Below, piece by piece: positions 1-64,000 of a DNA stretch of 64,000 nt (position 1 is its first letter; each line of letters starts with the position of its first letter). The stretch is from Candidatus Hadarchaeota archaeon. Lineage in GTDB: Archaea; Hadarchaeota; Hadarchaeia; Hadarchaeales; JAGGTB01. The notes under the pieces were generated by a model. That model worked only from the letters and a program-made list of their open reading frames with translations, did no database searches and was not told where the DNA came from. The stretch lies in NCBI GenBank assembly GCA_964384105.1, contig CAYLJV010000001.1, forward strand, positions 416,001 to 480,000, in the 5' to 3' direction. The position numbers and the translations under genes were made by a program.

Positions 1-1587
1 TCTGGAATAGATCCGATCTCTAAGGATAATAAATTAATCTTTGCTTGGGGCCCCCTTACAGGTCTCGCGCCAGGCTCTTCTAGATATACTGTTGCTACGA
101 AATCCCCGCTGACTGGGGCCTTTCTAGATGCTTATTCGGGCGGATTTTTTCCAGCAAAGCTAAGATTCGCTCTTCCTGGTTATGCAGCAATAATATTTGA
201 GGGAAAATCTGATGATTTAGTTTACCTTCATGTTGGGGATGGGGAAGCAGAATTACGAAATGCGAGTGACTATACGGGTAAGAGTATTGGAGATATTCAG
301 AAGGAGCTCGACAGTGGTTTTGAAGTAGCGGGCATTGGTATAGCTGGTGAAAATATGGTCGAATACGCTACGATTTCCTCAGATAAGGGGGCACATCATG
401 CTGGGAGAGGTGGCGCTGGTGCGGTTATGGGCTCAAAAAATCTGAAATTTATTGCTGTTAAAAGCAAAAAACCGAATATAACAGAAAAAATTAAGGAACT
501 ATCATCGAAATATTCTAAAATTTTGTTGGACCATCCAGGGACTCAATGGGCCATAGATGCAGGAACTGCAACTACTTTGCGAGACGTACATAATTCTGGG
601 ATTATGCCTACGGAAGGCTTCAAGAAAGGCAGAAATGAAAACTACGATGACTTCGGCCTTGAAAAAGTTAAGGAAGTAACTAAAGGTAGAAAGGCTTGCT
701 ATAACTGTCCGCTGGCCTGTGGCTATTCATTAGAGATAGACGGTTTTAAAACTCTGAAGGGGCCTGAGTTTGAGTCGATAGTCATGTTAGGCTCTAATTG
801 TGGAGTAAGCGATTTAAAGTGCATTGCTGAGCTCGATGCCCTCTGTAATGAGTATGGTATAGATACGATCCAAACTGGAAATACTATAGGTTGGTTGATG
901 AGGTCCTCTGAAGAGGGTGTTGTAGATTATGAGGTAGAGTTTGGGGATGTGGAGAAAATAAAGAAGATGATAGTCGAAATTGCAAATAGAAGTTCAGAGA
1001 TGGGTAATATTTTAGCAGGAGACTTCAAGAGTATAGTTGATTTTTATGGGGGGGAAGAATATGCTGCAGAATGTAAAGGTATGGGATATTCGGGTTATGA
1101 TCCTAGAGGATCGGTTGGTATGGCATTAGCTTTTGCAACTAGTGACAGGGGTGCGTGCCATAAACGCTCTTGGACTGTTGGTCCTACAACTTTCTGGGGT
1201 AATTCGGAAAGGGACTTTGAGGCCCAACATGAAGTGGTAAAAGCTGATCATGACAACAACTCGCTATTGTGGAGTCTTGTTTTATGTGATTTTGTTGCTC
1301 CTGCATACATAGAGGATCTCGGTAAGGAATGGCTTGAGACAGTAGGTTACAATTTTACCATCGACCAGTTGAAGTCTAAAGGAGAGGAAATATGGGAAAT
1401 GACAAGGAAGTTTAACGTTAGAGAGGGATTCAGTAGAGTTGATGATAATTTACCGAAGATTATGACCAAACCACTTGCTGGAGATGGTCCAACATCGGGA
1501 TACAGAATTACTCAGGAAGACTTTGATAAAATGCTTGATTTATATTATACTTCGAGAGGATGGGACAAAAATGGGGAACCGGACTAG
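1..1587 (+). CDS. aor: Tungsten/molybdenum aldehyde:ferredoxin oxidoreductase family protein (5' partial)
   Basis: Frame open from base 1 (GPLTG..SSR..VATKSPLTG..D.YSGG); GRGGAGAVMGSKNLK, CYNCPLAC, GPEFES, DRGACH, YY..RGWD motifs. Confidence 0.9.
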   Translation, partial: SGIDPISKDNKLIFAWGPLTGLAPGSSRYTVATKSPLTGAFLDAYSGGFFPAKLRFALPGYAAIIFEGKSDDLVYLHVGDGEAELRNASDYTGKSIGDIQKELDSGFEVAGIGIAGENMVEYATISSDKGAHHAGRGGAGAVMGSKNLKFIAVKSKKPNITEKIKELSSKYSKILLDHPGTQWAIDAGTATTLRDVHNSGIMPTEGFKKGRNENYDDFGLEKVKEVTKGRKACYNCPLACGYSLEIDGFKTLKGPEFESIVMLGSNCGVSDLKCIAELDALCNEYGIDTIQTGNTIGWLMRSSEEGVVDYEVEFGDVEKIKKMIVEIANRSSEMGNILAGDFKSIVDFYGGEEYAAECKGMGYSGYDPRGSVGMALAFATSDRGACHKRSWTVGPTTFWGNSERDFEAQHEVVKADHDNNSLLWSLVLCDFVAPAYIEDLGKEWLETVGYNFTIDQLKSKGEEIWEMTRKFNVREGFSRVDDNLPKIMTKPLAGDGPTSGYRITQEDFDKMLDLYYTSRGWDKNGEPD

Positions 1588-1710
1588 CTGTAATGCTTCT
1601 TATCTAGCTATTGACTCATTCTTTTTTGTTTTTTGTTGCAGATAGTGATAATATATCTCTATATGCAGATCAATAACGGTATAAGCCTGCATATAACAAA
1701 AAAGTAAAAG

Positions 1711-1750
1711 TTTATATAACACCATACGCTACATTTAAAGGGTCCATAAA
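1711..1750 (+). promoter_or_regulatory. BRE/TATA promoter with GGTCCATAAA element about 30 nt downstream
   Basis: TTTATATA at 1711 and GGTCCATAAA at 1741; same layout recurs at 2956/2986. Confidence 0.55.
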
Positions 1751-1772
1751 ATTTAATAAGGGGGTGAGAATC

Positions 1773-2813
1773 GTGAATGAAAAAGGACTAGCAAGCTGGG
1801 CTATTGGTGTTATAATTGTCATAGTGATTGTCATAGCAGGAGTTGGTGCATGGTACGGTCTTTCTGGTGAAGAGACAACTCCGGAGAAGACCTCTCTCAA
1901 TGTGGCTGCAATTATGTGGGGCCATCATGATGAGGGTATGTGGGATACCTCATCTGCTAGAGCACTAGATGCTTTGAAAGAAAAATATGATCTAAATATT
2001 ACATATATGGAAGGTACAACTTTGGATACAGCTCCTGATGTTGCGAGCACCGCCGCAGATATGAATGATGTTGTTCTCTTTACTTCATCTGAGTATGAGG
2101 AAGCGATGAGAGAAGTAGCATCTGATTATCCGGATACAGTTTTCGTTGTGGAATACGAGGCGGGTAGAGTCGATCCAGCAGATTATCCGGCCAATAGTTG
2201 TATAATCAACTTTTATCCGGCATATAAGCTGGCATTCCTAGGTGGAGTAGCTGCAGCTAACGTGTCTGAAACCGGAAAGATCGGGATAATTAATGCTATA
2301 CCCGGTAAAAGAGATATAACATTATTCGCAGCCCCCTTTAGAGAAGGTGTCCATTACGTAAATCCAGATATTCAGGTTGATCGAGTGGTCATTGGTGCCT
2401 ATGCAGATCCAATGAAATCGAGAGATACGGTAAAAAGCTATGCAGAATCAGGATATGATGTCGTCTATGCAGTTATGGATACAGAAGCAGCAACGCAGGA
2501 AGCTGAAAGACAAGGGATTTACTCGATGCAAGAGTATAGTGATATTGTTTCAGAACATCCCGATACTGTTATAGGCTGTTTGGTTTGGAGATGGCAGGAG
2601 AAGTTGGATATGATATTTGAGTCAGTAGCTAATGGCGAATTTGACGATTTCAGAGACTCTAATTTCGAAATGCTACTAGCTTTAGAGGATAAGTCGTTGG
2701 ATATACCTACTTGGGGTAACATAGTTTCAGAAGATACTAAACAATATGTAGCGGAAGTTAGACAAAAAATAATTGACGGCGAAATCGAAGTACCCATAAT
2801 TGAAGAATGGTGA
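1773..2813 (+). CDS. BMP family ABC transporter substrate-binding protein (N-terminal membrane anchor)
   Basis: N-terminal TM helix; AFLGGVAAA.VSETGKIG, F.EG..YVNPD, I.DG.I.VP motifs; SD GGGGTGA before GTG 1773. Confidence 0.85.
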   Translation: MNEKGLASWAIGVIIVIVIVIAGVGAWYGLSGEETTPEKTSLNVAAIMWGHHDEGMWDTSSARALDALKEKYDLNITYMEGTTLDTAPDVASTAADMNDVVLFTSSEYEEAMREVASDYPDTVFVVEYEAGRVDPADYPANSCIINFYPAYKLAFLGGVAAANVSETGKIGIINAIPGKRDITLFAAPFREGVHYVNPDIQVDRVVIGAYADPMKSRDTVKSYAESGYDVVYAVMDTEAATQEAERQGIYSMQEYSDIVSEHPDTVIGCLVWRWQEKLDMIFESVANGEFDDFRDSNFEMLLALEDKSLDIPTWGNIVSEDTKQYVAEVRQKIIDGEIEVPIIEEW

Positions 2814-2955
2814 GAGTGTTTTTTACTCCTATCCATTCTTTATTTTTATTTAATTGTTTTTTGTGGACAGAGAATTGAATTTAGCTTAATCTGTTTTTTG
2901 ATTATGTATCCATTTTAGACTTATTTATAAATAATTTGACTTGTGAAAGTTAAAA

Positions 2956-2995
2956 TATATATATGACCGTGCAGTATCTTAAAAAGGTCCATAAA
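2956..2995 (+). promoter_or_regulatory. TATA promoter with GGTCCATAAA element
   Basis: TATATATA at 2956 and GGTCCATAAA at 2986, matching the BMP promoter layout. Confidence 0.55.
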
Positions 2996-3011
2996 GGGTA
3001 AAAGTGATCAA

Positions 3012-4559
3012 ATGGATTCAGATAAGCCGATAGTAGAATTAAAGGGAATTACTAAAAGATTTCCTGGTGTTGTAGCAAATAATAATGTTGATTTAACATT
3101 GAGGCAAGGGGAGATTCATACTATAGTTGGTGAAAACGGGGCAGGCAAAACCACACTTATGAATATTTTATACGGACTTTATCAACCTGATGAGGGTGAA
3201 ATCTTTATTAGAGGTAAAAAAGTTTCGATAAAGTCACCTAAGGATGCTTTGAAACTTGGTATCGGAATGGTTCATCAAGACCTTAACTTGGTCTCTGAGC
3301 TTACGGTCAGAGAGAATATTATTCTAGGTAGGGAACCTACTAAGAGTAGTGTTTTTATCGATAATAAAAAAGCAGACGAAAGAATAAGGAAACTTTCAGA
3401 AGAGTACAAAATGGAAGTCGATCCTAGCGAAAAAGTTGGAAATCTTTCAGTTGGGGAAAGGCAGAGAGTTTCTATACTTAGGGCCTTATTTGAGGATGTG
3501 AATGTTATTCTGATGGATGAACCGACTTCGATTTTAGCGCCTGAAGAAAAGGATAAGTTAATAGAAAAGATGATTGAGATGAGCAAAAAAGGGATTGCTA
3601 CAATTCCTTTTGTGACCCATAAGCTCCCCGAAGTTATGAAATGCTGCGATAAGATCACTGTTATGAGAGATGGAAGAGTGGTTGACTGTCTACGAAAAGA
3701 AGACGCAAATGAAAGAAAAATTGCGAAAAGAATGGTGGGTAGAGATGTGATTTTTGATTTAAGTAAATCTGAACCCTCTCCGAGCGGAAGTGTGTTGGAG
3801 ATAAAGGATTTGTATGTGGAAGGTGAAAGGATGTCATCAACTCTTGAAAATATTTCCTTTTCGATAAATGGTGGGGAGATATTGGGGATTGCTGGTGTTG
3901 GAGGTAATGGTCAAAGGGAATTAGTAGAGTCAATAATGGGTTTACGCGGAGTAGAAAAAGGTAGTATCCTATTTCAAAACACAGAAATTACTAACAAATC
4001 TACTGGATGGATTCGATCTCTCGGCATATCATATGTTGCGGCTGATATGGGCGATAGTATAGCTCCAGAACTTTCAATTGAAGAAAATCTTATACTGTCA
4101 AACGAGATAGAATCAACTCTTATCAAGTCCACAAAGTTTTTTCCTTTTAAAAAACAGTGGCTCCTGGATAAAGATAGAATTAGTGATTATTCCAGAGAAA
4201 TGATTGAGGAATTTGAAATAAAGACTCCAAGCTCGGAAACAAAGGTTGGAAAGCTTTCTGGAGGAAATATACAACGTGTTATTCTCGCTCGTGAAATTAG
4301 CAAAAAACCTTCACTTCTTATTGTTGATAAGCCTACTAAGGGCTTGGACGTTGGATCACAAGAGTTTATACGAAGAAGGTTGATAAAAGAGAGAGACGAA
4401 GGTAAAGCTATTTTACTTGTTTCGGAAGACTTAGATGAAGTTATGATGGTTAGCGATAAGATAGGGGTTATGTATGATGGGGAAATAAGTGAAATTTATT
4501 CAGCAGACAAAATAGATAAAGAAACTATTGGAGCCCTTATGTCGGGTGTAAAAGTATAA
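3012..4559 (+). CDS. CUT2-type (sugar/nucleoside) ABC transporter ATP-binding protein, two NBDs
   Basis: KRFPGVVAN, GENGAGKTT, LSVGERQRV, DEPT, LSGGNIQR. Confidence 0.92.
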   Translation: MDSDKPIVELKGITKRFPGVVANNNVDLTLRQGEIHTIVGENGAGKTTLMNILYGLYQPDEGEIFIRGKKVSIKSPKDALKLGIGMVHQDLNLVSELTVRENIILGREPTKSSVFIDNKKADERIRKLSEEYKMEVDPSEKVGNLSVGERQRVSILRALFEDVNVILMDEPTSILAPEEKDKLIEKMIEMSKKGIATIPFVTHKLPEVMKCCDKITVMRDGRVVDCLRKEDANERKIAKRMVGRDVIFDLSKSEPSPSGSVLEIKDLYVEGERMSSTLENISFSINGGEILGIAGVGGNGQRELVESIMGLRGVEKGSILFQNTEITNKSTGWIRSLGISYVAADMGDSIAPELSIEENLILSNEIESTLIKSTKFFPFKKQWLLDKDRISDYSREMIEEFEIKTPSSETKVGKLSGGNIQRVILAREISKKPSLLIVDKPTKGLDVGSQEFIRRRLIKERDEGKAILLVSEDLDEVMMVSDKIGVMYDGEISEIYSADKIDKETIGALMSGVKV

Positions 4560-4587
4560 TAATTAATAATTTTTAATTTGAGTTCTA

Positions 4588-5628
4588 ATGACCGAAATAG
4601 AATTATTTGGCTGTTCCTTAGATCCAGATGAAAGAGAGCAAAGCATCAGAAGGAAAGTTGCGTATATTCAGTCTGGTATAAATAGAGGTTTTGATCCATA
4701 TGACCAGATCCTTAAACTCAAAGATATTCTAAAAAAGGATAATTTAAAAAATGAGGGTAAGGTTGATGTCGAGACTTGGTTAACTCCTTTTCCCCGTAGT
4801 TCTGATTTGCCTTTCATGACTTTGCAAAATTTTATAGCTTTCGTAGATAGTGGTGGGTGCTTAGATTACTCAACTAATGTTTATAAATATGTAAAAAATA
4901 AAATTTTGCCGAATATCCCTCTTTTAATCGGCGTTGATCATTCACTTACTGGGGGTGTTTTAAAATCCATATCAGAGGAATATGGTAGAGAGGACCTGTT
5001 AGTGATTTTTGTTGATTCCCATTATGATGGGATTTCGATGAAAAGGAGACTTGATCTAATAGAGTATGAAATTGAAAAAAGTAATAATTCAGTATATAGC
5101 AAAAAAGATCCGTACCTATATGATCGACCTGATAGCTATAATGCAGAGTCTTTCATAAAATTTCTAGTTAAGGACAGGATAATTTTACCTGAGAATACTG
5201 TATGTTTGGGCGTTTCTGATTATCCGTCTGAAAAGACAGCGAGTATTGAGGATAATAGAGTCAAAGATTATGTTAACGAGTTTAAAAACATGGAGTCTAA
5301 AGGATTGGAGATAATAACAAAAAATAAAATTAGAAGTGAACCGACTTCCTTGGAAAAAGTTTTACGTAGAAAGGATATCGAAAATGTTTACGTTTCTATA
5401 GATTTGGACATTGGTGCTAATGCTACCACCATGGGGGTTAGATTTTTGGATGGTTATATAGGCATGAAAATAAAAGAGATTAAAATTATTATGAAAAAAA
5501 TAGCGGATTATATAAGCAATGATAAAAATTTAATTGGGTTTGATCTTATGGAATTTGATATGCATAAAGCTGATGAAAGCACGTTTTCGCTAGCTTTGAC
5601 GGTAATTAGCCAACTTTTGAAGACTTAA
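4588..5628 (+). CDS. Arginase/ureohydrolase family protein
   Basis: GVDHS, DSHYD and SIDLD metal-ligand motifs. Confidence 0.75.
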   Translation: MTEIELFGCSLDPDEREQSIRRKVAYIQSGINRGFDPYDQILKLKDILKKDNLKNEGKVDVETWLTPFPRSSDLPFMTLQNFIAFVDSGGCLDYSTNVYKYVKNKILPNIPLLIGVDHSLTGGVLKSISEEYGREDLLVIFVDSHYDGISMKRRLDLIEYEIEKSNNSVYSKKDPYLYDRPDSYNAESFIKFLVKDRIILPENTVCLGVSDYPSEKTASIEDNRVKDYVNEFKNMESKGLEIITKNKIRSEPTSLEKVLRRKDIENVYVSIDLDIGANATTMGVRFLDGYIGMKIKEIKIIMKKIADYISNDKNLIGFDLMEFDMHKADESTFSLALTVISQLLKT

Positions 5629-5700
5629 GGATTTTTAAAAATTAAAAAAATAGGGAGGAGAGAACACTCTCCTTTGATTTAATTTTTTCCGAATTATTTT

Positions 5701-6465
5701 TTATATTCCCCTGAATGCAACCACTCTACATAGTGAAGATTCTCCACCGACGAATCTTATTGGAAAACATCCAATCTTTAGTCTTTCGTTGGAAACTTTG
5801 TCTATGTCTCCAGCTAGATTTTCGACGTGTATGAGCTCTTGCTTTTTGAAAGGTTCGTTGTGCATCATATGATCCATTTCTGGCGGAAAAACTTCTTTTA
5901 CAGGTTTACCATGCTTTTGCTCGAATTCTTTTGCCAATCCCGGGTGTAATTTGGATATCAGTGTGTTCATCGGATGGTCTGCGGACCCACAGTCTACTCC
6001 AATCCATTTTAATTCCATGTCCATAGCCCATTCTTTAAATTCCTCATGTGGTCCTGGATGCTTACAGAAATAAGCTATTTCATCGGCCGTTTTAGAATCC
6101 CAGCTATATTTATGGAACCCTGTGTTGATAATAAGGATGTCGCCTTTTTTAACTTCTACTTTTTCTGTGATGTGTTCAGGTGTGTATATGTCGTATTCTC
6201 CGACTGAATCGCTTATATTCGCAACTGCCCCATCTCCGAAAAGCTTTCCGTTTAGAGGTAGGCTTGCGATATCTCTACCGCTTGAATCAAAGTGCATTGG
6301 TCCGTCAATATGGGTACCTACATGATTTTCTGTTTCTATTTTTTGTTGATTGAAACCATCTGTTGCTAGTGTATTAACGCGCTTTACTACTGGAGCTTCG
6401 CCGGTCGGCCAAGGTGGTGTACTGGATGACCAGGGTTGGGTCAAGTCTATTAATTCTACTCCCAT
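5701..6465 (-). CDS. Cyclase family metal-dependent hydrolase (kynurenine formamidase-like)
   Basis: LIDLTQP, HVGTHIDGPMHF, IGVD, HVENL, CRVVA; ATG at 6465 is the likely start. Confidence 0.88.
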   Translation of the reverse strand: MGVELIDLTQPWSSSTPPWPTGEAPVVKRVNTLATDGFNQQKIETENHVGTHIDGPMHFDSSGRDIASLPLNGKLFGDGAVANISDSVGEYDIYTPEHITEKVEVKKGDILIINTGFHKYSWDSKTADEIAYFCKHPGPHEEFKEWAMDMELKWIGVDCGSADHPMNTLISKLHPGLAKEFEQKHGKPVKEVFPPEMDHMMHNEPFKKQELIHVENLAGDIDKVSNERLKIGCFPIRFVGGESSLCRVVAFRGI

Positions 6466-6601
6466 TTTTATCCCAAATTCTCTCCGCACACTCGTATATA
6501 AACTTTTCTTTCCCTCGAAATGATTCTAAAGAATTGTTGTGATCTGGTCTTTTGCATAATATTAGTAAATTTTTTATACCTCTCACTCATATTTTTCCCC
6601 A

Positions 6602-6982
6602 ATGAATAAAGAGATGTTGCCTAGCGAAAAGGAAGCTCTCGAAACAGGGTACTCGCAGGCTGTTGTTTTTAATAACGATATTTATATATCGGGACAAGTA
6701 GCAATGAACTCTGAAGGCAAAGTTGTTGGAATGAACGACTTTGAGAAACAGGCTAGATTTGTTTTTGATAGTATCGAAAAAATAATGTCTTCGAAGAATT
6801 CTAGTATGAATGACATAGTTTGGTTAACTATATTCATTACTGATATGGGTAATTTGAAAAAATTCAGAGAGATTAGATCCGAATATTTTGAAGAGTGGGT
6901 GCCAGCTAGTACTTTGGTAGAGGTTAATAGTCTGATTGATGAAAACTTACTTTTGGAGATTGCTGCTATAGGTAAAATATGA
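6602..6982 (+). CDS. RidA/YjgF family protein
   Basis: YSQAV, IYISGQV, PASTLVEV.SL, LLEI.A. Confidence 0.9.
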   Translation: MNKEMLPSEKEALETGYSQAVVFNNDIYISGQVAMNSEGKVVGMNDFEKQARFVFDSIEKIMSSKNSSMNDIVWLTIFITDMGNLKKFREIRSEYFEEWVPASTLVEVNSLIDENLLLEIAAIGKI

Positions 6983-7124
6983 TTTCGTTTCTGTTTTTTA
7001 TATTGAATATAGATGAATTATCTAAAATTCGCGACTTAAGTGTTTATTTTCTTCGCTTTTTTAGTTGAACAAATCTTTTATTTCTTCATCTTGTTACTAC
7101 TATAATAAGAAGGCTTTTGACCAA

Positions 7125-8882
7125 ATGGAAATGAGAATGGAATGTAGGTTTCCGGATTTGAATTGCCCATTTGAGAAAATCCCGGAGGCTAGAAAAATTT
7201 GTGCTGTTTGCGCTACTTTAGATGATGACATAGCTTACAGGGACTATGTGAAGGAAAAGTATTCTTCAGAAGAAGGTTTACTAACATCTCTTATGAACAA
7301 CATCCCAGACTTTGTCTATTTTAAAGATAAGGAGTGTAGGTACACAGAAGTTAGTGAGGCTTTTGCAGAAAAAATGAGGATGACCCGAAGAGAACTGATC
7401 GGCAAAAAAGTAACCGATATATATCCTGGTGAATGGGGTGAAAAAATGCATAACAGTGATTTGAAAGTAATTCAGAAAGAGAGAAAAGTGGTTGATAAGG
7501 AAGATAAAGTTACTTTGCCTACTGGTGAGATAAGGTGGATGTCTACAAGTAAGGTTCCTCGATATGATAAGAGTGGAAATGTTATTGGTATGTTAGGTAT
7601 ATCCAGAGACATCACGCAGCGCAAGGAAATGGAGAGGGAGCTGATTGGGCTCAATCAGTTTCAAAATGCTATAATAGAAAATGCTAATGTGATTGTAGAG
7701 TTTCACGACGAACTAGGAAATATCATGGTTTGGAACAAAGCTGCAGAGGAAATTACGGGTTATACCAAGGAGGAAGTTTTGGGTGATAACAAAGTCTGGG
7801 ATTGGCTTTATCCAGATGAAGATTATCGAAGCGAGGTGATTAGTAAGGCTGCCAAGATTGCGAGGGGGGAAGAGACCATAGAGGATTATGAGTTTACTGT
7901 CGAATGTAAGAATGGTGAGAAAAAGACCATTTCATGGAATTCTAGAGGTATTAGAGATGAAAATGATAACTTAATCGGGGCTATTTCTATTGGTATAGAT
8001 ATTACTATAAGAAAGCGTGCTGAGAGAAGAGAAAAATCTCTGAATGCTCTATTTAGATACAACATCAAAAATAGGATTCAAGTTGTTGAGAATTATCTTA
8101 ATCTTCTGGTGGGGGAAGTTGTTTCGGAGAGGGGTAAGAAGAATCTTGAGGAAGTAAGGGTTATTATTCGTGATGTTCTTGACCTGATTGAGAAGGTTAG
8201 AATACTTAGAGAGATTAAGCAGGATAAACCTCGAGAGGCCTATATAAGTCCGGTAATTGTAAGCGCTATAGAAAATAATAGGTACATCAAAAATAGGATT
8301 CAAGTTGTTGAGAATTATCTTAATCTTCTGGTGGGGGAAGTTGTTTCGGAGAGGGGTAAGAAGAATCTTGAGGAAGTAAGGGTTATTATTCGTGATGTTC
8401 TTGACCTGATTGAGAAGGTTAGAATACTTAGAGAGATTAAGCAGGATAAACCTCGAGAGTTTGAGATTAGCCCCTTGATTGCGAGTGCTATAGAAAATCT
8501 TAGATTCTATGCTAAGGATAGGGGTATTGAAATAGAAGGCGATGATTGTGAGTCTATTGTTTTAGGCGGTCTTCTTTTAGAGGAACTATTTTCAAATTTG
8601 ATTAAAAACACAATTCAGCACTCAGGGGGTAATAAGTTAAAAATTTCTCATGAAGAAACCGTTGATGAATGTGTCATTAGTTTTGAAGATAATGGAGATG
8701 GTATTCCAGATGAGGATAAAAATAGTATTTTTGATTGGGGGTTTAAGAGAGAAAAGAGCTCCGGTTCTGGATTAGGATTGACTTTGGCAAAAGAAATTGC
8801 TGAAAACTATGGAGGAACTTTGATGGTTAATGATTCAGATTTGGGTGGAGCAAGGTTTGATGTGCATCTACAAAAAGCTTGA
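7125..8882 (+). CDS. PAS-domain sensor histidine kinase-like protein; duplicated HisKA segment; phospho-His replaced by Tyr
   Basis: Two PAS/PAC domains; HATPase N box (FSNLIKN), DNGDGI, GSGLGL; H-box reads RYN rather than RHD. Confidence 0.8.
   Translation: MEMRMECRFPDLNCPFEKIPEARKICAVCATLDDDIAYRDYVKEKYSSEEGLLTSLMNNIPDFVYFKDKECRYTEVSEAFAEKMRMTRRELIGKKVTDIYPGEWGEKMHNSDLKVIQKERKVVDKEDKVTLPTGEIRWMSTSKVPRYDKSGNVIGMLGISRDITQRKEMERELIGLNQFQNAIIENANVIVEFHDELGNIMVWNKAAEEITGYTKEEVLGDNKVWDWLYPDEDYRSEVISKAAKIARGEETIEDYEFTVECKNGEKKTISWNSRGIRDENDNLIGAISIGIDITIRKRAERREKSLNALFRYNIKNRIQVVENYLNLLVGEVVSERGKKNLEEVRVIIRDVLDLIEKVRILREIKQDKPREAYISPVIVSAIENNRYIKNRIQVVENYLNLLVGEVVSERGKKNLEEVRVIIRDVLDLIEKVRILREIKQDKPREFEISPLIASAIENLRFYAKDRGIEIEGDDCESIVLGGLLLEELFSNLIKNTIQHSGGNKLKISHEETVDECVISFEDNGDGIPDEDKNSIFDWGFKREKSSGSGLGLTLAKEIAENYGGTLMVNDSDLGGARFDVHLQKA
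8062..8459 (+). repeat. In-frame direct duplication: 176 bp identical copies at 8062-8237 and 8284-8459 (period 222 bp)
   Basis: Direct nucleotide comparison; the protein segment IKNRIQ...DKPRE occurs twice. Confidence 0.95.
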
Positions 8883-8986
8883 AGCTTGCCCCTATTTAGC
8901 AGATTATATTTCTTTTGTTTTTAATTTAGAGAAAGAATGTTAGACAATTTAATTAATTATAAGAAATAACTTTAGACGGCGATATC

Positions 8987-10132
8987 ATTCGAATAACAGA
9001 TGTCAAAACCACCCACGTCCATATTCCCCTCCCGGAAAAGTTTTCACCAGCTTGGATGCCAGGTGGTGAACAGAATGTTATTTCTACAACTATTCTTGAG
9101 ATCGAAACAGACGAGGGAATAACTGGAGTCTCAGGATCTTCTCACCATCCGGGTCTTATCTCCGAGGGTAAGTCAGAGTCTGAAGTGGCGGTTGAAAACT
9201 TTCTGAAGGACTCTTTCATAGGAGAGGACCCCACGAGAATAGAGCGATTAATCCATCACGTCAGAAAAGCTGGTAATGCCATAAGCAACCCATGGTTCGT
9301 AAGTACGGCTCTTTGGGATATTATTGGGAAGAAAGCAGGGATGCCTCTGTACAAGCTGTGGGGTGGCTATAGGGATGAACTTCCAGCGTATGCTAGTTTT
9401 GGGGAAGTTAGGACCCCTGAAAGAAGAGCCAATGATGTAAAGAATCTTGTAAGAGAGGGTTTCAAGGCAGTAAAGCTTCGATTTCACAGCGAAAGCATGG
9501 TTGAGGACATCGATCAGATCAAGGAAGTTCGAGAGGCCGTTGGGGACGAGATCGATATAATGGTGGATGCCAATCAATCGTTTAGTCTGGGAGAGAGAGG
9601 TCCCAAATGGGATTTCAGACGGGCTTTAGAAACGGCCAGAAAGTTGGAGGATTTCAATGTGGTGTGGTTGGAGGAATCTCTGCTAGGTAGCGACTTCGAA
9701 GGTCTGAGTAAACTCTGTAATAACACGAGCATTGACATAGCGGGCGGCGAGTTCAACAAAGGTCTCGACGTCTTTCGCCGAATGTTGGAGGATGGGGTAT
9801 ACGATGTTTTACAGCCGGACTGTAACATGTCTGAGGGAATATTCCAGCTGAGGAAAGTTGCGGGAATGGCTGAGAGTTACAATAAATGGTTTGAGCCTCA
9901 TACATGGGGCAATGGTCTGTTACTTGCTGCGAGTATACATCTGGCGGCTTCTGTTCCGAATTGCAGATATTTGGAGTATCCTTATGATCCTCCGACTTTT
10001 CCGATCGAATCCTATTACGGTATGTTGAAGGAACCGATAGAGATAGATAGCGAAGGTTTAGTAAAGGTTCCCCAGGGGCCGGGAATAGGAGTGGAGTTAG
10101 ACCGAGATTCTATTGAAGAATATAAGGTTTGA
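8987..10132 (+). CDS. Mandelate racemase/muconate lactonizing enzyme family (enolase superfamily)
   Basis: ALWDIIGK, P.YKLWGG, KxR, MVDAN, WLEE, GGE, QPD, EPH; frame extends upstream of ATG 9056 to (I)RITDV at ATT 8987. Confidence 0.88.
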   Translation: MRITDVKTTHVHIPLPEKFSPAWMPGGEQNVISTTILEIETDEGITGVSGSSHHPGLISEGKSESEVAVENFLKDSFIGEDPTRIERLIHHVRKAGNAISNPWFVSTALWDIIGKKAGMPLYKLWGGYRDELPAYASFGEVRTPERRANDVKNLVREGFKAVKLRFHSESMVEDIDQIKEVREAVGDEIDIMVDANQSFSLGERGPKWDFRRALETARKLEDFNVVWLEESLLGSDFEGLSKLCNNTSIDIAGGEFNKGLDVFRRMLEDGVYDVLQPDCNMSEGIFQLRKVAGMAESYNKWFEPHTWGNGLLLAASIHLAASVPNCRYLEYPYDPPTFPIESYYGMLKEPIEIDSEGLVKVPQGPGIGVELDRDSIEEYKV

Positions 10133-10212
10133 TGTTTCGTCTCCCACCCCATTGAGAACAAATCTCTAGTTTTACAAAACTTCTTTTAGGAAGGTGAACA
10201 AGATTCCAAACG

Positions 10213-11025
10213 ATGAGTCATTTCCGAATAGACGATTTTAAGTTTGAATATTTAGTGGATAAGACAGCATTCAGGCCCAAGGTTGAAAAGCCCATTCTTG
10301 TGGAAGGTCTAATGGGTGTTGGCCATGTGGGTCTTTTGGCAGCTGATCATTTGATCGAAGAACTGAAACTGGAGAAAATAGCAAATGTTTATTCACCTCA
10401 TTTCACGGAACCGTTTAGTCCGAAGGACACGCCTGGAGTTAACTATACGGAGGAAGGCACAGTAGAACTTCATAAGAATGAGATATTCTGGGGGCCAAAT
10501 TATGATCTATTTGTTTACAAGGGACTTTACCAGGGTGACTATTGTGATTTTTATTACAGACATGCTAATCTGATGATGGATTTTTGCGAAGAGTTTAACG
10601 TTAGGGATGTCTACACGTTGGGGGGACTTGGCACTGGCGAAGAGGTAGAGAATCCAGAAACGAGGGCTGTAATAACGGATATAAATCTGGAGAGAGAAGT
10701 CGGTCAGTTTGCAAAAGTTATGAAAGGACAACCGAACAGACCTGGAGTGACGGGTCTCTCAGGGCTTCTTGTGGGTTTGGCCGTGAAGAATGGAATGAAG
10801 GGAATATGTCTCTTGGGGGAGACTCATGGTGCTTTCCCAGATCCGAAGGCGGCTAAAGCTGTCTTGGAGACGTTGTGCCAAATGAATGGTATTGAAATAG
10901 ACTATTCGGGTCTTGATAAGGCTGCGGAGGAAATAGAGAGCAAAAGGGAGGATTTCAAGAAGAAGATGCGAGCCTTACAAAGTAAAGCAAAGAAGGATGC
11001 AGGAGATACTGGCTATATAGGATAA
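10213..11025 (+). CDS. PAC2 family proteasome assembly chaperone-like protein
   Basis: EGLMGVGHVG, YTLGG, CLLGET, PDPKAAK, C-terminal GYIG. Confidence 0.88.
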   Translation: MSHFRIDDFKFEYLVDKTAFRPKVEKPILVEGLMGVGHVGLLAADHLIEELKLEKIANVYSPHFTEPFSPKDTPGVNYTEEGTVELHKNEIFWGPNYDLFVYKGLYQGDYCDFYYRHANLMMDFCEEFNVRDVYTLGGLGTGEEVENPETRAVITDINLEREVGQFAKVMKGQPNRPGVTGLSGLLVGLAVKNGMKGICLLGETHGAFPDPKAAKAVLETLCQMNGIEIDYSGLDKAAEEIESKREDFKKKMRALQSKAKKDAGDTGYIG

Positions 11026-11101
11026 TTTTTCTCGAAATCGGAGTTTTTGATTTGAGGGAACATCTTTATCTTTTATTATTTGAAATGTTTATTTGATTAA
11101 C

Positions 11102-11401
11102 ATGTCTAAAAGAAAAATATCTTCGATCCAACCGGATGTGCATGTGACTCACAATAGGGAAAAGTACGATATCCAATTTGAACTTTCAGGGGTTTCTCCG
11201 CAGGATATAGATCTCAAAGTTTCAGAATCTTCTTTGTGTCTATATGCTCCCAGAGATGATTATTTCGATTTTAATACCTGCGTAGGTTTAGCTCATCGAA
11301 TTGATACGGAAAAAGTCGAAGCGAAATTCAAGAATGGTCTATTAAGTGTCTCTGTCCCGATAATAGAGCCCTTGAAGGGAAGAGAAGTAGAAATAGAGTA
11401 A
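11102..11401 (+). CDS. Small heat-shock protein (Hsp20/alpha-crystallin)
   Basis: ELSGV..QDI.L and A.FKNGLL.V.VP motifs. Confidence 0.8.
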   Translation: MSKRKISSIQPDVHVTHNREKYDIQFELSGVSPQDIDLKVSESSLCLYAPRDDYFDFNTCVGLAHRIDTEKVEAKFKNGLLSVSVPIIEPLKGREVEIE

Positions 11402-11491
11402 ACGGTTTAGAGCACTAGCTCAAGCATTCGTGCAGACCGGCCCGTATTTGATACTATCTTCGGTAAAGTCGATTTCTCCACTGGCGTGAAT

Positions 11492-11791
11492 TTAGAATGA
11501 AAAGACGGAATCTCGTTTTACTTCTTCTTTTTCTTTTTCGGATCCGTTGCAAATTTTTATGTCGACTTCTTCGTCATCTATGTCTATAGATTCGATGTCC
11601 CGATCGTATTTACTTCCTATTACGGAATTAAGGAAGTTTTTCGAGATCTCTAGCTCGACCTTGTCCTTTTTTATGTTTATAGATTCTATCTCCCCTCCAA
11701 GATTACTATTCAGGATTTCTTTGAAAGAGTCCATCGAAATCCTAAACTGTTTGATCTCGTAGGGAAGACTAGACTTGGTTGTATAGTCCAA
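11492..11791 (-). CDS. Hypothetical protein with two internal ~31-aa repeats
   Basis: TTG start with GGAGG SD; IESINI..DKVELEI / IESIDI..EEVDIKI. Confidence 0.6.
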   Translation of the reverse strand: MDYTTKSSLPYEIKQFRISMDSFKEILNSNLGGEIESINIKKDKVELEISKNFLNSVIGSKYDRDIESIDIDDEEVDIKICNGSEKEKEEVKRDSVFSF

Positions 11792-11955
11792 TCTTTAATA
11801 CCTCCTTTATGCCCCCTTTCCTCTAATTTCTATCTGGACATTCGGGCTTTATAACTATCGGATGAAAAAATAAAGGATAATTTACCCATTTTTTGGTATG
11901 GGTTTTAAATAAGGCGTTCGATCCGAAGGGAATTCGAGTAAGTTTTTCCGATTCT

Positions 11956-12456
11956 TTAGACTTTGGAAAATTTTTCCTTAGGAGAGCCACAGATGGGACA
12001 CTTTTCTAGGGGTTCTCCAGAGACAGTGTTTCCACATACTTCACAAACGTACCACTCTTTTTCTTCTAGATCTCCTTTTTCCTCAAGGGATTCTAAGGCG
12101 CTTCTGTACAATTTTTCGTGCTTTTTTTCCACTTTATTAGCGTAGGTGAACGATTTTAACGCTTTTTCGTTTTCTTCGTCTTTTGCGTTTTCTATGAATT
12201 CAGGATACATCTCTTCATGCTCGTAATTTTCCCCTTCTATTGCAACTTTCAGATTTTCTTTGGTAGACTTTATTTTTCCGAGTGCTTGGAGGTGGTTTTT
12301 AGCGTGAACTCTTTCTGCCAACGCGGCTGCTCTGAACAGTTTTGCTACACCAGTTTTCCCTTCTTTCTCTGCTTTCTCTGCAAAGAAAGTGTATTTGTTT
12401 CGGGCCTGTGATTCCCCTGAAAAGGCTTCCTGCAAATTTTCTTCACTTTTTGTCAT
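11956..12456 (-). CDS. rbr: Rubrerythrin
   Basis: AFSGESQARNKY, E.VH, E..E...MYPEF, E..H, C-terminal CEVCG/CPICG rubredoxin domain; SD AGGTGA. Confidence 0.93.
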   Translation of the reverse strand: MTKSEENLQEAFSGESQARNKYTFFAEKAEKEGKTGVAKLFRAAALAERVHAKNHLQALGKIKSTKENLKVAIEGENYEHEEMYPEFIENAKDEENEKALKSFTYANKVEKKHEKLYRSALESLEEKGDLEEKEWYVCEVCGNTVSGEPLEKCPICGSPKEKFSKV

Positions 12457-12625
12457 TTTATCACCTTTCTTTTGGTAGAAATTGCTAATAATATTTCTCA
12501 TGAATTTTCTAGATTTTCGGGCAGTGATATTTGGTCCTCGATTTTCTTCATGCTGATTAATAAACTAAGTTTCGTCAGGGATACAAAGTTTATGAGATTT
12601 TGCGTTCCAACCTGTATTGAGAAAC

Positions 12626-13435
12626 ATGAAGAAAAACTTGTTAATCGTAGTAGTTTTAGTACTTTCAGTTACTTTCTCAGGAGCTATTGGGTATACAGTT
12701 GGTTTTTCTCAGAAAGAGGACGAAAATTCCAAGGATTATTTGGGTTTGGCTTCTTTAGGCGGCCTGGATTCAGAAGATTTGCTGGACGAGATTTCAGATG
12801 ATTCAGTGAATACTATAAGTGTTACAGGAATTGGAACTGCTAAAGCGGAACCGACAATAGTTAAGTTGGAACTGGGTGTGACTACTGAGGCTTCTGAATC
12901 CTTCGGTGCTCAGGAAGCTCTTGCTAAAAATTCGGAATCTATCGAAAAAATTTTGGAAGCTTTGAGTGACCTAGGAATTTCTAGAGAAAATATAAAGACT
13001 TCTCATTTTAACATAAGTCCGAGATATGAGTATAGAGATTACAGAGAAAGAAATGAAATTGTAGGCTACCGAGTTACTCACATGTTGAGCGTTGAATTCG
13101 AGGAGATAGATATGGCAGGTAGTATAATCGATGAAGCCGTAGCCAATGGTGCTAATGAGATAAACAACGTTACTTTTTCTCTTTCTGAAGGCGATTTCGA
13201 TGAGATCGAAAACATAGCTAGAGCAAGAGCAGCCCAAGATGCGAGAGAAAAGGCAGAGACAATTGCAAGTTCCTTAGGAGTAGAAATCACCGGAGTCGTA
13301 AAAGTTACTGAAGGAAGTTACTACTACGATGGATTTAATAGAACAGAGGATTTTGAAAGCGGGTCGACACAGATTATCAGTCCTCAGACCTTGACGGAGA
13401 CAGTTACATTAGAAGTGACTTTCAGGATAGAGTAG
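12626..13435 (+). CDS. SIMPL (DUF541) domain protein, secreted or membrane-anchored
   Basis: Signal peptide; ISVTG.G, P.Y...IVGY.V, GANEI..V.F, A..DA.EKA..IA. Confidence 0.85.
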   Translation: MKKNLLIVVVLVLSVTFSGAIGYTVGFSQKEDENSKDYLGLASLGGLDSEDLLDEISDDSVNTISVTGIGTAKAEPTIVKLELGVTTEASESFGAQEALAKNSESIEKILEALSDLGISRENIKTSHFNISPRYEYRDYRERNEIVGYRVTHMLSVEFEEIDMAGSIIDEAVANGANEINNVTFSLSEGDFDEIENIARARAAQDAREKAETIASSLGVEITGVVKVTEGSYYYDGFNRTEDFESGSTQIISPQTLTETVTLEVTFRIE

Positions 13436-13529
13436 GTTATCAGAGTTTGAATTGATAGCACGCAATTACTAAAGAACGTGAATATAGACCCCTTAGATTT
13501 ATTTTTTTGTTTGAACAAGAGTAACTGGT

Positions 13530-14024
13530 ATGAAAGTAGAAGTTTACAAGGGAGACATAACTCAGCTGGACTTTCAGGCCATAGTTAACCCAGCAAACTC
13601 TAGTTTGGTTATGGGCGGTGGTCTTGCGGGAATTATCAAGAAAAAGGGAGGAGAAGAAATTGAAGAGGAGGCCAAGGAACAAGCTCCTTTGGATGTGGGG
13701 AGTGCCATTGTTACCACCTCAGGGAAGTTACCGTGCGAATTTGTAATTCATGCTCCTACGATGGTGCGACCGGCCCAGAAAGTATCTCCCGAGAACGCCC
13801 GTCTCGCTATGAAGGGGATCCTGAAATGTGCGGAGGAAAACGGGATTAAAGAGATCGCCGTTCCGGGTTTGGGAACTGGTGTCGGTGGAGTTTCTGCCAA
13901 GGATGCTGCTAGTGTGATGGTTGATGAATTGAAAAATTTTGAAAGTGATGTTGTAGAGAAGGTTTTGCTTGTAGGATACAGTGATGAACTATATACTGCT
14001 TTTAAAGAGGAGTTAGAAAGATAG
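13530..14024 (+). CDS. Macro domain (ADP-ribose-binding) protein
   Basis: GDIT, AIVNPAN, MGGGLAG, VIHAPT, PGLGTGVGG. Confidence 0.93.
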   Translation: MKVEVYKGDITQLDFQAIVNPANSSLVMGGGLAGIIKKKGGEEIEEEAKEQAPLDVGSAIVTTSGKLPCEFVIHAPTMVRPAQKVSPENARLAMKGILKCAEENGIKEIAVPGLGTGVGGVSAKDAASVMVDELKNFESDVVEKVLLVGYSDELYTAFKEELER

Positions 14025-14092
14025 TTTTTCTGAACGGGTCTTTTACTTAGTTGAACAATATTAGGTAAAATCTTTGTTTTCAATACACTTCC

Positions 14093-14566
14093 TTATTCTT
14101 GGCCTAGCGATTCGATCAAGTTCTTAATGAATTCCTTTGCGTTTTCAATATCGTTTTGATTCGGTCTCCCCTTGTTTAAGCCACCAAATATTCCTACGAT
14201 ACCGTTTGTATCCCATCCTCTGCAAGAAAAAGTGTCTACGACATCGAATCCTTTATCGACTAGTTTCTCTTTCAATGCTTTGTTGAATTCGTGAAAGATT
14301 GGAAATCTACCCATTCCGCTAGTTGCGAAAACAAATGCTTTTTTATCGTTGATCTCAGGAAGTTCATCTACCAATTTTAATAGTCGTTTATGATGTTTTC
14401 CGAAATATATTCCTGAACCGAAACCAATTAGATCGTATTTTTGAACGTCTTCCATATCGACATTTTTCGGTTCTACAGCTTCGGCGTTTAAAATGTCAGC
14501 CATAGATTCGGCTATTTTTTGAGTATTTTCGTGATGCTCGGATTTGCAGATTATTAATGACTCCAT
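14093..14566 (-). CDS. Flavodoxin family protein
   Basis: S.HH.NT.KIA, GFGSGIYFG, F.CRGWDT, NKGRP. Confidence 0.85.
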   Translation of the reverse strand: MESLIICKSEHHENTQKIAESMADILNAEAVEPKNVDMEDVQKYDLIGFGSGIYFGKHHKRLLKLVDELPEINDKKAFVFATSGMGRFPIFHEFNKALKEKLVDKGFDVVDTFSCRGWDTNGIVGIFGGLNKGRPNQNDIENAKEFIKNLIESLGQE

Positions 14567-14675
14567 ATTTATATCAACTAAATTTTTGCTCAATAGTTTC
14601 TTTGAAGTCTTTGGTTTATTCAATTTTTATAAAATCCTACAAAATAATGAACTGTATTTCTTATTCGAGAAATTA

Positions 14676-15428
14676 CTAGGTACACTCCTCAAAAAATTTT
14701 GAATAAACGCACTTTTTGGGCGGGACTTTTGGTGTAATGCCATTGCCGTTTAAGATGTTTATGTCGAGGCCTCGAACTATGACCGCTGGTATGCTTTCAT
14801 CGGCTTCACCCATGACTAATTGTGCTGCGGCAGAGATCTGATCCCCGATTCCCTTGAAAGTGATTTGTAATTTTCTACCATATAGATCTCTCTGGTTCCT
14901 GCAATCTAGAGCTACTTTAACGCCACTGGATCCGATCGATTGTCCGATAGTTCCCAGTCGTAGTGGCTGAACGTGACTGTCTGAGATGATTATTCCTATT
15001 TTCTTACCAGTTTTATTTTCAAATTCTTTCCTTAGTTCCTTGGCCACTTTATCCGAATCCTCCGGAATCAAAAGGGCATACCCCCGCGGCACGTTAGTTC
15101 TATCTACTCCGGCGTTTATTCTCAACATTCCATCTTTTAGAGTCAGGATACACTTATCGCTTGGTCCTATGACTTCATCGGATTCCTGAAGGATTATTTC
15201 AACGAACTTTTCTTCTAGACCACTTTTTTCGGCTAGTTTCTTTGCTTTTTCGCTAGGTTCTATCTCATCTATTTTTCGGGTTCTACCTAGGACAGTTGAA
15301 ACCACGCTGGAAGCGATTACCAAGATGTCATTGTCTTTTAGTTTCTCTCCTGCGTCCGATTCGAGAATAACGTCTACTAAATTGTCGCCATATTTTATTA
15401 GGGGAGTTTTTATTCCGATTAGCTCCAT
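14676..15428 (-). CDS. cofE: Coenzyme F420-0:L-glutamate ligase family protein (divergent paralog)
   Basis: NAGVDRTN, P.DSD..A, IISDS..PLRLG, DLYGR.L, MGEADE..P. Confidence 0.75.
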   Translation of the reverse strand: MELIGIKTPLIKYGDNLVDVILESDAGEKLKDNDILVIASSVVSTVLGRTRKIDEIEPSEKAKKLAEKSGLEEKFVEIILQESDEVIGPSDKCILTLKDGMLRINAGVDRTNVPRGYALLIPEDSDKVAKELRKEFENKTGKKIGIIISDSHVQPLRLGTIGQSIGSSGVKVALDCRNQRDLYGRKLQITFKGIGDQISAAAQLVMGEADESIPAVIVRGLDINILNGNGITPKVPPKKCVYSKFFEECT

Positions 15429-15452
15429 AGTATCCGCATTAATTGTGGTTGC

Positions 15453-16250
15453 TTAAAAAATAAATGCCAGGTTTTTAAGAGGTTTCCTTTGGATTAGGCT
15501 GCCAGGAAAAATCTGCCAGGCTAGAGCCGATTTTGCTACTAAGCTGAGGATTATGTAGAATCTCTCTCCATAAAGATAGTCTTTCCAGGGTCCGGCCTTT
15601 TTGTACTGTAGTAATTGATTAAGGGCAAAAATATTGAAGAAAATGAATATTGATATGTAGACATATATTACGAAGTCGGGAACTGCTCCCGCAGTTGCGG
15701 AAACAGCTCCTATTAGATAAATTGCTATAGCAACCCAGGCACTATTCCTGCTAAGCAATCGAAAATATAAGAGGTCCAGTTGGTTTTTTTCGGTTTTTTT
15801 TGGTTATGGGGTTCCATCACCCAACCGAACCATATCATCATGGCGTTCAGGGTGAATATCAGAATTAATGTGGCAAGGTCAAATATTCCCGTCAGCATAG
15901 CGATTATAGCAATCATTAGCGAGGCACTGAAAGTATACTCGACCCATAGGGTGGGATTTATATGGTTTTTTGGTTTTTTTCACATACCAATCTTAGAGCA
16001 CTGTTGAGATGAGGAAATGCGCAACTGCGGATATTAGTAGGAATATGGCGATGAGTGGCCCGATTTGAACGTTGGTAAGAGTTTTGGTGGCTAGTTCGAG
16101 TGCTGCGTGACTGGAAGTCAATTTGGAAGTAGTTATTGGCAGAGGAGACGATTTAATGGGGTAGAACATCAAAATTGCTTGAAAAAGATGTATTATAACC
16201 ATTAAACCGTTAAATATTCTTAACTTTTTGAATTTTTTAGAATATTCCAT
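15453..16250 (-). pseudogene. heR: Heliorhodopsin pseudogene (one nonsense codon, two frameshifts)
   Basis: Fragments FNG.M..IHL.Q, F..ISA.AH, NP..WVEY..SAS.M, VPDFV.Y, YGER.YIILSLVAKSALAWQ.F; TAA at 15993; frameshifts near 15970 and 15739. Confidence 0.9.
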
Positions 16251-16405
16251 CTTATATCATTCAAATAATAGTTATTGATGCTTAATATTCTAAATTTCCT
16301 TTATATATTTGTTCTTTTTTGCAGAGTAGGTTTTTCACTGTTTCAATTCTACTTTTTTTACCAATTAAGTCCTTAAATATAGCAAAATTTTTGGACAATC
16401 GTTTT

Positions 16406-16740
16406 TTAGTTATCATCAGTATCTTTTATGGCTTCGATTACTCTAACCAACTGAGTGGTCTCTTTGGGTCATGATTCTTATTAATATCTGCTTCGTTTAT
16501 GATCGTTACTTCGGTAGCACCTAGATCTGATCAATTTTTTAAATGGATTCTCTATTCCAAGGACACTTCCTATAAATGATTTTCTTGGAGCATCAATGCG
16601 GATAGGTTTCTTTAGCTTTTTGAGTTTACTGAGGTAGCTACGATTTTTAGGTCTGATTTTATACCTTTTCAAAAACTAATCCCGGGATCTACCGCTGTTT
16701 TTTTTAAATCCACATCTTTTCATTGCATATTTGGAGGCTT
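16406..16740 (-). pseudogene. folP: Dihydropteroate synthase C-terminal remnant
   Basis: VDPGISF*K (for DPGIGFGK), KPIRIDAPRKSFIG (for PILVG.SRKSFIG), ADI...HD..ET...VRV.EAI spread across frames. Confidence 0.75.
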
Positions 16741-16926
16741 TCCATGGGCAAGTAGATTGACATTAAATTTAAGCGACGTGCTTTCTAGCTTTAAAGTGAT
16801 TGAATAAAATATGTTTAGATACGAGATTTGGATTTAATGAATTGATGTGAATAAGTATGAGTATCAAGGTAGATGCAGGAAAAGGGGTTATAGTTAAATA
16901 ATCATCTTAATGGGTAGAGCTATTTC

Positions 16927-18030
16927 ATGAACAATAAAAACGGAAATAAAAAACTGTTTGGCCACTTAAAGAGAGAGGTAATTGATTCGGGGTTTTGTGT
17001 TTCATGTGGAGCTTGTGTGGTTTCCTGTCCACTTCATTCTTTAGGGTTTGAAGAAACGGGCCCGGAACTGCAAGGTATGTGTAACGCTTGTGGTCTTTGT
17101 TATGCTCAATGCCCCCAGCCGGTTTTTGATGATGATCTGAAGAAGAGGATTTTTGGAGATAACCCTTCTTCTGCTATTGGTTATTACAAGGGGTTGTACT
17201 CGGGAAAAACTACTTCTCCGGAGATTGAGATGATTGCTCAGAATGGAGGAGTCGTCACGAGTTTACTGGTTTCTCTTTTGGAAGAAGGGTTTATTGATGG
17301 TGCAGTTGTTATGGATAAGGATTCACAATGGAAACCGATTCCGATGGTTGCAACTACCAAGGAGGAATTGCTTGACTGTTCTGGATCCAAATACTCACAG
17401 GCCCCGATATTAAAAGCGCTTGGAGATGTTGTAGATAGATACGATATGGATAGAGTGGCTTTGGTTGGAACTCCGTGCCAAATAAAAGCGTTTAGAAATA
17501 TGACAGTGGGGGATCGTCCAGCTAAAAAGGTTTCAAAGAGCGTACTTCTAACTGTGGGCCTTTTTTGTCTCAGGTCTTTTGCCTATGAAAGTTTATTCGA
17601 GAAAGTATTGCCAGATCAGTTGGGAATAGATCCTTCGGATGTATCTAAGTTCGATATAACCGAATCGAATCTCGTCATTTATCAGAAGGGTCGTCCAAAA
17701 AAGAGGGTTTCTTTGGACGTTTTAGAAAGGTTCGTTCCCGAGTCTTGCAAGGTCTGCGGAGATTTCACTGCAGAGTTTGCGGATATATCGGTAGGGGGTA
17801 CAGGTTCCCCTGAAGGTTTTTCTACAACGATAGTAAGGACAGATGTTGGGAGTCAAGCTTTTTCTGTGGGTCTTAAGTCGGGCGGTTATGAGGTTAATAA
17901 GTTAGATGAGGATGAGCCTAGGATAGAATCGATTGAAAAGCTTTCTAAGATAAATAAGCAGAAAGCTGAAAGGAGAATCAAAATACAAACGAGAAACGAC
18001 GAATCTTTGCCTTCAGGACTGTTGCCGTGA
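16927..18030 (+). CDS. Coenzyme F420 hydrogenase/dehydrogenase beta subunit (FrhB/FpoF-like) with N-terminal ferredoxin domain
   Basis: CVSCGACVVSCP, CNACGLCYAQCP, QNGGVVT, SGSKY, VGTPCQ, GLFC, C..C.DF.AE.ADISVG. Confidence 0.9.
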   Translation: MNNKNGNKKLFGHLKREVIDSGFCVSCGACVVSCPLHSLGFEETGPELQGMCNACGLCYAQCPQPVFDDDLKKRIFGDNPSSAIGYYKGLYSGKTTSPEIEMIAQNGGVVTSLLVSLLEEGFIDGAVVMDKDSQWKPIPMVATTKEELLDCSGSKYSQAPILKALGDVVDRYDMDRVALVGTPCQIKAFRNMTVGDRPAKKVSKSVLLTVGLFCLRSFAYESLFEKVLPDQLGIDPSDVSKFDITESNLVIYQKGRPKKRVSLDVLERFVPESCKVCGDFTAEFADISVGGTGSPEGFSTTIVRTDVGSQAFSVGLKSGGYEVNKLDEDEPRIESIEKLSKINKQKAERRIKIQTRNDESLPSGLLP

Positions 18031-18033
18031 GCT

Positions 18034-19011
18034 TTAATAAATCAGTTTACTGATCTTCTCTATTGCTGAGTATGTATTTGGTCCTATCGGAGACCCTATA
18101 ACAATTTGAGTAATTCCCATCTTTTGAACTTCCTTTACCCTTTCTTCTAACCGATCTATTTTCCCGCTAATGGAGAATACATCGATCATCTTTCTTGTGA
18201 CTAGTTTCTTTGCTTCCTTGGTTTCGCCGTTCATGAGGTATTTTCTAATTCTTTGGATTCTTTCTTTTGAGATATTTTCTCGCTCTATGGTTGATTCGGG
18301 TGCTGAGGCTGCAACGAAGGACGTGATGGCTCGGGCCTTGTTACGAGCTTTCTCCTCGTTTTCATCAATGGATGTGGCCATATATGCAACTTTATCGAAA
18401 TCTTTGAGACTTCTACCTGTTTCTTTAGCACCTTCTTCTACAAGTTTTATGCATTCTTTCAGGTCCTCTGGATGGGACGCGTTAAATAGTGCACCATCTG
18501 CAAGAGCTCCAGCGAGCTTCATCATCTGTTCTCCTCTTCCCCCTATGTAAATAGGAATCTCATGGAGAGGGGAAAATCCGAGTTTTGCTTCTTTACAGGT
18601 GAATATTTCTCCTGCGAAATCGGTTTTTTTACCGTCTAGAAGCTTTCTAATTATTTTTATCGCCTCTTTTACCGCTGTTATTGGCTTTTTGTGTTCTATG
18701 CCTATTGAATTTAAAAATGCGGGATCTCCCGCAGATATACCTAAAGTTGCCCTGCCCCCTGATAGCTCGTCCAGGGTCGCTACCGCTGCGGCTGTGACAG
18801 ATGGGTGGACAAGGTAGGGGTTTGTTACTCCGGGGCCTAGTTGTATTTCCTCCGTAATATCCGTGAGATGAGCTAAAATCGAGTGAACGTAGCGGTTGTG
18901 ATAATGATCGGCTACCCACAAGTAGTCAAATCCCGACTTCTCTATTTTTTCCCCTAATCTCTTTAGCTTCTGGGGTGTATAGTAAGGAACTATTTCTGCT
19001 CCAAATTTCAT
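18034..19011 (-). CDS. mer: F420-dependent methylenetetrahydromethanopterin reductase
   Basis: MKFG.E.VP, WVADHY.NR, LGPGVTNPY, LG...GD, NASHP.D, GSPIGP. Confidence 0.88.
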   Translation of the reverse strand: MKFGAEIVPYYTPQKLKRLGEKIEKSGFDYLWVADHYHNRYVHSILAHLTDITEEIQLGPGVTNPYLVHPSVTAAAVATLDELSGGRATLGISAGDPAFLNSIGIEHKKPITAVKEAIKIIRKLLDGKKTDFAGEIFTCKEAKLGFSPLHEIPIYIGGRGEQMMKLAGALADGALFNASHPEDLKECIKLVEEGAKETGRSLKDFDKVAYMATSIDENEEKARNKARAITSFVAASAPESTIERENISKERIQRIRKYLMNGETKEAKKLVTRKMIDVFSISGKIDRLEERVKEVQKMGITQIVIGSPIGPNTYSAIEKISKLIY

Positions 19012-19079
19012 TCTCCGACCTTGCGTCGAAATTGAGTGGTATAAGTTAAAAAGGTATCCTGAGGATTCTTAGAGATAGA

Positions 19080-19820
19080 ATGAAAATAATACCCTTGAAA
19101 AGTGATCATTTTTTTGTTCCAGGTGACGATGTTTCGGCTTTTATTATCAAGAACTTGGAGGAAAGCGGAGAGTCTCTTGAAGATGGCGATGTTATCGTTA
19201 TCGCCCAGAGTATTGTCTCAAAAGCCGAAGGGAATATAGTTGACTTGAGTGAAATAGAACCTACTTCTAGAGCGATGGAAATAGCAGAGAAGATAGATGA
19301 GAATCCAAGGAAAGTACAAGTAATTTTAGAACAATCAAAAGAGATAGTTCGATCTAACCATGTTCTTATAACTAGAACCAAACATGGGTTTGTTTGTGCT
19401 CATTCTGGCGTTGACAGTTCCAACGTAGAGAAAGGGAAAGTTACTTTACTTCCAGAAGATCCTGATGCAAGTGCTAGTTCTATAAGGAAAAATTTGGAGG
19501 AGAGATTCGGAAAGAAAGTTTCTATTATAATATCCGACAGTTGGGGTAGACCATTTAGACTCGGTGCGGTTGGAATGGCTATAGGAATATCAGGAATAGA
19601 AGCTCTCGTGGACCTGAGGGGTGAAGTCGATTCCTATGATCGAGTATTAAAGAATACCGTTATTTCACCTCCGGATTCCCTGGCCGCCATAGCTTCTTTG
19701 GAGATGGGTGAGGCTTCCGAGAAGATACCTGCCGTCCTGATTAGGGGTGCCAAGTATAAGTCGGGAAAAGGTTCAATTTCTGACCTGATTAGGAGCGAGG
19801 AAGAGGATCTATTCAGGTGA
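19080..19820 (+). CDS. cofE: Coenzyme F420-0:L-glutamate ligase
   Basis: IVSKAEG, GFVCA.SGVD.SN, LLPEDPD.SA, SDSWGRPFRLG, EDLFR. Confidence 0.92.
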   Translation: MKIIPLKSDHFFVPGDDVSAFIIKNLEESGESLEDGDVIVIAQSIVSKAEGNIVDLSEIEPTSRAMEIAEKIDENPRKVQVILEQSKEIVRSNHVLITRTKHGFVCAHSGVDSSNVEKGKVTLLPEDPDASASSIRKNLEERFGKKVSIIISDSWGRPFRLGAVGMAIGISGIEALVDLRGEVDSYDRVLKNTVISPPDSLAAIASLEMGEASEKIPAVLIRGAKYKSGKGSISDLIRSEEEDLFR

Positions 19821-19824
19821 TATC

Positions 19825-28890: not shown

Positions 28891-31404
28891 ATGAACAAAC
28901 TTAAGTCACACCCAGACAAAACACTATATTCTCATTTAAAAAATTCGGCAGCCTTGTCTGAAGAAATTGTTGGGTCAAAAAATTTCCAAAACAAGAGTAT
29001 CTATTCAACGATGGCGTATATGAATGCTACAGCCCACGATTTTGCTAAATCCACAACTTTTTTTCAAGATTGGTTGGAGAAGGGTGAAAGAAGTGAAAAG
29101 GCCAGACATGGACATCTATCCTCATTATTTGGATATTACCTGGTAGATGAATATCTTATCCAGCAGGATTTAAAGGAAGAATTCGCTAATTTACCGGTGA
29201 TATCCTTTGTTGTCATAAACAAGCATCATGGAAATTTACTGAACATCAGAGGAGGACACTCTAATTTTACTGATAAAATCAAAGACAAAGGAAATAAAGA
29301 AATAATCAAAAAACAGGTAAAAGATATAACAGAAAATCATCTCGATGAAGTGAAATCGATATATGAAGATCTATTCAGTGAAATAGATTTCGAAGTAAAA
29401 ATATTAAATTTTTTTAAAAGATTGGGTGATGATTTCTATTTTGAAGTCTATCAGGCTTTGAAAGCCTTGTCTAGAGGAGGGGGTATGGAAAAGTATACAG
29501 ATATTATGTTTTTTTATTCAGTTTTACTTGATTCGGACAAATTAGACGCCTCAGGTATAGAATCTACACCGTTGAGATGGGATAAACCATTAGATGAAGA
29601 AATAATTAATCAATATAAAGAGAGTAAATTTGGAGAACCGGAATTAGAGATAAATAAGGTACGCGAAAAAGCCTATATGGATGTGAATAACTCAGTAAAA
29701 GATATAAGTTTAGAAGATAGGCTTCTATCGATAAACTTACCTACCGGTTCTGGAAAGACTTTGACTGCACTCTCTGCGGCATTCAATTTAAGAAATAGGA
29801 TAGGAAAAGAATATAACTTCACGCCAAAGATAATCTATTCTTTACCTTTTCTCAGCATCATAGATCAGAACAGTTCTGTTTTTAGAGAAGTTTTAGCCGA
29901 GGAAGTGGGATTGGAATGGGAAAAGATTTTTGAAATGGAGGATGGTGAAAAAGAAGAGCTACTAAAAGAGCATGTTCCGTCGAACTTATTGCTTACGCAT
30001 CATCATCTAGCGGATGTGGAGTATAAAGAGGGAGGAGAGGAAGATGAGATATATAATTATGGGGGTCTTCTGGATTCACTTCTTTTGACTGAGGGGTGGT
30101 ATTCAGAAATAGTTGTATCGACTTTCGTTCAGTTGTTCCACAGTCTGATAACAAATAGAAATAGATCTGCACGAAAATTTCACAATATCACGAATTCTAT
30201 TATTATACTAGATGAAGTTCAGTCTATACCGTTCAGATACTGGAAACTCGTAAATAATATTTTAAGCATTTTATCCGAAAAATTCAACTGCTGGATTCTA
30301 TTTATGACGGCTACTAAACCATTAATCTTCAATGAAAATGAGATGGTTGAGATCGCATCTGCAAAAGAAGAATACTTTAAGTTTTTTGACAGAATCAAAT
30401 ACGAATTTGAACTTCAAGTCGAAAAATTAGATGAGTTGAAGAATCGGATTCTAGATGAAAAGGATAAAAAAGATATCATGGTGGTTATGAACACCATTAA
30501 TTCTTGTAAAACCATATATGAAGATTTAAAGCAGCGACTAAATCATCACTACTCTTGTAAGGTTGATGATGATGGGATATGCCAATTCAGGGATGTGGAG
30601 CTGATAAATCTTTCTACTCATGTCTTGCCTTCTACGAGGATGCAAAGAATAAGCCGTATAAAAAACGACAGCAAACAAAAAATCATCGTTACAACACAAT
30701 TGATCGAAGCTGGAGTCGATATTAGTGTAGATTTGGTATATAGAGACCTTGCCCCACTAGATTCCATAATACAAACAGCAGGGAGATGTAATAGGGAATT
30801 CGACAAAGGTATCGGAATTACGAGAGTTATAAAACTTAAAGATGAAAATAGCAAAAGAGAAAAAGACTATCATTCTTATATATATGATCCCACCATAATC
30901 GAGGCAACCAAAGATGTCATCAAAGAATTTGATAGAGAAGTGCGAGAAAGAAAATTCAATTTGAAAGGAACAAATAATTACTTTGAAATGATTCTCGAAA
31001 GAAAAGTTCAAGATAAAGAGGTTTTAGATGATATCGATAAGTTAAGGTTCATTGAAATATCTGATTTTAGCTTAATTGAAGAAGATGTAGAATCGATATC
31101 TTTGTATGTGGAGGTAGATGAGGTTGCTAGAAATTTAAGAAAAAGCTTAGAAGAGGAACTATTCGAAGTGAGAGGGTTCGAAAGAAAAGAAAAATTCCTG
31201 AAGTGGCGAAAGGAATTGAACGAGTACATGTTGTCTGTTAAAGGTAGTGGAGACGTAATCAACAAAATTAAGGATTTACCTCCGTTTTTAGGTAATGAAG
31301 GCATCCGAGTTATTTCAAATAAGGAAAAAGATAATTGGTTTGATCCTGAGACCGGCTTTAAAGTACCGGATTCAACTTTTGATTCACGTTTCATAACATC
31401 ATGA
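28891..31404 (+). CDS. cas3: Cas3 HD nuclease-helicase
   Basis: SHP..L..H, HDFAK, HHG, PTGSGKT, DEVQ, MTAT, TQLIEAGVD, QTAGRCNR. Confidence 0.96.
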   Translation: MNKLKSHPDKTLYSHLKNSAALSEEIVGSKNFQNKSIYSTMAYMNATAHDFAKSTTFFQDWLEKGERSEKARHGHLSSLFGYYLVDEYLIQQDLKEEFANLPVISFVVINKHHGNLLNIRGGHSNFTDKIKDKGNKEIIKKQVKDITENHLDEVKSIYEDLFSEIDFEVKILNFFKRLGDDFYFEVYQALKALSRGGGMEKYTDIMFFYSVLLDSDKLDASGIESTPLRWDKPLDEEIINQYKESKFGEPELEINKVREKAYMDVNNSVKDISLEDRLLSINLPTGSGKTLTALSAAFNLRNRIGKEYNFTPKIIYSLPFLSIIDQNSSVFREVLAEEVGLEWEKIFEMEDGEKEELLKEHVPSNLLLTHHHLADVEYKEGGEEDEIYNYGGLLDSLLLTEGWYSEIVVSTFVQLFHSLITNRNRSARKFHNITNSIIILDEVQSIPFRYWKLVNNILSILSEKFNCWILFMTATKPLIFNENEMVEIASAKEEYFKFFDRIKYEFELQVEKLDELKNRILDEKDKKDIMVVMNTINSCKTIYEDLKQRLNHHYSCKVDDDGICQFRDVELINLSTHVLPSTRMQRISRIKNDSKQKIIVTTQLIEAGVDISVDLVYRDLAPLDSIIQTAGRCNREFDKGIGITRVIKLKDENSKREKDYHSYIYDPTIIEATKDVIKEFDREVRERKFNLKGTNNYFEMILERKVQDKEVLDDIDKLRFIEISDFSLIEEDVESISLYVEVDEVARNLRKSLEEELFEVRGFERKEKFLKWRKELNEYMLSVKGSGDVINKIKDLPPFLGNEGIRVISNKEKDNWFDPETGFKVPDSTFDSRFITS

Positions 31405-31412
31405 TGTGATAA

Positions 31413-31619
31413 TTGAGAAAAAGAAAGAGAGGGTTATGAAGAAAATACAATAATGGAAAAGATAGAGATGAGATCCTAGAAGAATTCGATATTTCATCAC
31501 AGACTGTGCGTGCTATAAAAGCTCACTTAACTATGAGAACTTATTCTTTTGAAACGCAGGATGTTATAGATGCTTTAGAAACAAATTTGATCTCGAAAGA
31601 GATTGATAAGAAACTTTAG
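31413..31619 (+). pseudogene. Frameshifted remnant of a small HTH-like protein gene
   Basis: IEKKKERVMKKIQ, then a frameshift, then NGKDRDEILEEFDISSQTVRAIKAHLTMRTY...KKL*. Confidence 0.35.
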
Positions 31620-31958
31620 GCATAACATAGAACAATTATAAACTAGATTAAGTATTGCCAATGAAAGAAAATAATTTCAGAAAAATTATAAAGTAAATAG
31701 AAAAAATCCTATCTTTTAAAAAAGAATTGAAAGAACGCTCGAGAGTAAAATTCTTAGAAAGCGTTTCTTATTCATAATCTCTAAATTTTCATTTCTCTTT
31801 AGCTTCAGCAGATCTGAATGGAATTGATCAATATTTATGAAAAAGGTCTTATATTATAATTTCGAACCATTTAGTAAGAAGAGAAAAACTATTTATCTTC
31901 TTGAGAAATCTTCCAACAAAATTTTTGAAGGAAACAAGTCATTATTTAGATTCGGATC

Positions 31959-32471
31959 ATGAAGAATATCTTCACAAAATCTAATTACATCCGAGGAACC
32001 GAAGTAAATTACTACTTTATCTGCAAGCGAAAACTCTGGCTTTTTTCTCATAATATACAGCTTGAAAAAGAACATGAGAATGTTAAGCTGGGAAAACTCC
32101 TACACGAAAAATCATTCAAGAGAGAGGAGAAGGACGTTCGTCTAGGACCTATAGCCTTTGATTTTGTCAGGAAGGAGAACAAACTTGAACTCCATGAAAC
32201 TAAGAAAAGCTCTAAAATGAAGGAGGCTCACAAGTTTCAAGTTCTTTATTATCTTCACTACTTGGAAAATAAGGGTGTGGAAGCTGAGGCCGTTATACAT
32301 TTTCCTAACGAGAGAAAAAAGGAAAGATTGAATCTAAACGATGAAATGAGGAAAAAAATAAGGGAAGTCCTGAGCAGGATCGAGGAGATTAAAAAGAAAG
32401 AGAATATACCGGCATCTAAGAAAAGCAGATTGTGCCGAAAATGCGCTTACTATGAATTCTGTTGGGTTTGA
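31959..32471 (+). CDS. cas4: Cas4
   Basis: GT.VNYY.ICKRKLW, G..LH, D, E.KKS, Q..YYL, C..CAYYEFC. Confidence 0.96.
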   Translation: MKNIFTKSNYIRGTEVNYYFICKRKLWLFSHNIQLEKEHENVKLGKLLHEKSFKREEKDVRLGPIAFDFVRKENKLELHETKKSSKMKEAHKFQVLYYLHYLENKGVEAEAVIHFPNERKKERLNLNDEMRKKIREVLSRIEEIKKKENIPASKKSRLCRKCAYYEFCWV

Positions 32472-32600
32472 GAGGAGTTTAATCACTCTATTAAAATAGA
32501 GTAGAAGGACTAAGTCAGTAGAATATAATCTAGAGAAAAGAACAAATTACCAGATTAAATTAGAGTCATTTATAAAGTTAAGGTTACATAAAAATAAAAC

Positions 32601-33884
32601 ATGAACGAAGATATTCTTCTTGAGTGGAACCCTTGGTGGCAGGAGGAGATAGAACTTGAATACGTTGAAAGAGACATAGGTAACACGATAGAGCGGTGGA
32701 TGAGGAGACCGAATGTAATTGCTCTAACGGGAGCAAGAAGAAGTGGAAAAACTACATTGATGTATATAACCATCAGAAATCTTTTGAAGGAGGTTCCCCC
32801 TGAACAGATACTATTCGTTAAATGTGATGACGAGAGGGTGGAGGAACCGATAATAGAAAGGGCGAGAGAGAAACATATTGAGTTGTTTAATCCTGAGGGG
32901 AAAAAATTCCTTTTTCTTGATGAAGTTCAGAACGCAGAGAACTGGAATCAGACTGTAAAAAGAATCTATGATTTGGACGAAGATATCAAGATATTTCTTT
33001 CTGGTTCTAGGCTTCTGAAAGAAGAGATCAGTTCATCTCTAGCGGGGAGGTGTGCTTATTTTGGGGTCTATCCTTTTAGTTTTAAAGAGTTCTTGAGTGC
33101 GAAGGGTGTGAAAATCGAAGATGAACTGGATAAAATCGCTAGAAAAGGTGAGATAAAGCATCACCTACGTGAGTATTTAGAATGGGGTGGATTCCCAGAA
33201 ATAGTGCTTGAAAAAGAGGAAGATATGAAAGGTGAACTGCTGGGTTTCTATTCGGATACGATTCTATATCGAGACGTTGTGGAACGGTCCAACATTCAAA
33301 AAGTCGATAAGATAGAGAAACTAAAGGCGTTTTTGATGGCGAATACCTCGAACCCAGTGAGCTATAGTAAGATAGCAAAACGATTGGGAATCTCACTAGA
33401 CAGCGTATCGGCGTATATAAGGGAAATGGAAAATGCTTATTACTTTTTTTCGGTCCCTAGATTTTCATTCTCCGTAAAGAAACAGCAGGTAAATCCCAAA
33501 AAGATTTACTGTATTGATAATGGGTTGAGAAATCATGCTGGATTCAGATTCAGTGATGATATCGGACGGCTCTATGAAAACACAGTATTTGTTCATCTTA
33601 AAAGAGGGGAAGGGGAGATCTATTACTGGAAGGATGATAGAAACAGGGAAACAGATTTTATAGTTAAGGGTGACAGGAAGGTGGAAAAAGCTCTACAAGT
33701 ATGTTACGATGTAGAAGAAACTGGGGACAGAGAAGTCGATGGCCTGATATCAGCTCTCGATGAATTTGATTTAAAGAGGGGGGTCATCATAACCTCCGAC
33801 TATGAGGATCTGGAGAAAATCAAGGGGAGGACTGTGAAGTATATCCCTCTCTGGAAATGGCTACTTGAGCAAAATGAAGAATAA
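32601..33884 (+). CDS. AAA+ ATPase with DUF4143 / PD-(D/E)xK-like C-terminus
   Basis: NPWW, GARRSGKT, LDEVQ, SGS, L.GR, GGFPE, K.Y..DNG, EN.V, E.DF, .QV. Confidence 0.9.
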   Translation: MNEDILLEWNPWWQEEIELEYVERDIGNTIERWMRRPNVIALTGARRSGKTTLMYITIRNLLKEVPPEQILFVKCDDERVEEPIIERAREKHIELFNPEGKKFLFLDEVQNAENWNQTVKRIYDLDEDIKIFLSGSRLLKEEISSSLAGRCAYFGVYPFSFKEFLSAKGVKIEDELDKIARKGEIKHHLREYLEWGGFPEIVLEKEEDMKGELLGFYSDTILYRDVVERSNIQKVDKIEKLKAFLMANTSNPVSYSKIAKRLGISLDSVSAYIREMENAYYFFSVPRFSFSVKKQQVNPKKIYCIDNGLRNHAGFRFSDDIGRLYENTVFVHLKRGEGEIYYWKDDRNRETDFIVKGDRKVEKALQVCYDVEETGDREVDGLISALDEFDLKRGVIITSDYEDLEKIKGRTVKYIPLWKWLLEQNEE

Positions 33885-34848
33885 TTACTATATAAACTCG
33901 GACGGACAGCTTAATCGTAGAGAAAACACCATATATTTTGAAAATGTCAACACTAGAAAACCTATTCCTATAGAAAAGATCTATTCACTCTACATCTTCG
34001 GTTCAGTGACAGTATCTTCACAGGCCTTAAGACTCTTCAGCAAGAAGAACACCCCAATTCACTTTTACAGTAGAAATGATTACTACTCGGGTTCGTTCTA
34101 TCCTAGGGAATCACTAGTTTCCGGTGACGTTTTGGTCAAACAAGCTGCTCACTATAATGATAATAAAAAACGTATTGAGCTTGCGAAAAAATTCGTCGAA
34201 GGGGCTTGTAAGAATATCTGTAGAAATCTATCGAGATATGAGAGAGAAAAAGAGAAGAAGAGGATAGAAAACACCTTGCAAGGTTTGGACGGGGTGAAAC
34301 GGATTACAGAGTTAATGAACATAGAGGGTCGTTGCAGAAAAATCTACTACCGCGCCTTTGATGAGATACTTCCAAAAAAATTCAATTTCACCGTAAGAAA
34401 AAAGATGCCCCCGAATAATATGGCTAATGCGTTGATAAGTTTCGGAAATTCTTTGATGTACGGTTCAGCGCTTACTGAGATATACAAAACTCAACTAAAT
34501 CCCACAATTTCCTACCTTCACGAGCCATCGGAGAGGCGTTACTCTCTGTCATTGGACTTAGCCGATATATTCAAGCCAGTTATCGTGGATAGAACAATAT
34601 TTTACCTGACCAACAAAGGGAAGCTCACGGAGGATGATTTTAGGAAGGACCTTAACAGGTGTTTACTGAACGACAAGGGGAGGAAAAAGTTTCTAGAGAG
34701 ATATGATAGTACGATGAAAAGAACAATTAAACATAGAAATCTTGGGAGAAAAGTATCCTACAGGAGGTTAGTTAGACTGGAGTGTTACAAGCTTGTAAAA
34801 CATATTATTGGTGAGAAGGATTACAAACCTTTCGTGATATGGTGGTAG
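33874..34848 (+). CDS. cas1: Type I-B Cas1
   Basis: G.L.R.ENT, GSFYP, MNIEG, PP.N..NA.ISF.NS, ISYLHEP, L.LD.ADIFKP, PF..WW. Confidence 0.97.
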   Translation: MKNNYYINSDGQLNRRENTIYFENVNTRKPIPIEKIYSLYIFGSVTVSSQALRLFSKKNTPIHFYSRNDYYSGSFYPRESLVSGDVLVKQAAHYNDNKKRIELAKKFVEGACKNICRNLSRYEREKEKKRIENTLQGLDGVKRITELMNIEGRCRKIYYRAFDEILPKKFNFTVRKKMPPNNMANALISFGNSLMYGSALTEIYKTQLNPTISYLHEPSERRYSLSLDLADIFKPVIVDRTIFYLTNKGKLTEDDFRKDLNRCLLNDKGRKKFLERYDSTMKRTIKHRNLGRKVSYRRLVRLECYKLVKHIIGEKDYKPFVIWW

Positions 34849-34849
34849 A

Positions 34850-35113
34850 ATGTACTACGTAGCTGTCTATGACGTGAGTGTAGATCGGGTTAACAAGGTA
34901 AAGAAGGTTTTCCGCGAATACATGGACTGGATTCAAAACTCGGTATTCGAAGGCCAGCTTACTAAAAGCGAAAAAGAAGAACTTGAGACTAGAATCAGGG
35001 AGATCATAGAGGAGAACGAAGATATGATAGTTTTCTACTCTACTAGGAGTAAGAAGTATCTGGAGAAGGAAATCATTGGAGTAGAGAAAACTCCAACGGG
35101 GACGGTTATTTGA
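34850..35113 (+). CDS. cas2: Cas2
   Basis: YDV..RV.KV.K..R.Y..WIQNSVFEG. Confidence 0.97.
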   Translation: MYYVAVYDVSVDRVNKVKKVFREYMDWIQNSVFEGQLTKSEKEELETRIREIIEENEDMIVFYSTRSKKYLEKEIIGVEKTPTGTVI

Positions 35114-35229
35114 TTGGCATCATCTGTGTATCTTTATAAATAGAGGACGGGATTGTGGGTGCGAGATAAACATTTACAAATGAGGGAATATACATTCTTT
35201 ATCGGCAAAAACAAGCAAAAAACCGCCGG
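35114..35229 (+). promoter_or_regulatory. CRISPR leader with TATA box
   Basis: Non-coding stretch between cas2 and the first repeat; contains CTTTATAAAT. Confidence 0.75.
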
Positions 35230-38200
35230 CTTAGAATCAGACTACTGTAGGATTGAAATTACATGGTAAAATCAAATGTCACGATCGACAGAGCTTCTTA
35301 GAATCAGACTACTGTAGGATTGAAATACAATAATTAAAAATATTGGTTCAGTTCAGGAAGAATACTTAGAATCAGACTACTGTAGGATTGAAATCTTTCT
35401 CAGGCATGGCAGTTAAAGCAACAGCTGATTTTGCTTAGAATCAGACTACTGTAGGATTGAAATATGCAGTCGCAGATGTTTTTCGGTGGTTGGTGGACAT
35501 CTTAGAATCAGACTACTGTAGGATTGAAATGTTGATATCTCCGACGATGTTTCGTTTGTTTCGATGACTTAGAATCAGACTACTGTAGGATTGAAATAGA
35601 TTTTCTTTTACTTCTTTCCCCCATTGATATAATACTTAGAATCAGACTACTGTAGGATTGAAATTTTGCATTAGTATTAATAGCTCTACTAGCATAATCA
35701 TAACTTAGAATCAGACTACTGTAGGATTGAAATTCTATTGAAAAAGACTGTATAAGTGGAGAATGACAATTACTTAGAATCAGACTACTGTAGGATTGAA
35801 ATAGATTTTCTTTTACTTCTTTCCCCCATTGATATAATACTTAGAATCAGACTACTGTAGGATTGAAATTTTGCATTAGTATTAATAGCTCTACTAGCAT
35901 AATCATAACTTAGAATCAGACTACTGTAGGATTGAAATTCTATTGAAAAAGACTGTATAAGTGGAGAATGACAATTACTTAGAATCAGACTACTGTAGGA
36001 TTGAAATCTCAGTTCCTAAGCTAATTGCAGTACCACCAGTTATCCTTAGAATCAGACTACTGTAGGATTGAAATAAAGAGATAAATCCACGAACAGAATT
36101 ACCAGACGAATGCTTAGAATCAGACTACTGTAGGATTGAAATGATAACAAGTAAATCAGTAGGTCCTGGAGATATTCCTCCTTAGAATCAGACTACTGTA
36201 GGATTGAAATGCTAGTTATGTTGTCTGGAAAGATTCGGGAGGAACGACTTAGAATCAGACTACTGTAGGATTGAAATCTAATAATGTGGACGATGGTGAC
36301 GATACCTATGCGATCTTAGAATCAGACTACTGTAGGATTGAAATTGATAACTAGTGGAATAGGTGTATTAGCGGGCGTAACTTAGAATCAGACTACTGTA
36401 GGATTGAAATGTTAAAGAATCGGATCACGCGATGGACGCCATGCGATACTTAGAATCAGACTACTGTAGGATTGAAATATATACCCGAAAAAAGATTCGG
36501 GATAGATACACATAAACTTAGAATCAGACTACTGTAGGATTGAAATCCTTTCGGAGGGGATTTTAATTAAAACCAGAAAAAACTTAGAATCAGACTACTG
36601 TAGGATTGAAATAGCTTTGAGGTCACAGAAACATACTCCCCGTCGGCCTCCTTAGAATCAGACTACTGTAGGATTGAAATATATACCCGAAAAAAGATTC
36701 GGGATAGATACACATAAACTTAGAATCAGACTACTGTAGGATTGAAATCCTTTCGGAGGGGATTTTAATTAAAACCAGAAAAAACTTAGAATCAGACTAC
36801 TGTAGGATTGAAATAGCTTTGAGGTCACAGAAACATACTCCCCGTCGGCCTCCTTAGAATCAGACTACTGTAGGATTGAAATTTGAATCCGCATCAATGA
36901 GAATATACAGCCGGCGTAGCTTAGAATCAGACTACTGTAGGATTGAAATTTAGGCTAGAAAACAAAGAAGAAGGTAGGATATAATGACTTAGAATCAGAC
37001 TACTGTAGGATTGAAATTACAGAGTTTATTCCAGTAATTTTGGTGTGAGCAAGCTTAGAATCAGACTACTGTAGGATTGAAATGATGGTACTGATGAAGA
37101 ATTGATTAGTGTTACTGGGGAACTTAGAATCAGACTACTGTAGGATTGAAATTTAATAATGGTTTGAAGGACAGGCTTTGTAATATCGACTTAGAATCAG
37201 ACTACTGTAGGATTGAAATTCCTCGAACACTCTTGGTAGTGCATTCATTGATTCGGGACTTAGAATCAGACTACTGTAGGATTGAAATCCTATTAATCTT
37301 ATTGAAAACTGCTTACGAGCCATCCTTCTTAGAATCAGACTACTGTAGGATTGAAATTTTTCTTCTGGTTATGCTTTTGGATCACAGGGGGGATACTTAG
37401 AATCAGACTACTGTAGGATTGAAATGAATCATCAATATTCGTAGAATTTTCTAATATATGACTTAGAATCAGACTACTGTAGGATTGAAATATACTCGTT
37501 ACTACAAGTATTGTTGATAAGAGGGCCTCACCTTAGAATCAGACTACTGTAGGATTGAAATGTAACCTCCTCATCGAACCAGTCCGCCCGACTATCAGGC
37601 TTAGAATCAGACTACTGTAGGATTGAAATACAAATAGGATCAGGTACTACTACTTTTCTTGATGTCTTAGAATCAGACTACTGTAGGATTGAAATGTTCG
37701 AGAGATAACTGGTGGTGGTACTGCAGTTAGCTTACTTAGAATCAGACTACTGTAGGATTGAAATTATTTCGATTAAAACGCTTGGTTATGATGGTACTGC
37801 CTTAGAATCAGACTACTGTAGGATTGAAATACAAATAGGATCAGGTACTACTACTTTTCTTGATGTCTTAGAATCAGACTACTGTAGGATTGAAATGTTC
37901 GAGAGATAACTGGTGGTGGTACTGCAGTTAGCTTACTTAGAATCAGACTACTGTAGGATTGAAATTATTTCGATTAAAACGCTTGGTTATGATGGTACTG
38001 CCTTAGAATCAGACTACTGTAGGATTGAAATTTTCTTTTCGACCTTCGAGGTTGTAAGATAACATGTGCTTAGAATCAGACTACTGTAGGATTGAAATAT
38101 ATGCGGTAAAAGGATTGAGGCAATGAACAGGAAGCACTTAGAATCAGACTACTGTAGGATTGAAATTTTCTCAGAGACCTCCCTAATCTGACCTAGTATC

Positions 38201-38438
38201 GAATCTTAGAATCAGACTACTGTAGGATTGAAATATATGCGGTAAAAGGATTGAGGCAATGAACAGGAAGCACTTAGAATCAGACTACTGTAGGATTGAA
38301 ATCATATCAATATAATCGTCTGTTAATAAATCAGTGACAACTTAGAATCAGACTACTGTAGGATTGAAATGATAAGGAATTATTCGATGACTTACACAAG
38401 TTCAGTAACTTAGAGCCAGACTACTGTAGGATTGAAAG
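35230..38438 (+). CRISPR. CRISPR array; 30-bp repeat CTTAGAATCAGACTACTGTAGGATTGAAAT; 48 repeats (last degenerate), 47 spacers of 36-40 nt (37 unique)
   Basis: Counted by eye; ATTGAAA(T/G) 3' end, leader position and degenerate terminal repeat all indicate + strand transcription. Confidence 0.98.
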
Positions 38439-39071
38439 TAGCTTGGGAAGATAATTGAATGCGAAGTAGCCTCCGAAAATTAGAAGAGTCAGACTACAGG
38501 CTATTAGTAAACCTCGGTAGAACTTACTTCCTATTATCCTCTTTCCTTTGTGTATGGAATATGACATGGAGGAGAACCATCCTATATCCGCAGAGAAGTG
38601 CCCCGCTAACCAGAATCCACCACCAATCACTCCTGTTTCCCTGATCGCACTTGTTAATGTTGCGAGCCCTACCGTCATCCACCAAAGTGCTACACTAGGA
38701 TTAAAAATAGTACTGAAGAGAATACCGCCGGTTATGGGATGGTGTTTGCCCCCTGCTATTTCTTTGGTACCCTTTTCAGGTTCCCTGATTCTTCTGAGGA
38801 TTGACAAACCGAGTCCTAGTAGTAATATCCCTCCTACAGTTCCAATAGAGAGGGTGAAAATCTGGCTTTTTAAAAAGGTCCCAAGTCCAAAGGCTATAAG
38901 GGAAACTATTCCGATCTCTACGATAATATGTCCGATAGCAGCTAGTGAACCTGATTTTGGGCCAGAGTTTAGCGTTTTCATGGTTATGAATGCCAATAAA
39001 GGCCCAGGTATTAGAGCTCCTGATAGTGCAATCGTAAATCCAATACTGAACTGAAGTAAAAGATCGAACAT
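38421..39071 (-). CDS. LysE family translocator
   Basis: ALSGAL.PGPL, G......GH...E, NP....WW..VG, GH..AD..W. Confidence 0.88.
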   Translation of the reverse strand: MFDLLLQFSIGFTIALSGALIPGPLLAFITMKTLNSGPKSGSLAAIGHIIVEIGIVSLIAFGLGTFLKSQIFTLSIGTVGGILLLGLGLSILRRIREPEKGTKEIAGGKHHPITGGILFSTIFNPSVALWWMTVGLATLTSAIRETGVIGGGFWLAGHFSADIGWFSSMSYSIHKGKRIIGSKFYRGLLIACSLTLLIFGGYFAFNYLPKLLSILQ

Positions 39072-39077
39072 TTTAAC

Positions 39078-39228
39078 CTACTGGCATTTATTTACCTTTG
39101 TTTTGATTGTTCATTTGCTGTTCTCTTCTCTAATAGCTAGTAGTTCCTGATTCATTTCTTCTAAGACCATTGGGGTTTCTTTTTCGGAACGGAATGAGTT
39201 CACGTGATTTCTAATAGTATTCCTCTTC
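39078..39228 (-). pseudogene. Decayed duplicate of the C-terminal half of tusA
   Basis: EIT*THS-SEKETPMVLEEMNQELLAIREENSK*TIKTKV versus intact EITGTHSASEKEIPMAVKEMDHELLDIREENSKWIIKIKV at 41270-41494. Confidence 0.85.
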
Positions 39229-39299
39229 TGATAACTTAATGTACACTTTCGTACTCCAAAGCCTTAAATATACCTATAAGTATTGATTATGGGATAAAT

Positions 39300-40667
39300 A
39301 TGGAAACTACTAAATTCATACTTGACGATGATCAGATTCCAAAGAAATGGTATAATATCCAGGCAGATATGCCGGAGTTGCCGGATCCGCCGATAAATCC
39401 CGAGACAAAGGAGCCTGTTGGCCCCGAAGATCTTGCCCCTATTTTCCCAAATGCTGTGATTGAACAGGAGATGTCCCAGGATAGATGGATAAAAATACCT
39501 GATGAGGTCAGGGAAATTTACAGTATATGGAGACCTACTCCGATGTATCGGGCTAGAAGACTGGAGAAGGCTCTTGGTACTCCTGCCAAGATTTACTATA
39601 AGTGGGAGGGTGTGAGTCCGCCAGGAAGCCACAAACCGAATACCGCGATTGCTCAAGCTTATTATAATTCTAAAGAAGGTACTGAGAGGTTATCTACCGA
39701 GACCGGTGCAGGTCAGTGGGGTAGTGCATTAGCCTTTGGTACTTCTTTCTTCGATATAGAAACGAGGGTTTACATGGTTAGGGTCAGTTACGACCAGAAG
39801 CCGTATCGTAGAGTCCTCATGAACACCTGGGGTGCGGAATGTGTGGCCTCTCCAAGCGAGTACACAGAGTATGGTAAGAAGATGCTCAAAGAGGATCCAG
39901 ATACGACCGGCAGTTTAGGTATGGCGATAGGTGAGGCGATTGAGGATGCGGCTAGTAATGAGAACACAAAATATTCTATTGGTAGCGTTTTGAATCATGT
40001 TGTTTTGCATCAGACGGTTATTGGTTTGGAGGCGAAGAAGCAGTTTGAAATGGCAGACGACTATCCTGACGTAGTGGTTGGTTGTGTTGGTGGAGGAAGT
40101 AATTTCGCGGGTGCTGCTTTCCCCTTCTTGAAAGATAAGTTGGATGGGGACCATCCTGATTTGAAGGTTCTTGCTTGTGAACCGGAAGCTTGTCCAACCT
40201 TGAGCCGTGCACCTTATGCTTACGATTTCGGCGATTCCGCGGGTCTTACACCACTCCTGAAGATGTATACACTTGGTCATACTTTTGTTCCGCCTCCCGT
40301 TCATGCAGGGGGACTTCGATATCATGGCGACTCGCCACTGGTATGCAAGTTAGTTAAAGATGGGTATATCGAACCATCTGCTCACTACCAGGAAGAGACC
40401 TTTGAAGCAGCCATTCAGTTTGCGAGAACTGAAGGATTTGTCATTGCTCCTGAAGCCGCCCATGCTGCTAGAGGTGTTATAGACGAAGCACTAGAATGCA
40501 AGAAAACCGGCGAGGAGAAGACAATACTCTTCGCTAACAGTGGCCATGGACACTTTGATCTTTCTTCCTACAAAGATTACCTTGCTGGGAAGCTGGAAGA
40601 CTATGAATATCCAGCTGAGCTGGCGAAGAAGGCGCTCGAAAAGGTTCCTGATGTTCCCGACTTTTGA
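39300..40667 (+). CDS. trpB2: TrpB2-type tryptophan synthase beta (TrpB-like PLP enzyme)
   Basis: [19 protein letters not shown] (PLP Lys), [30 protein letters not shown]. Confidence 0.95.
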
Positions 40668-40705
40668 GAAATAATTTCTTTTTTAGTGGGTAAGTCAAAG
40701 ATTTA

Positions 40706-40774
40706 GGCACGTCAGACCGCCCATCATTCTATTCATCGCATTAGCTCAGAAGATGTCGTGACATCATCCGTGCC
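40706..40774 (-). ncRNA. Archaeal box C/D methylation guide sRNA; D guide predicted to target 16S C1402 (E. coli numbering)
   Basis: GGCACG/CGTGCC terminal stem; C box AUGAUGU, D' CUGA, C' GCGAUGA, D CUGA; guide UGAUGGGCGGU pairs with 16S ACCGCCCGUCA. Confidence 0.85.
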
Positions 40775-40830
40775 AAGAATTACTTTTGTTGGAGGTAGTT
40801 AAAAAAGCCCGATTCAACTCGGCTTTCTGT

Positions 40831-41250
40831 TTATATGAATAGTGTGATTTGTGATTCTTTTGCTTCTTTGAGGTAGGTTCCGACTGCGCAGTAGTCGGTT
40901 ATGACTTCGTCGCGTAAGTCTTGTTTGCTTATCCCCATGATTTCCATGGTCATGTCGCAGGCGAGGATTTTTCCTCCGAGTTCGACGTAGTCTTGGAGCA
41001 TGTCTTCTAGTGATCTGACGTTGGCTTCCTTCATCTTCTTATTGATCATCCACTTTCCTAAACCCATCATGTTCTTCCTCGAGAGTGAACCTTCCTCCAG
41101 TTCACCCTTCTTCAAGCGTTCCAAACCCCAGAAGGTGAAGAACATTGAAACATCCATGTCCATGGACAACGCTCCATTACCAATAATGAAAGCACTGTAA
41201 ACCTTATCCATATCTCCACTATGCACAATCAAAGTCACTTTTTCAGACAA
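40831..41250 (-). CDS. DsrE/DsrF/DrsH-like (DsrE2) sulfurtransferase
   Basis: SGDMDK, GA..M..V.MFFTFWGL, AC.MTM..MG. Confidence 0.9.
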   Translation of the reverse strand: MSEKVTLIVHSGDMDKVYSAFIIGNGALSMDMDVSMFFTFWGLERLKKGELEEGSLSRKNMMGLGKWMINKKMKEANVRSLEDMLQDYVELGGKILACDMTMEIMGISKQDLRDEVITDYCAVGTYLKEAKESQITLFI

Positions 41251-41269
41251 ATTTAGACCTCCTTATATT

Positions 41270-41494
41270 CTATTTCACTTTTATTTTGATTATCCATTTA
41301 CTATTCTCCTCTCTAATATCCAGTAGTTCGTGATCCATCTCTTTTACGGCCATTGGGATTTCTTTTTCCGAAGCGGAATGAGTTCCTGTGATTTCTATAA
41401 TGTCTCCTTGGGAAGCGGCAATAATTGCTTTTCGAGTTTCCACTAGGGGGACTGGGCAGGTTTCCCCCACGACGTCTATTTTCTTTACAGTCAA
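41270..41494 (-). CDS. tusA: TusA family sulfur carrier protein
   Basis: ID..G..CPVP motif; 74 aa. Confidence 0.9.
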   Translation of the reverse strand: MTVKKIDVVGETCPVPLVETRKAIIAASQGDIIEITGTHSASEKEIPMAVKEMDHELLDIREENSKWIIKIKVK

Positions 41495-41572
41495 CTTTTA
41501 TTTCACCATTTTACTATTATCTCAAAACTTTTATAAACTTTACTCACAATATAGTGATTATAGGTGTGGGTA

Positions 41573-42271
41573 TTGAAAGTAGAGAGTTTAAAGCGAACGC
41601 TTAAAGGGCTTCATAGTGGTGAGGTTTCGGAAGAAGAGGCTTTGAGGGTTATTAAAGATGCTACACCTCTCGAGATTTCTAAGGCTGAACAGAGCCTTTT
41701 GGATGAGGGAATAAGTGAGTCAGAGTTAAAGGATTTCTGTAAAGTGCATTTACAAGCTGTTCAGGATCGAATAGATAAAATAAAGTCTCGATTGGGAGAT
41801 AGTCATCCAATAAAAATTCTAATTTCTGAACACGATGATATATTGGGTTTTCTTGATGTTCTGGAGGAGATTGGTGACAGAATTCCCTCTGGTCTTTCAG
41901 AAGAAGATAAAGGAAAATTAAAGAAAGTGGCCAAAAATCTCGTAGAATCAGAGAAACATCATGAACGGGAAGAGGAGGTAATTTTTCCTAGGTTGGAGGA
42001 GAGGGGGATTGACGGTCCTCCGAGGATAATGAAACAAGATCACAATGAGTTCAGACCTCGGAAAAAGAAACTTCTTGAACTTTCGAAAAATCCAGAGAAA
42101 AATAAAGAAGAGATTGTAGAGTTGATAGACTTTTTAACATACAATTTACGAGACCATATTTTCAAGGAAAACAACATTCTTTATCCGACGGCTTTGGACG
42201 AGTTAGAAGATTGGGATGTTATTGGAGAGGAGGGGGAGAGGATAGGGTTATGTTCTTTCTCCAATATTTGA
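41573..42271 (+). CDS. DUF438 / hemerythrin-like domain protein
   Basis: EIS.AEQ.L..EG, FC.VH, HP..IL..EH, H..REE..IFP.LE..G..GP, HIFKENNILYP. Confidence 0.85.
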   Translation: MKVESLKRTLKGLHSGEVSEEEALRVIKDATPLEISKAEQSLLDEGISESELKDFCKVHLQAVQDRIDKIKSRLGDSHPIKILISEHDDILGFLDVLEEIGDRIPSGLSEEDKGKLKKVAKNLVESEKHHEREEEVIFPRLEERGIDGPPRIMKQDHNEFRPRKKKLLELSKNPEKNKEEIVELIDFLTYNLRDHIFKENNILYPTALDELEDWDVIGEEGERIGLCSFSNI

Positions 42272-42326
42272 AAGGAATCCCAAGCTTTGGATCTCTGATC
42301 CCTGATAAATTGGGGGTGATTTGAGA

Positions 42327-42617
42327 GTGGTGAGTAAAGAAAAGGTTTGGAAAAAATTGGAAAAAGTTCAGGACCCGGAATTCGGAACTCCTGTAACTAA
42401 GATGGGTTTGATAGATGAAGCGGAAGTAGATGATGCTAAAGTATCCGTGAAATTCCATTTAGCAGCGCCAATGTGCCCTCCGCCTTTTGTTATGAATATG
42501 GGTAAGCAGATCAAAGAGTACATTTCAGAAATAGATGGTGTGGAGGAGGTTGAGGTTATAGTCCAGGAACATTTCCAAGCCGATGATTTGAATCGACGTC
42601 TCAAAGAGGTGGAATAA
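42327..42617 (+). CDS. DUF59 (SufT/PaaD-like) Fe-S cluster assembly factor
   Basis: L..V.DPE....V..MGLI and P.CP motifs. Confidence 0.85.
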   Translation: MVSKEKVWKKLEKVQDPEFGTPVTKMGLIDEAEVDDAKVSVKFHLAAPMCPPPFVMNMGKQIKEYISEIDGVEEVEVIVQEHFQADDLNRRLKEVE

Positions 42618-42619
42618 CT

Positions 42620-43171
42620 ATGGAGTTCACTGAAGATCAGAAAAAGGAGCACAGAGTTATTGAAGAAGCTTTAGATATTCTGGAAGAGATTAACAAGAAA
42701 TTTGAAAATGATGAGGAAGTTAAGTCCGATATTTTGGGGGATCTGATCGATTTTTTCAGAATTTTCGCTGATAAATGCCATCATGGCAAAGAACAAGACT
42801 TGCTTTTTCCTGCATTAGAAATGACGGGGATGTCAAGGGTTAACAGCCCGATAGGTATTCTCCTTAGAGAACATGAAATTTCTAGGAGCTATATACAGAA
42901 CATTGATCGAGCTCTGCAGGATTACGAGATTGGTGACATTACTGCAAAGAAGGATATTCTCCAGAACTCTCGTGTATATATAGAACTCCTGAATCAGCAT
43001 ATAGAAAAAGAGGACAGTCTCCTTTACCCTATGGCGGAGGAAAAAATCTCAGATGATCGTAAAATTGACCTTTTGAATGCATACGAGAATTTTGAAAAAG
43101 AGGTTATCAGAGAGGGGGTTCACGAAAAATACCATGATATGATTGAACGACTGAAGAATGGAGGACTCTGA
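42620..43171 (+). CDS. Hemerythrin (HHE) domain protein
   Basis: EH..I, FADKCHHGKE..LLFP, EH...R, HI.KE...LYP. Confidence 0.9.
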   Translation: MEFTEDQKKEHRVIEEALDILEEINKKFENDEEVKSDILGDLIDFFRIFADKCHHGKEQDLLFPALEMTGMSRVNSPIGILLREHEISRSYIQNIDRALQDYEIGDITAKKDILQNSRVYIELLNQHIEKEDSLLYPMAEEKISDDRKIDLLNAYENFEKEVIREGVHEKYHDMIERLKNGGL

Positions 43172-43186
43172 TTTAGGGGGATTAAT

Positions 43187-44206
43187 TTGAGGGTTGGAAG
43201 GGACTTAAGGTTTCTGTTTAATGCTTTAAAGATGCGGTTCTTCACCAAGAGGCCGATATTTCTTAGTCATATGATTACCTCCCGGTGTGATTGTGAGTGT
43301 GAGACATGTCATTATTGGTCTCTTGGGAGTAGGGAGGAGATGTCCACGGAGGAGATTCAGCGGATGCTCAGCGATGCTTACTCGTATGGTATGACTGATT
43401 ATGTTGTGTGGGGAGGGGAACCTTTATTGCGAGAGGATTTACCAAGGATTCTTTCTTTTTCAGATTCAATTGGTCTGGATACTACAGTTATTACAAATGG
43501 GAGTAAGCTTACTGAAAAGATAGATAGTATCGGCGAATATCTCTACGGTTTGATTGTTTCTATTGATCATCCGGATCCTACTGTTCATGATAGTATTCGG
43601 AAGAAGAAGGGGATATACCATAAAGCTATCCAGGGGATAAAGGATGCGAAAAAATACTCCGATTTGGACATATTCATAAACTGTGTGATAAGCAGGAGGA
43701 ATTTTCACCAGCTAAGGGAGATTACTGAGCTAGCTAGTGAGCTTGATGTGAAAATTTCCTTTGAAATGATGGAGCTCATCGAAGGTTATAATGAAGGTCT
43801 ATCTTTGAGTCGAGAGGAGGTTTCAGAGGCTTGTAGAGAGCTAATTGATTTAAAACGAGAGGGTTATCCCATTGTTAATTCTGAAGCTTATTTTGAATCG
43901 GTGGCAGATGAGGAGGAATATTCTTGTCATGTTCCCAAAATCCTTGTTACTGTAGAATGGGATGGCGAGGTTAGACTTTGTTCCACAATTTCCGAAGATG
44001 TGAGGCCTGATTTAGAGGTAGGGAGTCTAGGGAATTTAAGAGAGGATAGTTTTAGGGAGATATTCGAGTCCGAAAACTATGAGAAATACGTTGATGCTGC
44101 GGAGAAATGTTGGAAGTGTGATCTTTCTTATCCCAGAGAATCCGCTCATTTGTATTCACTGGATAAGAAGGCTCTGAAAAATTTCTTTGGAAGAATAATG
44201 GGATAA
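43187..44206 (+). CDS. Radical SAM protein with C-terminal SPASM/twitch-like cysteines
   Basis: CxxxCxxC (CDCECETC), GGEPLLR, TNG, VSID; C...DG.V..C...C..C. Confidence 0.88.
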   Translation: MRVGRDLRFLFNALKMRFFTKRPIFLSHMITSRCDCECETCHYWSLGSREEMSTEEIQRMLSDAYSYGMTDYVVWGGEPLLREDLPRILSFSDSIGLDTTVITNGSKLTEKIDSIGEYLYGLIVSIDHPDPTVHDSIRKKKGIYHKAIQGIKDAKKYSDLDIFINCVISRRNFHQLREITELASELDVKISFEMMELIEGYNEGLSLSREEVSEACRELIDLKREGYPIVNSEAYFESVADEEEYSCHVPKILVTVEWDGEVRLCSTISEDVRPDLEVGSLGNLREDSFREIFESENYEKYVDAAEKCWKCDLSYPRESAHLYSLDKKALKNFFGRIMG

Positions 44207-44250
44207 AAAAATAAATAAAAAAGAATTGGAAAATAACTTTCAAGAAAAAT

Positions 44251-46128
44251 TCACAAACCAAGTCTCTTTCTCTTGTCTTCTATGTGTGCCTCTATGTCAT
44301 CAACAGCTTCCACAGGATCATCCCCAACGGCTAGTTTTCCGCCTGTTATTCCCTCCAGGTCTTCTGTGAGGAGTTTTACGACGTTTTCACTCCCGGTTAC
44401 TGGCGGTGTTGGAGAGACGTGAGCATATAGTCCATAAGCTACTGCAGCGATTGCATCGATAGTAGCCTTTTGCTCCATGTATTCTGGGGCAGTTACTGCT
44501 ACGGGCAGATCAGTTGGATCAACTCCTAGCTCTTTAGCTACCGTACTCACTAAATTTATCAATCTGCCAGTGTCTGTGCAAGTTCCGAAGCCCAAAACGG
44601 GTGGTATGTCTAAAGCTTCACATACAGTCTCCAGACCTTCGCCTGCTTTTGCTTTTGCTTCTAGACTCGTGAGACCTCCGACTTGCAGGCCTGCGTTTCC
44701 ACATCCTGCGCTTAGGACAAGTATGTCCCTCTTTATCAGTTCCTCGGCAACGGCGATCGTTGTCTCGTCCTGTGGCCCATTTTTCAGAGTGGTGCAGCTT
44801 ACGAGCGCCACGATACCCCTTATATTTCCTTCTTTAATCTGATCTATGAGAGGATCTAAAGAGCCACCTAATGCTTCGAGGACTGATTCTGTTGAGAACC
44901 CAGTTGTTATTTCCTTCTTGTAGTCGGGAACGTTGGTTGGTTTTCCCTTTCTCCCTTTGAAGTTTTCTATTGCTTTATCGATTATTTTCAGTGCTTGTTC
45001 TTCTGCTTTTTCTGGCTTATAGTTGATCTCGTGTTCGACGTTAGGTATGTTTACTAGTTTCGTTACCGGAATTATGGTAGAATTGAATCTCTCTGCATAC
45101 TCACCGGCTGTGGGGACGGTACAGTTCATATCGGCAACGAAAGCATCTACGGCTCCGGTAGCCAGAACGTATTCCTCGTTTAACCAGTTTCCTGTAAGGC
45201 CCACAAAGGTGTCATCACATTCAAATCTTTGAAGCAGTTCTTGTCCTGTCTCTATTGATCCTACTATATGAACTCCTTTTGCTCCTGCCTTCTTTGCTTT
45301 TTCTTGTACCTCGTCTCTTCTGGCAACCTGAATAAGCGCGGCACCTATGAATGGCTCGTGTCCATTTGGTAATATATTCACGTATTCGGGATCAAGAACA
45401 CCCATGTCAACTTCTGCTTTGTGAGGCTTTGCTGTTCCAAAGAGAATATCCTGTACTTCTTCAAGTAAAGTTAAAGAACCATAAGCGGTGGCTAGTCCCA
45501 TTCGAAGAGTTTTTAGTCCCATGCTTTCGTAATCGCTGTCCACGTTTGTCATAACACTGGTTTTTACGTCCATCATTTCATGTAGTGGTCCACCTGGGAG
45601 AATACCCAGTTCCCTCCAGACCTTTTTTCTAGACTCAGGTGCTAGGGCTTGCAACACTTCAGATGGTTCTTCGCTGTCTCTATTGATCTCTTCCATCATG
45701 AAATCTGCTAGGTCTATGGCTAATTCGGCGGTTTCTTTTTCTGTATCTAGGTCCAGCTTTTCTCCGATAGTTCTAAGTTTTTCTTCGTCTTTAATCTCAA
45801 ATATTGTGTCGCCTTTAGCGGTGGCTTTCAAAGTTTTTGCAGCTGTTTTGGCGTGGTAAGTGTATGCAGCGGTTCCCAAACTATTTACTCGCAGTAGATT
45901 TCTCATTACTAATCCATCTATGTTTATGCCACAGACTCCTCTGTCTGTTATACCCGGAACTATTTTACAGGGTCCTTGGCTACAGATCGTGCATTTCACC
46001 CCTTTTTCACAGTAGGGACACCTTACTTTTTCCATCTCTTTGAACCTTTTGTGAACATTTGAGAGACCTTCCTCCGAGACCTTTTCGAACATTTCTGAAA
46101 CGGATTTGTGTGCACTAACTTCGTCCAT
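44251..46128 (-). CDS. cooS: CooS-family (anaerobic CODH catalytic subunit) protein with non-canonical C-cluster ligands (CooS-V/clade D-like)
   Basis: CPYC..GVKCTICSQGPC..VCG; NGHEP, GSIETGQE, DMNCT, VSCTT, AGCG, GTCTD, EQKA. Confidence 0.9.
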   Translation of the reverse strand: MDEVSAHKSVSEMFEKVSEEGLSNVHKRFKEMEKVRCPYCEKGVKCTICSQGPCKIVPGITDRGVCGINIDGLVMRNLLRVNSLGTAAYTYHAKTAAKTLKATAKGDTIFEIKDEEKLRTIGEKLDLDTEKETAELAIDLADFMMEEINRDSEEPSEVLQALAPESRKKVWRELGILPGGPLHEMMDVKTSVMTNVDSDYESMGLKTLRMGLATAYGSLTLLEEVQDILFGTAKPHKAEVDMGVLDPEYVNILPNGHEPFIGAALIQVARRDEVQEKAKKAGAKGVHIVGSIETGQELLQRFECDDTFVGLTGNWLNEEYVLATGAVDAFVADMNCTVPTAGEYAERFNSTIIPVTKLVNIPNVEHEINYKPEKAEEQALKIIDKAIENFKGRKGKPTNVPDYKKEITTGFSTESVLEALGGSLDPLIDQIKEGNIRGIVALVSCTTLKNGPQDETTIAVAEELIKRDILVLSAGCGNAGLQVGGLTSLEAKAKAGEGLETVCEALDIPPVLGFGTCTDTGRLINLVSTVAKELGVDPTDLPVAVTAPEYMEQKATIDAIAAVAYGLYAHVSPTPPVTGSENVVKLLTEDLEGITGGKLAVGDDPVEAVDDIEAHIEDKRKRLGL

Positions 46129-46216
46129 TTTTTCACCTCCTATTCGTACCTTTTACTCTTTATAATCACCATATAGTTTTTTATATCCTTTTGAATAATC
46201 CTTGAATAAGGGTAAT

Positions 46217-46864
46217 ATGATGAAAAGGCAAGAAGGGATACCACTTAGCGAGACTAGGTCCTCAATATTGAGGCATTTGTTAGGCGAAGACTTGAGTGCG
46301 ATAAACTTAGAGGAAAAAATTGGGATTAATGAAAGTGCTATAAGAAGACATTTAGACGTACTTGAGCAAAAAGGATATGTAACCCACTATTTTGAAAAAG
46401 CCGAGCGTGGACGTCCAAAAAAGATGTATGAGATAACACTTACTGGAAGGCGGGTTTTTCCACAAAAAACTCATATTTTATTTGCATTCCTTGCTAAGGA
46501 AGTCAAAGAAAAATATGGAGAGACTGGGCTCGAAGACTTATTGTCGGAAGTTGCATCTGATTTTTCAGATCTTCTTGTTTCGGAAAAAGATGAAATTTCC
46601 ACAGATGAGCGATTAGAAAGACTAGTTGAATCCTTAGATGAATTCGGTTTTTATCCGTCGTTGAAGCGGAAGAATGGTGAGTATTACATAGAGTACCGTA
46701 ATTGTGTTTTTGGGAGCGTTGTTAACGAATTTGATGTACCCCTTTGCAAAATGCATAGAAAGATAATTAAGAATGCTCTGTCGGATTCACGGGTGAATCA
46801 GCAAAAGAGCATTTTGAAAGGAGACAACTTTTGCACTCATAGAGTCAGTTTTGAAAATGGTTGA
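46217..46864 (+). CDS. ArsR/SufR-like HTH regulator with Cys-containing C-terminal domain, divergent from cooS
   Basis: AIRRHL..L...G.V, RGRP...Y..T..G..FP; NC.F, LC..H, C.H. Confidence 0.85.
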   Translation: MMKRQEGIPLSETRSSILRHLLGEDLSAINLEEKIGINESAIRRHLDVLEQKGYVTHYFEKAERGRPKKMYEITLTGRRVFPQKTHILFAFLAKEVKEKYGETGLEDLLSEVASDFSDLLVSEKDEISTDERLERLVESLDEFGFYPSLKRKNGEYYIEYRNCVFGSVVNEFDVPLCKMHRKIIKNALSDSRVNQQKSILKGDNFCTHRVSFENG

Positions 46865-46927
46865 AGACGCAATTGTTTGACTGTATCCGATAATAGTGTC
46901 TGCTTTTACGTTTTACATCCTTGGAAT

Positions 46928-48124
46928 TTATCCGAACATCACTTCGGTTTTAGTACATTCTTCTGTTGAAAGGACTTTCGAGATGGCTTTTTCGAAGTCT
47001 GCGTTAGTTACTTTATCTCTGTCATTTCTGATGGCTTCCATACCTGCCTCGGTACAGATCGCTTTTATTTCGGCCCCTGTGGCATCCTTAGTTCTTGCTG
47101 CAAGAAAGTCTATGTTTATTTCCTCTCCTAAGGCCATGTTTCTGGTGTGTATCTTAAGTATCGATTTTCGTGCTCCTTCGCCGGGGATCGGGAATTCAAT
47201 CAGTCTATCAAATCGGCCGGGTCTTAATAGTGCTCGGTCCAGCATATCTGGTCTGTTTGTGGCGGCTAGTATTTTCACGTCTCCTCTAGGATCAAAGCCG
47301 TCTAGTTCGCCAAGGAACTGCATCATTGTTCTTTGAACTTCTCGGTCACCACTTGTCGAGTTACTTTCTCTTTTTGATGCTATCGCGTCTATTTCATCTA
47401 TAAATACTATGCTTGGAGCCTTTTCGCGAGCGAGATCGAACAACTCTCGTACCATCCGGCTTCCTTCACCTATATATTTCTGAACGAGTTCAGACCCTAT
47501 CAGTTTGATAAATGTTGAATTTGTTTCGTGAGCTACGGCTCTTGCCAATAATGTTTTCCCTGTTCCGGGTGGTCCGTGTAGGAGGACGCCTGAAGGTGGA
47601 TCTACTCCTATTTCCTTGAATTTTTCTTTTTTTGTCAAAGGAAGTTCTACAGTTTCTCTTATTTCCATGATTTGCTCTTCGAGTCCACCAACGTCATTGT
47701 AAGTTACGTTTGGAGATTCTTCTATTTCCATTCCTTTTACTAATGGGTCCTTTTCGGATGGTAGTACCTCCATCACGTTTAGGGTTCTTTGATTAAGCCC
47801 TACACGAGTTCCTGTTTTGATTTCATTATTGTCTATAAATTTCGAAACTTCGACTAGAAATTTCGGTCCGGAACTACTTTGAACAACAGCTTTCTTTTCT
47901 GGGAATACATCTAGAATCGTAGCGGTTATTAGAGGGGGTGATTTCAACTTGTCGAATTCTGCCCTCAAATCTTTTAATTCCCTTTCTAATCTACTCTTTT
48001 CTGATTCTATTGCTCCTCTTTCATTCTCTAATCCGCGTATTCTCTCTTCAAGTTGCTTTACGTAGTTTGCGAGATAAGAATCCTCGTGTTCCTTGATTTT
48101 GTCTGAGTCATAATATTCGCTCAA
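46928..48124 (-). CDS. pan: Proteasome-activating nucleotidase
   Basis: N-terminal coiled coil, PPL, GPPGTGKT, DEIDA, RPGRFDR, C-terminal MFG. Confidence 0.96.
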   Translation of the reverse strand: MSEYYDSDKIKEHEDSYLANYVKQLEERIRGLENERGAIESEKSRLERELKDLRAEFDKLKSPPLITATILDVFPEKKAVVQSSSGPKFLVEVSKFIDNNEIKTGTRVGLNQRTLNVMEVLPSEKDPLVKGMEIEESPNVTYNDVGGLEEQIMEIRETVELPLTKKEKFKEIGVDPPSGVLLHGPPGTGKTLLARAVAHETNSTFIKLIGSELVQKYIGEGSRMVRELFDLAREKAPSIVFIDEIDAIASKRESNSTSGDREVQRTMMQFLGELDGFDPRGDVKILAATNRPDMLDRALLRPGRFDRLIEFPIPGEGARKSILKIHTRNMALGEEINIDFLAARTKDATGAEIKAICTEAGMEAIRNDRDKVTNADFEKAISKVLSTEECTKTEVMFG

Positions 48125-48345
48125 TTAATTCCCCAAGTCTAGGATTACTTTTCTACTCTATAAAAATTTTCAATCGTAATCTCAAATTCGATAAATATTC
48201 CAAAATCGAGTGGATAAACGAACGGAGAACTTTTACTACTATTAGAAATTATGGGTCTAACAAGGATCTGTCAAATGTTTTTTTAGCCTAAATGGAACAC
48301 AGTAGATTTGTAAGTAAAATTGTAGTTTTCATTGAAAGGGTTATC

Positions 48346-49602
48346 ATGAGAGTAATTTTAGTAGAAAGGCGTGAACCTCGGGAATCCTCTCGTCTTGATG
48401 AGCTGGCTGCGCTGGCTGAAACTCTTGATTACGAAGTGGTGGGGAGAATGGATCAGACCCGTAAGCCTGATCCGGCCTACTATATAGGGAGGGGTAAAGT
48501 AGAGGAACTTGCGAATGAGATTGAGTCTAAAGATGTTGAGAAGGTAATATTTGCTAATGAGCTTAAACCTTCTCAGGTTTTTAAACTCGAGGAGAAGGTC
48601 GGAGTCGAGGTTATTGACCGATTTCAGTTGATTTTGGAGATTTTTGCGATGAGGGCTGGGTCACCTGAAGCAAAACTTCAAGTGGAATATGCTAAGCTGA
48701 AATATGAGCTTCCTAGAGTGAAAGAAAGGGTTAAAAGAGCTAAACTTGGTGAATTTCCTGGATTGAGAGGTGGTGGAGAGTATGGTGAGCGAGCCAGAGT
48801 AGAAGCTGTCAAGAACCGAATGAAATCTCTAGAGGAAAAACTCGAGTCGTTTGAGAAAGCTAGAGAACAGAGACAGAAGAGAAGAAGGGAGAGAGGATTT
48901 AACCTTGTGGCACTAGCTGGTTACACTAATGCAGGAAAAAGCACTCTTTTAAATAGCCTTTCTTCTGCTGATGTTGAAGTGGACGATAGACTTTTTACAA
49001 CTCTTTCTCCCCGGACTCGGGAACTCGAGGGAAGCTCTCGTAAAATTCTGATTACGGATACAGTAGGTTTCATAGATGATTTGCCCCCTTGGTTGATAGA
49101 AGCGTTCAAGGCCGCGTTAGAAGAGGTTTATCTTGCCGATCTGGTCCTATTGGTTGTGGATGTTTCAGAATCTTTTACGAATATTCTACGCAAAATAAAG
49201 ACTTCGAGGGATATCCTTTCAGAGTCTTCTGCTCAGATGATAACAGTTCTGAATAAGATCGATAAGGTCTCAAAGGATTCTTTTCAAAGAAAGCTAAATG
49301 CTTTGAAGGAAATCTGTTCTGATATTGTTCCGGTCTCGGCGAAAGAGGAAATAAATCTTGATCAACTCAAGGAACGCATTCGTTCGATTTTACTAAAACA
49401 AATCCAAGCTCGCTTGACGACTCATCGTAGTGAGGGAGTTGAAAAGTTATTACATAAATTGTATGAAGAGACAGAAGTAATGGATGTAAAATACGAAAAT
49501 CCAACTCAGGTGACATTTTGGACCGATAAAGAATCAATTGGTAGGCTTAGTAAGTTCTTAGATAGTGAAGCTGAGATAGAGATTATAGGTGAAGCAGCAT
49601 GA
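48346..49602 (+). CDS. hflX: GTPase HflX
   Basis: IG.GK..E, LILEIF..RA, EAKLQVE.A, GYTNAGKST, DTVGFI, NKID. Confidence 0.96.
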   Translation: MRVILVERREPRESSRLDELAALAETLDYEVVGRMDQTRKPDPAYYIGRGKVEELANEIESKDVEKVIFANELKPSQVFKLEEKVGVEVIDRFQLILEIFAMRAGSPEAKLQVEYAKLKYELPRVKERVKRAKLGEFPGLRGGGEYGERARVEAVKNRMKSLEEKLESFEKAREQRQKRRRERGFNLVALAGYTNAGKSTLLNSLSSADVEVDDRLFTTLSPRTRELEGSSRKILITDTVGFIDDLPPWLIEAFKAALEEVYLADLVLLVVDVSESFTNILRKIKTSRDILSESSAQMITVLNKIDKVSKDSFQRKLNALKEICSDIVPVSAKEEINLDQLKERIRSILLKQIQARLTTHRSEGVEKLLHKLYEETEVMDVKYENPTQVTFWTDKESIGRLSKFLDSEAEIEIIGEAA

Positions 49603-50129
49603 GCGAAGTGGTTGTTCTTAGGATCGGACATAGGCCCGGAAGAGATTTAAGAATTAGTACTCACGCGGCATTAGTGGCTCGTGCTTTTGGTGCCAAGGGA
49701 ATTATTTTTTCAAATTATGAGGCTAAAAAGACTCGGGAAAGTTTGGAGAGGGTTAATGAGAACTGGGGTGGTTCATTTTTTGTAGAAGGTGGGAAGTCGT
49801 GGCGAAAAGTAATCGACGATTGGCAATCCTCCGGAGGGGTAGTGGCTCATTTGACTATGTATGGTTTGCCTGTTCGTGAGGTAATACCTAAAATTAGAGA
49901 TGAGGATGTGCTTGTTGTTATCGGAGCCGAAAAGGTACCGGGGGAGATTTACAATCTCGTAGACTTTAATGTTGCAGTAGGTAATCAACCACATTCAGAA
50001 ATTTCGGCTTTGGCAGTTTTTTTGGATAGACTCTTTGAGGGGGAAGAACTAGAAGAGGAGTTTCAAGGAGCTAGAAGAAAGATAATACCCTCTGAGTCAG
50101 GAAAAAAGGTTCTAGAAATAGATAAATAG
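49599..50129 (+). CDS. trm56: tRNA (cytidine56-2'-O)-methyltransferase
   Basis: LR.GHR..RD.R..TH..L.ARA.GA, HLTMYG, GAEKVP, NQPHSE. Confidence 0.96.
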   Translation: MSEVVVLRIGHRPGRDLRISTHAALVARAFGAKGIIFSNYEAKKTRESLERVNENWGGSFFVEGGKSWRKVIDDWQSSGGVVAHLTMYGLPVREVIPKIRDEDVLVVIGAEKVPGEIYNLVDFNVAVGNQPHSEISALAVFLDRLFEGEELEEEFQGARRKIIPSESGKKVLEIDK

Positions 50130-50227
50130 GCCCTTCTCTTTTCTATATCTTACGGGATAGTTTTATTACTTAATCTCAATAGAGAGTCTTGTTAAGTGAA
50201 GAACTTTAAAAAGTAGGTCAGTTATCT

Positions 50228-50749
50228 ATGGCAACTATTGACGAATTAACGAAAACCCCCGAATTTGAAAAGATTTTAAACAGGGTAGCGGGTGACCATG
50301 GCAGCGAAGTGATAGAGGTACTCTTGGATAAAGAGGAGACAACAGATGAGGAAATCGCCAATGAAACAGGAATAAGACTGAATTTGGTACGAAAAATTCT
50401 CTATGACCTGTACGATAATCGAGTTGTTGATTATAGAAGGACGAGAGATGATAGCACGGGTTGGTACTCTTATTATTGGCACGTAGAACCTGAGCGTGCT
50501 TTGGAACTAATTAGCGAAAACAAACGAGCACTTTTGGATAAGTTAAAGGAAAGGTTAGAGCATGAAAGAAATACCTTATTTTTCACTTGCGGTGACGATT
50601 GCCCCAGAGTAGAGTTTGGCGAAGCATTAGAAATGAATTTCGAATGTCCTCGCTGTGGAGGGAAAATGAGTGAGTTTGACAATAGCGGTATAGTAAAATC
50701 TCTGGAAAACCAGATAGAAATGCTTGAACAAGAAACTTCGGGGAATTAG
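50228..50749 (+). CDS. tfe: Transcription factor E (TFE/TFIIE alpha)
   Basis: TDEEIA..TG..LN.VRK.LY.L, GW..YYW, zinc ribbon C..C / F.CP.CG. Confidence 0.95.
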   Translation: MATIDELTKTPEFEKILNRVAGDHGSEVIEVLLDKEETTDEEIANETGIRLNLVRKILYDLYDNRVVDYRRTRDDSTGWYSYYWHVEPERALELISENKRALLDKLKERLEHERNTLFFTCGDDCPRVEFGEALEMNFECPRCGGKMSEFDNSGIVKSLENQIEMLEQETSGN

Positions 50750-51268
50750 TTGATTTCATCTGAACATGCTCTTAGAGTTTTAGAGGATGAAGGTTGCTCT
50801 TCTGAAGTTATTGAGCATGTTAAGACTGTTACTGATAAGTCAGTTGAGATTGCGAAGAAGATAGCCGAAGATGGACATCAAGTTGATATTGAACTAGTTA
50901 GAATTGGGGCTCTCTTGCATGATATTGGAAGATCTAAATCTCATGACATCTCTCATGGGGTGGAAGGGGGAAGGATACTCAGAGAGAGGGGGCTTGAGAG
51001 ATTATCGGCTTTTGCAGAAAATCATGTAGGGGCAGGCATAACTTTCACTGAGGCAAAAGAACTTGGTATACCGCCAAAGGATTATCTTCCAGTTACCATA
51101 GAGGAGAAGATTGTAACTTATAGTGATAATCTTGTTAGAGGGAGTCAAGTGATTTCTTTCACGGAAGCTCTGGAAGAATTTGAGGAAGAATTGGGATCGG
51201 AACATCCTTCTATAGAGAGATTTAAGAAATTACATGAGGAGCTCCGGGAGCTGGGTGGAGCCGATTAG
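50750..51268 (+). CDS. HDIG domain phosphohydrolase (archaeal TIGR00295-like)
   Basis: GALLHDIGR..H...H...G, H.GAGI, P.T.EEKIV..D. Confidence 0.9.
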   Translation: MISSEHALRVLEDEGCSSEVIEHVKTVTDKSVEIAKKIAEDGHQVDIELVRIGALLHDIGRSKSHDISHGVEGGRILRERGLERLSAFAENHVGAGITFTEAKELGIPPKDYLPVTIEEKIVTYSDNLVRGSQVISFTEALEEFEEELGSEHPSIERFKKLHEELRELGGAD

Positions 51269-51310
51269 TTTAATCTTATTAAAAAAATATTTGAACTCCT
51301 TTCAAGAACT

Positions 51311-52183
51311 TTAGGAATCATTTTCTGGTTCTAGATGAAGGTAGACCGCATCGACTTCCGATAAGGAGCCTATCTCTTTCTTCAAATCCTCCTCTATATC
51401 ATGCACGGTATAGAAGTCGAGCTTGTCTGAGAGGTGTATGTTTAGTGAAACATGTATCTCCGGTCCGACGTAGTGAGCTTCTAGGTCGTGATAGGATATC
51501 ACTTCTTTCTTTTCATCTAATATTTTCCTTATTCTATCGACGATTTTCTCAGGAGCTGCGCCGCCAGTTAAAAATTTGAAGTTCTTCTTTCCGATGGAGT
51601 AAGCGGTTTTGAATATCCATACTGAAACGATTAATCCCACAAAGGTGTCTAGAAAAAGTAATCCACCCCCCGCTCCTATTACACCTACAAGAGCAGTAAA
51701 AGAGGCCAAGACATCAGTTTTTGAGTCTTCTGACGAAGATATTAATGCGGTTGATCCTAATTCTTTTCCTTTCTTTTTCAAGAAAACAGATAATCCGAAT
51801 TTGGTAATTGCTGATATGATTAGAGCGATGATAAGAAATATACTAAACTTGTAAACTGGATTGAAGATACTTTCTATCGCTTGCTTGACTATTAAGACCC
51901 CAGTAATCCCGATCGCAATAGCGACGACTAAGGATATGAAAGGCTCAAATCTTTCGTGACCATGAGGATGAGAGTCATCTTTTGGTCTTAGTAATATCTC
52001 AAAGCCGAGAAACAGGAACCCGGAATAAGCGAGATCACCGAGGGAGTTAAAGGCATCTGCTTTTACCGATATTGATTGGTAGAAAAAAGTGGGTACCCAT
52101 TTTATGAGGAATAGGGATAGATTTACCCCGATCAGGAGCAAAGCTATCATTCTAACCTTTTTTCTTTTTTCCGTTATCTCCAT
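51311..52183 (-). CDS. Cation diffusion facilitator family transporter
   Basis: ADA.NS..D, P.D..HP.GH.RFE, D...D, H.I...., HLEP. Confidence 0.92.
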   Translation of the reverse strand: MEITEKRKKVRMIALLLIGVNLSLFLIKWVPTFFYQSISVKADAFNSLGDLAYSGFLFLGFEILLRPKDDSHPHGHERFEPFISLVVAIAIGITGVLIVKQAIESIFNPVYKFSIFLIIALIISAITKFGLSVFLKKKGKELGSTALISSSEDSKTDVLASFTALVGVIGAGGGLLFLDTFVGLIVSVWIFKTAYSIGKKNFKFLTGGAAPEKIVDRIRKILDEKKEVISYHDLEAHYVGPEIHVSLNIHLSDKLDFYTVHDIEEDLKKEIGSLSEVDAVYLHLEPENDS

Positions 52184-52269
52184 GACATTGATAATTGTTC
52201 CTAATTCCAAAAAAGTTAGTTGTATTAAAGAAACTCATTACTTGTTTTGAAGCTCAAGTTCTATGTGGA

Positions 52270-52830
52270 TTAATCCTTTAATGTAACGTTTTTTATCTCT
52301 CTTCTTTCGATTATCTTTTCTATGAAAAATCCCATGAGTGAAACGAAAATTATTGTCAATATAAGTCTTGTAACCATGAAGTTCAGACCCAAGAACTGTA
52401 GTTCTATCATCTCTTGTGGAATTTTTATGCAGGCCCAGGCCGAGAGAAAGATGATTATGTTCATGACTCGTGCACCTTTTTTAAGCATCGCTGCCGCTAG
52501 TGGAAAAGCCACATAAAGAGGGCCGGTCGGCGTAGCTCCGAGAACGACAGCTATCAAAATCCCTTTTAGCCCTGAAGCTTTGCCTAAATATTTAACAACT
52601 AACTCTTTCGAAATCCAGACTTTGAAAAGTCCCATCAAAATCATTACTGCGGGGAGTATCCATATCATCTCTAAGAGATAATCCCATGAGGTAGAAACTA
52701 CGGGCCCGGTTTTTTCAGGAAAGATAGATAGAAGAATTGCCATTACTACTAATGCAAGTCCAAGAAGAATCCAGTCTCGGAGTACCTTCTTTTTGGATCT
52801 CTTCTCTTTCCCTTTACTTTCAGGCTTCAA
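52270..52830 (-). CDS. DUF318/ArsP-like small permease (subunit B, cassette 2)
   Basis: EM..ILP...LMGL..VW, LG..SG..G, GPLY.AFP.A..L..KGA, E..FLG..F...R. Confidence 0.8.
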   Translation of the reverse strand: MKPESKGKEKRSKKKVLRDWILLGLALVVMAILLSIFPEKTGPVVSTSWDYLLEMIWILPAVMILMGLFKVWISKELVVKYLGKASGLKGILIAVVLGATPTGPLYVAFPLAAAMLKKGARVMNIIIFLSAWACIKIPQEMIELQFLGLNFMVTRLILTIIFVSLMGFFIEKIIERREIKNVTLKD

Positions 52831-53309
52831 AGTATCAACCCCATTAAAATGGATATTATAATGGCGATTACGAAGCTCAGACCGTTCCTAAGAAAGGCCA
52901 TCTTTTTTCCTAGTATCTTTATCTCTACAGGAAGGTAGACCGTTCCGATCATTGTTAAAGTTGTAATAAATGCCGCGGCTGCCATAATTGAGGCCCCGCT
53001 TTCCAGTAAAGATGCTGCGAGAGGGAAAGCTATGAGGGACGGAATATGTAAAATTGATCCTATTCCTCCAATTATCAAAACTCCCAGAATTCCTGATTGT
53101 TCGCCAAAGAACCTTGCTATTTGATCGGGGGGTACGAAACCCAGAAGCAAACCGACTATCACTACGATAACTAATATCATCGGGAGGATCTTAATCAGAG
53201 ATTTGCCCGCAACCTTCAGAGAACGAATCGCTTTTTCCTTATTTTTAAAGAAGGCTATTATGAGTCCAGCTAAAGCGAAGGCGTTTATTATGATTGCTGT
53301 GAGGTTCAT
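52827..53309 (-). CDS. DUF318/ArsP-like small permease (subunit A, cassette 2)
   Basis: G.I..IP..IAFPLA..L...GA, FITTLTM.G....P.E...G.K....RN. Confidence 0.8.
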   Translation of the reverse strand: MNLTAIIINAFALAGLIIAFFKNKEKAIRSLKVAGKSLIKILPMILVIVVIVGLLLGFVPPDQIARFFGEQSGILGVLIIGGIGSILHIPSLIAFPLAASLLESGASIMAAAAFITTLTMIGTVYLPVEIKILGKKMAFLRNGLSFVIAIIISILMGLIL

Positions 53310-53968
53310 TGTACCCCTCCCATATTTCTATACTCGATAGAATCTACGGGGCATACTTCCTCACATCTGAAACATACTAGACATTCTTTATTTTTGATTT
53401 CTCTTGCACCTGAGTCGAGGGTGGATATCGTATTATTTGGGCAGACCTCCTGACACTTTCCACATCCAATACAGCTAGATTTATCTACTTTCAGTCCATA
53501 TTTGGCGTAATTTGAAGATAAGCTGAGGATAGCTCCATAAGGACATATATTTTTGTGGAAGGTTTCTTCTTCGAATATAAGAAAAAAACCTACCCCTATC
53601 AGTGTTATGATTAGGAATACTGGCAATTGTGTTCCTGCGGTTCTTATGTAGATAATACTAGAAATTAAAGCGATCAACGCGATCCACCTTCCCCAGCCTT
53701 TTGAAAGTAGCGAAGGTGTTTTTCTTCTTGTTCTACCTAGCTTACTATAGACCCATCCTATTGGACGAGCTAGTGCTCCTATAGGACAGATCCATCCACA
53801 GTAAAATCTGCTGAAAACTATAGATGCCAATACTCCAATGCCAAATATCAAGAGCCAGAATTGGGTAAGTCCATTCAGGACAAGTACAATAAAGAGAGAA
53901 AAAAATAGCGTTTGAATCGCTGCCCTAAGGATATATCTGAATCTACTGTTGTTTTTGATTAGTATCAC
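53306..53968 (-). CDS. Membrane-bound 4Fe-4S binding protein (NapH/MauN-like)
   Basis: TM helices; RFYCGWICP.G, CPYG, two CxxCxxCxxxCP motifs. Confidence 0.88.
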   Translation of the reverse strand: MILIKNNSRFRYILRAAIQTLFFSLFIVLVLNGLTQFWLLIFGIGVLASIVFSRFYCGWICPIGALARPIGWVYSKLGRTRRKTPSLLSKGWGRWIALIALISSIIYIRTAGTQLPVFLIITLIGVGFFLIFEEETFHKNICPYGAILSLSSNYAKYGLKVDKSSCIGCGKCQEVCPNNTISTLDSGAREIKNKECLVCFRCEEVCPVDSIEYRNMGGVQ

Positions 53969-54555
53969 CTTTTTAGGATTTTAAACAGTTCTTCAGTGAT
54001 CTTGTCAGCTTTCTCAGTCAATGAATAGGAAAATTTGTTGTCTCTCCATTCTAATGCAGACATCCTGACGGCACCCATAAAAAGCAGAGCGAATATTTCT
54101 GGGTCTGTCTCTTTGGAAAAATGTCCTTTTTCCTGTCCATTTTTTATAATATTTTTTAAAGTCTCTTTCTTTGCTTCATGATGTTTAGTAAACAGCTCCT
54201 TTATTTCTGGATATTCTCTGAAAATCTCTCCTTGAAAAAGAACAGCTGTTATGTGCGGATTTTCTTCTAGCCTTTCTAAGTGATTGTAAAGTAAATCTCC
54301 AAGTAAGTCGTAGGGGTCCTCGTATTCATTTGGGTTAGTGGGCGCCTGACTTTTTTCAAACACCATGTTTGCTAGGTTTCTTAAAATCTCTTCTTTGTTT
54401 TCAAAGTGTCTATAAATTGCTGGCTCTGAAATATTTATCCTGTCGGCTATATTTCGGACAGTTAAATTCTTGTAACCCTCTTCATGGATGATTCGAAGTC
54501 CTATTTTTAGTATTTCTCCTTGTCTTTCTTCGCTACTCATTCGCTTTTGACTCAT
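53965..54555 (-). CDS. TetR/AcrR family transcriptional regulator
   Basis: RQ.EI......I...G...LT...IA....ISEPAIYRHF.NKE. Confidence 0.93.
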   Translation of the reverse strand: MSQKRMSSEERQGEILKIGLRIIHEEGYKNLTVRNIADRINISEPAIYRHFENKEEILRNLANMVFEKSQAPTNPNEYEDPYDLLGDLLYNHLERLEENPHITAVLFQGEIFREYPEIKELFTKHHEAKKETLKNIIKNGQEKGHFSKETDPEIFALLFMGAVRMSALEWRDNKFSYSLTEKADKITEELFKILKR

Positions 54556-54562
54556 TTAATCT

Positions 54563-54586
54563 ATGTTAGCTAACGATAACTAACAT
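54563..54586. promoter_or_regulatory. Palindromic TetR operator ATGTTAG-N10-CTAACAT
   Basis: 7-bp inverted repeat between the TATA box and tetR start; matches 57547-57566. Confidence 0.75.
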
Positions 54587-54683
54587 TTATAAATTTTTCT
54601 ATCTGTATTTTTGATGTTTACGCAAAAAGATGCAAGAAAGTCATTTGATTTAGATATCGGAAAAGATTTAATTGGTTTCTTGG

Positions 54684-54998
54684 TCAACCCGTATCCTTTA
54701 CTTTATCGGTGATCTTGATCGCTTTTCCTAAGTTACTTTGATTTAGTTCTCCACTTTTTTGGATTATCCATCCCGTTTCGCCGGTTGAGGGCTTACTTGC
54801 GGCGATACTGATATCTTGGTGGACAGTGAATCCTTCTTTTTCGGCCATTTTTCCATCTTCTACTTTTACTTTGAGAATTTCTCTTTCCATCCCTCTTTTC
54901 TTAGCCAGATCTGCTAAGAGTTCGACGTCTTCTTTATTCTTGTAGATTCTACGACCCTTCTTACCTTCAAACATTTCCAATTTGGACACCTTGATCAA
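54684..54998 (-). CDS. Hypothetical protein
   Basis: 104-aa ORF co-oriented inside the cassette; no recognised motif. Confidence 0.45.
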   Translation of the reverse strand: MIKVSKLEMFEGKKGRRIYKNKEDVELLADLAKKRGMEREILKVKVEDGKMAEKEGFTVHQDISIAASKPSTGETGWIIQKSGELNQSNLGKAIKITDKVKDTG

Positions 54999-55031
54999 AT
55001 GGATTGATTTTATAGTCTCTTGATTTCCCGC

Positions 55032-55649
55032 TCATTTACTAGGGACTTTTTTAATTCCAGTTACCACGTAGAGACTGGCTAAATCTGGATCGTTGGAGTC
55101 GAAGACCTTCTTACCTTTAATGCCAAGAAAGTATTCGCTTTCTGTTGAGAAATACTTTTTCATGTGTTTTTCGATTGCTTTTGGTTCTGATTGAACTTTT
55201 CTGAAGTAGGAGCCTTCTTTTTTAATATGGGATTTAAAATACTCGGACTCAGGATTGAGCATCATGGCTAGCAGTTTACCGCCCGGGACGAGAACTCTTG
55301 CCATCTCTTGAACCGCCCTTTCGGAATCTTCGATAAATTCTAGAGCAGTTATGGAGTAAGCACAGTCGAGACTCTTTTCCTTGAATGGTAGCCGCTCTGC
55401 GCTAGCGAGAACGAGAGGGCCCTCTACTCTATTTTTAGCCTCCAAGAGCATTTGAAAAGAGGAGTCCAAGTAGATTATATCGAGGTCTCCGATTCTTTCG
55501 CCTATAGAACCGATACCACATCCTACGCTGAGAACGGTGTCACATCCCCGGAGCTTTTCTCTTACCCGTTTGGCCTCTCTGTCCATGAGTTTCTTGCCGA
55601 AGTCTTTGTTGCAGAAATCGATGAATTTTTTGACTTCTTTTTCGGTCAT
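55032..55649 (-). CDS. Class I SAM-dependent methyltransferase
   Basis: VLSVGCGIG, D.S..ML..A, AE.LPF...S.D, E..RVL.PGG. Confidence 0.9.
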   Translation of the reverse strand: MTEKEVKKFIDFCNKDFGKKLMDREAKRVREKLRGCDTVLSVGCGIGSIGERIGDLDIIYLDSSFQMLLEAKNRVEGPLVLASAERLPFKEKSLDCAYSITALEFIEDSERAVQEMARVLVPGGKLLAMMLNPESEYFKSHIKKEGSYFRKVQSEPKAIEKHMKKYFSTESEYFLGIKGKKVFDSNDPDLASLYVVTGIKKVPSK

Positions 55650-55703
55650 CCTTATTGTGATTCTCCTTTGTGAACCTTTTAATTTTCTTATTGAGATTGT
55701 GAA

Positions 55704-56429
55704 CTACTTTTTGCTAATGATAACCGGTTTTTCCACAGATCTCATTATTTTTTCTTTCACTTTTTCCCCTCCGGGCTTGCACTTGTCGAGATCAGCCTTT
55801 CCCTTTGCTATCGCTTCTGCATAGTTGGGGCAGCTGTCGTAACCGCAGGCACCGCAGTTGTGCCCAGGGAGTATGTCCATTATTTTCTGCACCTTCTCAC
55901 TGATTTTCCCGATGGAGGAGATGATTTCCTCTCGACTTACGAGTTTTCCCATTAGATATCCTATAGCGATTATCGCCGGAAGTGTTAGAGTCCATCTCGC
56001 GAGCATGAAACTTACGCCCAGAAACTGGATTTCGAGCAGGAGTATAGGGAGCTTAGTTACGGCCCAAGTGCTCAATATGATTGTGATGTTGGAGACGCTT
56101 GCTCCTTTGCGTAGAAGTGATTGGGTTACCGGAAATCCTGCGTAGATAGGGCCGGCTGAGACAGTTCCCAAACCGAAAGAGGCGAGCTTTCCTTTGATTC
56201 CGGATTCCGAACCAAAAGTGTTCAAGATTTTTTCTCTGGGAACCCAGACTTCCAAAAGGCCTGTGAATATCAATATTGGCGGGAGAACCTCCATCATTTC
56301 ACGAATATAGATCCAGGATGTGTCGAGCGCTTGCCTGAAGATGTTCCCGTCGAATAAAAGGACGATTATGTATGCCACTATGGCTGCCACGAGTATTTTG
56401 TTATCTTTGAGATAGTTTTTCAAATTCAC
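55704..56429 (-). CDS. DUF318/ArsP-like permease (subunit B, cassette 1) fused to a C-terminal RnfB-type [4Fe-4S] domain
   Basis: GL.EVWVP, GPIY.GFP, E..FLG; C-terminal LPG.NCGACGY.SC..YA.AI.......C.PGG. Confidence 0.85.
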   Translation of the reverse strand: MNLKNYLKDNKILVAAIVAYIIVLLFDGNIFRQALDTSWIYIREMMEVLPPILIFTGLLEVWVPREKILNTFGSESGIKGKLASFGLGTVSAGPIYAGFPVTQSLLRKGASVSNITIILSTWAVTKLPILLLEIQFLGVSFMLARWTLTLPAIIAIGYLMGKLVSREEIISSIGKISEKVQKIMDILPGHNCGACGYDSCPNYAEAIAKGKADLDKCKPGGEKVKEKIMRSVEKPVIISKK

Positions 56430-56433
56430 TTTA

Positions 56434-56925
56434 TCAGAACCATCCTAGTAAGATTGCCATCCCCAGGGCGATCAGTATCGCAAATATGAAGCTGAGGATG
56501 TTTCTAACGAGAGTGAATTTTTTACCGAAATGCTCAATTTCTACCGGGGACGTTGCGAACCCGACCATGGTAAGAGTTGTAATGAACCCTGCGGCCACTA
56601 CTAGGTAAGCTCCTTGACTCATCAGGTCGGCAGCCATGGGGATCGCCACAAATTTTGGCAGGATTAGTAACGTTCCAATACCTGCGCCGTACAAAGTAGC
56701 TAGGAAAGCGTTACCTGTGCCTAGTAATGATTGAATGGCGCCGTCGGGGATGAGAGCGAAAAACAGAGCCACCAGCAGGAGGAGGCCAAAAATTTCCCCT
56801 CCTATTTTTATGGCCATTCCTTTTGCAACGTTTAGACTCTCCTTTGTCTTTTCCTTGCTCTTGATGACGGACCATCCCAGCAGAACCAAAGCTGCAGGAA
56901 CCATAATTAGAACGATAATATTCAT
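56434..56925 (-). CDS. DUF318/ArsP-like small permease (subunit A, cassette 1)
   Basis: G....LP.FVA.P.A..L...GA, FITTLTMVG....P.E...FG.K....RN. Confidence 0.8.
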   Translation of the reverse strand: MNIIVLIMVPAALVLLGWSVIKSKEKTKESLNVAKGMAIKIGGEIFGLLLLVALFFALIPDGAIQSLLGTGNAFLATLYGAGIGTLLILPKFVAIPMAADLMSQGAYLVVAAGFITTLTMVGFATSPVEIEHFGKKFTLVRNILSFIFAILIALGMAILLGWF

Positions 56926-57542
56926 TATTGATCGCTCCCCTTTCCCACGAGTTTTTTGAACTGCATCCAAAGTTCGTCCATCTGTCCTTCGAGAGATTTC
57001 TCGCCTCCGCTAAGAGACCAAAAAAGTATCTGTGCTTGTATCATCCCGAAGTAAAAACTGAAAGAAGAATCCGGCTTGATGTCTTCCCTTATCTGGTTTT
57101 TCTCGATTCCCTTTCTGAGAAGGCTTTTGATGAGGTCCTTATATTTGTTGATGATGTTGAGAAGTTCTTTTTGAAGGCTCTCTTCATTGAAATGTACTTC
57201 GTCGGAGAATAAGAGACGCGTGATTCCGGGATTGTTTTGTATGAATCTCATATGGGTTTTAAATACCCTTCTTATTTTCTCTAGGTTGTCGTCAGTTTCG
57301 GCTTCTTCAGCTGAAGCGGATAGTGATTCAATTAGTTCTTTTCCGGCAGCTCGAATCGTTGCCGTGATAACATCCTTCTTGGTGGAGAAATGCTTGTAGA
57401 GGGCAGCTTCTGAGAAGCCGACTCGCTCTGCGATCTCGGATGTTCTTAGGAGTCCTATTCCTTTTTCACCGACTAATTCCAGAGTTGCCTCTATGATTTC
57501 TTTCTTGCGTTCGCTTTTGCTTTTTCGTGTAATCTCAAACAC
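56925..57542 (-). CDS. TetR/AcrR family transcriptional regulator
   Basis: RK.EI......L....G.......IA..VG.SEAALYKHF.TK. Confidence 0.93.
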   Translation of the reverse strand: MFEITRKSKSERKKEIIEATLELVGEKGIGLLRTSEIAERVGFSEAALYKHFSTKKDVITATIRAAGKELIESLSASAEEAETDDNLEKIRRVFKTHMRFIQNNPGITRLLFSDEVHFNEESLQKELLNIINKYKDLIKSLLRKGIEKNQIREDIKPDSSFSFYFGMIQAQILFWSLSGGEKSLEGQMDELWMQFKKLVGKGSDQ

Positions 57543-57546
57543 CTTT

Positions 57547-57566
57547 GTTAGTAACCACTTACTAAC
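57547..57566. promoter_or_regulatory. Palindromic TetR operator GTTAGTAA-CCAC-TTACTAAC
   Basis: Perfect 8-bp inverted repeat immediately upstream of the tetR GTG. Confidence 0.78.
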
Positions 57567-57701
57567 TTATACTTTTAAATGTTGGGTTCTAATAGCTCTC
57601 GAGTAATTTCCTTTTTAATTGAATGGAAGAACCGAAAGGGAAAATGTCTTAAGATAAAGTTCTTGGAATTATAGGGGAGAAAGAACAATTGAGGTATTGT
57701 T

Positions 57702-58010
57702 ATGGAAATTATAGATTTGAAGTCGATTGAGTCCTCGGAGGAGTTCAGACCCCACAAGCTGATACAGAAGGACGAGGTTGAAGTGGTTCTCTTGGCCTTT
57801 GAACCGGGACAGGGCCTGCCTGTACACGAGACTCCAGTGGACGTGTTTTTCCATGTGATAGAGGGTGAAGCTAAAATAAAGGTCGGTGAAGAGGAAAAAA
57901 CTGTTTCAGAAGGAAATATTGTGCTGAGTCCTGCCGATATACCACATACGGTTAGGAATGAATCGGAAGAAGAAGCGAAGATCCTGGTAGTAAAGACTCC
58001 TAAACCGTAA
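57702..58010 (+). CDS. Cupin domain protein
   Basis: PGQ..P.H....D.FF.V.EG and P...PH.V.N motifs. Confidence 0.9.
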   Translation: MEIIDLKSIESSEEFRPHKLIQKDEVEVVLLAFEPGQGLPVHETPVDVFFHVIEGEAKIKVGEEEKTVSEGNIVLSPADIPHTVRNESEEEAKILVVKTPKP

Positions 58011-58135
58011 TCTAGGCATTAGTCTCTTTTAACGATTCTACAATTTTTTAATAAGATAGCACTTCTTGCTATTCAGATTGGATACTCATTTACTTTAGGA
58101 AATCGTTAAGAGTTTGGTTGAGAGGAGAACAGAGA

Positions 58136-64000: not shown

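Follow-up and report, generated by a model that had tools for sequence, protein, structure and literature searches.

A CooS-V-type hybrid-cluster protein gene beside sulfur-carrier, hemerythrin and radical SAM genes, with predicted operators of a cysteine-based regulator, in a Hadarchaeota genome

SqrR, BigR, CstR and SurR are sensors of sulfane sulfur or persulfide, and persulfide-responsive systems with TusA/DsrE-type carriers comprise CstR-CstA (Staphylococcus), SqrR, BigR and DsrE3A-TusA (Metallosphaera). SufR is a cyanobacterial [4Fe-4S]-binding repressor of suf genes, its cluster being held by four cysteines, and the presence of hemerythrins is commonly a sign of O2, NO or iron.

Among the homologues of CO dehydrogenase (CODH), clade D and its structural group D-1 were defined in the classification of Inoue et al. 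(2019, PMC6344411). The passages of Jeoung et al. (2022, PMC9311411) on CooS-V of Carboxydothermus hydrogenoformans (ChCooS-V, PDB 7B7Q and others) describe a protein that neither oxidises CO nor reduces CO2 and that contains an Fe/S/O cluster, which was acquired upon expression in E. coli and which carries a persulfide on Cys521 in its oxidised state. Isom et al. (2013, PMC3729527), from whom the mechanism of MsvR is taken here, present it as a thiol-based redox sensor for genes of oxidative stress; that source covers MaMsvR as well as the Methanothermobacter system, in which msvR is divergent from fpaA-rlp-rub.

The locus described here lies in a 64,000-nucleotide stretch of a Candidatus Hadarchaeota genome (1.6 Mb, 90% complete), referred to as the window. 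Pfam and NCBIfam profiles, by which gene identities were assigned, bore out all eight genes and family calls of a first-pass annotation made from the letters alone, the ORFs agreeing exactly with the span given there (40831-46864; Table 1). The four plus-strand genes from DUF438-hemerythrin to the radical SAM gene (rSAM) are separated by gaps of 49, 2 and 15 nt, compatible with one operon. Every gene junction of the cluster is bridged without differences by contigs of two public runs (one study), and the gene order therefore does not stem from an assembly error in a single data set; the runs containing the stretch carry the label microbial mat. A Pfam scan found no sulfur-oxidation or sulfur-reduction genes in the 38-50 kb part of the window, and no rhodanese, persulfide dioxygenase, SQR or Hdr-like genes in the cluster.

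Table 1. Features of the 6-kb cluster (positions refer to the window).
Feature	Position	Strand	Support
DsrE-like protein (DrsE_2 family), second gene of TusA-DsrE unit	40831-41250	-	PF13686, 132.7 bits
TusA-type sulfurtransferase	41270-41494	-	PF01206, 67.1 bits; GETCPVP motif (CPxP Cys) in translation
Predicted Reg-family operator, promoter of TusA-DsrE	41527-41560	-	palindrome TCAC-N6-GTGA at 41541-41560
DUF438 + hemerythrin protein, gene 1 of putative four-gene operon	41564-42271	+	PF04282, PF01814
DUF59 / FeS_assembly_P protein	42321-42617	+	PF01883, 57.7 bits
Stand-alone hemerythrin (HHE domain)	42620-43171	+	PF01814, 71.6 bits
Radical SAM / SPASM enzyme (rSAM)	43187-44206	+	PF04055, PF13186
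CooS-V-type hybrid-cluster protein on CODH scaffold, own transcription unit	44251-46128	-	TIGR01702, 800 bits
Weaker predicted Reg-family operator TAATCACCATATAGTTT	46163-46182	.	12.9 and 13.3 bits on two strands
Reg, winged-HTH + V4R/Bet3-like sensor domain	46217-46864 (ORF from TTG 46202)	+	Pfam, NCBIfam

The window CooS aligns over its full length to 7B7Q (E 5.7e-226); at approximately 60% identity to a solved CooS-V it is of a known kind, and its sequence places it in the already described CooS-V class (clade D, structural group D-1). Alignments to 7B7Q and to the canonical CODH of a congener (L112) confirmed the residues that had been singled out in the first-pass annotation: the Cys295 position is taken by Glu293 (codon 45250-45252; GSIETGQE opposite GLCCTGNE), the catalytic His93 position by Tyr89 (AAYTYH opposite ASTHSDH), the D-cluster motif is CxxC (C37-x2-C40), and the B-cluster cysteines (C46, C49, C54, C66) are retained. 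The remaining hybrid-cluster ligands (H257, C336, C445, C476, C517) are retained as well, and His259, Glu295, Cys449 and Cys521, which bind the hybrid cluster of ChCooS-V, are identical in the alignment. These ligands, together with the overall identity, support the earlier suggestion of a CooS-V-type enzyme that is probably Ni-free.

Like ChCooS-V, with which it shares the Glu/Tyr/CxxC features and the cluster ligands, the window CooS is not adjoined by C1-metabolism genes; the previously noted absence of cooC, cooF and acsB holds for the interval from 38.4 to 48.1 kb, of which 11 gene products were scanned. It differs from ChCooS-V in its archaeal host, in having a Cys-based regulator and sulfur- and iron-handling genes on its flanks, and in being the sole CODH/HCP-family gene of its genome, where neither a CdhC/AcsB match nor a second Prismane-family gene was found (90% complete assembly). 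CooS-V was found in five of 41 relatives, and its closest relatives come from MAGs labelled as other lineages, which suggests horizontal transfer.

The divergent, Cys-containing SufR/ArsR-like regulator is likewise real. The ORF of this gene, here called Reg, opens at TTG 46202, the ATG at 46217 being the likelier start, and its product shows an ArsR-type HTH, a MetOD1 match and three cysteines that are invariant in all 18 family members compared. NCBIfam matches are weak for SufR (59.6 bits, cutoff 178.8; residues 18-212 on profile positions 2-205 of 208), SurR (22 bits) and MsvR (17 bits, cutoff 220). With hhalign, Reg was aligned to 13 MsvR proteins over 212 columns (probability 97.7%, E 2.3e-12), its three cysteines falling on MsvR cysteines, and in an AF2 model (pLDDT 83.8) the best structural matches of the C-terminal domain were Bet3/TRAPPC3. 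On these alignments, Reg is classed as a distant MsvR paralogue, homologous over its full length. Reg is confined to the genus as a patchy accessory gene, and it stands where close archaeal relatives have MsvR beside CooS-V; no MsvR or V4R match was found in the window genome. Reg resembles MsvR in combining a wHTH with a V4R-type domain with conserved cysteines, in being divergent from a gene that it possibly controls, and in a predicted operator that abuts the BRE/TATA, as do MsvR boxes described in PMC3729527. It differs from MsvR in having three conserved cysteines versus five in the comparison made, and in its operator (TCAC-N6-GTGA versus TTCGN7-9CGAA). With SufR it shares an HTH, a C-terminal Cys-bearing domain and an Fe-S assembly-type neighbour (DUF59); however, Reg scores below the SufR cutoff, has three invariant cysteines, and no suf genes lie under its operator.

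Eighty other CooS-V loci, with median flanks of 7.8 and 9.7 kb and including relatives at 76-79% identity, were compared with the window. Neither DsrE nor TusA (family HMMs), nor DUF59 or the second hemerythrin (phmmer, E<=1), was detected at any of them; radical SAM matches were weak and generic (2 of the 80), the window rSAM itself occurring in none, and hemerythrins lay within 10 kb in five, adjacent in two. The proposal that the neighbours are partners of the CooS-V clade thus fails for most of them. The companions found repeatedly with CooS-V are an MsvR regulator, a small cupin (adjoining CooS-V in four Methanoperedens loci and five near loci), a CGGC protein and a ferredoxin-domain protein of 270 aa (adjoining it in nine of 57 distant loci), of which the window genome holds only the cupin, ~11.5 kb off. 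Operons of Reg, ferredoxin-domain and cupin genes, headed by Reg-family genes, lie 1-4 kb from CooS-V at L003, L005, L006, L016, L018 and L020. A divergent MsvR gene adjoins CooS-V in 18 of the 19 near loci with a 5' flank, loci which are not independent, many being from related MAGs of similar habitats, and in all 17 close archaeal relatives examined the published MsvR box precedes the start of CooS-V by ~60 nt. This pairing independently hints that CooS-V belongs to the redox-stress genes. Perfect TTGAC-N4-GTCAA palindromes (L030, L033, L034) and a near-perfect TTGAT-N4-GTCAA (L051) also occur upstream of CooS-V or its operon, at a distance of at most 130 nt.

A conserved TCAC-N6-GTGA element is present upstream of Reg-family genes at 13 loci of other genomes, and a PWM was trained solely on 12 distinct sites of this kind, drawn from 12 genomes other than that of the window. 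Across the whole window genome, it scores highest at the site upstream of TusA (43.3 bits, the next reaching 21.2); a PWM of the palindrome alone gives this site 21.1 bits on one strand and 20.2 on the other, and the next match 16.7. On the minus strand the palindrome is followed by GTAAAG and TTTATAAAA (BRE/TATA-like), and the site belongs to the TusA promoter. It occupies part of the 69 bp that separate TusA-DsrE from the divergent hemerythrin-DUF59-hemerythrin-rSAM operon, and it also falls between a TATA-like box and the GTG start codon of that operon, a position from which it may act on the hemerythrin side as well. Before TusA of two congeners that share the Reg-TusA-DsrE arrangement (L099, L102), sites outside the training set score 20.6 and 18.2 bits, respectively; TusA-DsrE is a predicted Reg target in both. 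The weaker site (~13 bits versus 20-21 for the strong one; right half-site GTT, not GTG) is placed between the back-to-back TATA-like boxes of CooS-V and Reg, at the operator position of all orthologous Reg genes; 39 of 3.2 million genome positions score at least 12.9, with 0.0014 expected per 73-bp region. No Reg operator was found in the MsvR|CooS-V intergenic regions of relatives, so the case for CooS-V in the Reg regulon comes from the window genome. As recognisable operators occur in both divergent promoter regions, local co-regulation as a redox or sulfur stress unit is plausible, and the interpretation of the first-pass annotation is supported in part.

As in the persulfide-responsive systems, a Cys-based repressor candidate adjoins TusA and DsrE-family carriers with active-site Cys, but the enzyme genes searched for above are missing and the regulator is of another family. 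Resemblance to Hcp/HcpR and RIC (YtfE) lies in a hybrid-cluster enzyme and di-iron hemerythrin-type proteins under a redox/NO regulator; unlike RIC, however, the window hemerythrins score far below cutoffs (29.5 bits, cutoff 254, NCBIfam) and one has DUF438 instead of a ScdA_N domain, and unlike Hcp/HcpR no Crp/Fnr regulator or box is present here. Reg-family genes are divergent from DUF438-hemerythrin homologues in L018, L020 and L009. With the window DUF59 as query, one copy was detected in the window genome and none in any related locus examined. The rSAM (TIGR03961, 147.5 bits, cutoff 306) belongs to a small family that is uncharacterised and akin to the PTO1314 family, with only 87 relatives at E<=1e-20 among 5.8 billion proteins and presence in two of 66 genomes of the phylum; its C34-x3-C38-x2-C41 motif and four C-terminal cysteines are invariant in 14 sequences. 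Hemerythrin and rSAM form a conserved pair in metagenomes, adjoining each other at seven of 11 loci, with DUF438-hemerythrin homologues in L117, L118 and L121 and stand-alone hemerythrin orthologues in L115, L116 and L122, while a DsrE-family gene lies near rSAM in three of the 11. CooS-V, rSAM and Reg are, all three, accessory genes of patchy occurrence, which may have come together by chance in a variable region.

The first-pass annotation had proposed a module that builds or repairs an Fe/S/O cluster by means of persulfide carriers and detoxifies NO, O2 or sulfane sulfur; on this model, the neighbours would be dedicated to the cluster of this CooS and would use persulfide from TusA/DsrE, iron from hemerythrin, DUF59 and rSAM. 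The parts are all of sulfur-, iron- or Fe-S-handling kinds, the genes lie within 6 kb with predicted operators in common, and the persulfide described for oxidised ChCooS-V would fit. This proposal is nevertheless quite improbable, given the absence of DsrE, TusA and DUF59 within ~10 kb of the 80 other CooS-V genes, the hemerythrin-rSAM pairs at metagenome loci with no CooS-V within 6 kb, and the association of Reg with TusA-DsrE in congeners G001 (no CooS-V match found) and G004 (CooS-V on another contig); moreover, the formation of the ChCooS-V cluster in E. coli without such partners, as described in PMC9311411, makes a dedicated module unnecessary. A working Ni,Fe-CODH with unusual ligands, serving CO metabolism, is the least credible reading of all: although the protein reaches 800 bits with the NCBIfam profile 'anaerobic CO dehydrogenase catalytic subunit' (cutoff 478) and is the only CODH-family gene of the genome, its Glu and Tyr are exactly those of the CO-inactive ChCooS-V, and neither an ACS in the 90% complete genome nor maturation or ferredoxin partner genes beside it were found.

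On balance, we consider the 6-kb stretch to be probably a mosaic particular to this strain, in which stress-type units that are each conserved separately lie under one local Cys-based redox regulator, and not a dedicated CooS accessory system. Chance juxtaposition of unrelated accessory genes in a variable region, from trpB2 to PAN/hflX, with no common regulation or function, would agree with the patchy occurrence of CooS-V, rSAM and Reg, with the suggested horizontal transfer of CooS-V, and with a congener's trpB2...PAN-hflX interval (L106) holding a Reg-like gene and ~1.6 kb with no match to other cluster genes. We regard it as unlikely because both operator matches fall exactly within the two divergent promoter regions and the pairs recur in other genomes (Reg-hemerythrin, Reg-TusA/DsrE, rSAM-hemerythrin, rSAM-DsrE, and Reg operons near CooS-V). 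It is similarly doubtful that Reg senses sulfane sulfur or persulfide in a reactive-sulfur island for sulfidic brine or mat, with TusA/DsrE as core and CooS-V acting on a sulfur-oxygen or polysulfide substrate. TusA-DsrE is alone in being conserved as a target in three genomes, the HTH of Reg is of the ArsR type and is accompanied by conserved Cys and the weak SurR match, and the runs are labelled microbial mat, but the full-length homology to MsvR, the hemerythrins and the lack of sulfur-oxidation or -reduction genes nearby argue otherwise; a sulfane-sulfur and a redox signal cannot be told apart by sequence.

In the favoured mosaic, CooS-V combines the CODH scaffold with a B-cluster, a CxxC bridge of the [2Fe-2S] type, and His, Glu and Cys residues as ligands of an Fe/S/O hybrid cluster; by homology it would lack Ni, would not oxidise CO and would reduce some small oxidised species at low potential. 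Reg would act through the strong site at the divide between TusA-DsrE and the hemerythrin operon and through the weak one between CooS-V and its own gene, the reduced form binding and repressing by analogy with MsvR. Oxidation or modification of its three cysteines by O2-derived oxidants, NO or sulfane sulfur would release it and turn on all four transcription units together. Their products would work in parallel, not as one machine: CooS-V in oxidant removal, the di-iron hemerythrins, DUF59 and rSAM on damaged or new Fe-S centres or an unknown small substrate, and TusA/DsrE as persulfide sulfur carriers. The DsrE protein, which reaches 66 bits against NCBIfam DsrE2 (cutoff 210), has a near-identical copy elsewhere in the genome (G000:C6:44538-44978; 290.8 bits versus a self-score of 296.6), with three differences in the part that it has in common with the called ORF.

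The span 40831-46864 comprises eight ORFs arranged in four transcription units (table below), flanked by trpB2-like and LysE genes on one side and by the genes for the proteasome ATPase PAN and HflX on the other, all of which are ordinary archaeal housekeeping genes. Contigs of two public runs (one study) cross every junction of the cluster with zero differences. The gene names given in the first-pass annotation were all borne out by Pfam and NCBIfam, and its observation as a whole was confirmed. TusA scored 67.1 bits against PF01206 (Pfam gathering cutoff 28.6) and the DsrE-like protein 132.7 bits against PF13686 (Pfam gathering cutoff 25), and their translations contain the CPxP and the ACDMTM cysteine, respectively, which we take to be the catalytic residues. 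The DsrE-like protein scored below the DsrE2 equivalog cutoff (66 versus 210 bits), and the two hemerythrins below the curated RIC/YtfE cutoffs (22.6-29.5 bits versus 204.7 or 254), having in common with these iron-sulfur repair di-iron proteins only the HHE hemerythrin domain. No functional study of DUF438 was found in the accessible portions of the literature mentioning it, and a DUF59 gene was found beside none of the related loci.

Positions of the transcription units, predicted control sites and comparison loci; plain numbers are window positions, G000 is the window's own genome with C marking a contig, and L marks a locus fetched from another genome or metagenome
Feature	Position	Strand	Remark
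TusA-DsrE unit	41494 down to 40831	-	from ORF layout
Four-gene unit	41564-44206	+	tightly spaced (gaps 49, 2 and 15 nt); from ORF layout
Radical SAM/SPASM gene (rSAM)	43187-44206	+	
CooS	46128 down to 44251	-	alone in its unit; tail to tail with the rSAM gene
Regulator Reg	start 46202 or 46217, end 46864	+	divergent from CooS across 73 bp
Predicted operator-BRE-TATA promoter before TusA-DsrE	41527-41560	-	
TATA-like box before the DUF438-hemerythrin gene	41528-41537		GTG start at 41564
Second, weaker operator match	46163-46182		between CooS and reg
Strong Reg-operator matches beside short-chain dehydrogenase (SDR) genes	L002:8163-8196, L012:17721-17754, L015:6463-6496		15.7-20.2 bits
Example MsvR-CooS-V loci	L004:9150-10001, L011:9151-10001, L019:9137-10001		
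Ferredoxin-domain protein (~270 aa) beside CooS-V, distant loci	L034, L054, L057, L061, L064, L065, L072, L077, L079		
Cupin-CooS-V loci	L009, L011, L012, L014, L015, L045, L050, L063, L067		
Cupin orthologue in the window	57702-58010	+	11.5 kb from CooS
Cupin orthologue elsewhere in the genome	G000:C4:87204-87557		
Second TusA-DsrE pair	G000:C6:44221-44978		compared with window 40831-41494

CooS has the expected scaffold (PF03063, 510.9 bits; TIGR01702, 800 bits), and its closest solved structure is CooS-V of Carboxydothermus hydrogenoformans (ChCooS-V, PDB 7B7Q; E 5.7e-226, about 60% identity over the full length), the next solved CODHs scoring far lower. The motif GSIETGQE, identical in 7B7Q, places Glu293 at the Cys295 position, where the canonical CODH of a congener reads GLCCTGNE; AAYTYH places Tyr89 at the position of the catalytic (acid-base) His (ASTHSDH in the canonical congener enzyme), and the D-cluster is a type III CxxC (C37-x2-C40). 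Comparison with 7B7Q and the canonical congener CODH thereby confirmed the Glu, Tyr and CxxC substitutions read at first pass. Five CooS residues (H257, C336, C445, C476 and C517) are unvarying across 15 relatives, and H257, E293, C445 and C517 correspond to His259, Glu295, Cys449 and Cys521 of ChCooS-V. In the accessible text of the classification papers, Cys295 to Glu marks the CooS-V type or clade D group D-1 (PMC6344411, PMC9311411), and catalytic His to Tyr with a type III D-cluster marks structural group D-1 (PMC6344411; Inoue et al. 2019). By residues and homology, which match group D-1 and ChCooS-V, the window CooS falls exactly in this structural group and in the subclade of Jeoung et al. 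2022; it adds a new member to a known kind and represents already known biology.

ChCooS-V itself, as far as the accessible part of its description goes, neither oxidises CO nor reduces CO2, contains an Fe/S/O hybrid cluster, reduces hydroxylamine slowly, has clusters whose potentials are about 300 mV lower than in HCP and has been produced in E. coli (PMC9311411). The conserved ligands alone would predict for the window CooS an Fe/S/O hybrid cluster without Ni and without CO oxidation. The introduction of the same paper states, not as a formal criterion, that CooS-V-type genes occur only beside further CODH genes in a genome (PMC9311411, accessible part), whereas the window genome has CooS-V without any other CODH or HCP gene: CooS is the only Prismane-family match in this 1.6-Mb, 90%-complete genome, whose incompleteness leaves some doubt, and CdhC was not found in it. 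The organism's sole "CO dehydrogenase" is very probably not a CO dehydrogenase, so that CO metabolism should not be inferred for this organism and the label, here misleading, is corrected. The distribution of CooS-V is patchy (two of six congeners; 5/41 relatives, the window's own genome counted), and the MAGs that contain its closest relatives carry the labels of other lineages, which is suggestive of horizontal transfer.

The first-pass annotation had read the whole span as a candidate undescribed redox/sulfur stress module around CooS. Neighbourhoods were compared at 80 archaeal and bacterial loci, which encode a CooS-V of the GSIETGQE type and are the best 80 of 545 confirmed relatives (median flanks 7.8 and 9.7 kb; 68 loci with at least 6 kb of total flank), divided into the 23 closest archaeal loci (near loci, L002-L024, 67-81% CooS-V identity) and 57 distant ones. 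With the window proteins as phmmer queries (E<=1), DsrE, TusA, DUF59 and the second hemerythrin were found at none of these best 80 of 545. Family HMMs, which were built from sequences gathered in this analysis and on which the counts for the 57 distant loci rest, gave for the same best 80 of 545 no DsrE or TusA, and hemerythrins in five loci (L002, L009, L012, L018 and L020), adjoining CooS-V only in L018 and L020. For rSAM there were just two weak generic matches. Measured against the co-occurrence criterion that the first-pass annotation itself had set, a conserved CooS-V module does not hold up, and no single window neighbour is a conserved CooS-V partner. A 2026 context survey, in its accessible part, reports for clade D no clear neighbour pattern beyond about 10% "transcription regulators" (PMC13056359).

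Other genes do recur beside CooS-V. A ferredoxin-domain protein of about 270 aa, with 2x[4Fe-4S] at the N-terminus and an unassigned C-terminal part, adjoins it in 9/57 distant bacterial and archaeal loci, and a Reg/ferredoxin-domain/cupin operon lies 1-4 kb from CooS-V in the near relatives L003, L005, L006, L016, L018 and L020; this protein is a likely redox partner of CooS-V. Downstream of CooS-V, near loci have a small cupin (five loci) or a CGGC protein (three loci), and the small cupin (~105 aa) is also directly beside CooS-V in four Methanoperedens loci. Neither the ferredoxin-domain orthologue nor the CGGC protein was found in the window genome, which has two cupin orthologues. In bacterial loci L030, L033 and L034 perfect TTGAC-N4-GTCAA palindromes are located at most 130 nt upstream of CooS-V or of a ferredoxin-CooS-V operon, as is a Crp/Fnr-type TTGAT-N4-GTCAA in bacterial L051. 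A relaxed Crp/Fnr-box pattern was present in 8/57 distant loci (searched from 1300 nt upstream of CooS-V to 60 nt within it; background 39 in 900 kb), which is suggestive only.

A regulator also accompanies CooS-V in the near loci: at 18 of the 19 having a 5' flank, a divergent gene beside it encodes a protein of about 245 aa that combines an ArsR-type HTH with a V4R domain, and all six regulators tested pass the NCBIfam MsvR equivalog (NF053755, cutoff 220) at 245-270 bits. The published MsvR box, TTCGN7-9CGAA (PMC3729527, accessible part), was found in the MsvR|CooS-V intergenic region at all 17 loci examined; in most it precedes the start of CooS-V by 60-62 nt, and it lies immediately upstream of a TATA-like TTTTTAAA. 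The pattern has 39 occurrences in all 290 kb of these loci. No paper linking MsvR with CooS was found in the literature searched, where the two words occur together in only one paper, an unrelated one. MsvR is termed methanogen-specific in the accessible text of the 2013 paper (PMC3729527), whereas several of the MsvR-bearing MAGs found here are labelled Thermoplasmata or Hadarchaeota. The box was not found in the 200 nt beside the window CooS and Reg, and a search of the window genome found no V4R (PF02830) or MsvR match. A lone TACGAA hexamer before the window CooS start codon may be a remnant or chance.

In the window genome the position that MsvR has in these relatives is taken by Reg. This regulator had been described as SufR-like; the weak SufR match is real (TIGR02702, 59.6 bits), but it lies far below the cutoff of 178.8. 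Reg scored 17.2 bits against MsvR NF053755, below the cutoff of 220, and 24.5 bits against MetOD1 (cutoff 23.8). Alignment of 14 Reg with 13 MsvR proteins by hhalign gave a probability of 97.7% and an E of 2.3e-12 over 212 columns, and the three cysteines of Reg, unvarying in 18 Reg-family members (contexts NC[VA]F, LCxxH and GDxxC), align with conserved MsvR cysteines. Reg thus combines a wHTH with a V4R-type domain with conserved Cys, PF02830 itself not being matched. Its AlphaFold model (pLDDT 83.8) predicts a winged HTH, a long helix and an alpha/beta domain whose top structural matches are Bet3/TRAPPC3; the V4R fold is related to Bet3. In a profile sequence search against the PDB, matches were confined to the N-terminal HTH (Phr, SurR, PadR and similar). 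By the hhalign homology and the cysteine alignment, Reg is a distant MsvR paralogue. Genes of its family are present in all six congeneric genomes, whereas 34 other relatives lack them.

The MsvR promoter carries TTCGN7-9CGAA boxes, whereas that of Reg has a different conserved palindrome, TCAC-N6-GTGA. Upstream of Reg-family genes at 13 loci of other genomes, a conserved (T/A)CAC-N6-GTG(A/G) is followed by GTAAAG and then by TATATAAA. The exact 12-mer TCACMATATAGT, which occurs in the genome only at the two window sites (with one mismatch, 13 sites versus 19 for a reversed control) and has no match in the other loci, was rejected as an operator definition: having been derived from both window sites it is too strict and partly circular, so a PWM built from 12 distinct sites of other genomes, the window excluded, was used for the whole-genome scan. 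The 34-nt PWM scored 43.3 bits at the site before TusA-DsrE (next genome match 21.2), and the 17-nt palindrome PWM 21.1 and 20.2 bits there (next 16.7); seven further matches inspected (15.0-16.7 bits) were mostly within ORFs. Two congeners with Reg, TusA and DsrE in a row have a second, untrained operator directly before TusA (20.6 and 18.2 bits), and TusA-DsrE is for that reason predicted to be a conserved direct target of Reg. In the window, the 69 bp that contain the site before TusA-DsrE also lie upstream of the DUF438-hemerythrin operon, where the palindrome is placed between the TATA-like box and the GTG start, a position that would be typical of archaeal repression.

The second, weaker match (12.9 and 13.3 bits) is located between back-to-back TATA-like boxes of CooS and reg; 39 of 3.2 million genome positions score as high, which corresponds to 0.0014 expected in this intergenic region. 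Reg-family operators also lie between Reg and divergent DUF438-hemerythrin genes in the relatives L018, L020 and L009, and before SDR genes in relatives. SDR genes are near rSAM in L116 and L122 as well, and in other genomes an SDR may be part of this regulon. Reg operators are absent from the MsvR|CooS-V intergenic regions of relatives.

The rSAM protein has the generic radical SAM and SPASM domains and an unvarying CX3CX2C motif, and scored below the PTO1314 family (TIGR03961, 147.5 bits, cutoff 306). Only 87 relatives were found at E<=1e-20 among 5.8 billion proteins, and the gene is present in 2/66 genomes of the phylum. At 11 metagenome loci with an rSAM 51-59% identical to that of the window (two pairs near-duplicate), a hemerythrin with or without DUF438 adjoins rSAM in seven (L115-L118, L121-L123) and CooS-V is absent from all, so hemerythrin and rSAM form a conserved pair in their own right, an uncharacterised module independent of CooS-V. 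A DsrE-family gene lies within 3.5 kb of rSAM in three of the 11, and an SCP2-like ORF and a 75-aa zinc-ribbon ORF are often found upstream.

How these units came together is suggested by a congener locus (L106, G003:C7), which was compared with window 39300-49602 and in which hflX, PAN and trpB2 lie near one another with a Reg-like gene (38% identity). Between trpB2 and PAN-hflX no cluster gene of the window other than the Reg-like one was matched there, and the stretch of about 1.6 kb from PAN to the Reg-like gene is unannotated. The window segment at 40.8-46.2 kb resembles an inserted or rearranged stretch within a variable interval, and the best reading of the cluster is that of a strain-specific island there. 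Three separately conserved units, TusA-DsrE with its Reg operator, hemerythrin-rSAM and CooS-V, would have been brought between two Reg-family operators, the window CooS-V having presumably lost its MsvR promoter.

Pairwise associations in other genomes do connect the cluster as a chain, from CooS-V to ferredoxin/cupin, from ferredoxin/cupin to Reg, from Reg to TusA-DsrE/hemerythrin, and from hemerythrin to rSAM/DsrE. This chain is more in keeping with a shared redox-stress response than with a maturation pathway, in which the neighbours would build or repair the cluster of CooS as the first-pass annotation had proposed; its interpretation is partly supported overall, the stress context being plausible and the conserved CooS-V module not supported. 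According to the accessible part of the published work, MaMsvR must be reduced to bind DNA, and oxidation of the V4R cysteines releases it (PMC3729527). By analogy, Reg would repress all four units until its own cysteines are oxidised or modified, the candidate signals being oxygen-derived species, NO and sulfane sulfur. The full reading, which we consider possible rather than probable, is that Reg represents an undescribed MsvR-family branch of non-methanogen-type hypersaline archaea with its own operator and a regulon comprising the TusA-DsrE persulfide relay, hemerythrin/DUF59/rSAM and, here, CooS-V, with CooS-V acting as a thiol-sensed stress effector in archaea and hemerythrin-rSAM as a new stress module.

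If this were true, the Reg branch and the occurrence of MsvR before CooS-V (17/17) would be the first genomic evidence for CooS-V as a thiol-sensed redox-stress effector in archaea, and hemerythrin-rSAM would be a newly recognised stress module that is conserved. What is new here, although modest and within known kinds, is the Reg branch with its operator, together with the regulatory setting in which CooS-V is found (MsvR in relatives, Reg here). The structure of CooS-V enzymes has been characterised, and MsvR with its boxes before CooS-V in one archaeal clade provides a testable regulatory lead; the paralogous Cys-based regulator Reg, with a definable operator in the window genome, provides a second, and both point to redox-stress control of CooS-V rather than to carbon metabolism. 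The hemerythrin-rSAM pairing offers biochemistry a small new starting point, as do the ferredoxin-domain and cupin proteins that accompany CooS-V.

The genome contains a second TusA-DsrE pair. Its DsrE is almost identical to the window DsrE (three differences over the region common with the called ORF) and its TusA is much more diverged from the window TusA than the DsrE copies are from each other, which suggests that DsrE was recently duplicated or underwent gene conversion. Contigs with loose ends at 40835 and 41247, and variant letters at 40905-41041, are consistent with this paralogue. In the two public runs (X1 and X2), some contigs match until 42368 and then continue into unrelated sequence, and in others unrelated sequence gives way to a match from 42801 onwards; the population may include a variant that differs around the DUF59 gene and the beginning of the second hemerythrin. 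A contig of 3574 nt covers the 42368-42801 region exactly as in the window.
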